Positions 1 to 62,562 of a stretch of DNA of 62,562 bases are shown here, one piece after another. A program made the position numbers and the translations under genes. The number at the start of each line of letters is the position of its first letter. Position 1 is the first letter of the stretch. The notes under the pieces were generated by a model. The model was given only the letters and a program-made list of their open reading frames with translations, made no database searches and had not been told where the DNA came from. The stretch comes from a virus. The stretch lies in UHGV virus genome UHGV-0106067; one strand, written 5' to 3'.

Positions 1-266
1 TGTGTGTCTGTCATATCCGTCACCGGTGACTCCGGCTGAATATCACCATTTTCCGTGGTGACATCTTCCGCCTGTGGTTCCGGAAGCAGTTCCGGGGATG
101 GTTCCGGCTGTGCACCAAGCAATTCATCCAGAATTGAATCCACTTCTGCATCAAGACGCTCTTCCAGATTCTGGCGGAGTTTTTGTTTCAGGACGCTTCT
201 GACTTCTTCAGAGCGAATGACTTCCTTCACTGCCTCAGCAGTGACCAGTTGTTTTATATCTGTCAT
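1..266 (-). CDS. Hypothetical acidic Pro/Glu-rich protein, 5' part; the ORF runs off the window start and continues at 62562..62538
   Basis: ATG at 266 preceded by GAGAAAATCTC. Minus frame open to position 1 (MTDIKQLVTAEAVKEV...). The listed plus-strand ORF 55..282 is its antisense shadow. Confidence 0.55.
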   Translation of the reverse strand, partial: MTDIKQLVTAEAVKEVIRSEEVRSVLKQKLRQNLEERLDAEVDSILDELLGAQPEPSPELLPEPQAEDVTTENGDIQPESPVTDMTDT

Positions 267-291
267 GAGATTTTCTCGTTGAAAGGGGTTA

Positions 292-486
292 TTAAGAAGG
301 TTGTTCCGGAATGAGTGGGGCTTCTGTTTTTGCTCCGGCTGACTGAGTGGCGCTGATTTTCTCAGCGGCCCTTTTGTCAATCTGTCTGCGCCAGAAGTCG
401 CGTACTGCCCTGTATCCACCTGAAAGAAGATACAACACACAGACCACCGTACAGAAGTACAGCATTAACTGGTTGATGAATGTCAT
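292..486 (-). CDS. Small membrane protein, DUF1378-like (typical of the nanS-p to holin interval in Stx-type phages)
   Basis: 64 aa with one hydrophobic helix (LMLYFCTVVCVLYLL) and a basic tail. Family assignment is from memory. Confidence 0.55.
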   Translation of the reverse strand: MTFINQLMLYFCTVVCVLYLLSGGYRAVRDFWRRQIDKRAAEKISATQSAGAKTEAPLIPEQPS

Positions 487-627
487 GGTTTATTACCGTT
501 ACTGTTGACAATGAGAACTGTTTTCATTTAGAAATGATTGATGTCGAAAGCATCCTTTCGTTAGATTCTCCATTGGGATTACCTCCGCCAGTCTCCATTC
601 CTGTTGCTGGCGGTTTTTTTTCGTCTG

Positions 628-2601
628 TTATGCTGCTACGGCATTCACACCAACAGTAAGACTTTCAATCAGCACAGGGTAAGTTGCCGCATTTCCGGTA
701 ATATCCGTAATTGCCAGCGCGTTGGCCTCAAAGGCTGCATTCGTCCATCTGGTCAGCGTAAACGGTTTTCCTGCTGCATTATCAAGCACCGGCGTGACGT
801 TCAGCGAGCCACCACCCGGGAAGCGGAAAGTCAGCGTGTGCCAGTCGTGATCGAACGGACCATAACTACCAAGCCGCTGTGATGTGGTGTTTGCATGATA
901 CATCACATTGATGTTTGTTTTATCAGTCTGCAGATAGAAGGCCGCAATATAACCCTCCTCTGATTCCGCTCCCGGCCATCCACTACCGCGCCAGTAAATA
1001 CCCGCAGAATATTGATTTGCAGAAGCATTGAGAGATACATCATCGGGGATTTTAAAGCGCAGCGTGATTTCACCGCCGTTATCGAACAGCTCCTTCCCCT
1101 TACCGGCATCAATTGCGTGCGATACTTTCCAGGTCTTTTTCTGTGCAAGACCATTTTCTGGTTTTTCAAGACGAAGGGCTTTTTTACCTGAACCACTGTC
1201 ACTGACCAGCGTGTTTTTGACATCTGTCAGCGTCCAGCCCTGCGAAGCCAGAGCGGCATTTTCCGCATTCACATCATAAGCCAGCACTGACTGTATCTTT
1301 GTCGGGACAACGGCTTCAGGCTGAGTATCGCCACTCTCCTGTGCTGGTTGCGATACGCCTCCGCCTGAAGAAACCGCGGCTTTTGTCACTTTCCCGGAAA
1401 CAAAATCTGCCACTCTGCCCACATGCAGAAGAATGGCTGTTGCCAGACGGTCGGAAATAATTCCGCGACGCGCCCATGAACCAAAGTGGGTTTTACGATC
1501 GGATGTTGTCCAGCTCTTCGCATCCGTTCGTCCACCGGAACCATAATACCCGATAGCCGGAATATCCGGGTCTTCTGACGGTTCATTGGTCCCGACTTTC
1601 TGACCATTGTCATCCATCATAAACGGCACAAAGAAGATATTTTTACCGGCTTTGGTTTTGTATGCGCCATAGACGGCATCGTATTGCGCTGAATACGTCT
1701 CCTTCCAGTAGTACGTCGTGTCACCACAAATCCAGGGCACCAGAGAAGGAGAAGCACCAGCGCACTGACCGGATACTCCCGCCAGGTCAGAACGGTATTT
1801 TTCCACCATGGCATCAAACATGGCGGGCTGACTGGCGTACGCTCCCTGTTTTAAATCAAACTCGCCCTGCATCCAGACAACACAAAGCAGTATGTTTTTG
1901 GGGTTTGCCTTCAGCGCGACCTGAGTGCGTGTCAGCAGGTCTTTATACAACGGCTTATCAACGCCCCATCGTTCAGATTTATCCGACGCTCCTGAACTTT
2001 CACTGAACGTTCCGTCAGCACCGGCTGTAAACGCAGAGCCACCACGACAGCACGGCACTAACAAAATACCCGCATTTTCCGGCATAAAGGGCAACAGCTT
2101 TTTGGCAATATGCAATCCCTGTCCGACACACCCATACTGCTCTGCGCTGGCTTTCGGATGAGAAAAACGGCTCAAATCCTGCACATCATGCAGGCAGTGG
2201 TCCGCCGGAATGATGTCGTTATATGCACAGGCCGCACCACCCGGTGTCACCGTACTGCGACGCGCCAGCTGTTTAATACGCGGGTCCGGACGGTCATATG
2301 TCTCCGGCAGCGGCAGGCCTTCACCATACGCCATGCCGTTTGACTGTCCGGCCAGCGCAATGACAAAGTAATATTCTGGTTCAACAACAACAGTCCGGGT
2401 ACCATCTCCCCCCGGTGAAACTACCGGAGAGGTCATATCCCCTTCAGCGACTATAGCCTGGATAAATTCAGCACCATAACCCGCGTTTGAGATAATCGGA
2501 CTACCATAGGGTTGCCAGCCTTCCTTCAGTTTTTGCGTCAGTTTTCCTGCGAGGTCTGACGGCGATGATGCCCTGACCACATCATAATGTTTAAATGCCA
2601 T
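628..2601 (-). CDS. nanS-p: Prophage-type sialate O-acetylesterase NanS-p (DUF1737 N-domain + SASA/SGNH esterase + C-terminal lectin-like domain)
   Basis: N-terminus MAFKHYDVVRASSPSDLAGKLTQKLKEGWQP is DUF1737-like. Catalytic GQSN motif (ALAGQSNGMAYGEG). 657 aa, SD GGGAGGA. Confidence 0.85.
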   Translation of the reverse strand: MAFKHYDVVRASSPSDLAGKLTQKLKEGWQPYGSPIISNAGYGAEFIQAIVAEGDMTSPVVSPGGDGTRTVVVEPEYYFVIALAGQSNGMAYGEGLPLPETYDRPDPRIKQLARRSTVTPGGAACAYNDIIPADHCLHDVQDLSRFSHPKASAEQYGCVGQGLHIAKKLLPFMPENAGILLVPCCRGGSAFTAGADGTFSESSGASDKSERWGVDKPLYKDLLTRTQVALKANPKNILLCVVWMQGEFDLKQGAYASQPAMFDAMVEKYRSDLAGVSGQCAGASPSLVPWICGDTTYYWKETYSAQYDAVYGAYKTKAGKNIFFVPFMMDDNGQKVGTNEPSEDPDIPAIGYYGSGGRTDAKSWTTSDRKTHFGSWARRGIISDRLATAILLHVGRVADFVSGKVTKAAVSSGGGVSQPAQESGDTQPEAVVPTKIQSVLAYDVNAENAALASQGWTLTDVKNTLVSDSGSGKKALRLEKPENGLAQKKTWKVSHAIDAGKGKELFDNGGEITLRFKIPDDVSLNASANQYSAGIYWRGSGWPGAESEEGYIAAFYLQTDKTNINVMYHANTTSQRLGSYGPFDHDWHTLTFRFPGGGSLNVTPVLDNAAGKPFTLTRWTNAAFEANALAITDITGNAATYPVLIESLTVGVNAVAA

Positions 2602-2737
2602 GAATCCTCCCGGCCGGGATAGTGGGTTGAATCAGATAAGGACTGACTGAAGTCTGAAAATACAAAAGACAACTGCCAGTAAAAACGAAAAGGCCGCGCA
2701 GTTGCGCAGTCTCATCACCATCGGGTATTATTCACAC

Positions 2738-2809
2738 GGTGAATAATCGAAACTCACTTTCTTTGTTTTATTCCTTGCCGCTCGCGCCTCCCGGCGCGGG
2801 CTTTTTTTG
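2738..2809 (+). ncRNA. Candidate ~70-nt Hfq-type sRNA divergent from nanS-p
   Basis: -35 TTGCGC (2702-2707), 18-nt spacer, -10 TATTAT (2726-2731). U-rich body. Strong intrinsic terminator CGCGCC-tccc-GGCGCG plus T7 (2778-2809). No ORF. Confidence 0.4.
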
Positions 2810-2811
2810 CA

Positions 2812-2840
2812 TGTAAAAAGGCCCCTGCGATGAGGGGCCT
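2812..2840 (-). terminator. Intrinsic terminator, convergent with the plus-strand terminator at 2778-2809
   Basis: Minus strand reads GGCCCCT-catcgc-AGGGGCC followed by TTTTTAC. Confidence 0.6.
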
Positions 2841-3211
2841 GAGAGTATTACCTGGTTTCAGTTAACTGCATAGTGCCGGGTGCCTCCCGGTGAGTTCAGC
2901 CCGGTGCCACCGAACCCGCGTCTTTCACATTGCCTGTGACATTAAAAATGCCAGCCCGCACCAGCCGCCCCGCCGCTGAGGGGGATTCACCATGCGTTGC
3001 GATTTTTAACAAATTCACCGCCAGCCAGACAATCATCAACTTGCTGAATTGTGAGGTATTTAAAAATTTCCCCGATTAACTGATACCCTGCTAACCACCT
3101 GTTGTTTTCTTTTTCAGCAACAAAAAAGCCCGCTCATCGGCGGATTCGGCTGCGTGGCAATGTAACCATTCTTATCATGATATGAGGATTTTTACGATTG
3201 TAAAATGTTTT

Positions 3212-4306
3212 TTAACTGACACCAGAATCATCATAACCGCGACTTGTTATAGCTTGCCTGTATGCGTTCATTTTGCGTTCTGCGTACTGGACAACATCTT
3301 TAATGACAAGCTTATGAACAACTGAAATAAGGTCATTTATATAACAAAAGTCAGGTGACTTATTTTTCACTGGCAACCAAATAACATCGTTCTTAATTTT
3401 TCTATTACTAACACTATCCCCCCATGAATATTTATGTGAAATAGACCTATAAATACATGAAATAATGCCCAAATAAGCAAACTTTGTCCTTCCATCCTCA
3501 TTGTTAACATAGAGTCGCAAATTATGACTGTCGTTTGAAAAAAAGTCTCGCTCCTGATAAGTTACAACGAATGTCTTACCACCAATAAAAATACAGTTCC
3601 CTTTTTCCAAGAGTGAGTCATCATAGGCGATATAAGAACTAACAGAGTTATTATCACGGCTAGCACAAAGATAAGGAACATCCCCACTATTTTCTATGAT
3701 GTCTCTAGACAATATGTTTCCTGTATTGCACACTGAGAATAACTCAGTAACAGGAAAGCCTGAAAATTCAATATTTTTAAAATGTTCCAGGATAAGATAA
3801 TCTTTTTCCGTTAGTTGGTAATCACTCAGCCCAGCAGCTATCAGGTATGCTTCCAGCTCTTCTATATGGGCCGCTTCCAGCTCTTCTATATAATTATCCA
3901 TAAAAAACCAGTCAATTTCATTATTTTTCACTGGTAATGAGATGAAATATTCTCCATCTCTGAGTTTGGAACTCGATAACTGTTGACCATAATTAAAACG
4001 CCCCTTTAAAGCTTTATTAATCATACTGGCAACATACAGTCCGCGCTTTGCATTAAAGTCGGACTTACTTGATTTTAATGTAAGAACATGCACCTTCATT
4101 TCTACGCTGGCACAATAAGGATGATAAAAAGCATCTCCAAAAAAATTAACGCTTATAAAATTTTCATAATGTCTTGCATCATCCATAAACTCGGTATCAA
4201 ACTCTCCGATGATACCGTTTTGATCGCTCTTTGCTGAAACACGTTTGATTTTGCCTGGTTTTAATCTTCCTGAGGAGATAAGCGAGCCTGTGCTCACATA
4301 GAACAA
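3212..4306 (-). CDS. RM specificity subunit (HsdS/BcgIB-like, two target-recognition domains)
   Basis: 364 aa. Two variable halves separated by a helical spacer (NYIEELEAAHIEELEAYL). N-terminal WGEFRIGDLF-type motif lies just upstream of the TTG start, so the start is uncertain. Immediately follows the MTase gene. Confidence 0.7.
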   Translation of the reverse strand: MFYVSTGSLISSGRLKPGKIKRVSAKSDQNGIIGEFDTEFMDDARHYENFISVNFFGDAFYHPYCASVEMKVHVLTLKSSKSDFNAKRGLYVASMINKALKGRFNYGQQLSSSKLRDGEYFISLPVKNNEIDWFFMDNYIEELEAAHIEELEAYLIAAGLSDYQLTEKDYLILEHFKNIEFSGFPVTELFSVCNTGNILSRDIIENSGDVPYLCASRDNNSVSSYIAYDDSLLEKGNCIFIGGKTFVVTYQERDFFSNDSHNLRLYVNNEDGRTKFAYLGIISCIYRSISHKYSWGDSVSNRKIKNDVIWLPVKNKSPDFCYINDLISVVHKLVIKDVVQYAERKMNAYRQAITSRGYDDSGVS

Positions 4307-4365
4307 ATCGCCAATCCTGAACTCTCCCCACTCAACGCTTCTTAATTTATCGCTGAGCGGGGAAT

Positions 4366-6327
4366 TTACTTTCCCGCAAAATTGTTTTCACCTTGTTTTT
4401 TCAGTAATTGCGAGACCTCCCATGCAAGGTAATCACCTACCGTCTTTTTGAAATCCTCCAGCGTTGGCCTAGCATCTACTGGCCTGGTCTGATTCCAGTC
4501 CTCACCACTATCAGGATCGATTGTTCCCTCAAAATATTCATCCTCCGTAAAGATATTAAGGCAACCTTTCCCGAAGTGAACCAGATCCACAACCTCCTGA
4601 TAACGCTCTTTTGCACGATCGGCATCAACAAGATTGTTTCTTGCCTTTTTGCGATTAGAGCGAGCGTAGCCGTCATTGGAAAAGTCGATAAACTTAACAG
4701 CCTGTTTCGCGTTATGCGGAATTTTTACCTGAAAAACGTAAATGTACGTCTGAACGCTTGATTTACCAATAAACAGATCCGCAGGCATTTTGATGCTTGC
4801 CAGCAAGGTATTTTCCTTGAGTATTTTTTTGTTGTACTCCGTAGCCTTTCCTGTGCCAGCTGAACTCTGGATAATCACTGCAGCATAGCCTTTATCCATC
4901 ATCGACAGCGCCTTCTGCACGAAAATCATGCCGTTACCTTTAGCTGAATACGGAGGATTGAGAATAAATGCGTCCGCAGGGAATTTTTCTCCTGTTTTCC
5001 CAAATCCATACTTGCCGTCAAAATCGGCCAGCGAGTCTTTATTGAGGATATTCGAGCTACCATCCCCCATCAAAATCATATTCAGGATGGCCAGCATATA
5101 AATACTGGATAACACCTCAAGGCCAAGAAGCTGTTCAGCCTTGATTTGCGCTTCCTTAAGTTGTAGTTCGTTCGGTGAGTGAATATTTTCTCTGGCGTCA
5201 ATGAGCATTTCATTCATTGCAGCCACAAGCAATCCCGCAGAACCTGTAGCAAAATCCCACACATAGGAATCTTTGTTTACTCTGGCGAGTCGTGCCAGCA
5301 ATGTGGCAACATAAGGTGGTGTCAGAACGACGTCATTGAGCTTGTCCTGCGTAAATCCAAGCCAGCGATACATCTCATTAAACAGTTTGCCCGTAAAATC
5401 GGTGGTCAGTCCAATTTTGTAATACTCCCCAAGATCATCAACAACTTTAACAAACACGCGCTTTAACTGGCTTTCACCGTTGACTGGTTTGTTAATGTTT
5501 TCAGTCCACAGCGTATTTTGCAACGAGCGCAAAATCATTTCTCTTTTTGTTTCAGGAACAGCTTTCAGCCTTAAAAAGTTCCTTATTTTCCTGAAAATAA
5601 TATCACCATCACGCAAGTCCTCCTCCGTTGAAGAGGTCAGTTCTTTTTTATCCAGCGGTGCTAACTTTCCCGGAATCCCCAACGTTGCAATAACGGTAGC
5701 CACAACAAGGTAAACACGATCGCTTTCACCAAGCCCCTTTTCATTCTGGTAAATATCGTTATTCAGACGGGAAAGTCGCGTGTCTATCTCTTCCTCTTTG
5801 CTGGCCTTGATTTTTTCCAGTTCTTCGGGAGGAAGATTAAGCAGCTTTATCTTGTTGAGAAATCCATCAACATTTTTGTCAGCAAGGAACGATAAGTCGG
5901 TGAATTCACCAACCTTCTGTCCGGCTCCTAAATTATTCTTTGATACGTACCACACGCCGATTTCATGATGCAGTTCGCCTGTACCATCATCGCGCCAGCC
6001 GGTCATACCAATAGCAATAATATCAGGGTAATTGGTGAACTGAAGAAGTGCGTTGGCATAATGGACTGCGCCATTCACCGCGTATCCATTAATATTTTTA
6101 AAATTCCATTCTTTTCTGGCATCTTTGTTCTCAATAATACCGTTGCTGCCAAGTCTGATAAGCCTGTCCTTGTAGCCTTTATACTCGATGAGAACGGGAT
6201 ACTGCTTGCCGTATTTGTCCTTAACAAGGAGTTTTACGTCGGGACGATTACCGCCTGCGCCGCCATTTTTCGAAAAATAAGCGTCCAGTGCGTTATCGAT
6301 CTCTCCGTTAAGTGATGCATTCTGCAA
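4366..6327 (-). CDS. Fused PD-ExK endonuclease / N6-adenine DNA methyltransferase (type IIB BcgIA-like). The listed ORF begins at an internal TTG. The SD-ATG at 6461 is out of frame because of the heptamer tract.
   Basis: MTase motif I VWDFATGSAGLL and motif IV NPPY (FILNPPYSAKG). N-terminal RPD...17 aa...IEYK nuclease motif. The frame stays open upstream through the repeat. Confidence 0.8.
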   Translation of the reverse strand: MQNASLNGEIDNALDAYFSKNGGAGGNRPDVKLLVKDKYGKQYPVLIEYKGYKDRLIRLGSNGIIENKDARKEWNFKNINGYAVNGAVHYANALLQFTNYPDIIAIGMTGWRDDGTGELHHEIGVWYVSKNNLGAGQKVGEFTDLSFLADKNVDGFLNKIKLLNLPPEELEKIKASKEEEIDTRLSRLNNDIYQNEKGLGESDRVYLVVATVIATLGIPGKLAPLDKKELTSSTEEDLRDGDIIFRKIRNFLRLKAVPETKREMILRSLQNTLWTENINKPVNGESQLKRVFVKVVDDLGEYYKIGLTTDFTGKLFNEMYRWLGFTQDKLNDVVLTPPYVATLLARLARVNKDSYVWDFATGSAGLLVAAMNEMLIDARENIHSPNELQLKEAQIKAEQLLGLEVLSSIYMLAILNMILMGDGSSNILNKDSLADFDGKYGFGKTGEKFPADAFILNPPYSAKGNGMIFVQKALSMMDKGYAAVIIQSSAGTGKATEYNKKILKENTLLASIKMPADLFIGKSSVQTYIYVFQVKIPHNAKQAVKFIDFSNDGYARSNRKKARNNLVDADRAKERYQEVVDLVHFGKGCLNIFTEDEYFEGTIDPDSGEDWNQTRPVDARPTLEDFKKTVGDYLAWEVSQLLKKQGENNFAGK

Positions 6328-6417
6328 CTTGTAATCAAGCCTGTAAGATTTAAGCCATGAGTTCGCCAGTTCGGTAATTTCCGGCTCAACAGATTTTACA
6401 GACTTTCTTGATTTACT

Positions 6418-6452
6418 GCTGGTCGCTGGTCGCTGGTCGCTGGTCGCTGGTC
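6418..6452 (-). repeat. Heptanucleotide tandem repeat (GACCAGC)x5 in the 5' coding end of the RM gene
   Basis: Five perfect copies of gctggtc on the plus strand at 6418-6452. They lie 9 nt downstream of ATG 6461 (SD AAGGA). Confidence 0.95.
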
Positions 6453-6635
6453 TGGCAGCATAAAATCATCCTTTTATGAAAATCAACGATTTTTGAGCAC
6501 TCGCACACAAAAAATTACCGCATTGGTTGCAACGACAACCTGCATTTTGCGGAGCATATGACAAATAAAGTACGGGTGCGTTGAGGATGCCAGACACATC
6601 AGAGGTGGCGGGAGATTACTCCCCTGCCTGGTCTC

Positions 6636-6791
6636 TTACTTCTCAGATTCGTAGTCTACGAAGACAGCGACCTCCGTCTGGCCGGTTCGGATTCGTACCT
6701 CGCAGAAGTCTTTCCTCGTTACCAGTGCTATCACTACGACGGTAATACAGATGACGATCAGGGCGATTAACATCGCCTTTTGCTGCTTCAT
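6636..6791 (-). CDS. hok: Hok/Gef-family type I toxin (HokD/RelF-like)
   Basis: Translated by hand: MKQQKAMLIALIVICITVVVIALVTRKDFCEVRIRTGQTEVAVFVDYESEK (51 aa). Below the ORF-track cutoff. SD AAGGAG. Confidence 0.9.
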   Translation of the reverse strand: MKQQKAMLIALIVICITVVVIALVTRKDFCEVRIRTGQTEVAVFVDYESEK

Positions 6792-6975
6792 AGCCTACTT
6801 CTCCTTGCCTTTCGGCACGTAAGAGGCTAACCTAAGTTTGTAAGTCATAGATTTGGCCTCAGATTAATGTTAAGCGTCCTGCAAGACGCGTAATGTTAAC
6901 TGGGGCTTTTCTCTGTCTGCCTTACGGCTGCATGCCCGAGGCAGACAGCCTCAAGCACCCGCAGCTATTCTACAG
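6792..6975 (-). promoter_or_regulatory. hok mRNA leader with a mok-like upstream ORF and the expected Sok antisense region; candidate -10 TAGAAT
   Basis: The leader matches the remembered R1 hok leader blocks (GCTTGAGGCTnTCTGCCTC, GGCAGAnAGA, AGCCCC, TAGCCTCTTAC, GCAAGGAGAAG). uORF ATGACTTAC...AAGTAG ends just upstream of the hok ATG (TAG-GCT-ATG). Confidence 0.6.
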
Positions 6976-6990
6976 TAAAAACTCGCGCTT

Positions 6991-7416
6991 TCAATTTCCC
7001 GCACGTCCGGCAAACTGACTGGCCTGTGATCCTGATGGTTCACGCTCAACGTACCTGTCCATTTCCAGCTTTACTCCCTGCATGATCAACATCCCCTCAA
7101 TAACACCTTCTGCTTTTTGCAGTACCCGCCCGGCCCAGCAATCAGAGCGCCCATGCTTACGGCCCAGTGACATAAGCGTCATCCCGAACACATAATAATC
7201 ATACAGAAAATCATGCAAATCGCTGTTGTTGACGTTCAGTTGCGCCATGCAATTGCTGATAATCAGCGCATCGTCATCGGTACACTGAGGCCGTGATTTA
7301 ACCTTTGACGGGATCAGCCCCTTAAATCCGGCGGCAATGGGCGACCAGCTCACATCCTCATGATTATTGGCCACCCATGCGCCCCAGCGTTCAAGCACCT
7401 GCTGAATATCACGCAT
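6991..7416 (-). CDS. Q: Late-gene antiterminator Q (phage 21/933W Q family)
   Basis: [24 protein letters not shown]... matches the remembered Q21-type N-terminus. The start was moved to M36 of the listed ORF. Overlaps the ninH stop. Confidence 0.85.
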
Positions 7417-7609
7417 CAGAGTCTTTACCCTTATCCCATCCACGATGGACCATAAGGACACCGTTGACGACGGCGTGCCGTTTGCCTTCTTTATCGCCAA
7501 TATATTTTCTGACCGTGGCACGATTACAGTTCAGTATTCGGGCCACCTCGGTCTGATTTCCATATGCCTCAACAAGCATGTCAGGAATGATTTTTACGGT
7601 GAACGTCAT
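7409..7609 (-). CDS. ninH: NinH
   Basis: [36 protein letters not shown]... is close to lambda NinH. Confidence 0.85.
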
Positions 7610-8175
7610 GCGGCCTCACTTCTGCTGTTTCGCAGGCCTTTAAATTTCTGTTGATACTCTGCCTTGATCGCCTTGCACTCTTCGACAGTCCAGCGGTGGC
7701 GACTATGGTTTGATTCGATTTCGTCTACTGCTTCCTGCCCGATGCGGTTAATCAGTTCGACGCGATACGGAACGAGATTTCCGCTTTTGTATTGGTTACA
7801 CACCACGCATTGCTTATGGATATTGCGTTCATCAAATCTGAGCTGAGGTGCCGCAGCTGTTGTACGGTAATGGCCAGCATCCCACTGGGCTGAATCTAAC
7901 GTCCCGCATGAAACACACGGCAAATGACGGTCCCGCTCCCTGATATAAGCATTCACAGCCTGTTGTGCCTGCTTAATCCAGTAACTGCGGGGCTGTAAGT
8001 CCCTCCTGCGCGCTTTCAGCTTGTCTGCCTGCTCTTTTGCTGAAGTTATCGCCTTTTCTTTTCTGACCAGTTCCAGTGCGCACTGACCACAGCAAACTTT
8101 CTGATATGAGCGGAACGGCACAAACGAGGAGCCGCACACTTTGCATTTTTTGGGTTTACGTTGCTTCATCATCAC
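7606..8175 (-). CDS. ninG: NinG recombination protein
   Basis: C-terminal two thirds are nearly collinear with lambda NinG ([21 protein letters not shown]...[16 protein letters not shown]). Confidence 0.9.
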
Positions 8176-8176
8176 C

Positions 8177-34900: not shown

Positions 34901-37291
34901 GCGACCAGCGGCATTTTCCGGTGCCTGCGCACGTCCTTTCTGGAAACTCTGGCCCTTCACCTCACCGGTTGTGGTAAAACGACCACCACGTCCGGCCTGA
35001 TTTTCATCCGGCGTACGCGCTACTTCTCCTGGTAACGGATATCCCTGTCCGGGATGAATATCGCCGGGAGCGGGAAGGCGTGGACGCTCAGTTAACTCCT
35101 GTGCTGTCGGACCGGCATCACCTTCAGCCATCTGGGAACGCACCAGTTCTTCCGCCGTCGGCGCGTTGCCACGGGCAAGACGGGCCTGCACTTCTGTATC
35201 ATCCCCCGTAAAACCACGGAATCGCGGGTCACGCATGAACGCGGGCTGTTCCATCGGATCAGCATCAGTAATACGCTCTCCGTCAGCCAGAGTGTTAATG
35301 GTCTCCGTTGCCACATCTTCAGAGAACGCAGGATTATCCATTTCAACGGCATACTGATTCTCGCCTTTCTTCACTACGGACGGTTTCAGGCCGGTGGCGC
35401 TGGCATTGCGGAAAACGTCGCTCCCCAGAGCACTTTTTTCATCCGTGAAATAACGGTTGTCCGGACGCACCTTTTCAATGCGTTCTGCTGGTCTGGACGC
35501 ACCACTCCCGTTAATTTCAATACGAACTTCATCCGGATCGCGGAACCGCACCGTCGGGTAAATACTCCCGTCGCCATCATCCGCATTTTCCGGCTGTGGC
35601 TGTGCCTCCGGTCTGGCCTCCTGCTGAGGGCGAAGCACATCACGGATAGCCTGTAACTGCTGCTCTTCAGTATCAGTACGCCCTTCCTTCAGGCTGAGTT
35701 TTCGGTATTCCTCAAGCAGTTCAGGGCGCGGCTTCGCCTTCAGCTCATCCATCACCGCCTGTCGCTTCGCCTGTTCATCCAGTTCATTTAACAGCTGGCT
35801 GGCGGCTTCCCGGCGATGAACGGCAGACGTGTCTCCCTCAGGTGCCATATCCGCATCAGCATACTGTTCCAGAAGTTGCTCGCGATTCATGCCCTGCATG
35901 GATTCGCGATGCTGTGCCACCGGATCAGCCGGTTCGGGTTGCGGGGCTGCTTCACCCTGCTGTACGACTTCAGCCTCACGCATGGCGGTTTCTTCTGCGG
36001 CCTGACGTTTTCCACGATATCCGGCAACCGCACCGAACGGTGCGCCCATCGCTGCACCAAGAGCGGCTCCTTCGATCGTTGCGTCAGCTACCCCCTCCCA
36101 TGGTGATACATCCATTCCGGCAGTCTCACGCAACGTCATATTTTCCTGGTAACGCGAATAGCCGCCCTGCGCCGCATTAATCGTCCCCTGTTCCGTGGCA
36201 TTTCTGACAATGCCGCTTTTAACGGTCTTCGCCGTGCCCCGCATCGCCAGATTAAACAACTGAGCATCGCCCAGTTTTGCCGCCATGGCATTCACAGCCA
36301 GCAATTCAGGATCGGTTGCCAGCTGCGCGCGCACCTCATCGGCAACACGCTCTTTTGCCAGATCCATTTTCTGGCGATCAGTAAGCTGTGCGTGCTGCGG
36401 ATCTGCATCAATTGACAAAAACGTCTGCTGAAATTTCGGGGACTTCGCCAGCTCAGAGTAATCCGCGTTAAGAACAGAGTCTGCTGCTGCCATTGCACTC
36501 TGCCCCTGTGCGCTGGCTGAGGAATGGGTGATCAGGCCTGCCTGGAATAAATCCGGCATTTTTTTATCGACAGCTTCTGCTGCCAGTGCGGTAGCTCTTT
36601 CCGGCTGCATCCCTGCCGCAATGTATTTTTTCTCCAGCCCGGCGGTCAGCACTTTTCGCAGAGTGACTTCACCCAGCTTTTTAGTCACACCGCCTGCAAC
36701 CATATCAGGTACAAGGGCACCAATCAGGTTTACGCCCTTCGCCACCCAGACCGCAGAATCATCATAGCCTTCAGTCATCGGTGTATTCAGCGCCCGCTGC
36801 GCCCCCGGCGACATCTTGCCAGTCAGCCATTCATCCGAGGCTTTAGCGCCGCCACTGACTGCCTTGCCTGTGACCTTCAGACCTTTACCGACAGTATCAG
36901 TAACCGCATTTTTTCCATCAGGCAGAGTGTCGATGACCTCATCCGCCCCCTTGCTGCCACCGACAAAAATATCCTGAACAGTTGCGACTCCCGGCAGCCC
37001 CATACGGCTGAACTCATTTAAAATACGCGCCCCTGTTTTTACCGGGCTCTGAATCATCGCATCACCGAGTCCACGGGCCATTTCCCCTGCCCCCCGGACA
37101 GACTGGGCGACACCTTTCCCCATCGTTGGTAATACATCACTCAGGCTGAACGATGTGCTGTGATCAACAGCGTTCTCCGGGTTGTTGAAAAAATCCTGCC
37201 AGTAATTTTCGCCCGGCTGCTTAATGTTCAGGCTGCTGCGGTTCCGGTTACCCAATTGTGCTTCAGGGCGCTGTTCATCTGAATAAGCCAT
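28940..37291 (-). CDS. Giant (2783 aa) polyvalent virion/ejection protein with two zincin HExxH motifs and hydrophobic segments
   Basis: HEWFH at 33461-33475 and HEIIH at 32660-32674. Gly-zipper/TM-like stretches near both ends. The size is typical of 933W-like podophages. Confidence 0.75.
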   Translation of the reverse strand: MAYSDEQRPEAQLGNRNRSSLNIKQPGENYWQDFFNNPENAVDHSTSFSLSDVLPTMGKGVAQSVRGAGEMARGLGDAMIQSPVKTGARILNEFSRMGLPGVATVQDIFVGGSKGADEVIDTLPDGKNAVTDTVGKGLKVTGKAVSGGAKASDEWLTGKMSPGAQRALNTPMTEGYDDSAVWVAKGVNLIGALVPDMVAGGVTKKLGEVTLRKVLTAGLEKKYIAAGMQPERATALAAEAVDKKMPDLFQAGLITHSSASAQGQSAMAAADSVLNADYSELAKSPKFQQTFLSIDADPQHAQLTDRQKMDLAKERVADEVRAQLATDPELLAVNAMAAKLGDAQLFNLAMRGTAKTVKSGIVRNATEQGTINAAQGGYSRYQENMTLRETAGMDVSPWEGVADATIEGAALGAAMGAPFGAVAGYRGKRQAAEETAMREAEVVQQGEAAPQPEPADPVAQHRESMQGMNREQLLEQYADADMAPEGDTSAVHRREAASQLLNELDEQAKRQAVMDELKAKPRPELLEEYRKLSLKEGRTDTEEQQLQAIRDVLRPQQEARPEAQPQPENADDGDGSIYPTVRFRDPDEVRIEINGSGASRPAERIEKVRPDNRYFTDEKSALGSDVFRNASATGLKPSVVKKGENQYAVEMDNPAFSEDVATETINTLADGERITDADPMEQPAFMRDPRFRGFTGDDTEVQARLARGNAPTAEELVRSQMAEGDAGPTAQELTERPRLPAPGDIHPGQGYPLPGEVARTPDENQAGRGGRFTTTGEVKGQSFQKGRAQAPENAAGRQGEILEGETVRRGLPSPDEQNATAPMREGLPAPESQRGVDMPQPESLPRMVRDSLPELAQQAEARRQTGDNRQTITDVPDTEVPVPVDKPSTHQQARGAKIEDFGEEIKGAAKHRYAQLAEAMGKTLEDGEYATQPLSKLFPKPDYARLEKEGVDSDTLAMMALYRSEIPTRTSRNMQKWISIVKSGREATAGMLEGKIPAAKLADMMDSKPGLRSMSDTWKLLRTLSALQIDKASGYRVRSGVYSFVGGKRYDPPQMMYSLRDSKGRDLFFSESRDELLKKAKAYFDEQGSRERETPATSADDRITFDVYRHKASGDIFIGYGKNRQKLKGGFESARDAHDYVRTHRDELVNQVKALREVSREEQRNATNRDRTGPERRKGDVSPEQFSDAFGFCGVQFGNYVESPRRQADLNRAYDSLHDLADVLNVPTKALSLNGRLGLAFGARGKGKAAAHYEPGEVAINLTKGNGPGALAHEWFHSLDNYFGRYDVSTDGKITSGGDYMTEAQRAGRVFKDGRYVDAEYPVRQEVYDAFKGVMKAINSSDMLRRSERLDGVRSKPYWSTDVEMAARAFERYVQDKARMAGVENDYLVNIRKADDHGQPDTYAYPTNAELDGGIREAFDHLFRTLKTRETDKGVAFYSRKGVTRTPEGNLISDVNRSAEAKGSPVPQVEAVARGVISGIKDSDLKVRVVKSQKEAEALAGESFDGYGKVHAFYRPDKREIVLVADNIPDGRTVREKLRHEIIHHAMEHVVTPAEYQTIIKTVLKTRDSDNATIREAWRKVDASYAKESPEVQAGEFLAHMAEKQPNKFVAAWERVVALVKGVLRRTGLLKPTELNDIRLVRETIRTLGQRVREGYTPREDGAGASSQYSRSGKTDPFKVPEGEGERYRDDLARMMKSLRTTDLTVNIGRTPPVLRHLGAPDLPLVISRDTVRKATNGVKHVVPMDVIERLPELMHDPDAIYRSATERNAVVMLLDAMDKNGDPVVSAVHMKAVRSRLEINKVASVYGTEGGMNKANSLDKAGLTLYRKKKLSRDNLLHRGLQLPKGEHSYRGSVDKILYPEDIRKGPYYSRTSSLTPEETIASRFVRQMQDKFQVLKAVQENIRKTGGKIDDSNNAYMAEELFHGKAENDLNVMKERYVQPLAKLLADYKIAQADLDEYLYARHAPERNAHIAKINPKMPDGGSGMTNAEAAEIMQRVRNSGKQAQYDRLAGIVDDMLARRRELIREAGLEESGVVDAWQNAYRYYVPLKGQDVDGVVSLPRAGKGFTIGGRESRQAMGRASRAQSPSTQAIQDLSESLIRNRKNEVGNAFLKLVQDNPDKDYWQVFTDDKPDTMRAIAERVDPETGETRREVVERPVPMAMMADRYFTTKKDGKTYYIKLHDPRLMRAMKNMGPETSNAVIRTLGKVNRFLATVNTSYNPEFLVSNFIRDVQTAVMNLKAEQGRSDGKLKGLDNLSALAVVKDSRSAMSAVYASLRGKTLTGNGAQWQKVWKEFVEDGGKTGWFNMGDLEGQQKEMDRLVSLAKGGWKGQSIGAWHSFLNLVEDANGAVENALRLSAYKHARDAGLSRQQAASLAKNMTVNFNRRGEQGALMNSLYMFANASIQGTANLVRTLGHLNGDGPLPERLRWKNLNVPQKIALAAVGAGYLLGSLNRSVAGEDDDGVNWYDKVPSHVKERNLVIMKSVFGGKAGEYWSIPLPYGYNVFFLLGHTAEGVAAGDLTASRAAGNVVGGILGAFSPVGSETSETLSGALLKNAAPTILRPFANLAMNENFMGAQIYQENMPFGTPKPDSQLGRRSTPEAYKAFASWLNAFSGGSQYRPGAVDITPESLKFWIDYISGGTGRFISKTTDAAVKSLNGIDIPEQQVPFLGKISGEVMPYADQQKMYDRMTEVAQYHAELKSLTGAERTAFIDENNGKLLMNGLMQDTRKRLKDLRKQRDAIYADSTLSLAQQSAMVKSVERDMKIAVDRFNREYNKKVGVE

Positions 37292-37301
37292 ACAGACTCC
37301 A

Positions 37302-37332
37302 GTAAAAAAAAGCCCGACGCGATGGTCGGGCG
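37302..37332 (-). terminator. Intrinsic terminator upstream of the giant gene
   Basis: GCCCGAC-catcgc-GTCGGGC followed by T8. Confidence 0.75.
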
Positions 37333-37376
37333 TAAGTGAACGAGATTAACGGGAAGTGCGTTACTGCCGCGTAACT

Positions 37377-38639
37377 TTACTTCATCCAGCCTCTGATCTC
37401 TTCGGCTGATGCAGCAGCGCTATAATTCTTCGCTTTTTCCTGTTCGGCTTTTTTATCCCGGAGGTGATTCTGGTACCAAATTTCCAGCTCCTTTTCACGC
37501 CCCGGTTCCAGCAAGGCTGGCATATTGGCGGCAGTCGCTTTGACAAACTCCAGTTTGACCGGATCGCCCTCCGCCCAGGTCTGCCCCTTCTGTAAAAGCT
37601 GTTCAAATTTCTGTTGCTGAATTTTCTGCTGATATTCCGGTAAACCATGCGCAGCTAAAAATTCATCCCTCGCAGCCTGAGCATTACCGCCGTTCTTGAT
37701 CGCTTCCGCTGCTACCTGGCTGGCTTCTTTCTGAATATCTTTCAGAGAAAGCCCCTCCTGCTTCGGCGTGAAATAACCGAAATTTTTCGAAATTTCCGCG
37801 AATTTACTGCGATCCCTGACAAGCTCAACAGCCTTATCAACAGGCACCGCCAGCACGGTTTGATCATCAGGATGTGCACTGCCGTATTCTGTTACAGGTT
37901 TATGCGCGGTGGAGCCATCGCTGTATGTGAGATCAAGGCCAATAAGTACGTACCCTTCCTGCTGCGCCGGTACGATACTGCCAATCCTGGCCTCTTTTAT
38001 CGTCTTTTTCCCGGTTGAATCGGGCATGCCAATACGCTGTTGCAGTTCCGGGGCAAACACACCAGAAAGCGCATCAAGACTTTCCGGGGTATTGAGTGAA
38101 GCGATCGCCCTGTCCGGCTTGTCATCAAAGATTTTTTGCAGGTTGTTCACGGCCTGACCCGCTTTCGCTGCATAGCCTTCACTTGACATAAGAGTTAATG
38201 GATGTCCCTTTGGTAACTGCCCGTAAATACGCATTGCAGCCTCCTGATCGCCAGCATCAATTGCTTTTCCAAGCGCTGTCATTAATGGCTGGCTGTGGGC
38301 AATCATATCGTTATACTCAAGCCGTCGCTGGTTGTATTTTTCCAGTTGCAGCCTCTGCTGAGAAATGCCAAGTGACGCATTCCGGTAATTCTGCGCTGCG
38401 GCGTGTTCCCTCTCTTTCAGCGCATATTCACGATCGGCATTTTTGACATTAAGATCATATGTACGCTGATCATTTTCCTTTCGATGCTCAAACTGCGACT
38501 GCGCAAATTCAAAATCGCGCTCGTTATTTTTCTGTTGTTGAGCAAGCTGTGCTTCACGCAGACCAAGCTCCTTACGACGGGTCATGGCCTGGTCAACGGT
38601 GCTGAATCCGGCAAGTAACCCCTGTGCAAATCCGCTCAT
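37377..38639 (-). CDS. Hypothetical virion (ejection-type) protein
   Basis: 420 aa, coiled-coil-rich, in the structural operon. Confidence 0.55.
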   Translation of the reverse strand: MSGFAQGLLAGFSTVDQAMTRRKELGLREAQLAQQQKNNERDFEFAQSQFEHRKENDQRTYDLNVKNADREYALKEREHAAAQNYRNASLGISQQRLQLEKYNQRRLEYNDMIAHSQPLMTALGKAIDAGDQEAAMRIYGQLPKGHPLTLMSSEGYAAKAGQAVNNLQKIFDDKPDRAIASLNTPESLDALSGVFAPELQQRIGMPDSTGKKTIKEARIGSIVPAQQEGYVLIGLDLTYSDGSTAHKPVTEYGSAHPDDQTVLAVPVDKAVELVRDRSKFAEISKNFGYFTPKQEGLSLKDIQKEASQVAAEAIKNGGNAQAARDEFLAAHGLPEYQQKIQQQKFEQLLQKGQTWAEGDPVKLEFVKATAANMPALLEPGREKELEIWYQNHLRDKKAEQEKAKNYSAAASAEEIRGWMK

Positions 38640-38649
38640 TCACCACTCC

Positions 38650-38901
38650 TTAAAACAACGAACCAGCAAGACCACCGATGACTGCACCAATAGCGGCACC
38701 GGGGAGACCACCAACAGCAGCGCCCATAGCTGCACCCGTACCAATTCCCGTGCCGATATTCTGTTTGTTCTGCGCTTTCTGTTGCGCCGCCATCTGTTTG
38801 TTCGCGGCCTCAATTTCTTCACGTCGTCTGTCGGCATCACTTATTCCCTGTAATGCCTCACGCCGCGACTGATTCGCAATATCCAGTAAACCGTATCCCA
38901 T
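38650..38901 (-). CDS. Glycine-zipper membrane protein
   Basis: C-terminus GTGIGTGAAMGAAVGGLPGAAIGAVIGGLAG. Confidence 0.55.
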   Translation of the reverse strand: MGYGLLDIANQSRREALQGISDADRRREEIEAANKQMAAQQKAQNKQNIGTGIGTGAAMGAAVGGLPGAAIGAVIGGLAGSLF

Positions 38902-38910
38902 ATTTCCTCC

Positions 38911-39363
38911 TTACGCTGACACCAGTTGTCCGCCAACACTCAGTTGCTGTCTTGCAGGTGCAGAAGCCCCCGTCAGTATGTTCATCTGGCGATCCTGCTC
39001 TGCTTCACGGATACCATTTTTCGCGCCAGCAATTGCCAGGGCATTACGTAACCCCAGCGTATTACTGTTGGGATTATCAGGTCGGTTAACGCCATATCGT
39101 GCCATCTGGTTATCCTGCGCCATCTGCGCTGTACGGAGACTGGAAGTGGCAAGGCCGCCCACCCGGGCAAGCTGCGCATTCATCAGGCTGTTGTTCTCGC
39201 CAAGGTCAGCCAGCCTTGCCACGCGGGGCAAATATCTGGTTCGCCAGTCGTCGTATTGTTGGCGTGTCAGCGCTGCTGACGTCTGCCAGTCACCCTGTGG
39301 GCGGGCTGCTCCTGAATAACCAGCCCTTGCGAGAGTTTCGTATTTACCGTACTCCATAATCAC
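38911..39363 (-). CDS. Hypothetical structural protein
   Basis: 150-aa ORF coupled to its neighbours. Confidence 0.5.
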   Translation of the reverse strand: MIMEYGKYETLARAGYSGAARPQGDWQTSAALTRQQYDDWRTRYLPRVARLADLGENNSLMNAQLARVGGLATSSLRTAQMAQDNQMARYGVNRPDNPNSNTLGLRNALAIAGAKNGIREAEQDRQMNILTGASAPARQQLSVGGQLVSA

Positions 39364-40013
39364 AGTCTCCAGTTCTGAGCCTGATGCTGAATGGCATTAG
39401 CGCCGGTGCCTGGCGTTTTAGCGCCACCACCTCCGTTACCGCCAGCCTTATGCATCGCGTACGCACCTACAGCTCCCAGACCAGCGCCAACAAGAGAAGC
39501 TCGCCCCTGCTGTTTCGTAAACGCAGCCTGTGCGTCCGATTTAGCTTTTGCCAGACTGCTGTCTGCCAGCGAGTTAAAACTCTGTAACGCATCTGCCTTC
39601 TGACCGGAACCGAGAGCAGCAACATCCTGTAGCCCGGCAACATACTTATCTGCCTGCGATACCTGCCCCCGTGTGGTTGTGTCAATCTGCCCGGTTACCT
39701 GATCACTCTGGTTCGCATTCATTACCGCGTTAAAGCGACCACTGGACGGGTCAACACCGGACTGAGCAAGATTACCCGCCAGCTCCTTCCGTGCTTCGCC
39801 AAACTGTTTCTGATACCCCAGATTTGTGGTGCCAGCAATATTGTCGTACTGCTGCTCACTGTTAAGGTCATCGACCTTTTTCATGAAGTTATCTTCTGCC
39901 GGACGGAGAATATTTTTGTAATCCTGCCACCCTTTCCAGGCCACCTCTTCCTGTGCTATTTGCGCTGCTGTTGGTTTTACTTTGGTATCACCACCACCTT
40001 TACTTCCGCCCAT
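39360..40013 (-). CDS. Hypothetical structural protein (Gly-rich C-terminus)
   Basis: 217-aa ORF with SD GAGGAG. Confidence 0.5.
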   Translation of the reverse strand: MGGSKGGGDTKVKPTAAQIAQEEVAWKGWQDYKNILRPAEDNFMKKVDDLNSEQQYDNIAGTTNLGYQKQFGEARKELAGNLAQSGVDPSSGRFNAVMNANQSDQVTGQIDTTTRGQVSQADKYVAGLQDVAALGSGQKADALQSFNSLADSSLAKAKSDAQAAFTKQQGRASLVGAGLGAVGAYAMHKAGGNGGGGAKTPGTGANAIQHQAQNWRL

Positions 40014-40029
40014 AATGGCTCCTCAGATA

Positions 40030-40055
40030 ACAAAAAACCCTGCCGGAGCAGGGTC
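40030..40055 (-). terminator. Intrinsic terminator
   Basis: ACCCTGC-tccg-GCAGGGT followed by TTTTTG. Confidence 0.75.
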
Positions 40056-40106
40056 AGAATGTGAATTGCAATGTGGGTTTACGCTCGATGATGAATACAG
40101 TGGCAG

Positions 40107-40484
40107 TCAGACTGCTATCCTGAACACCATGAAGCCATCCTCATCATCCGGCATTCGCTCAAAGCCCAGACGTTTTCCCAGCCAGATAAATCCTCGTCTT
40201 GCCGTATGAAATTCGGCCCAGCGTCCGCCAGCCAGGCGGGTTAATGTCTTCACCTCCGGCAGATAACGCTCAACACTCTTACTCCCCGTACACACGCCCA
40301 GTAACACCAGAACATAAGGGATACCATCGTCACTGAGCACAGAACGCAGCACCAGAAAACCATCCGGCGCTTCAAAGCAAAACGCCTGCTTTTTAAGGCA
40401 GGCGTCTTTAACTTCATTCATAAATTCAGGGTTGCGGGAATTTCTCACAACACGCTGCATATACCGGAGAATTCTGTCGTCCAT
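40107..40484 (-). CDS. Hypothetical moron protein (possibly acetyltransferase-like fold)
   Basis: SD AGGTGA before ATG 40484 (alternative start at 40508). Isolated between terminators. Confidence 0.4.
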   Translation of the reverse strand: MDDRILRYMQRVVRNSRNPEFMNEVKDACLKKQAFCFEAPDGFLVLRSVLSDDGIPYVLVLLGVCTGSKSVERYLPEVKTLTRLAGGRWAEFHTARRGFIWLGKRLGFERMPDDEDGFMVFRIAV

Positions 40485-40564
40485 TCTCTCACCTGAAACG
40501 GGTGCCATATCGGCTGAACCTCAGCAACCAGTTGACGGGGACTTTCGTCCCCGTCGCGGTTTTC

Positions 40565-40705
40565 CTACTGCTTACACTGTAAGAACGCCGCAAACTCCGC
40601 TCCCCACAAATTCAGCCGGAACTCACACAACGAGCCGTGTAACATCCAGATGGTGAAGATTACCGTCATACAAATTGTGACAGTGATGAGCGATTTTTGC
40701 GACAT
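40565..40705 (-). CDS. Second Hok-family type I toxin (HokA-like)
   Basis: Hand translation: MSQKSLITVTICMTVIFTIWMLHGSLCEFRLNLWGAEFAAFLQCKQ (46 aa). SD AGGAGG. The leader contains GGTTAGCGCCTCT, like the other hok locus. Confidence 0.8.
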   Translation of the reverse strand: MSQKSLITVTICMTVIFTIWMLHGSLCEFRLNLWGAEFAAFLQCKQ

Positions 40706-40888
40706 AGCGCTTGCCTCCTGAGTGGAGAGGCGCTAACCTTCTACTTGCTTAAGGTATGATGGTTAGGGCCTCGGGTTAAACAAAATGTTTGACTCGGGGC
40801 CTTTCCACATCAGGCCTTCAGGTTCTCCCTCCAGCCATCAGCCGAAAGGCACCCGCGCATAATCTACGATTTTTGCCCTGCACGGGCA

Positions 40889-40916
40889 ACAAAAAACCCG
40901 CCATCACAGCGGGTTA
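40889..40916 (-). terminator. Intrinsic terminator after lom
   Basis: AACCCGC-tgtgatg-GCGGGTT followed by TTTTTG. Confidence 0.8.
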
Positions 40917-40937
40917 TGACATGTTGTCGGATACAGT

Positions 40938-41669
40938 TCAGAATTTCAGGCCAATACCTACAACAACCCCGCTCGTGCGCCAGTCACCAGATCCGGAGCT
41001 TTCATACGCGACATCCATAGCAACACTTTCATTCAGGTTAAATTGTGCACCAGCAGCCCATGCAAGTGCTGTTTTTTTCGTACTGTTGCTTTCAGAAAAT
41101 CCACCGGTACTGTTAATGTTGTCCTTAATTTTCAGGTCAGCGGTAACTTTAGCTACGCCCATACCAGCCATTGCATACACACTGAGGTATTCGTTAAACC
41201 GCCACGAAGGACCCGCTAACAGGCTCCAGTAATTCGCTCTGATATCTGTTCTTCCTGAAGCTGCCGGATTTTTAACCTCTCTGGATTCATCTCCTGGGTT
41301 AATATCAATAAATGCCTGCGCATTAGTCATAGAACGCGCCCATGTAAAAGATGTTATAACACCAATCTCATCCGTTATCTCATAACGATACCTGATGCTC
41401 ATCCCCTGAGGAGATTTGCCTTTGCCATCATGCCCCCGGACAGAAGCATCTGCATATTCGCCTGAATTGAAGTAGTGTCTGTTTGTAAAACGGTTAAAAG
41501 TATCAAGATTATAAAGACTTAAATCCTTAACAAAATTGTTCAGTCCAGAGAGCTGAAGATGAGCGTATCCGAAAGAAACTGTACTGTCACCTTGTGCTGC
41601 ACAGGCAGGGGCTGCTACAAAACTCATCACAAAAGTTGTGCACGCAAAAATAATTCTGGCATGTTTCAT
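40938..41669 (-). CDS. lom: Ail/Lom/PagC-family outer-membrane beta-barrel protein
   Basis: Signal peptide ...APACAAQG. Alternating beta-strand pattern. C-terminus VVVGIGLKF. Confidence 0.8.
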   Translation of the reverse strand: MKHARIIFACTTFVMSFVAAPACAAQGDSTVSFGYAHLQLSGLNNFVKDLSLYNLDTFNRFTNRHYFNSGEYADASVRGHDGKGKSPQGMSIRYRYEITDEIGVITSFTWARSMTNAQAFIDINPGDESREVKNPAASGRTDIRANYWSLLAGPSWRFNEYLSVYAMAGMGVAKVTADLKIKDNINSTGGFSESNSTKKTALAWAAGAQFNLNESVAMDVAYESSGSGDWRTSGVVVGIGLKF

Positions 41670-41755
41670 TTTTAGACTTTTCCTATAATAAAATAACCCC
41701 GTATTATCTAAGATGAATTTAGTTTTATTACTTAATATTCATACTGACAGGCATA

Positions 41756-42382
41756 TCAGTCATATATTGATGAATTAATGACCAGCACTTTATCTATATA
41801 CGGCTTCCGAATATCCCATGTTGCACGACCGGAATAATGCTCACAGGAATATATTTTATTTCCTGTAGCCCCCGTTGATGTGGTGTAAATCGGTCGGTCA
41901 TAAGGTGTACGCTGCCAGTTATAATACCCAACCAGTGCAGGCATAATTGCACATGGATATCCGAGGTCTTTTTCAAATTTGATATCAACAGGTATTAACT
42001 TCGCGTCAAGCAGCATCATTTCGCCATGGTAAATCATCTCACCCGACGGGTTATACATGGCAATACCATACTCAGAAGGTTGAGTAACCATATTCGCAAA
42101 AGCATAAACAGTCGTAACACCAGGATTCGTTCCCCTGACAATTTGATGAAGCCTTAAGGCATGATATCCATCAATCTGTTCATGTGTGTACATGACATCG
42201 GCCTTTTTCTCTGTTCTGATAAAGAAAAAACAACTTTTTCCTGACGGGATTGATGTTTTAAAAAAAGCCTTCTCAGTCGCCGGAATAGTTCCCTTATTGA
42301 TCAGACACTGAGGCGTAAACCCCGGGCTTATCCACAAGCTGCCATCTGGTTTCGTAATGCTTAAACCATACATACAACTCAC
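41756..42382 (-). CDS. Hypothetical protein
   Basis: 208 aa, coupled to the upstream ORF. Confidence 0.5.
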   Translation of the reverse strand: MSCMYGLSITKPDGSLWISPGFTPQCLINKGTIPATEKAFFKTSIPSGKSCFFFIRTEKKADVMYTHEQIDGYHALRLHQIVRGTNPGVTTVYAFANMVTQPSEYGIAMYNPSGEMIYHGEMMLLDAKLIPVDIKFEKDLGYPCAIMPALVGYYNWQRTPYDRPIYTTSTGATGNKIYSCEHYSGRATWDIRKPYIDKVLVINSSIYD

Positions 42383-42660
42383 CCCCAGAATGTATAAATA
42401 TATGACCCCATCCCCTGCTCAAGATTCGACCACGTCACCGTATTGCCATTAATGGTTATCTTCGGTACTTTCCGGTCCTTAAATACATTATTCCACGGAA
42501 ATAATGAACAGACTGCCTGTAATGTTTTCCCTTCTGGTTTATTCGTATACGTTTTTGATCCCGACTCCGACGTAAATCTGTCCAGGAAAAATATGGGAGT
42601 AAGCACGCCCGTAACATTAACATTGTTTCTGTTGTATATTGCAAAACCATATTCTGCCAA
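42379..42660 (-). CDS. Hypothetical protein
   Basis: 93 aa. Confidence 0.5.
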   Translation of the reverse strand: MAEYGFAIYNRNNVNVTGVLTPIFFLDRFTSESGSKTYTNKPEGKTLQAVCSLFPWNNVFKDRKVPKITINGNTVTWSNLEQGMGSYIYTFWG

Positions 42661-42674
42661 TGTCAGCCTCCGGC

Positions 42675-43943
42675 TCAGCTTAACCTGCCTATGCGAACAG
42701 CCAGGCGTCCGTTCTGGTCATAAACTTCAATTTTATCATTGCGGATCACCAGCCCAACATTCTGATTAGAGTAACGAATTGTCAGTTGCCCCTGCGACGT
42801 AACACTAAAAAGGCCACCAATATTCAGGTTACCCTGAGAATCAACCTGAAAGTTCCCGTTCTGAATAACAGCACTACGGATAACAGGCGACGTGATACTT
42901 GCCCCGGCTTTTACTTCATCTGCCACAACCTTCCGCGACACCAGTGTTTCAATCACCGCGTCATAAATCATCGCTTTGGGAATAACAACTTTTCCACCTG
43001 ACACCGCAAAGGGATAGGCTGTGTTATCCGGGTTGTTCGGGTCAAAGACAAACAACTGCGATGCCGAAATTGCAACCTGGCTTACCGGCTTCCCTTCACC
43101 ATCTTTTCCTGCAACAATTCCGATCCCCGCAGTAATTCCCTCAACGCCGGTCTTTTTTGACCACATGGCCAGGAAAGCTTCACCGCCTTCTTTATCCACC
43201 TTAGTGATGCGCTCATTTACCTTATTAAGCTCTTCACTGGTTGACTTATTCATCCCCGTAACACGGGTATCAATACCACCGATAGTTTTCAGTGTTTCTT
43301 CCCTGAGATTACCCACAACTTCCGTCGTCTCGATTGCCGCGTCCTTTACTGCCTGCCCCTGAGCATTCTTTATTTCCTTACGCAGCTCTTCCACCACCGG
43401 TGACTTTGCAGCCTCCTCCTTGATCTGGTCAATAATGGCCTGAACGCTTATCTGGGTTTGTGCGGGAGTGCCTTTTACCGCGTTCCATGGCCCTTTCACT
43501 CCCGCTGCATTAACAAAGCGTATCCAGTAGAATCCCGACCAGCCCGGATCAACCGGATCACCGTAAACCTGCCCCGGCGTCGTGGCAACCAGCACCGCAT
43601 CCGAAAGGTCATCCTCCGTACCCCGCCAGATTTCAGTCAGTGAATGACCGCGATAATTCGGCATATCCCATTCAAGCAGTACCGAGCCAAATCCCCCTGT
43701 CGCCTTAAAATTCTGAGGTTTCGATGGGAAATCAACGACCATTACAGAGCTGTCCATCTCAATCCCCGGATTAAGGGCATATGCGGCACCACCTGAAGTC
43801 CGGCGACGGGCCAGCTTCAGACCGACCAGTTCTTCACGGGTTACAAAAGCATGACGACCATCGCCACGTTGTCCTGTCCCTATCTCCATATTTTCCACAA
43901 CCGCAGATAAATCCTTTCCTGCGCGCCACGGTTTTTTTGTCAT
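42675..43943 (-). CDS. Tail/host-specificity protein (FN3-like, lambda J C-terminal-like region)
   Basis: PQNFKATGGFGSVLLEWDMP...IWRGTEDDLSDAVLV...YWIRFVNAAGVKGPW resembles the FN3/J-type segment. Confidence 0.6.
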   Translation of the reverse strand: MTKKPWRAGKDLSAVVENMEIGTGQRGDGRHAFVTREELVGLKLARRRTSGGAAYALNPGIEMDSSVMVVDFPSKPQNFKATGGFGSVLLEWDMPNYRGHSLTEIWRGTEDDLSDAVLVATTPGQVYGDPVDPGWSGFYWIRFVNAAGVKGPWNAVKGTPAQTQISVQAIIDQIKEEAAKSPVVEELRKEIKNAQGQAVKDAAIETTEVVGNLREETLKTIGGIDTRVTGMNKSTSEELNKVNERITKVDKEGGEAFLAMWSKKTGVEGITAGIGIVAGKDGEGKPVSQVAISASQLFVFDPNNPDNTAYPFAVSGGKVVIPKAMIYDAVIETLVSRKVVADEVKAGASITSPVIRSAVIQNGNFQVDSQGNLNIGGLFSVTSQGQLTIRYSNQNVGLVIRNDKIEVYDQNGRLAVRIGRLS

Positions 43944-45565
43944 ACCGGCAGCTCCGACATCGATGTACTGAGTGTAATACGTTCAACCTGACCAAAACCG
44001 GAAACCAGTATCTGCCAGTTTTGCCCGGTTGCAGCAGGTAATCTCACAACGCTTCCCGAAAAGCTTCCAGGTGCAAGGTGAATCACCGGAACATCATCTG
44101 CCAGCACAGTAATTCCCACCCGCTCTGGCGTCGGAGACTTCACCCTGAGACAGGAGAAAGAGGTTCTTTCCGGAAGGGAAAATACCTTTGAATGCCATCT
44201 GATTGTCGACGGCAAACTCCCTCCGGCGATCGCAGACATGTTTTGTCCTGATACCACCCGCATAACATCGTTAACCAGGTCAACACATGCGCAGTCAAAA
44301 GGTGTACTGAGGTAGCGGATATCCATACCTGCCGGGTTGAAGACAAACACATCCTGCTTACCATCCGGTTTCGTGTAACAGGCAATGTATTCACCACGCC
44401 AGGGATAAGCCACAATGGAGGCCGGATTAAACTGACTCTGCCACTGTTCCGGCGAAATAATCTGCTCCGTCGCCAGAGCGGCATTACCGTTTGCATCAAC
44501 AGACACCAGGCCATTTGTTCCTGCATACAGCACAAAGCCCTCCATCGCGACCATACTCCGCCTGCTCAGACACGCCTGCATTGAAGGAATTCTGGAGCCA
44601 GAAATTGTGGAAGGCGATACACCACTGAACAGATAAGGCTCACCCTTTGTCGCCACCACCAGTGATGTTCCGAGCGGACAGATAGCCACAATATCTTCTG
44701 CCGTCGTGTGACGATTCACTTCCGACCATGCATACGGCAGATACGCTTCCGAAAACATCACTTCATTACCGGCAAATCCGGCGGCAATACCATTCGCCAT
44801 CAGGCAAAGGCCTGTCATATTCTCCGGCGGCGGCAGGTAATCCCATGTCGCCAGCGAAGGTCCAAGATTTTTCGCCGGTATTTTATCCGTGTAACTGAGC
44901 ACGGATGCATCCAGTTCAGCCACGAGTAAAAAATCCGCCTCCCCTCCACCTGATGCAGAACGATAAATACGACGACGTTTAATACTGGCATTCTGCAATG
45001 GCACCGGAGCCAGCGTCAGTTGTACCGCAGTTCCCGGAGTACGGAGTGTTACCTCCAGAGACGCCGGACCTGGCGGACCTTCTTCACCATAATCTGAGAC
45101 AAAGGTTTCCGTATAAAACCGGGTTTCATCATCATTCGGGTTATCGTCAGAAACATCACCGCCCTGCTGAACAGTACAGACAGGAGCTGTCGTCGGCGCG
45201 GGGATCCCCAGACGATACGATGATGTCGGGTGATTCCCGTCCCCTTTTGTGGCAATGGTCGCATCCGTCACTTTAGGAAAACGCCCGTCAGTGTAGTAAA
45301 TACGCCCGTGGGGGTCCTGAGCGATCGGACTGCGGATCACATCCACCACATCCGGCCATGCAAACCAGAAATCGTCACGGTAATGAAAAATTGTTTTTGG
45401 CTTAATTGTGAATGTTTTCTCAACCCCGGATATCTGACGTTCTGGTGTAATAACACCAAACCGGAAATGGCAGTCCTCCGCCAGTACAGCGGAATGCTCG
45501 GGCAGCATGGATGTCACAACGCGCGGCATCATCCCACGCATCGTGGTGATATCGATATAGGGCAT
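43940..45565 (-). CDS. Tail structural protein
   Basis: SD AAGGAA before ATG 45565. 541 aa. Confidence 0.5.
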   Translation of the reverse strand: MPYIDITTMRGMMPRVVTSMLPEHSAVLAEDCHFRFGVITPERQISGVEKTFTIKPKTIFHYRDDFWFAWPDVVDVIRSPIAQDPHGRIYYTDGRFPKVTDATIATKGDGNHPTSSYRLGIPAPTTAPVCTVQQGGDVSDDNPNDDETRFYTETFVSDYGEEGPPGPASLEVTLRTPGTAVQLTLAPVPLQNASIKRRRIYRSASGGGEADFLLVAELDASVLSYTDKIPAKNLGPSLATWDYLPPPENMTGLCLMANGIAAGFAGNEVMFSEAYLPYAWSEVNRHTTAEDIVAICPLGTSLVVATKGEPYLFSGVSPSTISGSRIPSMQACLSRRSMVAMEGFVLYAGTNGLVSVDANGNAALATEQIISPEQWQSQFNPASIVAYPWRGEYIACYTKPDGKQDVFVFNPAGMDIRYLSTPFDCACVDLVNDVMRVVSGQNMSAIAGGSLPSTIRWHSKVFSLPERTSFSCLRVKSPTPERVGITVLADDVPVIHLAPGSFSGSVVRLPAATGQNWQILVSGFGQVERITLSTSMSELPV

Positions 45566-45746
45566 AGAAATTCCTTTGACTGCTTCAGGCTTAAAAATCA
45601 GGGGATTTATGATGGAATTCGCTAAAATCGCGATCGGTATCACTGCAACAGAGTGTTGCTATGATATTCTGGACAAGACGCAACAACTCACTAATTGTTA
45701 TCAAACGTCTTTCTTCTGGTCGGGGAGCATGTTGCTCCCCCTTTTT

Positions 45747-45878
45747 TTACTGCATTACCACCGCAGCTGTAGCAACAAGAGCCAGCACACCACCAAGCCA
45801 CACAAACAGCATGAAGCACATTGCGCCTGTGGTGTAACGTTTTCTTCCGATTGTCCGGCATCTCTCTTTATTCATCAT
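45747..45878 (-). CDS. Possible small membrane protein
   Basis: MMNKERCRTIGRKRYTTGAMCFMLFVWLGGVLALVATAAVVMQ: basic N-terminus plus one TM helix. Confidence 0.3.
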   Translation of the reverse strand: MMNKERCRTIGRKRYTTGAMCFMLFVWLGGVLALVATAAVVMQ

Positions 45879-45928
45879 CTGCACCTTCTGAACTATCAGA
45901 AGATTCTGCGCATCCGGCAGGACCACCA

Positions 45929-46399
45929 TCAGGCACCAACAAGCCGTCTGACGCTCACACCATACAGCCCGTTTTTCGCCATTCCCGTATACAGAAAGGT
46001 ATTCACCGTCTTCGTGTGGATACCCATTTCACTGGCAAGGCGACAGGGTCTCGACTGGCGGTAGACATAACCGAACATCACCACCATCTCTGACATCGTC
46101 AGCGGGCGGGCAGCACTGTTATACGTCCAGACGCCGTTGTGTATGGCATCACTTATCTGCTCACCATCACGGAGCAACTCCGCATCCAGTTGCAGAAAAT
46201 GACGCCCCTGGAACATACAGCGCATCAGCCTGCCCAGCAGGCCATCACTAATTATCAGCCAGGATTCGTCAAAGTCCGGGATATAACGGCGGTTCTCCGG
46301 CAGGAAAAACTCCCTCGCCAGTATCACACTGTGTTCCTTCAGTAACGCCTGCAGACCATACTCCAGATAGCGATTCCTGGTAGCCAGAATCACCTTCAT
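45929..46399 (-). CDS. LuxR/FixJ-type HTH regulator-like protein
   Basis: C-terminus LTMSEMVVMFGYV...LASEMGIHTKTVNTFLYTGMAKNGL. SD GGAAGGTG. Confidence 0.5.
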   Translation of the reverse strand: MKVILATRNRYLEYGLQALLKEHSVILAREFFLPENRRYIPDFDESWLIISDGLLGRLMRCMFQGRHFLQLDAELLRDGEQISDAIHNGVWTYNSAARPLTMSEMVVMFGYVYRQSRPCRLASEMGIHTKTVNTFLYTGMAKNGLYGVSVRRLVGA

Positions 46400-46487
46400 C
46401 GCAGCACCTTCCTGTTTTTTATGCCCCATGAAAAACGGCAGACCAGAGTCCTGCGCCTGCCGTCATACTTCATGTCACCTTCAGCAA

Positions 46488-47762
46488 TTAAAACTCGAAG
46501 TTCACACCAACATTCCAGGAGGCATCGCCATCACTGAATGCCACGCCTGCTTTCGCTGCGGTCTGCTCGTTGAAGCGGTAACCCACACCCACCGCCAGTG
46601 CCTGCTGGTCGCTGTAACCACCAACCGCTGCCGTGGCGTTGAATTTACCCACACTGTACGGCTGGAACAGACCTGTCAGGGCCGCAGACTGTGCTGCTGC
46701 TCGTTTCATTTCCTTATGGTTTTCATTAATCTGGCGCTGCTGGCTGTCCAGACGTGCTGAATGTTGCTGCAGCGTACGGGTATTGGCTGCAATCGCCTTG
46801 CTGTTTTTCTCAATGGATTGCGTGTTACGGGTGACACGGCCATCAATGGCACCAACTGCTGCATCAATACGGTCAGTACGACCAGACAGGGCTACCAGAC
46901 CATCGTTAACAGAAATGGTGTTCTTTGCACCTTCTGCACGGGTCAGGGTGCCGTCAGAACTCACACCAACAGTGGTGCGATCTTTGATGGATTTATCCAG
47001 ATCAACAATAGCATCGCTTACACGCACATTTTTTGGAGCTGTAACATCATGTGTATAGCTGCCATCCTCTTCCTGATAAATGGTTGTATCTGCCTGAATG
47101 GCTGCAACTACATTTTTTACAGACTCTCGCTCCACTGAGCCTGTTTCATCAAGGGTAATGTTACCGTTAGCATCGATAGCAAAAGTTGTGTCTTTATTCA
47201 ACCTATCTATATTGGTAACGATGCGGTTGTATTCCTGCAGAACACCTGGGCCTTGTTTAACAGCAGCAAGCGCGGCATCAGAGTTTCCCCCTGAACGAAC
47301 CGCAGACACATACGCTGGCGCTGTTTCAGATGTAATCTTAGAAGATATATCATCTTTCAAAGCTAATACTTTATCTAAATCATTTTTATTTATTTTTTTC
47401 AAAGACTCTAATTTTAAACTCTCTGAGTAAACAGGAAATGATATTTTATTAGCTATATCCTGTAACTCTTTTTTAAAATCAGGACTATCGACATTATATT
47501 TAAATTTTTTTATCAACGCAGTATACGCATTTTCCATCTCCTTTTTATTATATGACATGACGCTTCCTGTTGCTGTATTAATAGCACCTAAAACCTCTTT
47601 TCCTTGTGCGTCTACTATCTTGGCACCTTCCCCATCCTTGTAAAATTTTACGATGTAATCGCTGCCTTTAACTGGGATATCTAAAGCCATGGCCCCAGAA
47701 CTCACCAGCATCAGTCCGGCAACAGCAGATGAAAGAATAGTCTTTGTAAATTTCTTGCTCAT
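46488..47762 (-). CDS. eib: Trimeric autotransporter adhesin, Eib (immunoglobulin-binding)-like
   Basis: Signal peptide, coiled-coil stalk, YadA-type anchor ...[28 protein letters not shown]...WNVGVNFEF. Confidence 0.7.
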
Positions 47763-48091
47763 GTGGTATACCCTATAAAATTATCTGTATACAAATAAAA
47801 CAGTTCAACATCGGATATATAAAGAAAATCTGATGTCTCGCCGCTCTCATGAGCTTACTCCTGAAGAAATTCCGAATTTTAATATGAAGTTTTTCGGAAT
47901 TTCCTTACTATAACGTCGGTGATATCACGTCCGCGAAGGGATATCCGCATTACGACTGGCCTGCCACTTATTCTGTCTCTTTATTCATCAACAATTTGTA
48001 TACGGTTACATCTTTAATTGTGAAGTTAGTCACAAAAAGAAGAAAGTCCAATAATCAAATTGTGCTTAACTGTTTACATCAGCACAATCTG

Positions 48092-48124
48092 ATGACCATT
48101 GAATGACCATTGAATGACCATTGA
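48092..48124. repeat. 11-bp tandem repeat (ATGACCATTGA)x3 upstream of the eib-like gene
   Basis: Three perfect copies read directly. Confidence 0.95.
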
Positions 48125-48256
48125 AGGACGCACTAAATTATTTTCAGCAATCCCTCAGCCTACGAAAATTCTGTATCCCCTGAATGTTTAATTTACACTC
48201 TTTTTATGCAATTATTCTTTCGACTATAAAAACACCACTATCTCATGTATGACCTT

Positions 48257-48283
48257 GGGGAGCGTGCCGTCTCCCCGTTTTTT
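48257..48283 (+). terminator. Plus-strand intrinsic terminator (module 1)
   Basis: GGGGAG-cgtgccgt-CTCCCC-G-TTTTTT. Confidence 0.7.
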
Positions 48284-48426
48284 CGCTTACAGTTTCATGA
48301 CGACTTTCAGTTTCAGGAATCAGCAGTTACCATGCAATACGAAAATTCTGTATTGCATCCGCGCCCTCATCTCAATATCTTTGTCGCCGGATAAAAATAA
48401 CTATCAACCACAAGTATCATGCTCTC

Positions 48427-48452
48427 GGGGAGCACGCACTCCCCAGTTTTTT
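48427..48452 (+). terminator. Plus-strand intrinsic terminator (module 2)
   Basis: GGGGAG-cacgca-CTCCCC-AG-TTTTTT. Confidence 0.7.
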
Positions 48453-48555
48453 ATCTTTGACAGGGGTGAAGGAGGCCGTTGCATCTCCTTTAATTATCAT
48501 TGCCAGATTATTTCCTCGACCTGAGTATTCTTTATTTAGCCATAGCTTTGTAGCA

Positions 48556-48581
48556 AGGGGCTGGAGCGCCCCTCTTTTTTT
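48556..48581 (+). terminator. Plus-strand intrinsic terminator abutting the 3' end of the minus-strand fibre-assembly gene
   Basis: AGGGGC-tggagc-GCCCCT-C-TTTTTTT. Confidence 0.6.
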
Positions 48582-49159
48582 CACCTGTCAGCCATGCCGA
48601 CCTTATACGCCAGTATAGCTTCCGCATCACCCAGCGCTTCAATCTCTTTTTTCATCGTGCGCTGTCTGACATGAATTTCCAGACCTTTGGTAAACATCGC
48701 CTGCTCTGCAGCAGCACTCAGAGCAATCAGTGTTTCAGCGTCCATCGGTACGTCATTATTGTCCGCATCCGTCCAGAAAAACTGCTCCGGCAGTTTCCCC
48801 GCTTTCGCTGCCGCCACCGACGGCTCAAGACGCATCTGCGTTGACTTCCCGTAGTCCCATTTACGCCCATTGTGCTCAAACGTGTAGTTCGCCGCTTCCA
48901 TCGCATTACGCCAGGCGTTGATCCCGGCGGTTTTGAGTTCTCTGGCTTTTTCCGGGCTGATGGATGGCTGTACATATTCTGCAATTTCACCGGCCTCTCC
49001 TCTCAGACAAGCGGCATAAATATCCCGCCCGTATGCTTCGGTATCGCTGGCTGTTGCAGTGAAAGGAACCGCCTGCTCAATGTGCTCAAACTTCACCATG
49101 CAATTCACAGCAGTGTGATCTTTATCTGCCCATTGCGGATTGCTTATTTTTTTCCACAT
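48581..49159 (-). CDS. Tail-fibre assembly/chaperone-like protein
   Basis: 192 aa directly downstream of the fibre gene. Function is inferred from position and size. Confidence 0.5.
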   Translation of the reverse strand: MWKKISNPQWADKDHTAVNCMVKFEHIEQAVPFTATASDTEAYGRDIYAACLRGEAGEIAEYVQPSISPEKARELKTAGINAWRNAMEAANYTFEHNGRKWDYGKSTQMRLEPSVAAAKAGKLPEQFFWTDADNNDVPMDAETLIALSAAAEQAMFTKGLEIHVRQRTMKKEIEALGDAEAILAYKVGMADR

Positions 49160-49178
49160 TCATGTCATCTCCTGTCTG

Positions 49179-51242
49179 TCAGTATGCGCGCTGGAACAGC
49201 CCGATGCCTTCATTGTCATTTGTCGACGTAATTTCATTACACACCATCCATGAGCCCGGAACTGAGGATAGGTTGCCGTCAATGCCATCGGTGTTAGCTT
49301 TCATATAGTTCCCGCTTGCATCTTTGATTATGGCGCATCGCTTAAGGCGTGAACCCTGTACAGTTTCTCCTGGCTGATAGGTTCTGCCGATGTCGGTTGT
49401 ATACGGGGCTAGTGCGGCAATAATGTATGTTCCGATGCTGTAAATTTCCCCGGGTACCAGCCTTCCGGTTGGCCCTTGTGGTCCCTGTGGTCCGGTTTTA
49501 CCATCCAACCCGGGCAGTCCCATCGGCCCTCGCCCTCCGGCAGGGCCCTGTGGCCCCGTTTTACCCGCAGGACCTGCCGGACCAACCGGCCCCGGAACAC
49601 CCTGTGCCCCCGCTGGTCCCCTTTCACCTCGTGGCCCTGCCGGGCCTGCATCACCTTTGGGACCAGCTGCACCAGCCGGTCCCTGTGGGCCTGCGGGCCC
49701 CACTGCTCCCGCAGGTCCTGTCGCCCCCTGCAGCCCACGGAGGCCCTGCTCACCTTTCTGTCCTGCAGGCCCCTGAGGTCCGGGTTCACCGCGCTCACCT
49801 TTCGGACCTGTGGGACCTGCCGGTCCTTGCTCGCCCCTGTCACCTTTCGGTCCAGGTATGCTTTCTCCCGACGGGCGGGTTGTCGCAACCTCTTCTGCCT
49901 TCTGTTTCGCTGCCCTGGCCTCATCCATTGCCGCCTTCACAGCTTTCGGTGTGGCTGCCTTCGTTTCATCATCACTGTCCGTTGCGCTGCTTAACTGCAC
50001 AATTCCCTTCTGTGCCGTCGTCGCATCTGCCACATTTGCTGCGCTGCCCGCCGGGCCTGGCTCCCCACGAGGTCCCTGAGGTCCAGCTTCGCCTCGTTCA
50101 CCTTTCGGACCTGCCGGACCCGGTTCACCTCTCTCTCCGGCGGGGCCCTGTAATCCTTGCGGACCACGTTCCCCGGGTTCCCCTTTCGGCCCCGCAGGTC
50201 CGGTCTCACCGCGCTCTCCCTTTGCTCCTGCCGGCCCCGGCTCACCTCTCGGACCAGTATCCCCCTTTGGTCCCTGAGGCCCCCCCGGGTCTCCTTTTTC
50301 GCCTCTGGCCCCGGTTTCACCACGCGGCCCCATTGCTCCCTGTGGCCCGGTCGCACCACGTGGGCCAGATGGCCCTGTTGCGCCAGCTGGCCCCTGCACT
50401 CCCTGAGGTCCCCGTTCTCCTGTATCACCTTTCTGGCCCGGTATGCCCTGAGGTCCGCGCTCTCCCTGCTCACCTTTCTCCCCACGCGGACCCGCCGGAC
50501 CTGTTTCACCACGAGGACCAGCATCACCTTTCGGCCCTGTATCGCCTTTAGGTCCTCGTGCATTCTCAGCCATACGTCTGGCTTCTTCAGCACTAACCGT
50601 AGCAGCCTCAGCACGTTTAAGAACGTCTCCGGCGGCTTCCTGAGCCACTCTGGCGGTTTCAGCATGTTGTCTGGCCTCTTTAGCGTCAGCTGCCGCTGCC
50701 TTTTCAGACTCACCTGCCCGGGTCGCCGCCTCTGCAGCCTCACTGGCTTTTTGTGCAGACTCCGTCGCTTTGCTGGTCGCAGCCTTCGCGCTTTCTGATG
50801 CAGTCTTCGCACTGGCAGCAGCGCTTTCCTTCGACTGTGAAGCCTGATTATTTTTCACCGCCGTGTCTTCGTTCAGACGACGAATCGTGGCAAGGTCATC
50901 CGCCACATTGTTCTGTATCTGCCGGAAATCTGTCAGCAGTTCTCCGGGTATGCTCACCTCAACAAGACTGCGGCGTAACAGCATATTGAGCGTCACCGTA
51001 CTTTCAGTCCCCTCAATACGCACACGTCCGTAGACAGCAGTCTTCCCTTTCACCGTCACAGAAACCGCATACTCCCCCGGCTCCAGCGTCATTCCGTAAT
51101 ACCCGCCGTCACGAGTCACTGCTGACGCACTGGTGCCGCTGAGCGCATCCGGTGAAACTGTCAGCGCCGTCAGGGTAATATTTGCGCCTGATATCGCCTC
51201 ACCATCAGGAGATTTCAGCGTCCCCGAAACAACAACACTCAC
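49179..51242 (-). CDS. Tail fibre with N-terminal fibre domain and long collagen-like Gly-X-Y repeats
   Basis: [27 protein letters not shown]... then two Gly-X-Y blocks ([22 protein letters not shown]...). Confidence 0.85.
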
Positions 51243-51889
51243 ATTTCACCTCCGTTAAACACCTTCTTGCGGGCCGACAATGTACTGTCAGCCCCCTGTT
51301 TAATCCCGAGCTGCTCAACAAAACTCTGATAATGTTGTGCTGCCAGTCCTGACTCTGCACCACCGGCAGCATCCTTACTGAATGCGCGGAACAACATCCA
51401 GTCAACCAGCGGGTTAACATAAGCCTCTTCCAGCGGTACAGGCGTGTCATCATCCTGCGTCAGAACATACACCGCCTCCGGAATGCGGCTGACCACAGCA
51501 TCAACACTCACAGCCTCCTCCGGTGCCGGAAACAGCCAGAACACGCGCGGGGCAAGGTCACTGCTGATAAAGCATTCCGGTTTCCCCCTCAGCATGTGCC
51601 AGTCGGGATACTGTGCATCAAGCACCTTACGGGATTGCGGTTTTATAGCACTGCCATCGCTGAGGCATATCACGTCAAGAAGCTGTATTGCGCCATCAGG
51701 CAAAGTCTGACGTGCACCAGGAACACAATTCAGCGTCTCCAGACTTGCGCCTGCATCCGGCCTTGCCAGAATCACCGCCCGCACAGCATCATTGTAATAA
51801 TCACACAGCTCAGCCAGAGGCCAGCGCACCATCATCGGGTCAACCAGTTGCGTGTTCACTCGTCCGATGATTTCAGTAATCGTCGTCAT
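51239..51889 (-). CDS. Head-tail connector/adaptor-like structural protein
   Basis: 216 aa in the structural operon. No motif. Confidence 0.45.
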
Positions 51890-52452
51890 CAGTAAAACCT
51901 TTGTCTGCGGACAGGATTGCGGTATGAGGAGTACGGACTTGTCGCCAGTGTGTCGCGATATGCCCGACGGATACCCTCAGAAAACAGCACAGAGAAATAC
52001 TGTGCGCGCGACGGGTCTGACCATGAAACCCCGGTCTGCATGAACAACCGTTCAAGCGCCCCTGCAGCCACTTCTTCAGACCATGCCCGCAGTTCATCCT
52101 GCACCTGACGGCTCCCTGCTTTCGGAGCAACGGCATAAAGCACACTCACCTCTCCGGGCGAACAGGCAAAATGCATTACCCGCCCCGGGCGGATTTCCAC
52201 ATCATGACCGGCAAAAAGCTCACGCCCGTCAGCGAGGATACGAATAATATGTACGCACTCTTCATTCTCCGCGTCATATGGCAGCACACAGTCCTCTCCG
52301 GCTGACGGTGACAGCGTGGCTTCACGGCGGCACAACAGGGACTGACGGCAGAATGCCACTGCCGACATGGATAACGCATCCGTCATCATAATGTTCAGCG
52401 GACCACTGATATGGCGACGGACATACGGTAAAAAATCAGTCAGTTCCGCCAT
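51889..52452 (-). CDS. Hypothetical structural protein
   Basis: Start moved to ATG 52452. Confidence 0.45.
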   Translation of the reverse strand: MAELTDFLPYVRRHISGPLNIMMTDALSMSAVAFCRQSLLCRREATLSPSAGEDCVLPYDAENEECVHIIRILADGRELFAGHDVEIRPGRVMHFACSPGEVSVLYAVAPKAGSRQVQDELRAWSEEVAAGALERLFMQTGVSWSDPSRAQYFSVLFSEGIRRAYRDTLATSPYSSYRNPVRRQRFY

Positions 52453-52897
52453 GCTGTTCAGTCTCCGCAACACGACGGCGAAATGCCTCACGCACACGGA
52501 CACGAAATGCATCAGCCGTTTCTTTCGGGTCTTTGTGAATATTCAGCTCTTCTGCCTCACACAACGTTGCCAGCCGTGCGGACGTGAGTTTGCTCAAATC
52601 CACATCCTGACCACCAACGCTAACCACAAAACTGTTCTCCGCTTCTGCAAGAGCAACCTGTTCTCTTTCCTGCGCCTGCTGTGCCTGCCGCAACTGCTCA
52701 TCCTGTTGTTGCTTTTTGAGCACACCATCAAGCTCTTCATGACGAACCCAGACATCCGGAAAGGCCAGCAACTGCCAGGCAAGCGCGCTGTCAACATGCA
52801 CCGGCTCAAGACGCGGGAACAGTGTACGACTCCCGGTAAGGGTATCCTTTTTCACGGGTTTGGGGCCGATATAGACAACGGCAATTTTCTCGCTCAT
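52436..52897 (-). CDS. Hypothetical structural protein
   Basis: 153-aa ORF. Confidence 0.5.
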   Translation of the reverse strand: MSEKIAVVYIGPKPVKKDTLTGSRTLFPRLEPVHVDSALAWQLLAFPDVWVRHEELDGVLKKQQQDEQLRQAQQAQEREQVALAEAENSFVVSVGGQDVDLSKLTSARLATLCEAEELNIHKDPKETADAFRVRVREAFRRRVAETEQHGGTD

Positions 52898-52910
52898 ATA
52901 ATTCCCCGGA

Positions 52911-52936
52911 TAAAAAAGCCCGCATGACGCGGGCCG
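52911..52936 (-). terminator. Intrinsic terminator
   Basis: GCCCGC-gtcat-GCGGGC followed by TTTTTT. Confidence 0.7.
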
Positions 52937-52947
52937 GAAGGTTTATA

Positions 52948-53340
52948 TCAGTATCCCACCACGGTATAACGCAGCAGAACATTCAGGGTACCGGTCGCAG
53001 CAGCTGTCTTAATGGTGACCGTAACCAGCTCTCCATCACTCTGTGTGGTGTACGGCTCCACTGGCACATATTTAGCAAAGCTGGCAGTTACTGCACCACT
53101 GTCACCAATGAGCTCATGCTTGCCAGATTTAACGCTGACGGTCGCCGTACCACCAAGACCACCTTTTGAAATCAGTTGGATCCCATTAATGCGAACGCCA
53201 GTCGGCAGTGAGAGAAGATTAATAACGGTTTCCTGTTCGGCAGCATTCACTGTAAACACACCTTCTGCCACCGACTCATTACCATGCGTACCTGAATAAA
53301 CCCGCTCACTCAGTGACGGAGCAAGGATAGTCTTTGCCAT
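52948..53340 (-). CDS. Possible head decoration/accessory protein
   Basis: 130 aa immediately after the capsid gene. Confidence 0.4.
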   Translation of the reverse strand: MAKTILAPSLSERVYSGTHGNESVAEGVFTVNAAEQETVINLLSLPTGVRINGIQLISKGGLGGTATVSVKSGKHELIGDSGAVTASFAKYVPVEPYTTQSDGELVTVTIKTAAATGTLNVLLRYTVVGY

Positions 53341-53353
53341 AATTAATGACTCC

Positions 53354-53379
53354 TGAAAAAGCCGGGCGATAACCCGGCA
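53354..53379 (-). terminator. Intrinsic terminator after the major capsid gene
   Basis: GCCGGG-ttatcg-CCCGGC followed by TTTTTC. Confidence 0.75.
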
Positions 53380-53394
53380 TGGGGAAAGGAAAAA

Positions 53395-62562: not shown

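Follow-up and report, generated by a model that had tools for sequence, protein, structure and literature searches.

A predicted hok/sok and BcgI-like restriction-modification cassette between the antiterminator gene Q and the pR' homologue of an stx-less Stx-phage-like genome

RESULTS

The hok/sok locus and restriction-modification (RM) genes found between Q and nanS-p in the viral DNA studied here probably form an island with its own promoter at the far end of the early-right operon and are not Q-driven late cargo; we put the probability of this reading at about 0.8. It is favoured because in the sibling prophages too the cassette precedes the late promoter pR', although the slot behind pR' differs among them. 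The window, that is, the whole stretch of 62,562 nucleotides that was analysed, provided the anatomy, homologies, insert boundaries and repeat polymorphism by sequence and comparison, from which all statements on expression are inferred. Every feature described below lies on the minus strand.

Backbone and gene order

Judged from its sequence, the window is the complete, circularly permuted genome of an stx-less, Stx-phage-like (Sepvirinae-type) temperate phage. The order of genes is ninG-ninH-Q, hok/sok, a BcgI-like RM pair, STnc100, nanS-p, DUF1378, DUF826, S21 holin and endolysin. According to the Pfam assignments Q ends at 6991 and nanS-p starts at 2601, such that the interval 2602-6990 is exactly Q-to-nanS-p. 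The first late gene (628-2601; Pfam DUF1737, SASA and DUF6645) encodes a nanS-p type sialate O-acetylesterase and is colinear with Sp5 ECs_1207 and the SASA esterase of Ss-VASD. A DUF1378 gene (292-486; PF07125, E = 7e-36) and a DUF826 gene that spans the window start (3-266; PF05696) follow, the latter being a 100% match to an ORF of phage PhiR12_3. Across the circular wrap of the window the late operon continues at 61708-62452 with an S21-type holin (62246-62452; PF04971 'P21 holin S') and a lysozyme-family endolysin (61708-62241; PF00959), which match PhiR12_3 at 100% and 98.9% by tblastn, respectively.

A preliminary description of this DNA had given the order as Q, cargo, nanS-p, a DUF1378-like gene and S21 lysis genes. 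The order is real, but in window coordinates the lysis genes do not adjoin DUF1378, as they lie beyond DUF826 and the wrap. The contents reported for the slot were borne out: hok/sok (PF01848 and an Rfam sok match) and a phase-variable RM system (RM-A and S with a frame-shifting (GACCAGC)5 repeat) are present, ARAGORN found no tRNA genes in the whole window, and tblastn of the A and B subunits of Stx1 and Stx2 against the window returned nothing better than E = 0.4. The interval also holds an STnc100 sRNA element (2809-3025; Rfam RF02076, 149 bits), which is phage backbone, not cargo, and was absent from that description. Alignment to Sp5 and Ss-VASD likewise upheld the Stx-phage-type backbone, as synteny through Q, nanS-p and the lysis region was real and not lost. 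Identity to Ss-VASD was 94% over 2.6 kb upstream through Q, and identity to Sp5 was 82% over ninG-Q, 88% over pR' and 70-72% in nanS-p.

The insert and the true stx slot

Q (6991-7416; PF06530, E = 1e-47) is an antiterminator of the Q21/Q933 family whose match to 6P18 and 6JNX, solved structures of Q21, is weak. It is preceded by ninG and ninH, and nucleotide identity to Sp5 and Ss-VASD is 82-94% up to Q codon ~126. The protein is 72% identical to Ss-VASD Q, with divergence beginning after YVERE. Homology to Sp5 stops at 7039, and the last ~16 Q codons (7038-6991) are new sequence supplied by the insert. In blastn alignments Sp5 1-867 corresponded to window 7911-7039 and Sp5 897-996 to window 3219-3120. 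Relative to Sp5 the window carries an insert of 3,819 bp (3220-7038), consisting of the new Q tail, hok/sok, the repeat tract, RM-A and S, which fills what in Sp5 is a 30-bp gap between Q and pR' (positions 868-896 of locus L019). Q and pR', which usually adjoin or overlap in Stx phages, are 3.8 kb apart here, with the S gene before pR'.

The true stx slot is empty and only 65 nt long (3055-3119), since by blastn Sp5 996 corresponds to window 3120 and Sp5 2994 to window 3054. The Sp5 annotation places the StxS 3' part, tR', ileZ-argN-argO and stx2AB in the equivalent interval of about 2 kb. The StxS 3' segment and tR' (~258 nt after pR'; Sp5 997-1203) are absent here, as homology stops at Sp5 996. 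Because this three-block colinearity with Sp5 puts the insert between Q codon ~126 and pR', with the stx slot shrunk to 65 nt, the alignment indicates that the Q-to-pR' gap and the post-pR' stx slot are two separate cargo slots. The earlier placement of the cargo at the stx position was not sustained: stx and the tRNAs of Stx phages lie downstream of pR', whereas the cassette lies upstream of the sole pR' homologue in the window (3204-3170).

A pR'-proximal hairpin and T-run (3121-3144; terminator scan), homologous to the first hairpin of StxS-L, is weakened here (-6.3 kcal/mol, z = +0.3) compared to Sp5 (-12.6 kcal/mol, z = -2.95). STnc100, which is a backbone feature 3' of stxB in Stx phages and also follows stx1B in Ss-VASD, contains a terminator at 2840-2819 (hairpin -15.6 kcal/mol, z = -4.65) that is likely the effective tR' of this phage. 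On the coding strand between 7600 and 3212 the terminator scan predicted no intrinsic-terminator-like sites, and the hok-RM intergenic hairpin was not significant.

The late promoter

The predicted pR' occupies 3170-3204, with a -35 hexamer TTTACA at 3204-3199, a -10 hexamer TATCAT at 3182-3177 and a predicted start at A 3170. TTTACA-16-TATCAT (3204-3177) scored 10/12 in the promoter scan, and TACATT at +7 to +12 (3164-3159) is a candidate sigma-dependent pause element. The preliminary description had not placed pR'/qut with confidence and had taken the hok promoter for the only clear promoter after Q; the latter does not hold with this homologue in place. By blastn a 100-nt block downstream of the S gene (3219-3120) was 88% identical to the Sp5 pR' region. 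An exact 35-nt pR' pattern is common to the window, Ss-VASD (in which the copy is annotated as putative PR'), E2855 and PhiR12_3; with up to 3 mismatches allowed, it matched the window once compared to 0 matches expected. The -35 hexamer, spacer, -10 hexamer, +1 region and TGGTTA/CCACGC were all invariant in an alignment of 7 loci. We found the element in 902 of 5,426 E. coli genomes and 285 phage records, most of the latter Stx-converting; as a rule it overlaps the 3' end of Q, and overlap with an S gene occurs only in cassette carriers.

In Sakai Sp5 (NC_002695.1), dRNA-seq and Term-seq put pR' at 1,266,203 and tR' at 1,266,460 (PMC7547250). These coordinates were mapped with a +142 shift that was validated by the terminator T-run at L019 1198-1203, and the dRNA-seq start so mapped falls 7 nt after TATCAT. 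From the homology of 88% over 100 nt we infer that pR' is functional and responds to Q; that Q here is only 72% identical in protein to Stx-phage Q was counted against this responsiveness. The related Q21 needs no more for loading than the pause element and promoter positions -40 to -1 (10.1101/651190). Homology to pR' begins here at about -50 (window 3219, start site 3170), and if the Q-binding element of this Q subfamily reached beyond about -50 upstream, the insertion would have cut away part of it.

The promoter at the end of Q, TTGAAA-16-TAGAAT (6967-6994; 10/12 in the promoter scan), has a -35 hexamer that overlaps the Q stop codon TGA (6993-6991) and showed no similarity to pR'. Homology to hok-only loci in unrelated (non-Q) contexts begins at its -10 hexamer, and from that hexamer onward it is therefore part of the hok module. 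One could take this promoter as evidence that the cassette occupies the stx position within the late operon, follows pR'/qut and is strongly driven by Q late in the lytic cycle, as it is a good sigma-70-like promoter at the place of pR' in Stx phages, and as the cassette is oriented like the late genes and lies, at the gene level, between Q and nanS-p as stx does. However, the promoter is that of hok, the single pR' homologue of the window lies beyond the S gene, and in E2855 the full pR'-StxS-tR'-tRNA block comes after the cassette. This arrangement is already disfavoured by sequence, and we consider it very improbable. The earlier proposal that Q-dependent late transcription drives the cargo conflicts with the location of the pR' -35 hexamer, which is 8 nt past the S stop codon (TAA, 3214-3212) and downstream of the whole cassette. 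Insulation of the cassette from Q-dependent read-through, which the same proposal had named as evidence against itself, is expected on positional grounds, as Q-loaded RNA polymerase would start downstream of the cassette and move away from it.

A second alternative is that the diverged Q has gained a site at or near the hok promoter at which it loads in addition to, or instead of, pR'. Late transcripts would in that case also originate upstream of the cassette, and the copy at 3204-3170 would be redundant or vestigial. This Q allele is present in only ~30 of the 5,426 E. coli genomes, nearly all of which have the cassette directly downstream, and such an almost perfect linkage could reflect co-evolution of Q with something in the cassette. 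The new insert-encoded C-terminal tail of Q and the degraded pR'-proximal hairpin also speak for such a site. Physical adjacency, however, explains the linkage equally well, and three cassette lineages that have diverged from one another carry identical pR' hexamers, spacers and initial transcribed regions, a sign of purifying selection. Moreover, no repeat resembling the pR' spacer is found around the hok promoter, whose initial transcribed region is the conserved tac element and is devoid of a -10-like pause element. We consequently view a dual or shifted loading site as very unlikely.

The hok/sok locus and the RM genes

The predicted hok mRNA (6575-6960) contains a tac 5' end, a short mok frame, the Sok target region and an fbi 3' element (about 6589-6577). 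The Rfam match to sok (RF01794) at 6786-6960 scored 118.4 bits, compared to a gathering score of 59. In the MFE fold the 5' segment GGGUGCUUGAGG pairs with the 3' segment CCUCAA.CGCACCC (z = -6.1 versus shuffles), and this tac/fbi long-range pairing of nt 1-12 with the 3' end is found in both the MFE and centroid structures. The hok coding sequence (6636-6791) specifies a 51-aa toxin (PF01848, E = 7e-22, which passes the curated cut-off). A TAG two codons (5 nt) ahead of the hok ATG closes the mok frame (6848-6795); in the related loci L004, L006, L015 and L016 the corresponding codon is CAG, resulting in in-frame read-through. Coupling of mok and hok via termination and reinitiation is possible. 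By these sequence features hok/sok is predicted to be an intact type I toxin-antitoxin locus.

RM-A extends from 4366 to 6461 including the repeat start, with the ORF after the tract at 4366-6417. Its product is a fused PD-(D/E)XK endonuclease and N6-adenine methyltransferase (PADLOC REase_MTase_IIG, E = 3e-232, residues 10-675) that also matches Pfam N6_Mtase; the motifs RPD...IEYK, DFATGSAG and NPPY can be read in the translation, and the PhiR12_3 record carries the note 'BcgI alpha chain-like'. The BcgI beta-like S subunit (3212-4297) matches Pfam Methylase_S in two stretches and PADLOC Specificity_II (E = 2e-20), and RefSeq annotates the same 1086-bp CDS. The ORF list contains no third RM gene, including HsdR, between 3212 and 6461. 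The pair is predicted to constitute a BcgI-like Type IIB/IIG system, which would methylate a bipartite site and cut the DNA on either side of it.

The start region of RM-A (6418-6461) comprises an ATG (6461-6459) with an AGGA Shine-Dalgarno sequence 7 nt upstream, CTGCCA, and then (GACCAGC)5 at 6452-6418 (TRF: period 7, 5.0 copies, 100% match). An ATG in frame with the RM-A ORF requires n divisible by 3, and with n = 5 it is out of frame. Copy number was 31-99 (~220-690 bp) in 15 related loci, 4 of which have a full-length RM-A ORF from the upstream ATG. The tract of PhiR12_3 has 83 copies. Sister strains differ, with 83 copies in Symbioflor G6/7, 99 in G8 and 65 perfect copies within an interrupted tract in G1/2, and with 76 and 83 copies in UCPROB-001 and UCPROB-002, respectively. 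The ATG and Shine-Dalgarno sequence are kept in an 85%-diverged cassette copy. The N-termini of the RM-A family (PADLOC profile and homologues) align immediately after the tract, the alignment with 80 homologues (about 70% identity) beginning at residue 2-8, and none of the 80 RM-A homologues from other species has a comparable tract. RM-A translation is apparently switched by this 5' heptanucleotide tract and hence phase-variable. The count of 5 in the window may have arisen when a perfect repeat of several hundred bp collapsed in assembly.

The short tract could instead mark the cassette as decaying cargo that has no current function, with RM locked OFF, mok broken and switching lost. In keeping with this, n = 5 is out of frame and far below the 31-99 copies elsewhere, TAG closes mok just ahead of hok, and three sibling genomes carry a hok annotated as frameshifted. 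Against such decay, RM-A and S have intact reading frames in the window as in every cassette locus with the exact pR' motif, one exception seen being 2015C-3121 (L018), which has an IS1 element between A and S. The 4 full-length ORFs among 15 loci are near the one in three expected of a free-running switch, the hok mRNA retains its tac/fbi architecture, and the low copy number may itself be the collapse mentioned above. An inert remnant thus appears quite unlikely.

Sibling prophages

The Q-hok-RM-pR' arrangement is already present in PhiR12_3 and about 30 E. coli genomes, but the public annotation is uninformative; genes are mostly hypothetical and RM-A is begun at an internal TTG. In the sibling prophages the cassette stays upstream of pR' and the post-pR' slot varies. 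In E2855 the cassette is followed by pR'-StxS-tR'-ileZ-argN-argO with 93.7% identity to Sp5, from which stx2AB is precisely missing, and in KY174 by pR'-StxS-tR' only; StxS and tR' are also retained in 2015C-3121. The 85%-diverged cassette of E7-1N7 also has a pR'-like block after it. PhiR12_3 is deposited as a complete phage genome and belongs to the PhiR series, a temperate-phage panel used in plaquing assays, which suggests that the split Q/pR' arrangement is compatible with lytic growth.

DISCUSSION

We propose that insertion of the 3.8-kb cassette parted the 3' end of Q from the -35 hexamer of pR'. As pR' (start about 3170) follows the cassette, RNA polymerase modified by Q would never transcribe the cassette. 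In a lysogen the cassette would be expressed from the constitutive hok promoter, with the RM genes served by read-through or by a putative weak promoter. After induction, putative N-antiterminated pR transcripts through ninG-ninH-Q would also cover the cassette, resulting in delayed-early timing like that of Q. Q would then act in trans at pR' to allow expression of nanS-p, lysis and morphogenesis genes, while un-antiterminated pR' transcripts would probably meet their first strong terminator in STnc100. The cassette would be a lysogen-benefit defence and addiction island with ON/OFF heterogeneity, not a late-operon moron.

A position between Q and nanS-p does not equal a position in the late operon, as this backbone has two slots with opposite regulatory consequences: cargo before pR' would be lysogen-expressed or early, and cargo after pR' Q-dependent, as is stx. 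The distinction bears on predicting whether prophage cargo such as toxins and defence systems is co-induced with lysis. The sequences also indicate that Q and its loading site can stand several kilobases apart in a phage deposited as a complete genome. An overlooked, unannotated and apparently phase-variable BcgI-like RM system in an inducible phage and in commensal, probiotic (Symbioflor) and O111:H8 strains of E. coli could underlie heterogeneous phage resistance or methylation.

A bolder, rather unlikely extension is that the gap between Q and pR' is a dedicated docking site in at least 3 diverged prophage lineages, where phase-variable Type IIB RM and hok are under lysogenic self-promotion and N-dependent delayed-early read-through. 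ON variants would obtain a pre-packaging enzyme boost and methylated progeny genomes, and OFF variants would not. If so, the virions released by one lysogen would vary in epigenetic host range with the phase of the system, the lysogen's own resistance to other phages would be phase-variable, and transcription running on from the cassette into pR' could tie late-promoter output to the state of the cassette.

The window is colinear with Stx phages (Sp5 of O157:H7 Sakai, 933W-type phages and Shigella phage Ss-VASD) in ninG-ninH-Q, pR' sequence, STnc100, nanS-p, DUF1378, DUF826, S21 holin and endolysin. It differs from them in the 3.8-kb insert that parts Q from pR', in the replaced Q C-terminal tail, and in a 65-nt slot that lacks the StxS 3' part, tR', tRNAs and stxAB. 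Its closest counterparts have the same Q-hok-RM-pR' order: Escherichia phage PhiR12_3 (PV340552.1, host ECOR13), 99.8% identical over the 8.2 kb examined, and ~30 E. coli chromosomes, including Symbioflor G1/2, G6/7 and G8, O111:H8 E2855 and JNEC-KY177. The window departs from these in having 5 repeat copies rather than 83 (PhiR12_3) or 31-99 (others).

The toxin locus resembles hok/sok of plasmid R1 and chromosomal or prophage hok loci (e.g. hokD of Qin) in its Hok peptide, sok-matching leader, tac/fbi pairing and upstream mok frame. Unlike those loci, it has a mok frame closed by TAG 5 nt before the hok ATG (CAG in related loci) and is physically joined to an RM system in at least 3 diverged prophage lineages. 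The likeness of the RM pair to BcgI (A2B) lies in architecture, domain profiles and the record note: an A subunit of ~650 aa that joins a PD-(D/E)XK nuclease at its N-terminus to an NPPY N6-adenine methyltransferase, a separate S-like subunit of ~340-360 aa with two target-recognition regions, and no separate HsdR. In contrast to BcgI, RM-A translated in frame would carry an N-terminal extension, (DQRPATS)n, encoded by the repeat. RM genes with repeat-mediated phase variation include Type III mod and Type I hsdM/hsdS in the phasevarions of Haemophilus, Neisseria and Helicobacter. The cassette shares with them a repeat at the 5' end of the ORF whose unit length is not divisible by 3, and a polymorphic copy number with both in-frame and out-of-frame states present. 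Here, however, the host is E. coli, the carrier an inducible lambdoid phage and the enzyme Type IIB/IIG, and the tracts, at 31-99 heptamers, are unusually long.

Gene order and the two cargo positions

The late region is arranged on the minus strand as ninG (8175-7606), ninH (7609-7409), the late antiterminator gene Q (7416-6991; PF06530), sok (6960-6786; Rfam match), hok (6791-6636), a fused nuclease-methyltransferase ORF (RM-A) ending at 4366, the S subunit gene (4297-3212), STnc100 (3025-2809), nanS-p (2601-628) and genes for DUF1378 (486-292) and DUF826 (3-266). The window is a complete, circularly permuted phage genome. The DUF826 gene spans the 1/62562 junction, and the S21-type holin (62452-62246, minus strand; PF04971) and endolysin (62241-61708, minus strand) genes at the far end continue the late operon. 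The near-identical phage PhiR12_3 is colinear with the window over this junction. ARAGORN identified 0 tRNA genes in the entire window, and the best tblastn match to the Stx1 or Stx2 subunits in the window had an E value of only 0.4. Thus, at the gene level, the order described previously, Q, cargo and nanS-p without tRNA genes or stx, holds.

Comparison by blastn with Sp5, the Stx2 phage of O157:H7 Sakai (locus L019), yielded three colinear blocks, which support the proposed synteny with Stx-phage late regions. Sp5 positions 1-867 aligned with window positions 7911-7039 (ninG through Q codon ~126), positions 897-996 with 3219-3120 (the late promoter pR' and the first hairpin, 88% identity), and positions 2994-4630 with 3054-1409 (the region following stx2B, STnc100 and nanS-p). 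From the block boundaries, 3,819 bp of the window take the place of 30 bp of Sp5; this insert contains a new Q tail, hok/sok, a repeat tract and the genes for RM-A and S. The interval that in Sp5 spans 2 kb and contains the 3' part of StxS (the short RNA extending from pR' to its terminator tR'), tR' itself, ileZ-argN-argO and stx2AB measures just 65 nt in the window (3119-3055). Judged from these alignments, the stx position is empty and the cassette lies elsewhere, upstream of pR'. The preliminary description had placed the cassette at the stx position, and this was not borne out, as the Sp5 blocks put that slot at 3119-3055.

The predicted late promoter lies downstream of the cassette

Our scan identified a second strong minus-strand promoter candidate (TTTACA-16-TATCAT, 3204-3177), the pR' homologue, which starts 8 nt past the S stop codon. 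This stretch, including the following hairpin, is nearly identical to the "putative late promoter PR'" annotated in the Shigella Stx1 phage Ss-VASD. A 35-nt pattern extending from -35 to +1 had one exact match in the window, and still one when up to 3 mismatches were allowed (0 expected); Ss-VASD, PhiR12_3 and the sibling prophage of strain E2855 each contained one match as well. The hok promoter was ruled out as a candidate for pR'; its sequence belongs to the hok module from the -10 hexamer onward. The sole match to the pR' pattern being downstream of the cassette, the suggestion that Q drives late expression of the cassette was not supported. The earlier observation is thus confirmed in part, for gene order and Stx-phage synteny, with Q-driven late expression left unsupported.

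The pR' start site of Sp5 was mapped by dRNA-seq to 1,266,203, and the StxS/tR' 3' end by Term-seq to 1,266,460 (both NC_002695.1; Sy et al., PMC7547250). As the tR' T-run is found at L019 1198-1203 in NC_002695.2, the coordinates are shifted by +142, which places the Sp5 start site 7 nt after TATCAT. The equivalent base of the window is A at 3170. The -35, the spacer ATCGTAAAAATC, the -10, the +1 region, TGGTTA and CCACGC were invariant in 7 aligned pR' copies. For the related Q21, a promoter segment from -40 to -1 plus a pause element is sufficient for Q loading (10.1101/651190). Since homology between the window and Sp5 starts at about -50, the putative Q-binding site has probably been retained at the window pR'.

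The hok/sok locus

The hok promoter is sigma-70-like (TTGAAA-16-TAGAAT, 6994-6967, minus strand), with its -35 overlapping the Q stop codon. Alignment with the loci of STEC2018-553 (hok only) and E7-1N7 (hok and RM) revealed high conservation from the -10 hexamer through tac, the mok frame, hok and fbi. The -35 differs by context, each locus bringing its own. Folding the predicted hok mRNA (6960-6566) recovered the classical tac/fbi pairing between its 5' and 3' ends (z = -6.1). Among the loci checked, the mok frame has a TAG (6795-6797) two codons ahead of the hok ATG in the window and 11 related loci; in L004, L006, L015 and L016 this codon is CAG instead and the frame reads into hok. In three sibling genomes hok is annotated as frameshifted.

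A putative repeat-switched RM gene

RM-A gave a nearly full-length match to the PADLOC Type IIG REase-MTase model (E = 3e-232) and S matched the PADLOC Type II specificity-subunit models, while Pfam returned N6_Mtase and Methylase_S for the pair. The RM-A translation contains RPD...IEYK, DFATGSAG and NPPY motifs, and the depositors of PhiR12_3 noted it as "BcgI alpha chain-like". A sequence search of RM-A against the PDB gave 0 matches, so there is no structure-based assignment, and the NCBIfam search returned only HsdM and MAD2, both sub-threshold. The S gene occurs as two alleles, each intact; a frameshift as the cause of the RefSeq "split S" annotations was ruled out in the loci checked.

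We found 80 RM-A homologues from many phyla that are ~70% identical (L020-L099 of the genome collection; Clostridia, Bacteroidota, Pasteurellaceae, Neisseria, Campylobacterales, cyanobacteria and others). Such identity across phyla is unusually high and suggests recent wide horizontal spread of this Type IIB/IIG enzyme. The alignment begins at residue 2-8 of the post-repeat sequence. Because the homologues align from just past the repeat tract, the true RM-A start is the ATG at 6461 (minus strand), which has a good Shine-Dalgarno sequence. Public annotation, including that of RefSeq, starts RM-A at an internal TTG, which would cost the protein conserved N-terminal residues and hides the phase-variable start. 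Spurious opposite-strand ORFs across the repeat are annotated as "YXWGXW repeat-containing protein" or "EmrB/QacA" (L001 3222-3839; L007-L018).

The repeat is (GACCAGC)x5 (6452-6418, minus strand). With n = 5 the ATG frame reaches a stop after 21 codons; an in-frame ORF requires n to be a multiple of 3. The longest perfect runs of 15 related loci comprised 31-99 copies, and the full-length ORF was open from the ATG in 4 of these loci. The Symbioflor sister strains differ (G6/7, n = 83; G8, n = 99; G1/2, 65 perfect copies in an interrupted tract), as do UCPROB-001 (n = 76) and UCPROB-002 (n = 83). The differences in copy number and frame among related loci are a signature of repeat-driven phase variation. 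In-frame RM-A is predicted to have a (DQRPATS)n extension at its N terminus, about 126-231 residues long. The window n = 5 is an outlier; this number and the OFF frame may be artefacts of assembly collapse, as short-read assembly easily collapses perfect repeats several hundred bp long. No 5' repeat tracts (0) were found in the 80 homologues of other species.

On the plus strand (6418-6452) the repeat consists of GCTGGTC units and reads GCTGGTCGCTGGTC... Each unit boundary matches 7 of the 8 positions of Chi (GCTGGTGG), such that the sibling repeats contain as many as 99 near-Chi motifs in a row. Canonical Chi sites numbered 0 in the window versus about 2.2 expected.

Terminators and a transcription model

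The pR'-proximal hairpin and T-run (3144-3121, minus strand) had a folding energy of -6.3 kcal/mol (z = +0.3), compared with -12.6 kcal/mol (z = -2.95) in Sp5. As a functional tR', the window hairpin (3144-3129) was judged weak on folding energy. Consequently, the first strong terminator downstream of pR' is that of STnc100 (2840-2819; -15.6 kcal/mol, z = -4.65). STnc100 directly follows the empty stx slot in the window and is found just after stx1B in Ss-VASD. PhiR5_2 contains two STnc100 copies.

Scanning and folding identified no convincing terminator between hok and RM-A, nor between S and pR'. A CCGCA...TGCGG hairpin with a T-run between hok and RM-A was neither significant nor maintained in the diverged cassette (z = -0.57 and +0.27). 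The consensus scan yielded no promoter for the RM genes between hok and the ATG. These genes may be co-transcribed with hok or served by a separate promoter.

In the lysogen, the hok and sok promoters would drive expression of the cassette, with the RM genes fed by read-through or a weak promoter. N-antiterminated pR transcription through the nin-Q region is established lambdoid biology (H-19B, lambda). On induction such transcripts would cross ninG-ninH-Q into the cassette, giving it delayed-early timing, and Q loading at pR', downstream of the cassette, would come after. Transcripts from pR' that escape antitermination may be about 350 nt long and end in STnc100.

Elsewhere in the window, adjacent Rfam matches to isrK (61 bits) and C4 antisense RNA (77 bits) are located at 16002-16189 on the plus strand. 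This pair is reminiscent of an antirepressor or anti-Q control module of the P1/P7 or Gifsy type.

Distribution and relation to known systems

We found the 100-nt pR' block in 285 phage records, the majority from Stx1- or Stx2-converting phages, in which it overlaps the annotated Q gene. It is also present in 902 of 5,426 complete E. coli genomes and overlaps Q in the sampled STEC. At >=90% identity (a class of 22 records), the block overlaps "restriction endonuclease subunit S" in both records sampled. The window Q allele (at least 90% identity) is found in only ~30 genomes, essentially those with the cassette directly downstream.

In sibling prophages the cassette is constantly upstream of pR' and the post-pR' slot is variable. 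E2855 (O111:H8) contains pR'-StxS-tR'-ileZ-argN-argO, 93.7% identical to Sp5, with stx2AB precisely missing; in strain 09-00049 the tRNAs follow pR', with TerB and further genes beyond them; in KY174 and 2015C-3121 the cassette is followed by pR'-StxS-tR' alone; and KY173 has the arrangement of the window. E7-1N7 carries an 85%-identical cassette copy in a rearranged prophage, with a pR'-like block still after the cassette. This prophage (L006 1842-10268) is a composite containing two Q-type genes. After the first, which is PF06530-like, come two genes in reverse orientation, hok, a repeat of 64 copies, RM, the pR'-like block and an IS4 fragment; these are followed by another nin set, which ends in the second Q-type gene, a DUF1133 Q.

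Public carriers, all with uninformative annotation, are PhiR12_3 (PV340552.1, 99.8% identical) and about 30 E. coli chromosomes. Literature searches with the heptamer returned unrelated primer matches only. In the literature searched on phase-variable RM in prophages and on lambdoid defence hotspots, a set that excludes the apparent source paper of the PhiR panel (Brenes and Laub 2025, cited in PMC13190303), no description of the cassette, the site between Q and pR' or the repeat was found. The cassette combines elements of known kinds, a prophage defence/addiction island and a repeat-switched RM gene, in an unusual position.

Follow-up and report, generated by a model that had tools for sequence, protein, structure and literature searches.

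A BcgI-like restriction–modification cassette in the stx position of a 933W-like prophage, with a candidate −1 frameshift site and a putative phase-variable repeat

Introduction

Directly downstream of Q, where stx sits in Stx phages, the prophage studied here carries a two-gene cassette on the minus strand (positions 3212-6461), with a large methyltransferase gene (RM) followed by an S open reading frame. What does this cassette encode, and how is its S gene translated? The window, by which we mean the whole 62.5-kb stretch of DNA that was analysed, corresponds to a complete 933W-like prophage, which encodes a P22-type portal, an integrase, RecT and a polyvalent protein. RefSeq names the two products ‘HsdM family methyltransferase’ and ‘restriction endonuclease subunit S’, with S as a separate CDS. 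A preliminary description of the same DNA proposed a complete BcgI-type restriction–modification (RM) system and not an orphan type I M+S pair.

BcgI of Bacillus coagulans is the archetype of the two-subunit type IIB/IIG enzymes, with the composition A2B and subunits of 71.6 kDa (A) and 39.2 kDa (B) (PMC3592470, PMC3874165). Single-chain enzymes of type IIB/IIG include AloI, PpiI and TstI, with the domain order R~M~S1~S2, and HaeIV, with R~M~S (PMC3874165). Phage carriage of BcgI-like enzymes is already known from Sau42I of Staphylococcus aureus phage ϕ42, which has been studied experimentally (Dempsey et al. 2005, as described in PMC6532042).

Results

The features of the cassette are collected in Table 1. 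Its GC content is 0.35-0.36 in S and 0.43-0.44 in the large gene versus 0.48-0.54 in nanS-p, Q and the flanks, which confirms by computation the AT-richness relative to Q and nanS-p that had previously been guessed. None of the nineteen open reading frames of at least 300 amino acids in the window is HsdR-like, so the earlier statement that no HsdR is present holds for these. A Neisseria chromosomal site and a Providencia prophage carry the same two-gene cassette, and no HsdR was found adjoining either of these homologues.

Table 1. Positions of cassette features in the 62.5-kb window
Feature	Position	Strand	Basis or remark
Intrinsic-terminator-like hairpin and T-run, downstream of S	3129..3144	-	Consensus match only
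S module, two TRDs, 385 codons, -1 frame	3212..4369	-	Pfam, PADLOC, reading frames
S open reading frame from TTG, 364 aa	3212..4306	-	ORF list
Hairpin, 14 bp, 13-nt loop, 4 nt after the heptamer; proposed frameshift stimulator	4324..4364	-	Fold and covariation
Zero-frame stop TAA directly after the heptamer; ends free RM	4366..4368	-	ORF list
Slippery heptamer G_GGA_AAG (RM frame); proposed -1 frameshift site	4369..4375	-	Read from sequence and homologues
RM gene, nuclease and gamma-class N6-adenine methyltransferase	4366..6461	-	About 700 aa in an in-frame allele
Annotated large open reading frame from TTG, 653 aa	4366..6327	-	Part left in frame in the window allele
Methyltransferase core, motif I DFATGSAG (5256-5233) to motif IV NPPY (4959-4948)	4948..5256	-	Pfam
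N-terminal PD-(D/E)xK nuclease domain	5800..6414	-	Catalytic candidates D 6240-6238, E 6186-6184, K 6180-6178
Repeat tract (GACCAGC)x5, codons 4 onwards; encodes (DQRPATS)n	6418..6452	-	TRF 5.0 copies, 100% match
RM start codon ATG	6459..6461	-	AAGGA Shine-Dalgarno at 6469-6473; read from sequence

The frame of the large gene stays open upstream of its annotated TTG (6327), through the repeat. Homologues of 686 aa span the residues between the repeat and this TTG (100% query coverage), and the native RM start therefore lies upstream of it. The match to the PADLOC model begins at position 15 with the extended protein versus 36 with the 653-aa frame.

The N-terminal domain carries the nuclease signature ‘NRPDVKLLVKDKYGKQYPVLIEYKG’, with exactly seventeen residues between D and E. 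D59, E77 and K79 are invariant among homologues, down to 22-31% identity, and an AF2 model of the domain (pLDDT 94.3) is confidently assigned to the PD-(D/E)xK fold, closest to the nuclease domains of HsdR and BpuSI. The methylase matches Pfam N6_Mtase (4e-21) and belongs to the gamma class, since motif I precedes motif IV; a profile search of PDB sequences returned HsdM proteins (best 6e-21) and RM.BsaXI (2.6e-7). In S, Pfam Methylase_S matches in two stretches (1e-19), which indicates two target-recognition domains (TRDs). The PD-ExK signature with its 17-residue gap, the gamma-class N6-adenine methyltransferase motifs and a two-TRD specificity subunit had all been named in the preliminary description, and each was recovered here.

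The PADLOC REase_MTase_IIG models matched the large protein with E-values from 6e-228 to 3e-232, and type I models scored far lower. Models of 637 and 341 positions, which we take to be the lengths of BcgI A and B, matched the large protein (3e-44) and S (9e-25). Matches of S to ‘Specificity_II’ had E-values of 9e-25 and 6e-24, and no type I S model in PADLOC matched it at ≤0.01. The NCBIfam hsdM equivalog TIGR00497 scored 36.3 bits on the large protein versus a cut-off of 242.75, and Pfam found no HsdM_N domain there. The cassette thus has neither mark of a type I M+S pair, and its N-terminus has a nuclease fold. Three type IIB characters are present: a nuclease fused N-terminally to a gamma-class N6-adenine methyltransferase in one polypeptide, an HsdS-like module with two TRDs, and coding without HsdR, in the prophage as in the Neisseria and Providencia homologues. 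A fourth, S as a separate subunit (as in BcgI, BsaXI and Sau42I), is not what the sequence evidence points to. These results support a BcgI-like type IIB/IIG enzyme rather than an orphan type I M+S pair. Best matches to HsdM-only profiles and a non-nuclease N-terminal domain, which had been named beforehand as the outcome that would speak against such an enzyme, were not seen; REase_MTase_IIG was best and the domain has a nuclease fold.

Could the cassette still be a methyltransferase only, its N-terminal domain an inactive relic, serving as a phase-variable epigenetic regulator (phasevarion) or a phage self-protection methylase? The methylase core does resemble HsdM, phasevarion methylases typically have a repeat tract at the 5′ end, most E. 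coli repeat alleles are OFF, and neither a methylated motif nor restriction was detected in gonococci for the BcgI-like NgoAVIII (PMC6789123). However, the invariance of D, E and K and the complete modelled fold indicate selection for catalysis, and the family that matches best is that of the RM fusion enzymes rather than HsdM. We regard a methylase-only cassette as quite improbable.

The frame of S is open from 4387, encoding ..GKVNSPLSDKLRSVEWGEFRIGDLF, and the conserved linker into S reads VNSPLSDKLRSVEW... Between 4387 and TTG 4306 this frame contains no ATG, GTG or TTG, just as had been remarked of the region upstream of the conserved segment. The segment VEWGEFRIGDLF is conserved throughout the family (consensus GKIDAPLNEKLKNVEWGEYKL). 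The S start in RefSeq is GTG 4297, a choice by which conserved residues are lost.

At the junction, the RM frame ends in a slippery heptamer with a stop directly behind it and a hairpin after a short spacer (4 nt in the window); the first codon after the proposed −1 shift would be GTA (4369-4367). The heptamer and the S frame were surveyed in sixty-nine split homologue loci from many phyla, sixty-five of which were aligned. A slippery heptamer is present in 66/69 loci, sixty-four with GGGAAAR and two with A-runs (A_AAA_AAG or A_AAA_AAA) in its place, and in 68/69 the frame of S is −1. The base before GGA is G in 68/68 loci (17.6 expected) and the glycine codon is GGA in 68/68 (18.7 expected), so that the synonymous sites of the heptamer are fixed although the GC content of the M gene ranges from 27 to 52%. 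The stop that follows directly in the aligned loci is TAG in forty-five, TAA in seventeen and TGA in three; L045, L092 and L095 have it one codon later.

For the 81-nt segment 4300-4380, the minimum-energy fold is −26.6 kcal/mol (z −3.0), and none of 200 shuffles was as stable. Across the sixty-five loci the helix is 95.8% paired versus at most 49% when slid, thirty-four cells changed on both sides (0/500 shuffles), and RNAalifold found the same helix independently. In three loci whose linkers are unrelated, a different hairpin of their own occupies this position. Some points tell against the frameshift: the two arms encode protein (..PLN.. and ..VEWG..), so that conservation of the hairpin is partly a protein constraint, most of the changes in pairs are one-sided (G-U), and the window's spacer of 4 nt is short. 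The S frame shows codon periodicity already within the hairpin loop. Rfam has no family at the heptamer/hairpin site.

Members of this family are found in Bacillota, Bacteroidota, Proteobacteria, Campylobacterota, CPR and other groups, at ~70% identity, and a clade only ~37% identical (L094, L095, L098) also has the frameshift cassette. What sixty-six species conserve is this start-less −1 layout. Many relatives are natural in-frame RM-S fusions of 840-1190 aa, and a hypothetical RM-S fusion from the window is collinear with two of them, P0122 (E 9e-52) and P0135, in a single HSP across the junction. The site therefore combines the marks of a programmed −1 ribosomal frameshift (−1 PRF): a zero-frame X_XXY_YYZ conserved at synonymous sites, a nearby downstream structure with covariation, and a −1 frame without its own start. 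G_GGA_AAG is ‘highly shift-prone’ in E. coli (Atkins 2016 review, PMC5009743). With no start of its own, and placed at −1 behind a conserved heptamer and hairpin, S most likely exists only as part of an RM-S fusion, produced beside free RM. The preliminary description had listed TTG 4306, coupling and a frameshift from M as ways to initiate S. The heptamer, the hairpin and the −1 frame favour the frameshift, and TTG 4306 drops the conserved VEWGEFRIGDLF.

Such a fusion competes with an ordinary two-subunit BcgI-type enzyme whose separate S would start at TTG 4306, at GTG 4297, or at a non-canonical codon by termination–reinitiation coupling. S is a separate subunit in BcgI, BsaXI and Sau42I (PMC3592470; PMC11997821; ϕ42 junction) and a separate CDS in RefSeq. 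In L066, L100 and ϕ42 an ordinary ATG initiates S, so that a free S subunit does work in the BcgI-like family, and 27/65 loci have a possible ATG, GTG or TTG in the linker, the Neisseria ATG being one example. In some hosts, therefore, independent initiation may add to frameshifting or replace it. Yet 38/65 loci have no canonical S start at all, the linker codons of the remainder fall at five different positions, and in the window a start at 4306 or 4297 would remove the family-conserved segment. Independent initiation also explains neither the fixed wobble G and GGA codon, nor the replacement A-run heptamers, nor coding periodicity directly after the heptamer, and the hairpin would occlude a separate start site. 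We consider this alternative unlikely.

The tract at the 5′ end of RM bears on expression of the whole cassette. ATG 6461 lies 134 nt upstream of TTG 6327, which is in the RM frame, and hence is itself out of frame; translation of the five-copy allele from this ATG reaches a stop after twenty-one codons. Since only multiples of three are in frame, the window allele is OFF. An earlier mention of a ‘6-repeat allele’ agrees with this arithmetic, in that five copies are out of frame and six, or any multiple of three, restore it. It also qualifies the earlier claim of a complete BcgI-type system. The BcgI-like identity stands (PADLOC, nuclease fold, no HsdR), but the cassette does not look like a plain A+B pair, and the window allele is not complete as an expressed system because its five repeats put RM out of frame with the ATG.

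At the same locus in other E. coli or phage records the copy numbers are 31, 54, 64, 83, 83 and 99, and the longest tracts reach 693 bp. In-frame alleles are rare, at two of seven tracts read directly and about 2/16 when span arithmetic is included. Among the Symbioflor strains, G8 has 99 repeats, in frame, and G6/7 has 83, out of frame. The tract thus has the form of a phase-variable SSR, with a 7-nt unit (not divisible by three) in the 5′ coding region and a length polymorphic between strains; that it acts as a switch, gaining and losing copies by slipped-strand mispairing, would be consistent with these data. The five-copy tract could be an assembly collapse. DQRPATS repeats would account for up to 231 aa of an ON protein, a length that may not be tolerated.

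An OFF allele and a start-less S might equally mark a decaying, non-functional remnant, with RM frameshifted at the repeat and S a pseudogene; the stop after twenty-one codons is in keeping with this, and other E. coli copies have split S genes or an IS1 insertion. Both long frames (653 and 385 codons) are nevertheless intact, the start-less −1 layout is conserved across species and hence no lesion, and the frame at the repeat is reversible by design. Decay is very improbable as an explanation.

Discussion

We think it likely, on the sequence evidence, that the cassette is a BcgI-like RM enzyme carried by a 933W-like prophage, made as RM and RM-S through −1 frameshifting and subject to a phase-variable repeat. 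The RM polypeptide would join an N-terminal PD-(D/E)xK nuclease and a gamma N6-adenine methylase in one chain, the two-TRD S module would supply recognition of a bipartite site, and an ATP-dependent HsdR would not be needed; cleavage on both sides of the predicted site would be expected. Ribosomes translating RM would meet G_GGA_AAG, with the TAA at once and the 14-bp hairpin 4 nt on. A share would terminate at the TAA and release free RM, and the others would slip to −1 and read through the linker into S, giving an RM-S fusion of ~1070-1085 aa. One free RM and one RM-S fusion would together amount to the (RM)2S known from BcgI and BsaXI, and the proportion of the subunits would therefore depend on how efficiently ribosomes on one mRNA shift frame, as in dnaX.

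The cassette resembles BcgI in its N-terminal nuclease and gamma N6-adenine methylase, an RM protein of similar size, a two-TRD S and the lack of an ATP motor, and its expected composition is likewise two RM to one S. In contrast to BcgI, S here has no start, lies in the −1 frame behind a heptamer and hairpin, and is probably made only as a fusion. The 5′ heptanucleotide tract and prophage carriage also set this cassette apart from BcgI, and the likeness to BcgI rests on architecture and the PADLOC models. Sau42I is likewise encoded by a temperate phage as RM and S genes (28% identity over 99% of the query for RM), but the ϕ42 S has an ATG and Shine-Dalgarno sequence and overlaps the end of RM in the +1 frame, with no heptamer and no repeat tract.

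The predicted frameshift product has exactly the domain order of AloI, PpiI, TstI and HaeIV, except that here it would take recoding to make the fusion, and the same mRNA would yield free RM as well. The EcoKI M-S fusion engineered by Roberts et al. 2012 (‘Type IMS’) is functional, but for activity it requires additional M in free form (PMC3510504). Fusion plus free M is the composition proposed here, although the EcoKI construct is artificial, type I and HsdR-dependent, and involves no frameshifting. In dnaX (A_AAA_AAG) and phage lambda G/GT (G_GGA_AAG), which belong to other gene families, a slippery heptamer and 3′ stem-loop likewise lead to two products that share their N-terminus and are made in a set ratio. 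In some dnaX genes a zero-frame stop even comes immediately behind the shift site, and frameshifting gives the long product (PMC5009743).

Neither that review nor the GeneTack survey gives an RM example of recoding. We lean, by a modest degree, towards a broader proposal: that a large, cross-phylum BcgI-like family sets the equivalent of an (RM)2S ratio by −1 PRF at G_GGA_AAR, a stop and a hairpin, as far as we found the first recoding in RM systems and a new widespread class of bacterial PRF, to which E. coli prophages add a translated, hypervariable and phase-variable tract of 5-99 copies at the stx locus. If real, the frameshift would represent a novel means of controlling subunit stoichiometry in RM enzymes, would link the three type IIB architectures known (split, half-fused and fully fused) by a single-nucleotide frame relation, and would add a gene family of cells and phages to the few bacterial examples of −1 PRF.

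Where the RefSeq names suggest a lone type I methylase, our reading is of a self-contained restriction enzyme. Placed in the Shiga toxin slot, a phase-variable restriction enzyme could provide lysogens with a barrier to superinfection that can be switched, and the phage itself could gain a variable methylation mark. Methyltransferases with phase-variable 5′ repeats are known among type III mod genes and in the H. influenzae hsdM with its pentanucleotide tract (PMC7383803). There, too, a repeat just after the start codon sets the frame and varies in length between strains; here the unit is 7 nt, translated as DQRPATS when ON, and the tracts are very long, with 31-99 copies elsewhere, in a prophage type IIB RM gene. 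No match to the repeat sequence was found in the literature searched. The idea of phase variation is directly testable because natural ON/OFF pairs exist, such as Symbioflor G8 and G6/7. On the opposite strand, RefSeq labels the antisense of the repeat as a ‘YXWGXW repeat protein’.

Identity and genomic setting of the cassette

The cassette lies on the minus strand of a 933W-like podovirus prophage (P22-type portal, integrase, RecT and a 2783-aa polyvalent protein), flanked by the antiterminator gene Q and nanS-p. This is the stx position in Stx phages. A hok/sok type I toxin–antitoxin module sits between Q and the cassette, which itself consists of a large gene (RM) and, 3' of it, a two-TRD specificity module (S). 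GC content is 0.35–0.36 in S and 0.43–0.44 in the large gene vs 0.48–0.54 in the flanks. The preliminary description had guessed that the cassette is AT-rich, and these values agree; recent acquisition is plausible from the low GC. Its claim that no HsdR is present also holds, as we found no HsdR-like ORF across the whole prophage window. Coordinates are collected in the table below.

Features of the window and of homologous loci
Feature	Sequence	Position	Strand	Remark
nanS-p	window	628–2601
S-like ORF	window	3212–4306	minus	364 aa counted from TTG
24-bp tandem duplication in S	window	~3845–3890	minus	2.2 copies
Same duplication	L001	6258–6309
Hairpin stem	window	4364–4324
Heptamer/5'-arm pairing	window	4357–4377
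Heptamer G_GGA_AAG	window	4369–4375	minus
Large ORF	window	4366–6327	minus	653 aa counted from TTG
(GACCAGC)x5	window	6418–6452	minus
Hok-like ORF	window	6636–6791	minus	51 aa
sok RNA	window	6786–6960	minus	Rfam sok, 118 bits, E 1.5e-27
Q gene	window	6991–7521
2783-aa ORF	window	28940–37291	minus	LPD38, LPD5, LPD1 and MuF_C domains
424-aa protein	window	46488–47762	minus	YadA-like membrane anchor
687-aa tail-fibre protein	window	49179–51242	minus	five collagen triple-helix repeat stretches
Repeat tract	L001	3149–3729
Repeat tract	L008	449–1141
Repeat tract	L009	449–826
Repeat tract	L010	449–665
Repeat tract	L011	1088–1535
ORF opposite repeat tract	L001	3122–3739	minus
S split or interrupted by IS1	L010	2759–3871
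S split or interrupted by IS1	L012	4422–5760

Two other proteins of the prophage, one of 424 aa with a YadA-like membrane anchor and a 687-aa tail-fibre protein, are listed for their domains, and the 2783-aa ORF encodes a large polyvalent protein, a type that some phages and conjugative elements inject.

All motifs quoted for RM in the preliminary description were found, namely RPD, 17 residues and IEYK, then DFATGSAG and NPPY in the gamma-class order. Pfam matches are N6_Mtase for RM (4e-21) and Methylase_S for two stretches of S (1e-19). PADLOC assigns RM to REase_MTase_IIG (E 6e-228) and S to ‘Specificity_II’ (9e-25 and 6e-24); its type I methylase models reach ~1e-23 or worse on RM, and the NCBIfam hsdM equivalog scores 36 bits against a cut-off of 243. 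Residues D59, E77 and K79 (numbering counted on window:4366-6414) are invariant in alignments down to 22–31 per cent identity. The closest fold matches of the N-domain are the nuclease domains of HsdR and BpuSI, followed by Hjc, VRR-NUC, Cas4 and FokI, and the domain is predicted from its modelled fold to be a PD-(D/E)xK nuclease domain. The PADLOC and hsdM scores and this N-domain uphold the earlier reading of a BcgI-type RM system rather than an orphan type I M+S pair.

A profile search of PDB sequences matched HsdM proteins and RM.BsaXI in the methylase part of RM only, and single-sequence phmmer against PDB sequences gave zero matches. The full-length AF2 model was poor (pLDDT 53.6; shallow alignment, all members at least 72 per cent identical), with Foldseek matches to the methylase only. 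A further large protein search, run with the diverse alignment A2, recovered the same Neisseria cluster and left diversity unchanged, and a scan of viral contigs with the protein P0146 found no relative.

Homologues of 686 aa (72 per cent identical) span 30 residues upstream of the TTG, and the PADLOC match lengthens accordingly; the real RM start is therefore ATG 6461, which is preceded by an AAGGA Shine-Dalgarno sequence. By its sequence the enzyme should work like BcgI and Sau42I and belong to the type IIB/IIG RM-fusion class. Type IIB identity alone adds one more member to a family already known.

A conserved putative shift site at the RM–S junction

The 3' end of RM reads ...GCG GGA AAG TAA, that is, the heptamer G_GGA_AAG with the stop codon right behind it, and S lies in the -1 frame. 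For E. coli this heptamer is described as highly shift-prone (PMC5009743). Reading of the S frame is open from 4387 on and gives GKVNSPLSDKLRSVEWGEFRIGDLF; as had been remarked from the sequence alone, it contains no ATG, GTG or TTG ahead of 4306.

We compared 80 homologue loci (one genome per species, 67–73 per cent protein identity) from Bacillota, Bacteroidota, Proteobacteria, Campylobacterota, CPR, Chloroflexi and Spirochaetes, supplemented by Neisseria, Providencia and a second allele from E. coli. The 3' end could be resolved in 74 loci, with RM and S split in 69 and fused in frame in 5. S is in the -1 frame in 68 of the 69 split loci. GGGAAAR is present in 64 of the split loci, and two have A_AAA_AAG or A_AAA_AAA instead. 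In L066, where the heptamer is absent, S is an ordinary ATG-initiated gene in the +1 frame.

Synonymous sites were compared with each gene's own codon usage, in genes of 27–52 per cent GC. In every one of the 68 loci that keep GGGAAAR, G is the last base of the codon preceding GGA (17.6 expected). Eight codons for seven amino acids occur at this place. The glycine codon of the heptamer is GGA in 68 of 68 (18.7 expected). Coding in the RM frame cannot explain the fixed wobble G and GGA. From the heptamer to the conserved Trp, 38 of the 65 aligned loci have no canonical start codon; in the others it stands at five different positions. The -1 frame peptide GKIDAPLNEKLKNVEWGEYKL is conserved, and codon-position periodicity in this frame is visible already just 3' of the heptamer. 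Transcriptional slippage was rejected as a general mechanism, since GGGAAAG has runs of just three bases, though it is possible at the two A-run variants.

A hairpin follows the heptamer. In a gapless alignment of 65 sequences (A3; heptamer in columns 4–10), columns 16–27 pair with 43–54, so that the helix starts 5 nt past the heptamer. It is 95.8 per cent paired, vs at most 49 per cent with a slid partner. Both sides have changed in 34 cells (0 of 500 shuffles), and the pair 24–46 occurs as UA (24), UG (22), CG (14) and GC (2), with no C-A. RNAalifold recovers the same helix unaided. The window hairpin has a 14-bp stem 4 nt past the heptamer, and the 81-nt segment holding it folds at -26.6 kcal/mol (z -3.0). 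L011, L065 and L085 have linkers of unrelated sequence, and each carries a strong hairpin of its own in the same place. Rfam has no family at the junction; its sole match in the region is sok, upstream.

The GCGGG of the heptamer can also pair with CCCGC of the hairpin 5' arm, a pairing that one scan scored as a terminator-like site on the plus strand. Most homologues have the same GGG/CCC potential, and the resulting structure could compete with the proposed stimulatory hairpin.

Proposed frameshifting and the predicted RM–S fusion

We infer from the sequence comparisons that ribosomes reaching the heptamer would either terminate, giving free RM, or shift to -1, giving an RM–S fusion. Natural in-frame fusions of 840–1190 aa are frequent among the cluster representatives, and the predicted trans-frame product aligns with two natural fusions as one segment across the junction. 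A clade ~37 per cent identical to RM, from viral contigs, again has three layouts: the frameshift cassette, the in-frame fusion and a separate ATG start.

An engineered M-S fusion of EcoKI needs extra free M for its activity (PMC3510504), and BcgI and BsaXI have the composition (RM)2S (PMC3592470; PMC11997821); the natural assembly would thus be one RM plus one RM–S. How often ribosomes shift would fix the ratio of RM to RM–S, as in dnaX (PMC5009743). BcgI-type systems have a separate S subunit, whereas S here would not be separate, and the likeness to AloI-type single chains would arise through recoding only.

No frameshifting in an RM system is described in the recoding review (PMC5009743), the GeneTack survey, targeted literature searches or Rfam; Sharma et al. 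2011 (PMC3199440) lies outside this coverage and could list this cluster. A study of C-protein–REase fusions, a different system, considered frameshifting and found none. Two features appear new: the putative frameshift cassette, conserved family-wide, and, in E. coli prophages only, the heptanucleotide switch, which is very long and would be translated.

Relatives and variation of the cassette

The same two genes, without HsdR, occur in Neisseria between housekeeping genes and in a Providencia prophage between antiterminator and lysis genes. NgoAVIII was weighed as the named Neisseria relative; its paper reports no BLASTn relatives (PMC6789123). Among phage records, the large protein is 28 per cent identical over its whole length to the RM protein of Staphylococcus phage phi-42; this system is Sau42I, published as BcgI-like (cited in PMC6532042). 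The very cassette of the window also occurs in phage PhiR12_3 (from ECOR13), with the large gene annotated ‘BcgI alpha chain-like’.

RM is ~70 per cent identical across the very distant phyla of loci L013–L092 (those listed for the 80-locus set). Such a value is unusually high for an RM gene and implies either strong constraint or horizontal spread that was both wide and recent. S varies far more across these loci. Several E. coli genomes have S split in two or interrupted by IS1, and some E. coli copies of the cassette are therefore decaying. The tandem duplication in the centre of S encodes IEELEAAHIEELEAYL. In type I HsdS, repeats at this central position (TAEL/LEAT) set the length of the recognition-site spacer, and by analogy copy number here might alter specificity.

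A heptanucleotide repeat behind the RM start

The window has five GACCAGC copies directly behind ATG-CTG-CCA. In this allele the start codon and the remainder of the gene stand in different frames, and translation ends after 21 codons; the frame is restored whenever the number of copies is a multiple of three. Complete genomes and PhiR12_3 have 31, 54, 64, 83, 83 and 99 copies at the same locus. Of these, 54 and 99 alone keep the frame, and the resulting ORFs of 812 and 917 aa contain a long run of DQRPATS units. The in-frame strains are E. coli DETEC-S792 (54 copies) and G8 (99 copies); G6/7, G1/2 and ECOR13 are out of frame. Further tracts of ~50 to 89 copies were inferred from spans, and span arithmetic rather than sequence reading puts about 2 of 16 alleles in frame. 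An in-frame tract would lengthen the protein by as many as 231 aa of DQRPATS repeats. The five copies are the shortest tract seen, matched by no complete genome, and are possibly an assembly collapse.

A diverged E. coli allele (85 per cent DNA identity) has the same repeat, which is absent from all 80 loci of other species. Literature searches gave only chance matches to the 7-mer, with no paper found containing at least two copies, and a survey of SSRs in type I systems mentions neither E. coli nor 7-nt units (PMC7383803). Opposite the tract, RefSeq places a ‘YXWGXW repeat-containing protein’ or ‘hypothetical protein’ in many E. coli genomes; this ORF looks like a spurious product of the repeat. 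Near the N-terminus, at the site of the E. coli heptamer tract, some Neisseria alleles carry a (KSN)x3 repeat that is in frame (proteins P0097 vs P0096), and the 5' part of the RM gene seems prone to repeat expansion.

Follow-up and report, generated by a model that had tools for sequence, protein, structure and literature searches.

The stretch of DNA analysed here, the window, is the viral genome UHGV-0106067 in its 62,562 nt. Its minus strand carries two adjacent genes, one for a restriction-modification (RM) enzyme and one for a specificity (S) subunit, preceded by a heptanucleotide tract and its start signals (Table 1). The RM protein joins, in one polypeptide, an N6-adenine methylase domain (NPPY) to PD...EYK nuclease motifs close to its N-terminus. 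It is matched by the PADLOC profile REase_MTase_IIG over residues 10-675 (E = 3e-232) and by Pfam N6_Mtase (5e-21); the match to Pfam VRR_NUC is weak (9e-4) and under its cut-off. In the S subunit, Pfam Methylase_S finds two stretches, as expected of two target-recognition domains, and PADLOC Specificity_II matches as well. The S gene adjoins the RM gene at every locus.

Table 1 Features of the RM locus in the window, in order of the minus strand
Feature	Position	Strand	Basis
Q antiterminator	6991-7416	-	upstream context
sok RNA match	6786-6960	-	upstream context
hok	6636-6791	-	upstream context
TTGATTTT element, 16-17 nt upstream of ATG	6479..6486	-	conserved in three cassette contexts
Shine-Dalgarno AAGGA, 7 nt 5' of ATG2	6469..6473	-	sequence read
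Alternative start codon ATG1, 8 nt upstream of ATG2, other frame	6467..6469	-	sequence, relatives
TGA closing the long frame just upstream of the tract	6466..6468	-	sequence
Start codon ATG2, then CTG CCA (M-L-P), then tract	6459..6461	-	sequence, relatives
Short ORF from ATG2 at n = 5, 21 codons + TAA	6396..6461	-	translation
Heptanucleotide tract (GACCAGC)x5	6418..6452	-	sequence, Tandem Repeats Finder
RM fusion gene, 683 codons + stop	4366..6417	-	ORF, PADLOC, Pfam, homologues
Specificity (S) subunit gene, 69 nt downstream of RM gene	3212..4297	-	Pfam Methylase_S, PADLOC Specificity_II

By the architecture of its genes, this is a predicted BcgI-like Type IIB, or Type IIG-with-S, system. A Type I system, as the PGAP label 'HsdM family' would have it, was rejected: the nuclease motif lies within the same polypeptide, and the genes around the RM gene (hok, the S gene and one for an esterase) include no hsdR. 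A methylase-only isoform, starting at an internal ATG around residue 137, was set aside as well, no Shine-Dalgarno (SD) sequence being seen upstream. A sequence search of the PDB returned no match, and an AlphaFold model built on a shallow 19-sequence alignment (mean pLDDT 63, below 50 at the N-terminus) was not counted as evidence.

The RM module occupies the position that stx has in Stx phages, and about 100 nt before ATG2 the similarity to these phages stops. In a consensus scan for promoters, the minus strand gave no match from hok to the ATG; the promoter-like site at 6994-6967 is no more than a match to the consensus. The same prophage defence gene is present in many E. coli, among them O111 EHEC, commensal and probiotic strains.

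Tandem Repeats Finder reports a single array, perfect at a period of 7 nt (5.0 copies, 100% matches). The window contains the 35-mer of this array once, and 100 dinucleotide-preserving shuffles do not contain it at all, even at 3 mismatches. Read on the minus strand, the SD is followed by 7 nt, ATG2, CTGCCA and the five heptamers. From ATG2 the frame at n = 5 copies reads MLPDQRPATSDQRPAVNQESL and ends at TAA 6398-6396; this 21-codon ORF is the OFF-state product at that copy number. This anatomy is the one originally predicted. No locus examined departs from ATG2, in any of the three gene contexts described below, the GGA core of the SD is present in all leaders (alignment A1), and MLPDQRPATS forms the N-terminus of the database proteins P0004, P0006 and P0009.

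Within the tract no start codon can arise; upstream of it, the only starts are ATG2 at 6461, with its good SD, ATG1 at 6469 and GTG 6508. ATG1 abuts the SD, which makes for poor spacing, and is in the RM frame if n = 1 mod 3. GTG 6508 shares the ATG1 frame and is the PGAP start in one relative (L025), and protein P0010 begins MILCCQTS. In a comparison of leaders, ATG1 was missing from that of L024 and from that of the Type III gene discussed below.

All six frames are open across the tract, and every forward frame gives the same peptide, (DQRPATS)n. An opposite-strand ORF over the tract, annotated as 'YXWGXW repeat-containing protein' or 'EmrB/QacA', was rejected as spurious because the repeat is open in six frames and the length of this ORF follows the copy number.

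The long RM frame runs open, again as predicted, from TGA 6468-6466 to the stop at 4368-4366, the tract included. If n = 2 mod 3, this TGA leaves it without a start codon. A mechanical reading first finds a start at TTG 6327. The long frame was said to have no ATG for about 100 codons: the absence is confirmed, and the length is really about 160 codons after the TGA. The distance from 6461 to 6327 is indeed 134 nt, or 2 mod 3, and 3, 6 or 9 copies would fuse ATG2 to the long frame.

Tract length and reading frame in related genomes

The copy number is far from fixed at five: the tract counts 9-120 copies in 39 relatives, and 13-120 in complete long-read genomes. Among the 22 sequences of allele 1 there are 19 distinct tract lengths, and 17 loci with identical 549-nt flanks show 14 different ones. 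Related isolates differ, the counts being roughly 93 for G1/2, 83 for G6/7 and 99 for G8; strains of serotype O111:H8 have 56, 83 and 58. One length, n = 83, is found in four unrelated records, which is odd for a highly unstable tract. Tracts of 50-120 copies far exceed those of classical phase-variable genes.

The five copies of the window lie far under the count of every long-read relative. The same number recurs in L179, a metagenome contig assembled with MEGAHIT, and five is the fewest copies that will span a k-mer of 31-36; the tract is also where hundreds of short-read contigs break off. Short-read assemblies always under-report tracts of this heptamer (Atack et al. 2018, PMC5909438), and the five copies here are probably such a collapse. 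The claim that the sequenced copy is OFF is thus not trustworthy, and we do not retain it.

Over the 39 reliable loci, ATG2 is in frame with the RM gene at 10, ATG1 at 14, and the third frame is found at 15, though some of these calls may be wrong because long reads carry errors in the tract (poly-C junk in L023; odd units of 5, 6, 10 and 12 nt). The good ATG is therefore in frame at about a quarter of loci; strains with in-frame alleles include G8, DETEC-S792, 09-00049 and CP027328. At the same time, the 683-codon ORF is intact across all alleles, the S gene is kept, and dN/dS for the whole gene is 0.05-0.21, with dS up to 1.7. Such strong conservation of a gene that most isolates carry out of frame calls for a reversible switch.

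We consider it likely, on this comparison of sequences, that a BcgI-like RM enzyme carried by a prophage is controlled by a contingency (phase-variation) switch, namely the tract in its 5' coding region. Ribosomes would start at ATG2, which we infer to be the start codon in use, read M-L-P and proceed into (GACCAGC)n. As the 7-nt unit is not divisible by 3, the frame shifts with each copy gained or lost; n would be altered, presumably reversibly, by slipped-strand mispairing in replication. In the ON state, which in this allele requires n to be divisible by 3, MLP-(DQRPATS)n/3 would be joined to the full nuclease-methylase. In the other two frames, TAA codons 0-21 nt past the tract would end translation, and polarity would probably lower the downstream S gene in OFF cells too. 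The lysogens might benefit by bet-hedging, setting defence against the cost of restriction.

In one of the OFF frames, the poorly placed ATG1 might give weak expression. Slipped-strand switching of a prophage RM gene, as originally predicted, is supported by a tract within the coding region, a hypervariable n, the occupation of three frames and purifying selection; what has to be amended is its two-state form, since an ATG in another frame may add a third state. The enzyme of ON alleles would have to carry as many as 280 aa of disordered tail, possibly at a cost to its activity.

Alternatively, expression might be tuned by the length of the tract and not by its frame, through the N-terminal tail, mRNA structure or transcription across the GC-rich repeat. 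Tracts so unusually long and so broadly spread (13-120 copies) would suit this explanation, as would the roughly 13-fold range of tail length among in-frame alleles (n = 9, 54, 66, 72, 99 and 120). However, the tract follows the start codon and is not in the promoter, and in two-thirds of alleles a frameshift brings stops directly behind it, so frame must dominate. We find length tuning highly improbable as a substitute for the ON/OFF switch, to which it could be an addition.

Start of the enzyme

Were the tract an untranslated leader or junk, constitutive translation of the enzyme would begin internally, at TTG 6327 or at an ATT or CTG nearby. PGAP and GenBank do start the gene at TTG 6327 in all genomes, even with ATG2 in frame, and some records begin the protein at ATT (P0016); the even spread of frames is also what neutral drift, without selection on frame, would give. 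The homologues of other genera nonetheless start upstream of this TTG. Those of Neisseria, Providencia and Methylophilaceae (72-73% identity, 677-689 aa) have their N-termini 3-10 residues before the conserved SVEPxIAxLANxWLKSYxLDYKLEQ, right at the end of the tract. Upstream of the TTG, which codes for L31, lie a conserved helix-like segment and six invariant residues: N19, W21, L22, S24, L27 and Y29. The PADLOC IIG profile alignment begins at residue 10.

The TTG itself is without an SD and becomes CTG in allele 2, and the 30 codons from the tract to it are under purifying selection (dN/dS 0.12-0.39). Moreover, SD-ATG-CTG-CCA is invariant across diverged alleles and three unrelated genes, which makes no sense in an untranslated spacer. 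On these alignments, the tract sits inside the true coding region: with homologues starting at the tract and codons under selection upstream of the TTG, translation must enter through it, and we regard constitutive expression from an internal start as highly improbable.

Least probable, by a small margin, is that assembly created the feature seen in the window and that repeat expansion disrupted a gene already decaying into a pseudogene: the n = 5 of L179, the k-mer-sized count, the contig breaks and the collapse described by Atack et al. (PMC5909438) touch the count only, whereas the tract is real in every long-read genome, the ORF is intact in all alleles at a dN/dS of about 0.05, and the S gene is kept.

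We thus retain phase variation as the preferred reading, with several consequences. The prophage defence gene appears to be randomly switched, and in a population of lysogens, cells that restrict would then coexist with cells that do not, their methylomes being different. There are implications for phage therapy, host-range prediction and the interpretation of methylomes, and possibly for gene regulation, if the system acts as a phasevarion. RefSeq entries are in error at two points: the start at the internal TTG, by which the conserved N-terminus is lost, and the spurious protein opposite the tract. To these is added the collapse, or breakage, of short-read assemblies at this site.

The cassette on other methylase genes

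The leader and the tract form a cassette, TTGATTTT-N16-17-ATGCTGCCA-(GACCAGC)n, with the SD inside N16-17 and ATG CTG CCA as the start. For the function of TTGATTTT, our guesses are a promoter element or a U-rich enhancer of translation. The BcgI-like enzyme carries the cassette in several of its alleles. On mobilisable plasmids of 92-117 kb, a Type III mod gene with a res/helicase partner has the leader TTGATTTT-N16-ATGCTGCCA followed by the tract; the published Type III primer sequence gave no match in viral contigs and matched on plasmids instead. In another lambdoid prophage, the cassette stands 5' of an EcoRI-family methylase accompanied by an HNH nuclease, at n = 99 and in frame.

What is new, then, is the fusion of the cassette also to a BcgI-like enzyme with an S subunit and to an EcoRI-family methylase, both in lambdoid prophages. 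We lean, with some reserve, towards the cassette being a portable phase-variation unit, recombined onto at least three unrelated methylase or RM systems of E. coli mobile elements. If it is portable, temperate phages and plasmids of E. coli exchange a random switch for defence genes; its presence on three unrelated methylase genes suggests that mobile elements trade the switches themselves.

The heptamer alone is not diagnostic, as a scan of one genome per species returned mostly unrelated genomes of high GC content (Planctomycetota, Streptomyces), with Pectobacterium (L038) as the only relevant match.

Comparison with known systems

Repeat-driven phase variation is regarded as typical of pathogens with small genomes, such as Haemophilus, Neisseria and Helicobacter, and as rare in E. 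coli. The original prediction held the switch to be unusual for E. coli-type phages, but it is not unprecedented: the same heptamer, behind what we find to be the same leader, had been published for another E. coli methylase gene, the phase-variable Type III mod M.Eco131I of STEC (ECSTECDG1313_5492), with a CAGCGAC[n] tract (Atack et al. 2018, Nucleic Acids Res 46:3532, PMC5909438). Fragment-length analysis revealed mixed tract lengths of that gene inside cultures of three STEC strains (PMC5909438). The two loci share the heptamer (in another register), the leader and start, the E. coli host, a mobile element as carrier and under-reported copy numbers in GenBank. They differ in the protein, which is unrelated: mod and res of Type III on plasmids there, nuclease-methylase and S in lambdoid prophages here, with TELIRELNS following the tract there and SKSRKSVKSVEP in the phage enzyme. 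Membership in the Type III mod family of M.Eco131I was rejected for this reason; the post-tract protein and the neighbours are unrelated, and leader and tract alone are common to both.

Among combined restriction-methylase and HsdM-like genes, the Type IIG enzyme Cj0031 of Campylobacter jejuni is phase-variable (PMC4889913), and Type I hsdM/hsdS genes bearing simple sequence repeats (SSRs) have been described (PMC7383803). The phage gene resembles them in an ORF-internal repeat that would turn it ON or OFF by frameshift. Theirs are a poly-G tract or short repeats numbering from a few to tens of units, chromosomal, in small-genome pathogens, whereas the phage gene has a 7-nt unit in up to 120 copies directly after the start codon, travels on a temperate phage and has a separate S subunit. 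For the phage RM gene itself, a literature search short of all journals and of REBASE found no account.

In BcgI-type (Type IIB) enzymes, an A subunit combines nuclease and methylase, a B subunit confers specificity, and the DNA is cut on both sides of a bipartite site. The phage system is alike in its two genes, its N-terminal PD...ExK with an NPPY methylase, and its S-like subunit with two recognition domains. To our knowledge, no BcgI-type enzyme is known as phase-variable, and our literature search found none.

Contingency loci of the H. influenzae lic1 type have tetranucleotide repeats in genes for surface structures, with several ATGs in different frames. Likewise, with two starts in different frames before its tract, the phage gene could be expressed strongly, weakly or not at all; unlike lic1, the candidate second ATG is not conserved, and a 7-nt repeat is carried by an RM gene. 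In HMW1/2 of H. influenzae, 7-bp repeats grade expression by their length; a promoter repeat of this type was rejected here, the tract being 3' of the conserved SD-ATG-CTG-CCA. Altogether, the locus has the marks of an SSR-driven phase-variable RM gene: a unit not divisible by 3 stands between the start and the conserved ORF, n varies within the same flanks, and in-frame and out-of-frame alleles both occur although the ORF is under purifying selection.

The tract and the module behind it

Re-reading the minus strand at 6306-6475 and running Tandem Repeats Finder returned the arrangement of the original prediction: a Shine-Dalgarno sequence and ATG 6461, then CTGCCA and five perfect GACCAGC units (5.0 copies, 100% identity). 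The 35-mer occurs once in the window and in 0 of 100 shuffles with three mismatches permitted. The ATG 6461 frame is indeed short, translating at five copies as MLPDQRPATSDQRPAVNQESL before a stop, and the long restriction-modification (RM) frame is open back through the repeat to a TGA, its earliest mechanical start being the annotated internal TTG 6327. The two starts lie 134 nt apart, which is 2 mod 3; the arithmetic of the prediction therefore holds, and three, six or nine copies (n) join ATG 6461 to the long frame. The prediction recognized ATG 6461 but overlooked a second ATG at 6469, which shares the remaining frame with GTG 6508 and is joined to the RM frame when n = 1 mod 3. Since AAGG directly abuts ATG 6469, its ribosome-binding geometry is poor.

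Features of the RM region and other tandem arrays of the window
Feature	Position	Strand	Basis or remark
Shine-Dalgarno AAGGA	6473-6469	minus	sequence read; 7 nt before ATG 6461
ATG start	6461-6459	minus	sequence read; CTGCCA next, then tract
Five perfect GACCAGC units	6452-6418	minus	sequence read and Tandem Repeats Finder
Long RM frame	TGA 6468-6466, through tract, to stop 4366	minus	open throughout
Specificity subunit gene, two recognition domains	3212-4297		adjoins RM gene as next gene; domain matches (Pfam, PADLOC)
hok toxin gene	6636-6791		between Q and RM module
sok antitoxin RNA, full-length match	6786-6960		between Q and RM module; Rfam RF01794, 118 bits
Tandem array GATTTCATGATC x5.4, 90% identity	60246-60310		Tandem Repeats Finder
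Tandem array ATGACCATTGA x3.5, 96%	48092-48129		Tandem Repeats Finder

The 683-aa product after the tract matches the PADLOC model of Type IIG restriction-methyltransferase fusions (E = 3e-232, residues 10-675). Pfam assigns it an N6_Mtase domain and, weakly, VRR_NUC (PD-(D/E)xK) at residues 31-87, and PD...EYK and NPPY motifs are readable in its translation; its structure model was of too low quality to serve as evidence. The layout is BcgI-like, with nuclease and methylase in one chain and specificity in a second. The module holds no hsdR gene, and 'HsdM family', as RefSeq names the enzyme, is therefore misleading. Downstream of identical RM genes the specificity gene varies between loci, its product being either 364 or 367 aa long or annotated as truncated at 186 or 225 aa (L181, L182 and L184 versus L177 and L178), which suggests different or disrupted specificities.

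The host element is a lambdoid prophage, whose Q antiterminator and a hok/sok cassette lie immediately upstream of the module; a nanS-type esterase follows it. Stx phages have stx at this position. Elsewhere the window shares about 96% identity with Escherichia phages PhiR12_3 and PhiR5_2. A consensus scan found no promoter for the RM gene, which may be active in lysogens or be read solely as part of the late transcript.

Variation in tract length and reading frame

A 601-nt query hit PhiR12_3 as well as 29 complete E. coli genomes, each time as two pieces that together span 681-1409 nt, and copies were counted in the fetched loci. Loci with the window's own allele (allele 1) carry 13, 31, 38, 47, 50, 54, 56, 58, 64, 65, 66, 72, 76, 79, 82, 83 (four times), 89 and 99 copies; other alleles carry 16, 23, 55, 88, 30+63 and 120, and IMG/VR prophage contigs 9, 16, 19 and 34. 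A few arrays are broken by 5-, 6-, 10- or 12-nt units. The copy-number variation among homologous prophages that had been proposed as a check is thus present: 17 allele-1 loci with identical 549-nt flanks show 14 tract lengths, and the 22 sequences overall show 19. Strains G1/2, G6/7 and G8 from one German study, which are components of the probiotic Symbioflor 2, have the same proteins next to the locus and carry it at almost the same place in the chromosome; their tracts hold 65+12 nt+26, 83 and 99 copies. Three strains of O111:H8 differ likewise, at 56, 83 and 58.

Lengths other than 83 were seen once each, while 83 recurs in four records of unrelated source (PhiR12_3, G6/7, O111:H8 7-32 9A and UCPROB-002). 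The phage may have spread recently from an ancestor with this length, the length may be favoured, or assembly may produce it. Some genomes, JNEC-KY171 and three OkiPb strains, hold two copies of the cassette (leader, start and tract). In JNEC-KY171 they lie in two prophages with different BcgI-like alleles (n = 88 and n = 55), so that one cell may hold two independent switches.

The window's own five copies are probably not real. No long-read genome has fewer than 13 copies. Exactly five are also present in a MEGAHIT metagenome contig (L179, k119_68866); five copies are the fewest that span a k-mer of 31-36 nt, which may tie the count to the assembler. Short-read contigs often end within the tract (a Salmonella contig beginning 'ACCAGC', IMG/VR contigs), as an 841-member cluster of 'partial' proteins also reflects. 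For the same repeat, measurements by Atack et al. showed that GenBank gave a count 'always shorter' than the actual one (PMC5909438). Given these signs of collapse, the original reading of the sequenced copy as OFF is unreliable.

Among 39 loci with a readable tract, the RM gene is in frame with ATG 6461 in 10, with ATG 6469 in 14 and with no start in 15, a near-even split in which individual calls may be wrong, as long-read assemblies err in the tract (poly-C junk in L023, odd units). The 683-codon ORF is intact in all alleles. Over the whole gene, dN/dS is 0.21 relative to the nearest allele and 0.05-0.06 relative to those at a dS of 0.56-1.66. A reversible switch would be expected to leave a gene under such strong selection and yet out of frame in the majority of isolates, a combination otherwise hard to explain. 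Within the tract of the L023 locus (NZ_CP027340, a complete-genome assembly) stand about 60 consecutive C and other junk, which shows how difficult sequencing and polishing are in this region.

Translation through the tract

Homologues of 677-689 aa from Neisseria, Providencia and a Methylophilaceae MAG (72-73% identical) start just 3-10 residues ahead of a conserved segment, SVEPxIAxLANxWLKSYxLDYKLEQ, whose counterpart in the window falls between the tract and TTG 6327. Residues N19, W21, L22, S24, L27 and Y29 of this segment are invariant in 19 sequences; TTG 6327 is residue L31, and a second E. coli allele replaces it by CTG. In that allele, changes in the 30 codons upstream of the TTG are mostly synonymous, including TCA to AGC for a serine, and dN/dS of these codons is 0.12-0.39 in four comparisons. 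Because the heptamer has no start codon in any frame, the conserved N-terminus must be translated from upstream, through the tract. The start codon used is likely ATG 6461, which is invariant in all loci, whereas ATG 6469 is missing from the Type III leader described below and from the BcgI-like allele L024. Database proteins from other assemblies start MLPDQRPATS...; one starts MILCCQTS..., the ATG 6469 frame.

RefSeq and GenBank start the gene at the internal TTG (653 aa) or later (569 aa), losing the conserved N-terminus. A spurious opposite-strand ORF over the tract, (AGRWSLV)n, is named 'YXWGXW repeat-containing protein' or 'EmrB/QacA' (for example L002 3738-4451; L001 4222-4839).

A shared cassette and its published relative

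Of 5426 complete E. coli genomes searched with the leader, 39 have the cassette, 31 on the chromosome and 8 on plasmids. Strain A34 (L187, NZ_CP028741, 3400-6400), one of the chromosomal hits, provides a third context. There, in another lambdoid prophage, TTGATTTT-N17-ATGCTGCCA(GACCAGC)99 comes directly after Q, in frame with an EcoRI-family adenine methylase and with an HNH endonuclease next. This brings the unrelated RM systems that follow the cassette to three. TTGATTTT is kept 16-17 nt before the start codon in all three contexts (window 6479-6486, minus strand; L176; L187), with differing surrounding bases. In Pectobacterium carotovorum DSM 30168 (L038, 6480-7700) the leader differs, AAGGAG-ATG...ATGTC(GACCAGC)17, and the repeats run in frame into a 343-aa EcoRI-family adenine methylase (PF13651, Pfam E = 8e-131). 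Three IMG/VR contigs (L155, L160, L168) carry (GACCAGC)9-12 then (ACCAGC)4 after ...TTTTTATGTGTGGGCGAAGC, in a different phage context and with only short ORFs after the repeats.

The plus-strand unit plus its next base, GCTGGTCG (6418-6452), is one mismatch from the E. coli Chi site, GCTGGTGG. A long array of such near-Chi octamers might influence RecBCD action or the tract's own instability.

In the part of the literature that was searched, REBASE aside, we found no description of this BcgI-like prophage enzyme as switch carrier, of tracts of up to 120 copies, or of one cassette common to three unrelated methylase/restriction systems on prophages and plasmids.

We consider it likely that the tract gates translation of the RM gene by frame. 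The mechanism would be the classical slipped-strand frameshift switch of phase-variable RM genes, and the geometry, variability and three frames agree with the original prediction. Its view of the system as unusual for E. coli-type phages was not supported: the repeat itself and its leader have been described before, on a different E. coli gene, and the system therefore belongs to a known kind. That gene is the STEC Type III mod M.Eco131I, methylating GCC(m6A)TC, with a CAGCGAC[26] tract, the SD GAGGGAA and mixed tract lengths in cultures of three strains (PMC5909438). CAGCGAC is the window's GACCAGC heptamer in another register. We located this mod gene on eight plasmids of 92-117 kb and read one, where the leader, ...TTGATTTTTATTGAGGGAATTTTTATGCTGCCA[29]GACC..., aligns with the window's TTGATTTTCATAAAAGGATGATTTTATGCTGCCA (leader alignment A1). 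By contrast, neither the protein that follows the Type III tract (TELIRELNS...) nor the genes around it are related to those of the window.

Follow-up and report, generated by a model that had tools for sequence, protein, structure and literature searches.

The hok/sok locus and its RNA elements

The window, by which we mean the whole 62,562-nucleotide stretch of virus genome UHGV-0106067 analysed here, carries a complete hok/sok-type locus on its minus strand (6994..~6565), comprising a promoter, a 169-nt leader, a 51-aa Hok, a post-stop hairpin and an fbi element. The hok toxin gene (6636..6791, minus strand) is a small hydrophobic ORF of the ~50 aa expected for Hok/Gef proteins. It was identified by its match to Pfam HOK_GEF (PF01848; 77.2 bits, cut-off 22, E = 7e-22) and by its identity to HokW, with which it shares 47 of 51 residues. 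Identity to the HokD/RelF type is lower (45/51), and the HokD/RelF-like label that a sequence-only reading had attached to the protein was dropped for HokW-type, since HokD-type loci lack the leader described below. PADLOC holds no model matching Hok, and absence from its results is uninformative for this gene.

Upstream of the toxin, 175 nt of leader (6960..6786, minus strand) match Rfam RF01794 ('sok') over the whole model and on the hok strand (118.4 bits, gathering score 59, E = 2e-26). Together with the adjoining antiterminator gene Q, the Pfam and Rfam matches bear out the earlier proposal of a canonical hok/mok/sok locus directly downstream of Q, for which an Rfam search had been suggested as a check. 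The R1 leader blocks on which that proposal was built (GCTTGAGGCTnTCTGCC, GGCAGAnAGA, TAGCCTCTTAC, and GCAAGGAGAAG leading to the ATG) all lie in register with those of IncFII R1-type hok and 933W hokW. It had placed the locus at 6636-6975, which is where the locus lies but which misses the promoter -35 (to 6994) and the 3' UTR (to ~6565). Because the Rfam model describes the hok-sense leader, the match proves homology of the leader and not, by itself, the presence of an antisense gene; even at permissive Rfam thresholds, nothing beyond a 'sok' match of 16 bits and a spurious snoRNA match turned up on the plus strand. RF01794 bears the name 'sok antitoxin', yet what it models is the hok-sense leader as far as the hok AUG (window 6786-6960), and automatic annotation with it would put 'sok' on the wrong strand. 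Sok (RF01794) matches near prophage sRNAs have been noted previously.

Over a stretch that begins with the -10 hexamer TAGAAT and ends just beyond the fbi block CCUCAACGCACCC, the locus aligns gap-free with the annotated hokW/mokW/sokW of 933W / Sakai Sp5 at 91.4% nucleotide identity. It is 99.8-100% identical in phage PhiR12_3 (ECOR13) and 16 complete E. coli genomes, where the ORF is labelled 'Hok/Gef family protein' or 'host killer protein' beside 'antiterminator Q'; a protein identical to the window Hok bears the RefSeq name 'Hok/Gef family protein'. This is a real, ordinary hok/sok toxin-antitoxin locus of the hokW subfamily and a close relative of the Shiga-toxin phage hokW-sokW, a new member or allele of a known family in a slightly unusual genomic slot. 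The match of its predicted elements to hok/sok is far above chance, and among the features of the family that can be read from sequence only the mok/hok overlap appears to be missing. Membership in the family, the intact elements, their conservation and the genomic context were shown from the sequence, and the fold was shown in silico. Hok is enriched in prophages, 9.3% of Escherichia phages encoding one, according to a survey that deliberately excluded Mok, Sok and position within the phage (bioRxiv 10.1101/2025.08.07.668861). The number of places matching per E. coli genome has a median of 2 and reaches 9.

A sigma-70 consensus scan predicts the hok promoter at 6967..6994 (minus strand; TTGAAA-16-TAGAAT, 10/12), the sole strong match on that strand in 6300-7200. 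The Q stop codon TGA (6993..6991) falls within its -35 hexamer, and its -10 hexamer TAGAAT is shared with 933W hokW, the homology starting there. An identical promoter, also on the Q stop, is found in the diverged relative L044. The predicted full-length hok mRNA of ~396 nt (6565..6960, minus strand) would extend from GGGUGCUUGAGG to just beyond fbi and CUUUAU; its 5' end was placed by the start of the Rfam model, and homology to 933W stops just past fbi. The MFE fold of this RNA (-152.5 kcal/mol, z = -5.1), indicative only at lengths of 360-400 nt, joins the 5' end to the 3' end by pairing. In this predicted fold the tac element at the mRNA 5' end (GGGUGCUUGAGG, 6949..6960, minus strand) forms a 12-bp helix with the fbi element (6574..6586, minus strand), to which it is complementary save for one bulged C (6960..6949 with 6586..6574). 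The model thus upholds the earlier expectation that the leader is able to form the tac/fbi pairing. When fbi is removed, the 5' end is predicted to refold locally into another hairpin; a switch of this kind is what the R1 model calls for (PMC9841398).

Conservation was assessed on 43 non-redundant homologues out of 80 IMG/VR loci. The tac-fbi helix is 99.8% paired across them; the sole variable fbi nucleotide is the predicted bulge (C, T or A), and one locus (L034) has a tac variant without a compensating change. As the helix is nearly invariant within the hokW subfamily, covariation cannot independently prove it there. An R1-type IncFII plasmid has other tac and fbi sequences and retains their complementarity. 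Over the structure as a whole 93% of cells are paired, and 53 are changed on both sides, where shuffles give 21.7 +/- 6.9 and slid controls no more than 13. Three hairpins hold the compensatory pairs, namely the 5' hairpin, where A-U becomes G-C in 19 sequences, the Sok-target hairpin and the post-stop hairpin.

The post-stop stem-loop, GGCAGGGGAG-UAAU-CUCCCGCC (6607..6628, minus strand; helix 18), has three pairs changed on both sides and is 98% paired. Earlier it had been taken for a 3' fold-back hairpin at 6600-6632. The hairpin is real, as its compensatory changes attest, but it closes on itself and is not the fold-back element; the mRNA 5' end pairs instead with the true fbi at 6586..6574. 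Given this pairing of tac with fbi, ~20 nt further 3', the stem-loop probably stabilizes the 3' end of the truncated mRNA or marks where its processing stops. In R1, truncated hok mRNA loses stability when its last 3' stem-loop is mutated (PMC9841398).

On the plus strand, convergent with hok, a candidate sok promoter can be read from the sequence (TTGCCT-17-TAACCT, 6805..6833). It scores under the threshold of the sigma-70 consensus scan, and both its hexamers fall within invariant or nearly invariant blocks of the 43 homologues. Coordinates transferred from the sokW annotation (AF125520) predict a Sok antisense RNA of ~71 nt (6840..6911, plus strand), with a ~15-nt single-stranded 5' tail over the mok start, a long hairpin that includes three compensatory pairs, and a CUUUUCU tail (z = -5.2). 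The positions of predicted RNA and promoter agree with those of the annotated, Northern-detected sokW. The sequence-only reading had anticipated a Sok-like RNA of about 60-70 nt on this strand, and one of ~71 nt is indeed predicted, at 6840-6911 and not at 6800-6890.

The mok frame and its nonsense codon

The mok Shine-Dalgarno GAGG (6857..6860, minus strand) stands 8 nt 5' of the mok ATG, within the region that the predicted Sok would cover, and is invariant in both homologue alignments (A4 and A5). From the ATG at 6848, which that Sok would cover as well, the shortened mok ORF (MTYKLRLASYVPKGKEK, 6795..6848, minus strand) comprises the start and 16 further sense codons, 17 in total, before a TAG (6797..6795); a single GCT then precedes the hok ATG. 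The frame therefore crosses the hok SD (GGAG, 6804..6801) into the initiation region of hok, and its stop falls 3 nt short of the hok start. Mok does not overlap the hok coding sequence, its TAG lying two codons before the hok ATG. Such an overlap is typical (R1, hokW, hokC), and we do not count it as defining, mok being dispensable beyond the hok start in R1. The translation confirms what had been said of the mok-equivalent uORF, namely that it ends just upstream of hok; the position of the stop was right, and its status as a derived nonsense allele had been missed.

In 933W and the IncFII plasmid the same frame continues into hok as an in-frame N-terminal extension. The codon in question is CAG in the 72 other hok loci examined, all with an intact mok in frame with hok. 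TAG was found only in the near-identical clade of the window, which includes E2855, PhiR12_3 and four further loci (L005, L006, L008 and L009), and within it the allele is unchanged across 16 complete genomes and one induced phage. On this distribution the TAG is a derived C-to-T nonsense change (CAG to TAG), not an alternative design.

In R1, mok translation is mandatory 'at least up to the hok SD' and dispensable beyond the hok start, and Hok is lost when a premature stop ends mok ahead of that start (PMC9841398). The geometry found here, with a stop after the SD and 3 nt before the ATG, favours termination-reinitiation as the predicted mode of coupling. Since mok translation still traverses the whole hok SD, we judge that coupling has survived the TAG by this route, and hold this to be somewhat the likelier outcome. 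The natural allele sits in an interval, after the hok SD and before the ATG, that R1 mutagenesis apparently left untested, and it could settle how near to hok the mok ribosome must travel.

Two members of the TAG clade in IMG/VR (L008, ~3001-3153; L009, ~2434-2586) carry an extra nonsense codon at hok codon 4, where CAA has become TAA and the product would be MKQ*. These stops suggest relaxed selection or selection against Hok, and that Hok may be in the course of being lost in part of the lineage. A separate observation concerns the five codons that follow the mok ATG (6833-6845, minus strand; columns ~146-160 of alignment A4), which are hypervariable, with at least 10 variants among the 43 homologues, in loci that are otherwise highly conserved. 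This segment faces the predicted single-stranded 5' tail of Sok, and its variability fits the idea that co-resident copies have diverged in Sok specificity.

The interval between Q and pR'

On the minus strand the locus has NinG, NinH and Q as neighbours. Antiterminator Q (6991..7416, minus strand) has 141 aa according to RefSeq, the longest ORF starting from a GTG at 7521; it matches Pfam Phage_antitermQ at 161 bits and, distantly, the Q21 structures. It is ~81% nucleotide-identical to Q of the Stx2a phage P13374 up to window position 7039, its last 16 codons being divergent, and it forms the upstream boundary of a cassette. The cassette was joined by recombination within the Q frame (6991-7039, minus strand), which gives Q a new C-terminal tail. 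Between Q and the late promoter-terminator unit lie hok/sok, a heptamer repeat, and the two genes of a BcgI-like type IIG/IIB restriction-modification (R-M) pair (3212..6327, minus strand). The latter consist of a REase-MTase of 653 aa (6327..4366; PADLOC REase_MTase_IIG, 757 bits) and a specificity subunit of 364 aa (4306..3212; PADLOC Specificity_II), with the Pfam domains N6_Mtase and Methylase_S.

The repeat is a perfect tandem array of the heptamer GACCAGC (gene strand) at 6418-6452, ~90 nt upstream of the R-M start codon. There are 5 copies in the window, 31 in E2855 (L002, 6549-6765) and 83 in PhiR12_3 (L003, 6549-7129), all of them 100% perfect, and spurious ORFs are annotated over the array in genome records. 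It may be a spacer, subject to phase variation, within the promoter or 5' UTR of the R-M genes.

Past the R-M pair comes a displaced pR' (TTTACA-16-TATCAT, 3204..3177, minus strand; promoter score 10/12), followed by the tR' terminator (hairpin 3144..3129 and a T run, minus strand). The pR'-tR' unit (3125..3204) marks the downstream boundary of the cassette and is ~88% identical to the promoter-terminator unit that overlaps the Q stop in P13374, where TTTACG-16-TATCAT has an intrinsic terminator within ~35 nt. A pR'-tR' arrangement yielding a short transcript has been described for lambdoid and Stx phages (PMC7547250). In the window pR' sits ~3.75 kb downstream of hok, and Q and pR' are split by ~3.8 kb. 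A late promoter was sought between Q and hok, and only the hok promoter was found there; comparison of its surroundings with the P13374 pR' module showed no similarity. The hok promoter occupies the exact place that pR' holds in relatives.

The order Q-hok-R-M-pR' recurs in E2855 and PhiR12_3. In the diverged L044, whose Q is 88% identical in protein, Q is followed by the hok promoter on the Q stop, by hok with the mok CAG intact, and by a diverged N6-MTase R-M gene in the same slot. Hok/sok and R-M together make up a ~3.8 kb cassette that has entered a 933W-like (Stx-phage-type) lambdoid prophage in the interval from Q to pR'. Because L044 has Q-hok-R-M with CAG, the insertion is older than the TAG mutation. 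A normally tight Q-pR' junction can thus take a 3.8-kb hok/sok and R-M cassette, a finding relevant to cargo acquisition by Stx-type phages and to the activation of hokW-type toxins at induction.

Downstream of pR'-tR' are an STnc100-family RNA and a nanS-p-type esterase, and an endolysin and Rz lie at the other end of the window (wrapping). The STnc100-family sRNA (149 bits; 2809-3025, minus strand) stands just past tR', in the leader of the late transcript and ahead of the esterase (2601..628). No tRNA or stx genes are present around the displaced pR', STnc100 and esterase. Elsewhere in the window, Rfam matches to isrK (61 bits; 16002-16077, plus strand) and C4 antisense RNA (77 bits; 16102-16189, plus strand) adjoin on the pL side of a cI-like repressor (12321..13034), and the pair may constitute an immunity or anti-Q-type RNA module.

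This placement bears on transcription of the locus. A position downstream of pR'/qut, as in a Q-dependent late operon, was not found; being upstream of pR', the cassette would therefore be part of the early-right unit or transcribe itself, not be controlled by Q. With the pR'-tR' unit beyond both hok and R-M, Q-modified polymerases would start 3.75 kb past hok. Conversely, with the Q stop codon inside the hok -35, a polymerase that transcribes Q as part of the early-right operon cannot, by the predicted layout, avoid entering hok and meeting the sok promoter head-on.

Proposed mechanism, competing readings and known systems

We are now able to propose a mechanism, for which expression, toxicity and coupling at the window locus are inferred by homology with R1 hok/sok and hokW-sokW. 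The constitutive promoter over the Q stop codon would yield a stable ~396-nt hok mRNA, locked shut by the pairing of tac at its 5' end with fbi at its 3' end. Slow 3' trimming to the hairpin at 6607-6628 would strip fbi and let the 5' end refold, after which the mok SD and ATG would be open either to ribosomes or to the unstable, convergently transcribed Sok (~6840-6911, plus strand). Where Sok binds, mok translation would be blocked and the duplex targeted for cleavage; where ribosomes translate mok instead, they would expose the hok initiation region, and Hok would enter the inner membrane and kill the cell. In the TAG lineage the step from mok to hok would proceed by termination-reinitiation. 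Our preferred reading is therefore a working hokW-type hok/sok in a Q-pR' cassette, with coupling retained despite the mok TAG, and we give it a probability of about 0.6. By analogy with hokW, its expected roles would be prophage retention and, at induction, an aid to lysis and phage release.

Against a working locus stands the view that the allele is disabled or attenuated, the mok TAG uncoupling Hok translation or strongly cutting it, with hok and Sok RNAs made and no killing. The locus would then be a hitch-hiking remnant beside the R-M genes, comparable to the chromosomal hok loci of K-12, all five of which Pedersen and Gerdes reportedly described in 1999 as inactivated. The TAG is derived and restricted to one near-identical clade, with CAG in the 72 other loci, and the second stop, at hok codon 4, in two of its members points the same way. 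In R1, the loss-of-function mutations recovered include five stops that end mok early, ahead of the hok start, and even synonymous changes beside the hok SD abolished Hok (PMC9841398). Yet in the window mok runs past all of the hok SD and ends 3 nt short of the ATG, an arrangement that normally supports termination-reinitiation, and what the R1 authors call mandatory is only translation 'at least up to the hok SD' (PMC9841398). Both promoters, tac, fbi, the hairpins and the hok ORF are intact, moreover, and the allele persists unchanged in the 16 complete genomes and the induced phage. We consider inactivation possible, with the odds against it.

The remaining alternatives concern not whether Hok is made but what releases it. 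The sequence-only reading placed hok in the path of late transcription. On the model that this implies, hok would lie within the Q-antiterminated transcript, and read-through from pR' would flood the cell with hok mRNA, override Sok and time lysis. Hok is indeed co-oriented with Q and starts 31 nt past the Q stop, and HokW is made on prophage induction and hastens growth arrest (PMC8621323). The sole pR'-tR' counterpart (3204..3125, minus strand) lies past hok and R-M, however, and the hok promoter region does not resemble the pR' module. The effect was also measured in Sp5/933W, where a long distance separates hokW from Q and the late genes run convergently towards it, and hokW mRNA was not raised on induction (PMC8621323). 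This model is largely refuted and now has very little probability. A role in lysis or phage release as such is published for the orthologous hokW-sokW (PMC8621323); it is the late-transcription route to it that finds no support. Of the idea that read-through from Q overrides Sok, the late-transcript form likewise falls, and what survives is that the early transcript of Q unavoidably enters hok and opposes the sok promoter, read-through in the early operon being the only kind that can reach hok.

That remainder can be developed into a variant in which delayed-early transcription from pR through Q interferes with the sok promoter and supplies a 5'-extended hok RNA, so that prophage induction, and not late transcription, tips the balance to Hok. 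There is no room for a terminator between the Q stop (6991) and hok +1 (6960); the hok -35 overlaps that stop, the sok promoter faces Q transcription head-on, and the Q-hok junction is conserved in L044. In Sp5, too, sokW RNA vanishes on RecA-dependent induction (PMC8621323). But Sp5 loses its sokW with a quite different gene order, and because it shows the effect with hokW far from Q, adjacency to Q is not needed for it. The 5'-extended RNAs would, besides, still bear tac and fbi. The idea is conceivable and purely inferential, and it adds to the working-locus reading without competing with it; we regard it as unlikely. Bolder still, and to our minds a speculation with a rather slim chance, is the proposal that a mobile addiction and defence cassette split Q from pR', that read-through from Q silences sok and triggers Hok, and that the mok TAG is an adaptive retuning. 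If that were true, a plasmid-type killer would be wired into the lysis schedule of a phage, and the mok stop would represent a shift to termination-reinitiation coupling rather than decay.

The discovery value of the locus is small, given that hok/sok is a textbook type I toxin-antitoxin, that hokW-sokW has been characterized and that the exact protein is in RefSeq. What is gained is a full annotation of the RNA elements (promoters, tac, fbi, Sok and mok), which is absent from the genome records.

Among known systems the closest is hokW/mokW/sokW of 933W/Sp5 (AF125520), with which the window locus shares the leader blocks, the predicted Sok promoter and hairpin, the post-stop hairpin and the tac and fbi sequences, both loci residing in 933W-like lambdoid phages. 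hokW-sokW is a functional type I toxin-antitoxin, in which HokW is toxic and located in the inner membrane and is neutralized by sokW from its own promoter (Takada et al. 2021, PMC8621323). Upon RecA-dependent induction sokW RNA disappears and HokW appears ~1 h before endolysin; the system brings growth arrest forward by ~40 min, doubles phage yield and promotes lysis (PMC8621323). Neutralization of Hok by Sok in the window would follow by analogy with this orthologue. The 933W module lies past the tail genes and convergent with them, whereas the window locus comes directly after Q; the window hok -35 hexamer differs from that of 933W hokW and is stronger; and mokW is a 70-codon in-frame extension of hokW, whereas the TAG leaves the window mok with 17 codons. 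The target of the Sok 5' tail, formed by the five codons that follow the mok ATG, reads ATGACTTACAAACTT in the window and ATGCTGAACACATGT in 933W, which suggests that the specificity of the window Sok may differ from that of 933W SokW.

The paradigm type I system, hok/mok/sok of R1/IncFII, has the same element order and conserved blocks as the window, and the same Sok design as is predicted there. Common to both are tac, the 5' hairpin, the mok SD and ATG, TAGCCTCTTAC, GCAAGGAGAAG-ATG, the 3' hairpin, and fbi with UUUAU, and the mRNAs are of similar length (~396 nt in the window, 398 nt in R1). Hok itself is only ~40-45% identical between them, and the R1 tac and fbi differ while staying complementary. 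R1 is plasmid-borne and acts in post-segregational killing, and its mok runs across hok, whereas the window mok stops before it. hokD (relF), of the Qin prophage of E. coli K-12, resembles the window locus in its protein (45/51) and in its lambdoid prophage setting; HokD-type loci, however, are without the tac/mok/sok leader that is complete in the window, as in two loci (L057 and L081) where a HokD-type protein is preceded by unrelated sequence. Finally, the cargo of Stx phages (stx, tRNAs, nanS-p) and the window cassette both occupy the interval from Q to lysis with a pR'-tR' unit present (PMC7547250), but the Stx-phage cargo lies downstream of pR', whereas hok/sok and R-M in the window lie upstream of it.

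Follow-up and report, generated by a model that had tools for sequence, protein, structure and literature searches.

Plus-strand terminator-like hairpins between an eib adhesin gene and a tail-fibre assembly gene: a possible one-way transcription barrier

The oop RNA of phage lambda is a short RNA that ends at an intrinsic terminator and is transcribed against its neighbour gene; it functions as an antisense RNA and covers the 3′ end of cII. Intrinsic terminators also serve temperate phages as insulators at the boundaries of morons and other cassettes. Hfq-binding prophage sRNAs (AgvB, AsxR, Esr41, STnc100, DicF and PasA-D) form a further group of small, terminator-ended transcripts (PMC4104026; bioRxiv 10.64898/2026.05.13.724894), and AgvB, AsxR, Esr41 and STnc100 are Rfam families (bioRxiv 10.64898/2026.05.13.724894). 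Expression of eib genes responds to growth conditions (PMC4352079), and a pGEM plasmid that carries eibG behind 168 bp of upstream sequence complements an eibG deletion (PMC13534694). No literature on the spacer described here was found, the earliest description of eib lying outside the scope of the search.

The window, that is, the whole 62,562-nt stretch of viral DNA analysed (UHGV-0106067), contains an eib gene separated from a tail-fibre assembly gene, tfa, by a spacer with the following features.

46488–47762, minus strand: eib (YadA_anchor, E = 1.4e-16)
47763–48580: spacer between eib and tfa, 818 bp
47808–47780, minus strand: candidate eib promoter, TTGAAC-17-GATAAT, 9.9 bits, the best in the whole spacer
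48027–48055, plus strand: weak σ70 consensus match, TAGTCA-17-AATAAT, 6.4 bits in the position weight matrix (PWM) scan
48581–49159, minus strand: tfa, tail-fibre assembly gene (DUF4376, E = 1.3e-19)

As the original prediction had it, the genes around the element all lie on the minus strand. From the integrase gene to tfa, the plus strand is free of genes. The stop codon of tfa is TCA at 48581–48583 as read on the plus strand. In this phage, the eib cassette lies among structural genes that all point the same way: genes for an SU10-type adaptor and a P22-type portal are found upstream, and downstream of eib the minus strand encodes a polyvalent protein of 2,783 residues, a tail-tip fibre protein and a Lom-like protein. 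The backbone of P-EibA differs and is lambda-like (J, lom, orf-401). The site at 47808–47780 is probably the eib promoter, and its position agrees with the sufficiency of the 168-bp upstream fragment (PMC13534694); the repeated modules described below would therefore lie upstream of the eib transcript and not in its 5′ untranslated region.

The distal part of the spacer is dominated by hairpins followed by T-runs, and a related hairpin lies on the far side of eib.

48256–48283, plus strand: terminator 1 (T1), TGGGGAGCGTGCCGTCTCCCCG followed by T6 (hairpin scan, 48256–48277 plus T6)
48427–48452, plus strand: terminator 2 (T2), GGGGAGCACGCACTCCCC followed by AGTTTTTT (hairpin scan, 48427–48444 plus T6)
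48469–48490, plus strand: hairpin H, weaker, AAGGAG-loop-CTCCTT (48467–48492 in the scan)
48556–48581, plus strand: terminator 3 (T3), AGGGGCTGGAGCGCCCCT followed by CTTTTTTT (hairpin scan, 48556–48573 plus T7)
45722–45749, plus strand: third member of the T1/T2 terminator family, GGGGAGCATGTTGCTCCCC followed by CTTTTTTT, abutting the stop codon of the minus-strand gene ORF-60

A terminator scan of 47500–49000 returned six sites against 1.1 ± 1.2 in shuffled sequence; five of them are in the spacer, all on the plus strand, and no minus-strand terminator-like site was found in the scanned range. The terminator stems have six or seven pairs, including five G–C pairs, and fold with −12.5 kcal/mol (T1) and −11.6 kcal/mol (T2), a stability sufficient for intrinsic terminators. 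T-runs of six, six and seven residues follow them on the plus strand, whereas the sequences that follow the hairpins on the minus strand are AAGGTC, GAGAGC and TTGCTA, so that the T-run is confined to one strand, as in an intrinsic terminator. The 3′ end of T3, at 48581, is the first base of the tfa stop codon. The three predicted plus-strand terminators thus stand as terminator-like sites of that strand only, and the boxes, ATAAAAA elements and terminators named beforehand were each found, with slightly corrected coordinates. A reading of the hairpins as terminators of a cassette boundary had no place in the original prediction.

The spacer is tentatively explained, at somewhat less than even confidence, as an orientation-specific one-way transcription barrier of a mobile eib cassette. 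Sense transcription on the minus strand, from the tail-fibre genes and tfa, would continue through eib into the structural genes that follow, and antisense transcription on the plus strand, coming from or beyond the AT-rich control region of eib, would be halted before tfa and the tail genes by the stacked terminators T1, T2, H and T3, with U-tracts in plus-strand transcripts only. With eib followed by structural genes of its own orientation, read-through of the spacer in the sense direction is plausible and perhaps needed; the position of the cassette inside co-oriented structural genes, with no minus-strand terminator in the spacer, makes such a need probable. Short plus-strand RNAs ending at the terminators would, unless shown otherwise, be by-products. 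The sequence features, with their strand specificity, distribution and pattern of conservation, are observed directly, whereas both the termination and the antisense transcription are inferred. The weak match at 48027–48055, the sole plus-strand match of the consensus scan near the element, is upstream of all the modules and is a possible source of the transcription that the terminators would meet. The putative nature of this source, with a single weak consensus match and a gene-free plus strand from the integrase gene to tfa, counts against the barrier.

Comparison of 80 loci encoding relatives of the tfa protein places T3 in a wider context. Many of these loci have eib-like genes that share only the promoter-proximal segment 47763–47930, and their distal spacers are quite different. 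Among about nine module-less tfa spacers inspected by eye, five (L048, L072, L077, L061 and L047) have an antisense-facing hairpin with a T-run at the tfa stop, which the terminator scan confirmed for L048 and L072. Since module-less tfa loci also have such hairpins, T3 is, on this comparison, a positional class and not a peculiarity of eib, and in the barrier model it would be the terminator that generally marks the boundary of a tfa module. Some related loci speak against the model, as the hairpin at the tfa stop is sense-facing in L059 and there is none in L056.

T1 and T2, together with the terminator at the ORF-60 boundary, would form a small terminator sequence family. The pattern GGGGAGC-N3-12-CTCCCC has four matches in the window against 0.04 expected, located at three sites, one of which is palindromic and is counted on both strands. 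An alignment to module 2 (z = 4.15) takes in about 55 nt of the ORF-60 boundary terminator, an upstream TATCAA among them, and the element has the same orientation as T1 and T2 and a run of seven T residues at a gene stop, which favours the barrier. The same sharing of about 55 nt by T1 and T2 would also be expected if the modules were functionless scars of cassette exchange, that is, 3′ boundary pieces (a terminator and a few dozen bases) of lost cargo units, formerly situated between tfa and eib, that hitch-hike with the eib cassette, an account to which we give only a small chance. It sits poorly with the DNA downstream of the terminators: ORF-60 coding sequence has no residual homology 3′ of T1, and 3′ of T2 the signal is borderline (z = 2.5) and non-collinear with the terminator alignment. 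The assignment of the DNA downstream of T1 and T2 to ORF-60 coding remnants was dropped on these grounds.

T1 and T2 are each preceded by a copy of a 16-nt box, and the segments form two modules.

48161–48176, strand unassigned: box copy 1, TACGAAAATTCTGTAT, exact; the conserved upstream segment ends at this box
48177–48255, plus strand: module 1 interior, with ATAAAAA at 48226–48232; two alleles, which differ at up to about 26–28% of positions, and recombinants
48338–48353, strand unassigned: box copy 2, TACGAAAATTCTGTAT, exact; within the inverted repeat GCAATAC...GTATTGC at 48335–48356
48354–48426, plus strand: module 2 core, with ATAAAAA at 48391–48397

The ATAAAAA elements were read from the sequence. 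The two boxes are identical at 16 of 16 positions and begin at 48161 and 48338, close to the positions of about 48163 and 48345 first given for the repeats. With up to three mismatches allowed, the box has three matches in the window against 0.35 expected, a number reached in none of 100 shuffles; the third match, with three mismatches, falls inside an open reading frame (ORF), and no further box occurs elsewhere in the window. The box has partial dyad symmetry (ATAC-N9-GTAT), which in copy 2 is extended to CAATAC/GTATTG. Of the diverged direct repeats of 170–180 bp that had been proposed, the box (16/16) and the terminator (z = 4.7, 0 of 2,000 shuffles) were recovered as repeated, and the remaining DNA was not: similarity between modules 1 and 2 is not significant in the 73–79 nt between box and terminator (z = 1.25) or in the DNA upstream of the box (z = 1.6), and the score of the whole post-box segment (z = 6.9) is owed to the terminator. 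The anchors are collinear in order and similarly spaced, at 177 bp for the box and 169–171 bp for the terminator. T1, T2 and the box would descend from an old tandem duplication, with module 2, the distal copy, as the one still maintained. The T3 unit was ruled out as a third copy (similarity to module 2, z = −0.5).

The box is probably a protein-binding site, because its copies are identical while the DNA between box and terminator has no significant similarity. Judged by eye, it fits poorly to sites for σ28, σ54, LexA, CRP, ArgR, IHF, RcsAB or an invertase (gix/hix). Two exact 16-nt copies constitute the repeated, near-identical site with dyad symmetry expected of an operator array, and the box could be an operator for a DNA-binding protein, for instance the activator system IbrAB or a regulator of prophage or host origin, that modulates eib, with the two sites, 177 bp apart, acting cooperatively and the terminators being incidental. 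The identity of the boxes amid dissimilar DNA, their symmetry and the regulation of eib by growth conditions (PMC4352079) are in keeping with this. The boxes, however, are 350–550 bp upstream of the best eib promoter candidate, and 168 bp of upstream DNA was enough for complementation by eibG on a plasmid (PMC13534694). About one-third of natural copies, P-EibA among them, have box 2 deleted (13 of 34 haplotypes, with one box also lost in L126), and boxes with single-base changes occur. The rest of the window offers just the one match with three mismatches inside an ORF, and paralogous eib-like loci, where counterparts of the modules were to be sought, have no comparable repeated box. An array controlling eib, as the original prediction offered, is thus not required for eib expression, given the 168-bp complementation and the missing box 2 of P-EibA; its action as a modulator is possible, and the operator reading as a whole is improbable in our judgement. 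The natural copies that have lost box 2 and T1, about one-third of the total, argue against a requirement for two modules.

Variation within the spacer was followed in 68 sequences (some contigs having been fetched twice), which gave 34 haplotypes of 48125–48581. The segments 48125–48176, 48321–48353 and 48354–48426 are near-invariant, with mean pairwise differences of 0.007–0.03, and T2 is more variable (0.06). The module 2 core has a mean pairwise difference of 0.023, against up to 0.10–0.12 in the segments on either side. In each of two regions a pair of alleles was found, with differences at up to about 24–28% of positions: 48177–48320, comprising the module 1 interior and T1, where the alleles split from 48177 onward, and 48477–48581, from H to T3. 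The alleles of the two regions are found in all combinations, so that the spacer is a mosaic.

T1 is intact in allele A alone; in allele B, its 5′ arm lacks 2 nt and the good stem is lost. A 116-bp deletion of 48241–48356 at an ATC microhomology, present in 13 of the 34 haplotypes including P-EibA, removes T1 and box 2 together with 48354–48356, and the module 2 core is retained in all copies from 48357. In one haplotype (L126), a precise box-to-box deletion of 177 bp has taken one box and all of module 1. About one-third of copies are therefore without T1 and box 2 or without the whole of module 1. Single-base variants of the box were seen in L007, L132, L019, L168 and L174. T2, H and T3 are kept in all 34 haplotypes, and the decay or loss of T1 beside their universal retention fits redundancy within a stack.

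Between the diverged a and b alleles of 48460–48581, differences fall on 28 of 101 positions outside the stems of H and T3 and on 1 of the 24 within them (one-sided Fisher test, p = 0.0085; the stem count used an H stem shifted by one base), and the loops and spacers are altered. In the b allele, H has an 8-bp stem (two pairs gained), a new loop and the T-rich tail AAATTTTTATT, and T3 retains its stem with an altered loop. The T2 stem change G48429T mostly co-occurs with A48445G, which adds a closing C–G pair, although the association is not strict. This preferential conservation of two of the hairpins, H and T3, between diverged alleles is in line with the original prediction and favours the barrier. 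Mosaicism of freely recombining segments, deletions at ATC microhomology and from box to box, the visible decay of module 1 and the restriction to one narrow prophage cassette (27 of 5,426 genomes and none of the GTDB species representatives) are what functionless scars would leave. That account is nevertheless disfavoured, because the H and T3 stems are selectively conserved and every one of the 34 haplotypes retains T2 and the module 2 core.

The region is non-coding. No ORF of at least 30 codons is common to all 34 haplotypes, three of which have none at all; a Pfam and PHROG search with the five local ORFs gave nothing at E ≤ 1; and the inter-allele indels (+1, −4, and +2 or +5 depending on the alignment), whose lengths are not multiples of three, break all frames. 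This agrees with the earlier view of the region as non-coding. The 91-codon ORF at 48249–48524, which had been taken for the only one on the plus strand, exists, but so do plus-strand ORFs of 49 and 53 codons, and none is conserved. The 49-codon ORF is open in alleles A and B, where the indels sum to three, but has no Shine–Dalgarno sequence, is destroyed in the deletion variants and is missing from three haplotypes. A 55-codon minus-strand ORF coupled to the tfa stop by a GTGA overlap was rejected because the b allele has frame-breaking indels.

Among non-coding functions, the modules could be sRNA genes. Module 2, module 1 where intact and perhaps the T3 unit would each be a separate gene with the box as an upstream activator site, giving plus-strand transcripts of about 50–65 nt with an A-rich 5′ part, a single-stranded seed of the form …ACCAC…UAUC…AUG… and a U6 terminator, whose trans targets would be mRNAs of the host or the prophage, as with the Hfq-binding prophage sRNAs. 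The terminator and U-tract architecture suits such genes, there is ample documentation of terminator-ended intergenic sRNAs from prophages of E. coli (PMC4104026; bioRxiv 10.64898/2026.05.13.724894), and the module 2 core is universal and near-invariant from 48357, between flanks with diverged alleles. The conserved pattern of seed and terminator amounts to this low difference of 0.023 and constant retention, at a divergence too shallow for covariation. The argument from invariance is weakened by the non-module DNA at 48125–48160, which is equally invariant (0.022), so that recent spread may suffice to explain it.

Weak promoter-like sites do lie 45–65 nt before each terminator (TTTACA-15-TATTCT at 48192, TTGCAT-17-TATCTT at 48353 and TTGCCA-17-GAGTAT at 48500), but such sites score 6.0–8.1 bits, inside the shuffled range, in a scan confined to activator-independent σ70 promoters. 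Across 47763–48582, no plus-strand σ70 signal rose above chance (PWM; best 8.2 bits against shuffled maxima of 9.2 ± 1.4), and the consensus scan had no match inside the modules. About one-third of copies are of the 116-bp deletion type, in which the candidate −35 element of module 2 (48353) is gone, and T1 is degenerate in allele B. An Rfam search, one of the checks proposed earlier, matched no RNA family: nothing reached E ≤ 1 in Rfam 15 over 47000–49500, and over 48000–48600 there was noise only (E = 2.6–4.1, far below gathering scores), which excludes AgvB, AsxR, Esr41 and STnc100 as the identity of the element. Pairing of the seeds to prophage mRNAs was no better than that of shuffled seeds over the window. 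The best pairing, of module 2 to the start of ORF-60 (−28.5 kcal/mol; best of the null −26.2 ± 1.4 over the window), is reached by 4 of 1,000 seeds against that single target and does not exceed shuffled seeds over the whole prophage, and pairing of the putative seeds with translation-initiation regions was discarded; pairing with the eib start region was not notable.

Two or three short plus-strand RNAs, as candidate sRNAs, had been offered beside the regulator array as the simplest reading of the region. sRNA genes need promoters, and with no σ70 signal above chance, T1 degenerate or deleted in many copies and no Rfam family, the claim is unsupported; nothing in this analysis shows the region to make regulatory RNAs, and we rate sRNA genes as unlikely. 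A more specific version, in which the eib cassette carries one or two sRNAs (module 2, with module 1 in allele A) that are driven through the box by a regulator and travel with the adhesin between unrelated phage backbones, the lambda-like siphovirus and the P22-portal/SU10-adaptor type, thereby tying adhesin expression to host and prophage gene control, is more doubtful still. Were the modules sRNA genes, eib prophages would enlarge the sRNA repertoire of prophages in pathogenic E. coli by one or two new members linked to an adhesin.

The element is narrowly distributed. By BLAST, the spacer is present in 27 of 5,426 complete E. coli genomes at 70 places, all chromosomal and all adjoining a YadA-anchor gene and a DUF4376 gene, and in eight phage records including that of P-EibA. 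The BLAST rows name no E2348/69, Sakai or EDL933, three strains that may be outside the genome collection. Sensitive BLAST against phages and plasmids found no modules outside eib phages. The pattern of box and ATAAAAA had seven matches in GTDB species representatives, in unrelated taxa and taken as chance, and occurred in 54 metagenomic contigs, labelled mostly as human gut. Across complete E. coli genomes, phage records and human-gut metagenomes, the element was seen only in eib prophages. Confinement to about 0.5% of complete E. coli genomes limits its general importance.

The one-way barrier gains from modules that have no above-chance promoter signal, and has to contend with the 73 nt upstream of T2, which are near-invariant and survive two independent types of deletion, whereas a barrier needs a hairpin and a T-run alone. 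This invariance hints at an additional function, and the exact 16-nt box is likewise left unexplained. The sRNA-gene reading and a protein-binding role of the box are kept alive because the barrier accounts for neither. Orientation-specific terminators at a cassette boundary would nonetheless be simpler than sRNAs or a regulator array, and the comparative data favour them. If so, the spacer would be a natural case of insulating a virulence cassette inside a phage structural operon, in which late transcription passes and antisense transcription from AT-rich foreign DNA stops; this would be unsurprising, and would help to annotate cargo boundaries in prophages. The elements are unannotated yet conventional, being intrinsic terminators and possibly small RNAs in a narrowly distributed cassette.

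Set beside the known systems, the spacer resembles lambda oop in that a short, here putative, transcript would end at a terminator facing an adjacent gene, but with T3 ending right at the tfa stop codon such a transcript would not overlap the tfa coding sequence. With the Hfq-binding prophage sRNAs the modules share their intergenic position, small size, 3′ stem-loop and poly-U tract, as well as lineage restriction and occurrence in multiple copies and variants (PMC4104026; bioRxiv 10.64898/2026.05.13.724894); they differ in matching no Rfam model, in having no recognisable promoter and in being confined to 27 genomes. The boundary terminators of temperate phages differ from the eib spacer, in which three or four are stacked within 330 bp, facing against all neighbours, two of them carry a repeated 16-nt box and there is no convergent gene to terminate. 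The two are alike in the GC-rich stem of 6–7 bp, the loop of 6–8 nt and the T6–T7 run on one strand, in their location at gene or cassette ends in AT-rich cargo, and in the occurrence of the same kind of element at the tfa stop in related prophages.

The two 16-nt boxes in the spacer between eib and tfa (box 1, 48161-48176; box 2, 48338-48353) are direct repeats that do recombine, because in L126, a metagenome contig (OGGU01003443.1, around 1241-1355), box 1 is joined precisely to the sequence that follows box 2, the product of a natural 177-bp deletion.

In the stretch from the eib control region to box 1, a tandem repeat whose 11-bp unit (ATGACCATTGA) corresponds to one helical turn is present in three copies in the window (48092-48129) and in one or two copies in other eib loci. 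Changes in this variable copy number could alter how sites upstream are phased. Directly downstream of the only promoter consensus match on the plus strand (48027-48055) lies a 13-nt inverted repeat (ATCAAATTGTGCT / AGCACAATCTGAT, 48054-48093), with arms that are 92% complementary.

Closer to eib, the best candidate for the eib promoter lies at 47808-47780, and a palindrome (TTATCTGTATACAAATAA, 47781-47798) overlaps its spacer and -10 element. The palindrome looks like an operator, and its core, TTTGTATACAAA, is kept in paralogous eib-like loci (L047, L048, L059 and L072) despite their differences elsewhere. The segment 47866-47903, approximately 100-140 bp before the eib start, contains an inverted repeat with perfectly matched 11-bp arms (GAAATTCCGAA...TTCGGAATTTC). 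This repeat carries a stem_loop annotation in the eib phage P-EibA (AF151091), has analogues in the paralogous loci (GGATATTCC...GGAAATATC) and has a CGAAAA/TTTTCG motif in common with the 16-nt box.

Beyond eib, a terminator is found at the boundary of a small reading frame:

45722-45749, plus strand: terminator of the GGGGAGC...CTCCCC family to which the module terminators also belong, directly abutting the ORF-60 stop codon
45747..45929, minus strand: ORF-60, whose 60-aa product is hydrophobic at its C-terminus

The same boundary terminator is present in several other fetched eib loci and in L047, from which the modules are absent.

Around the eib cassette, the window carries the following features:

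27429..28673: integrase, adjoining the 2783-aa ORF
28940-37291, minus strand: 2783-aa ORF, a large polyvalent protein with LPD38, LPD5, LPD1 and MuF-C domains
49179-51242, minus strand: tail fibre protein with collagen triple-helix repeats (Pfam Collagen, E=1.3e-46) and also a phage tail fibre repeat
51239..51889: SU10-type adaptor
55797..57941: P22-type portal

The polyvalent protein, the P22-type portal and the SU10-type adaptor together define a non-lambdoid backbone around the eib cassette, whereas P-EibA has a lambda-like one. Hence the cassette, a mobile unit that includes the 3' end of tfa and the 47763-48580 spacer, moves between types of phage that are unrelated.
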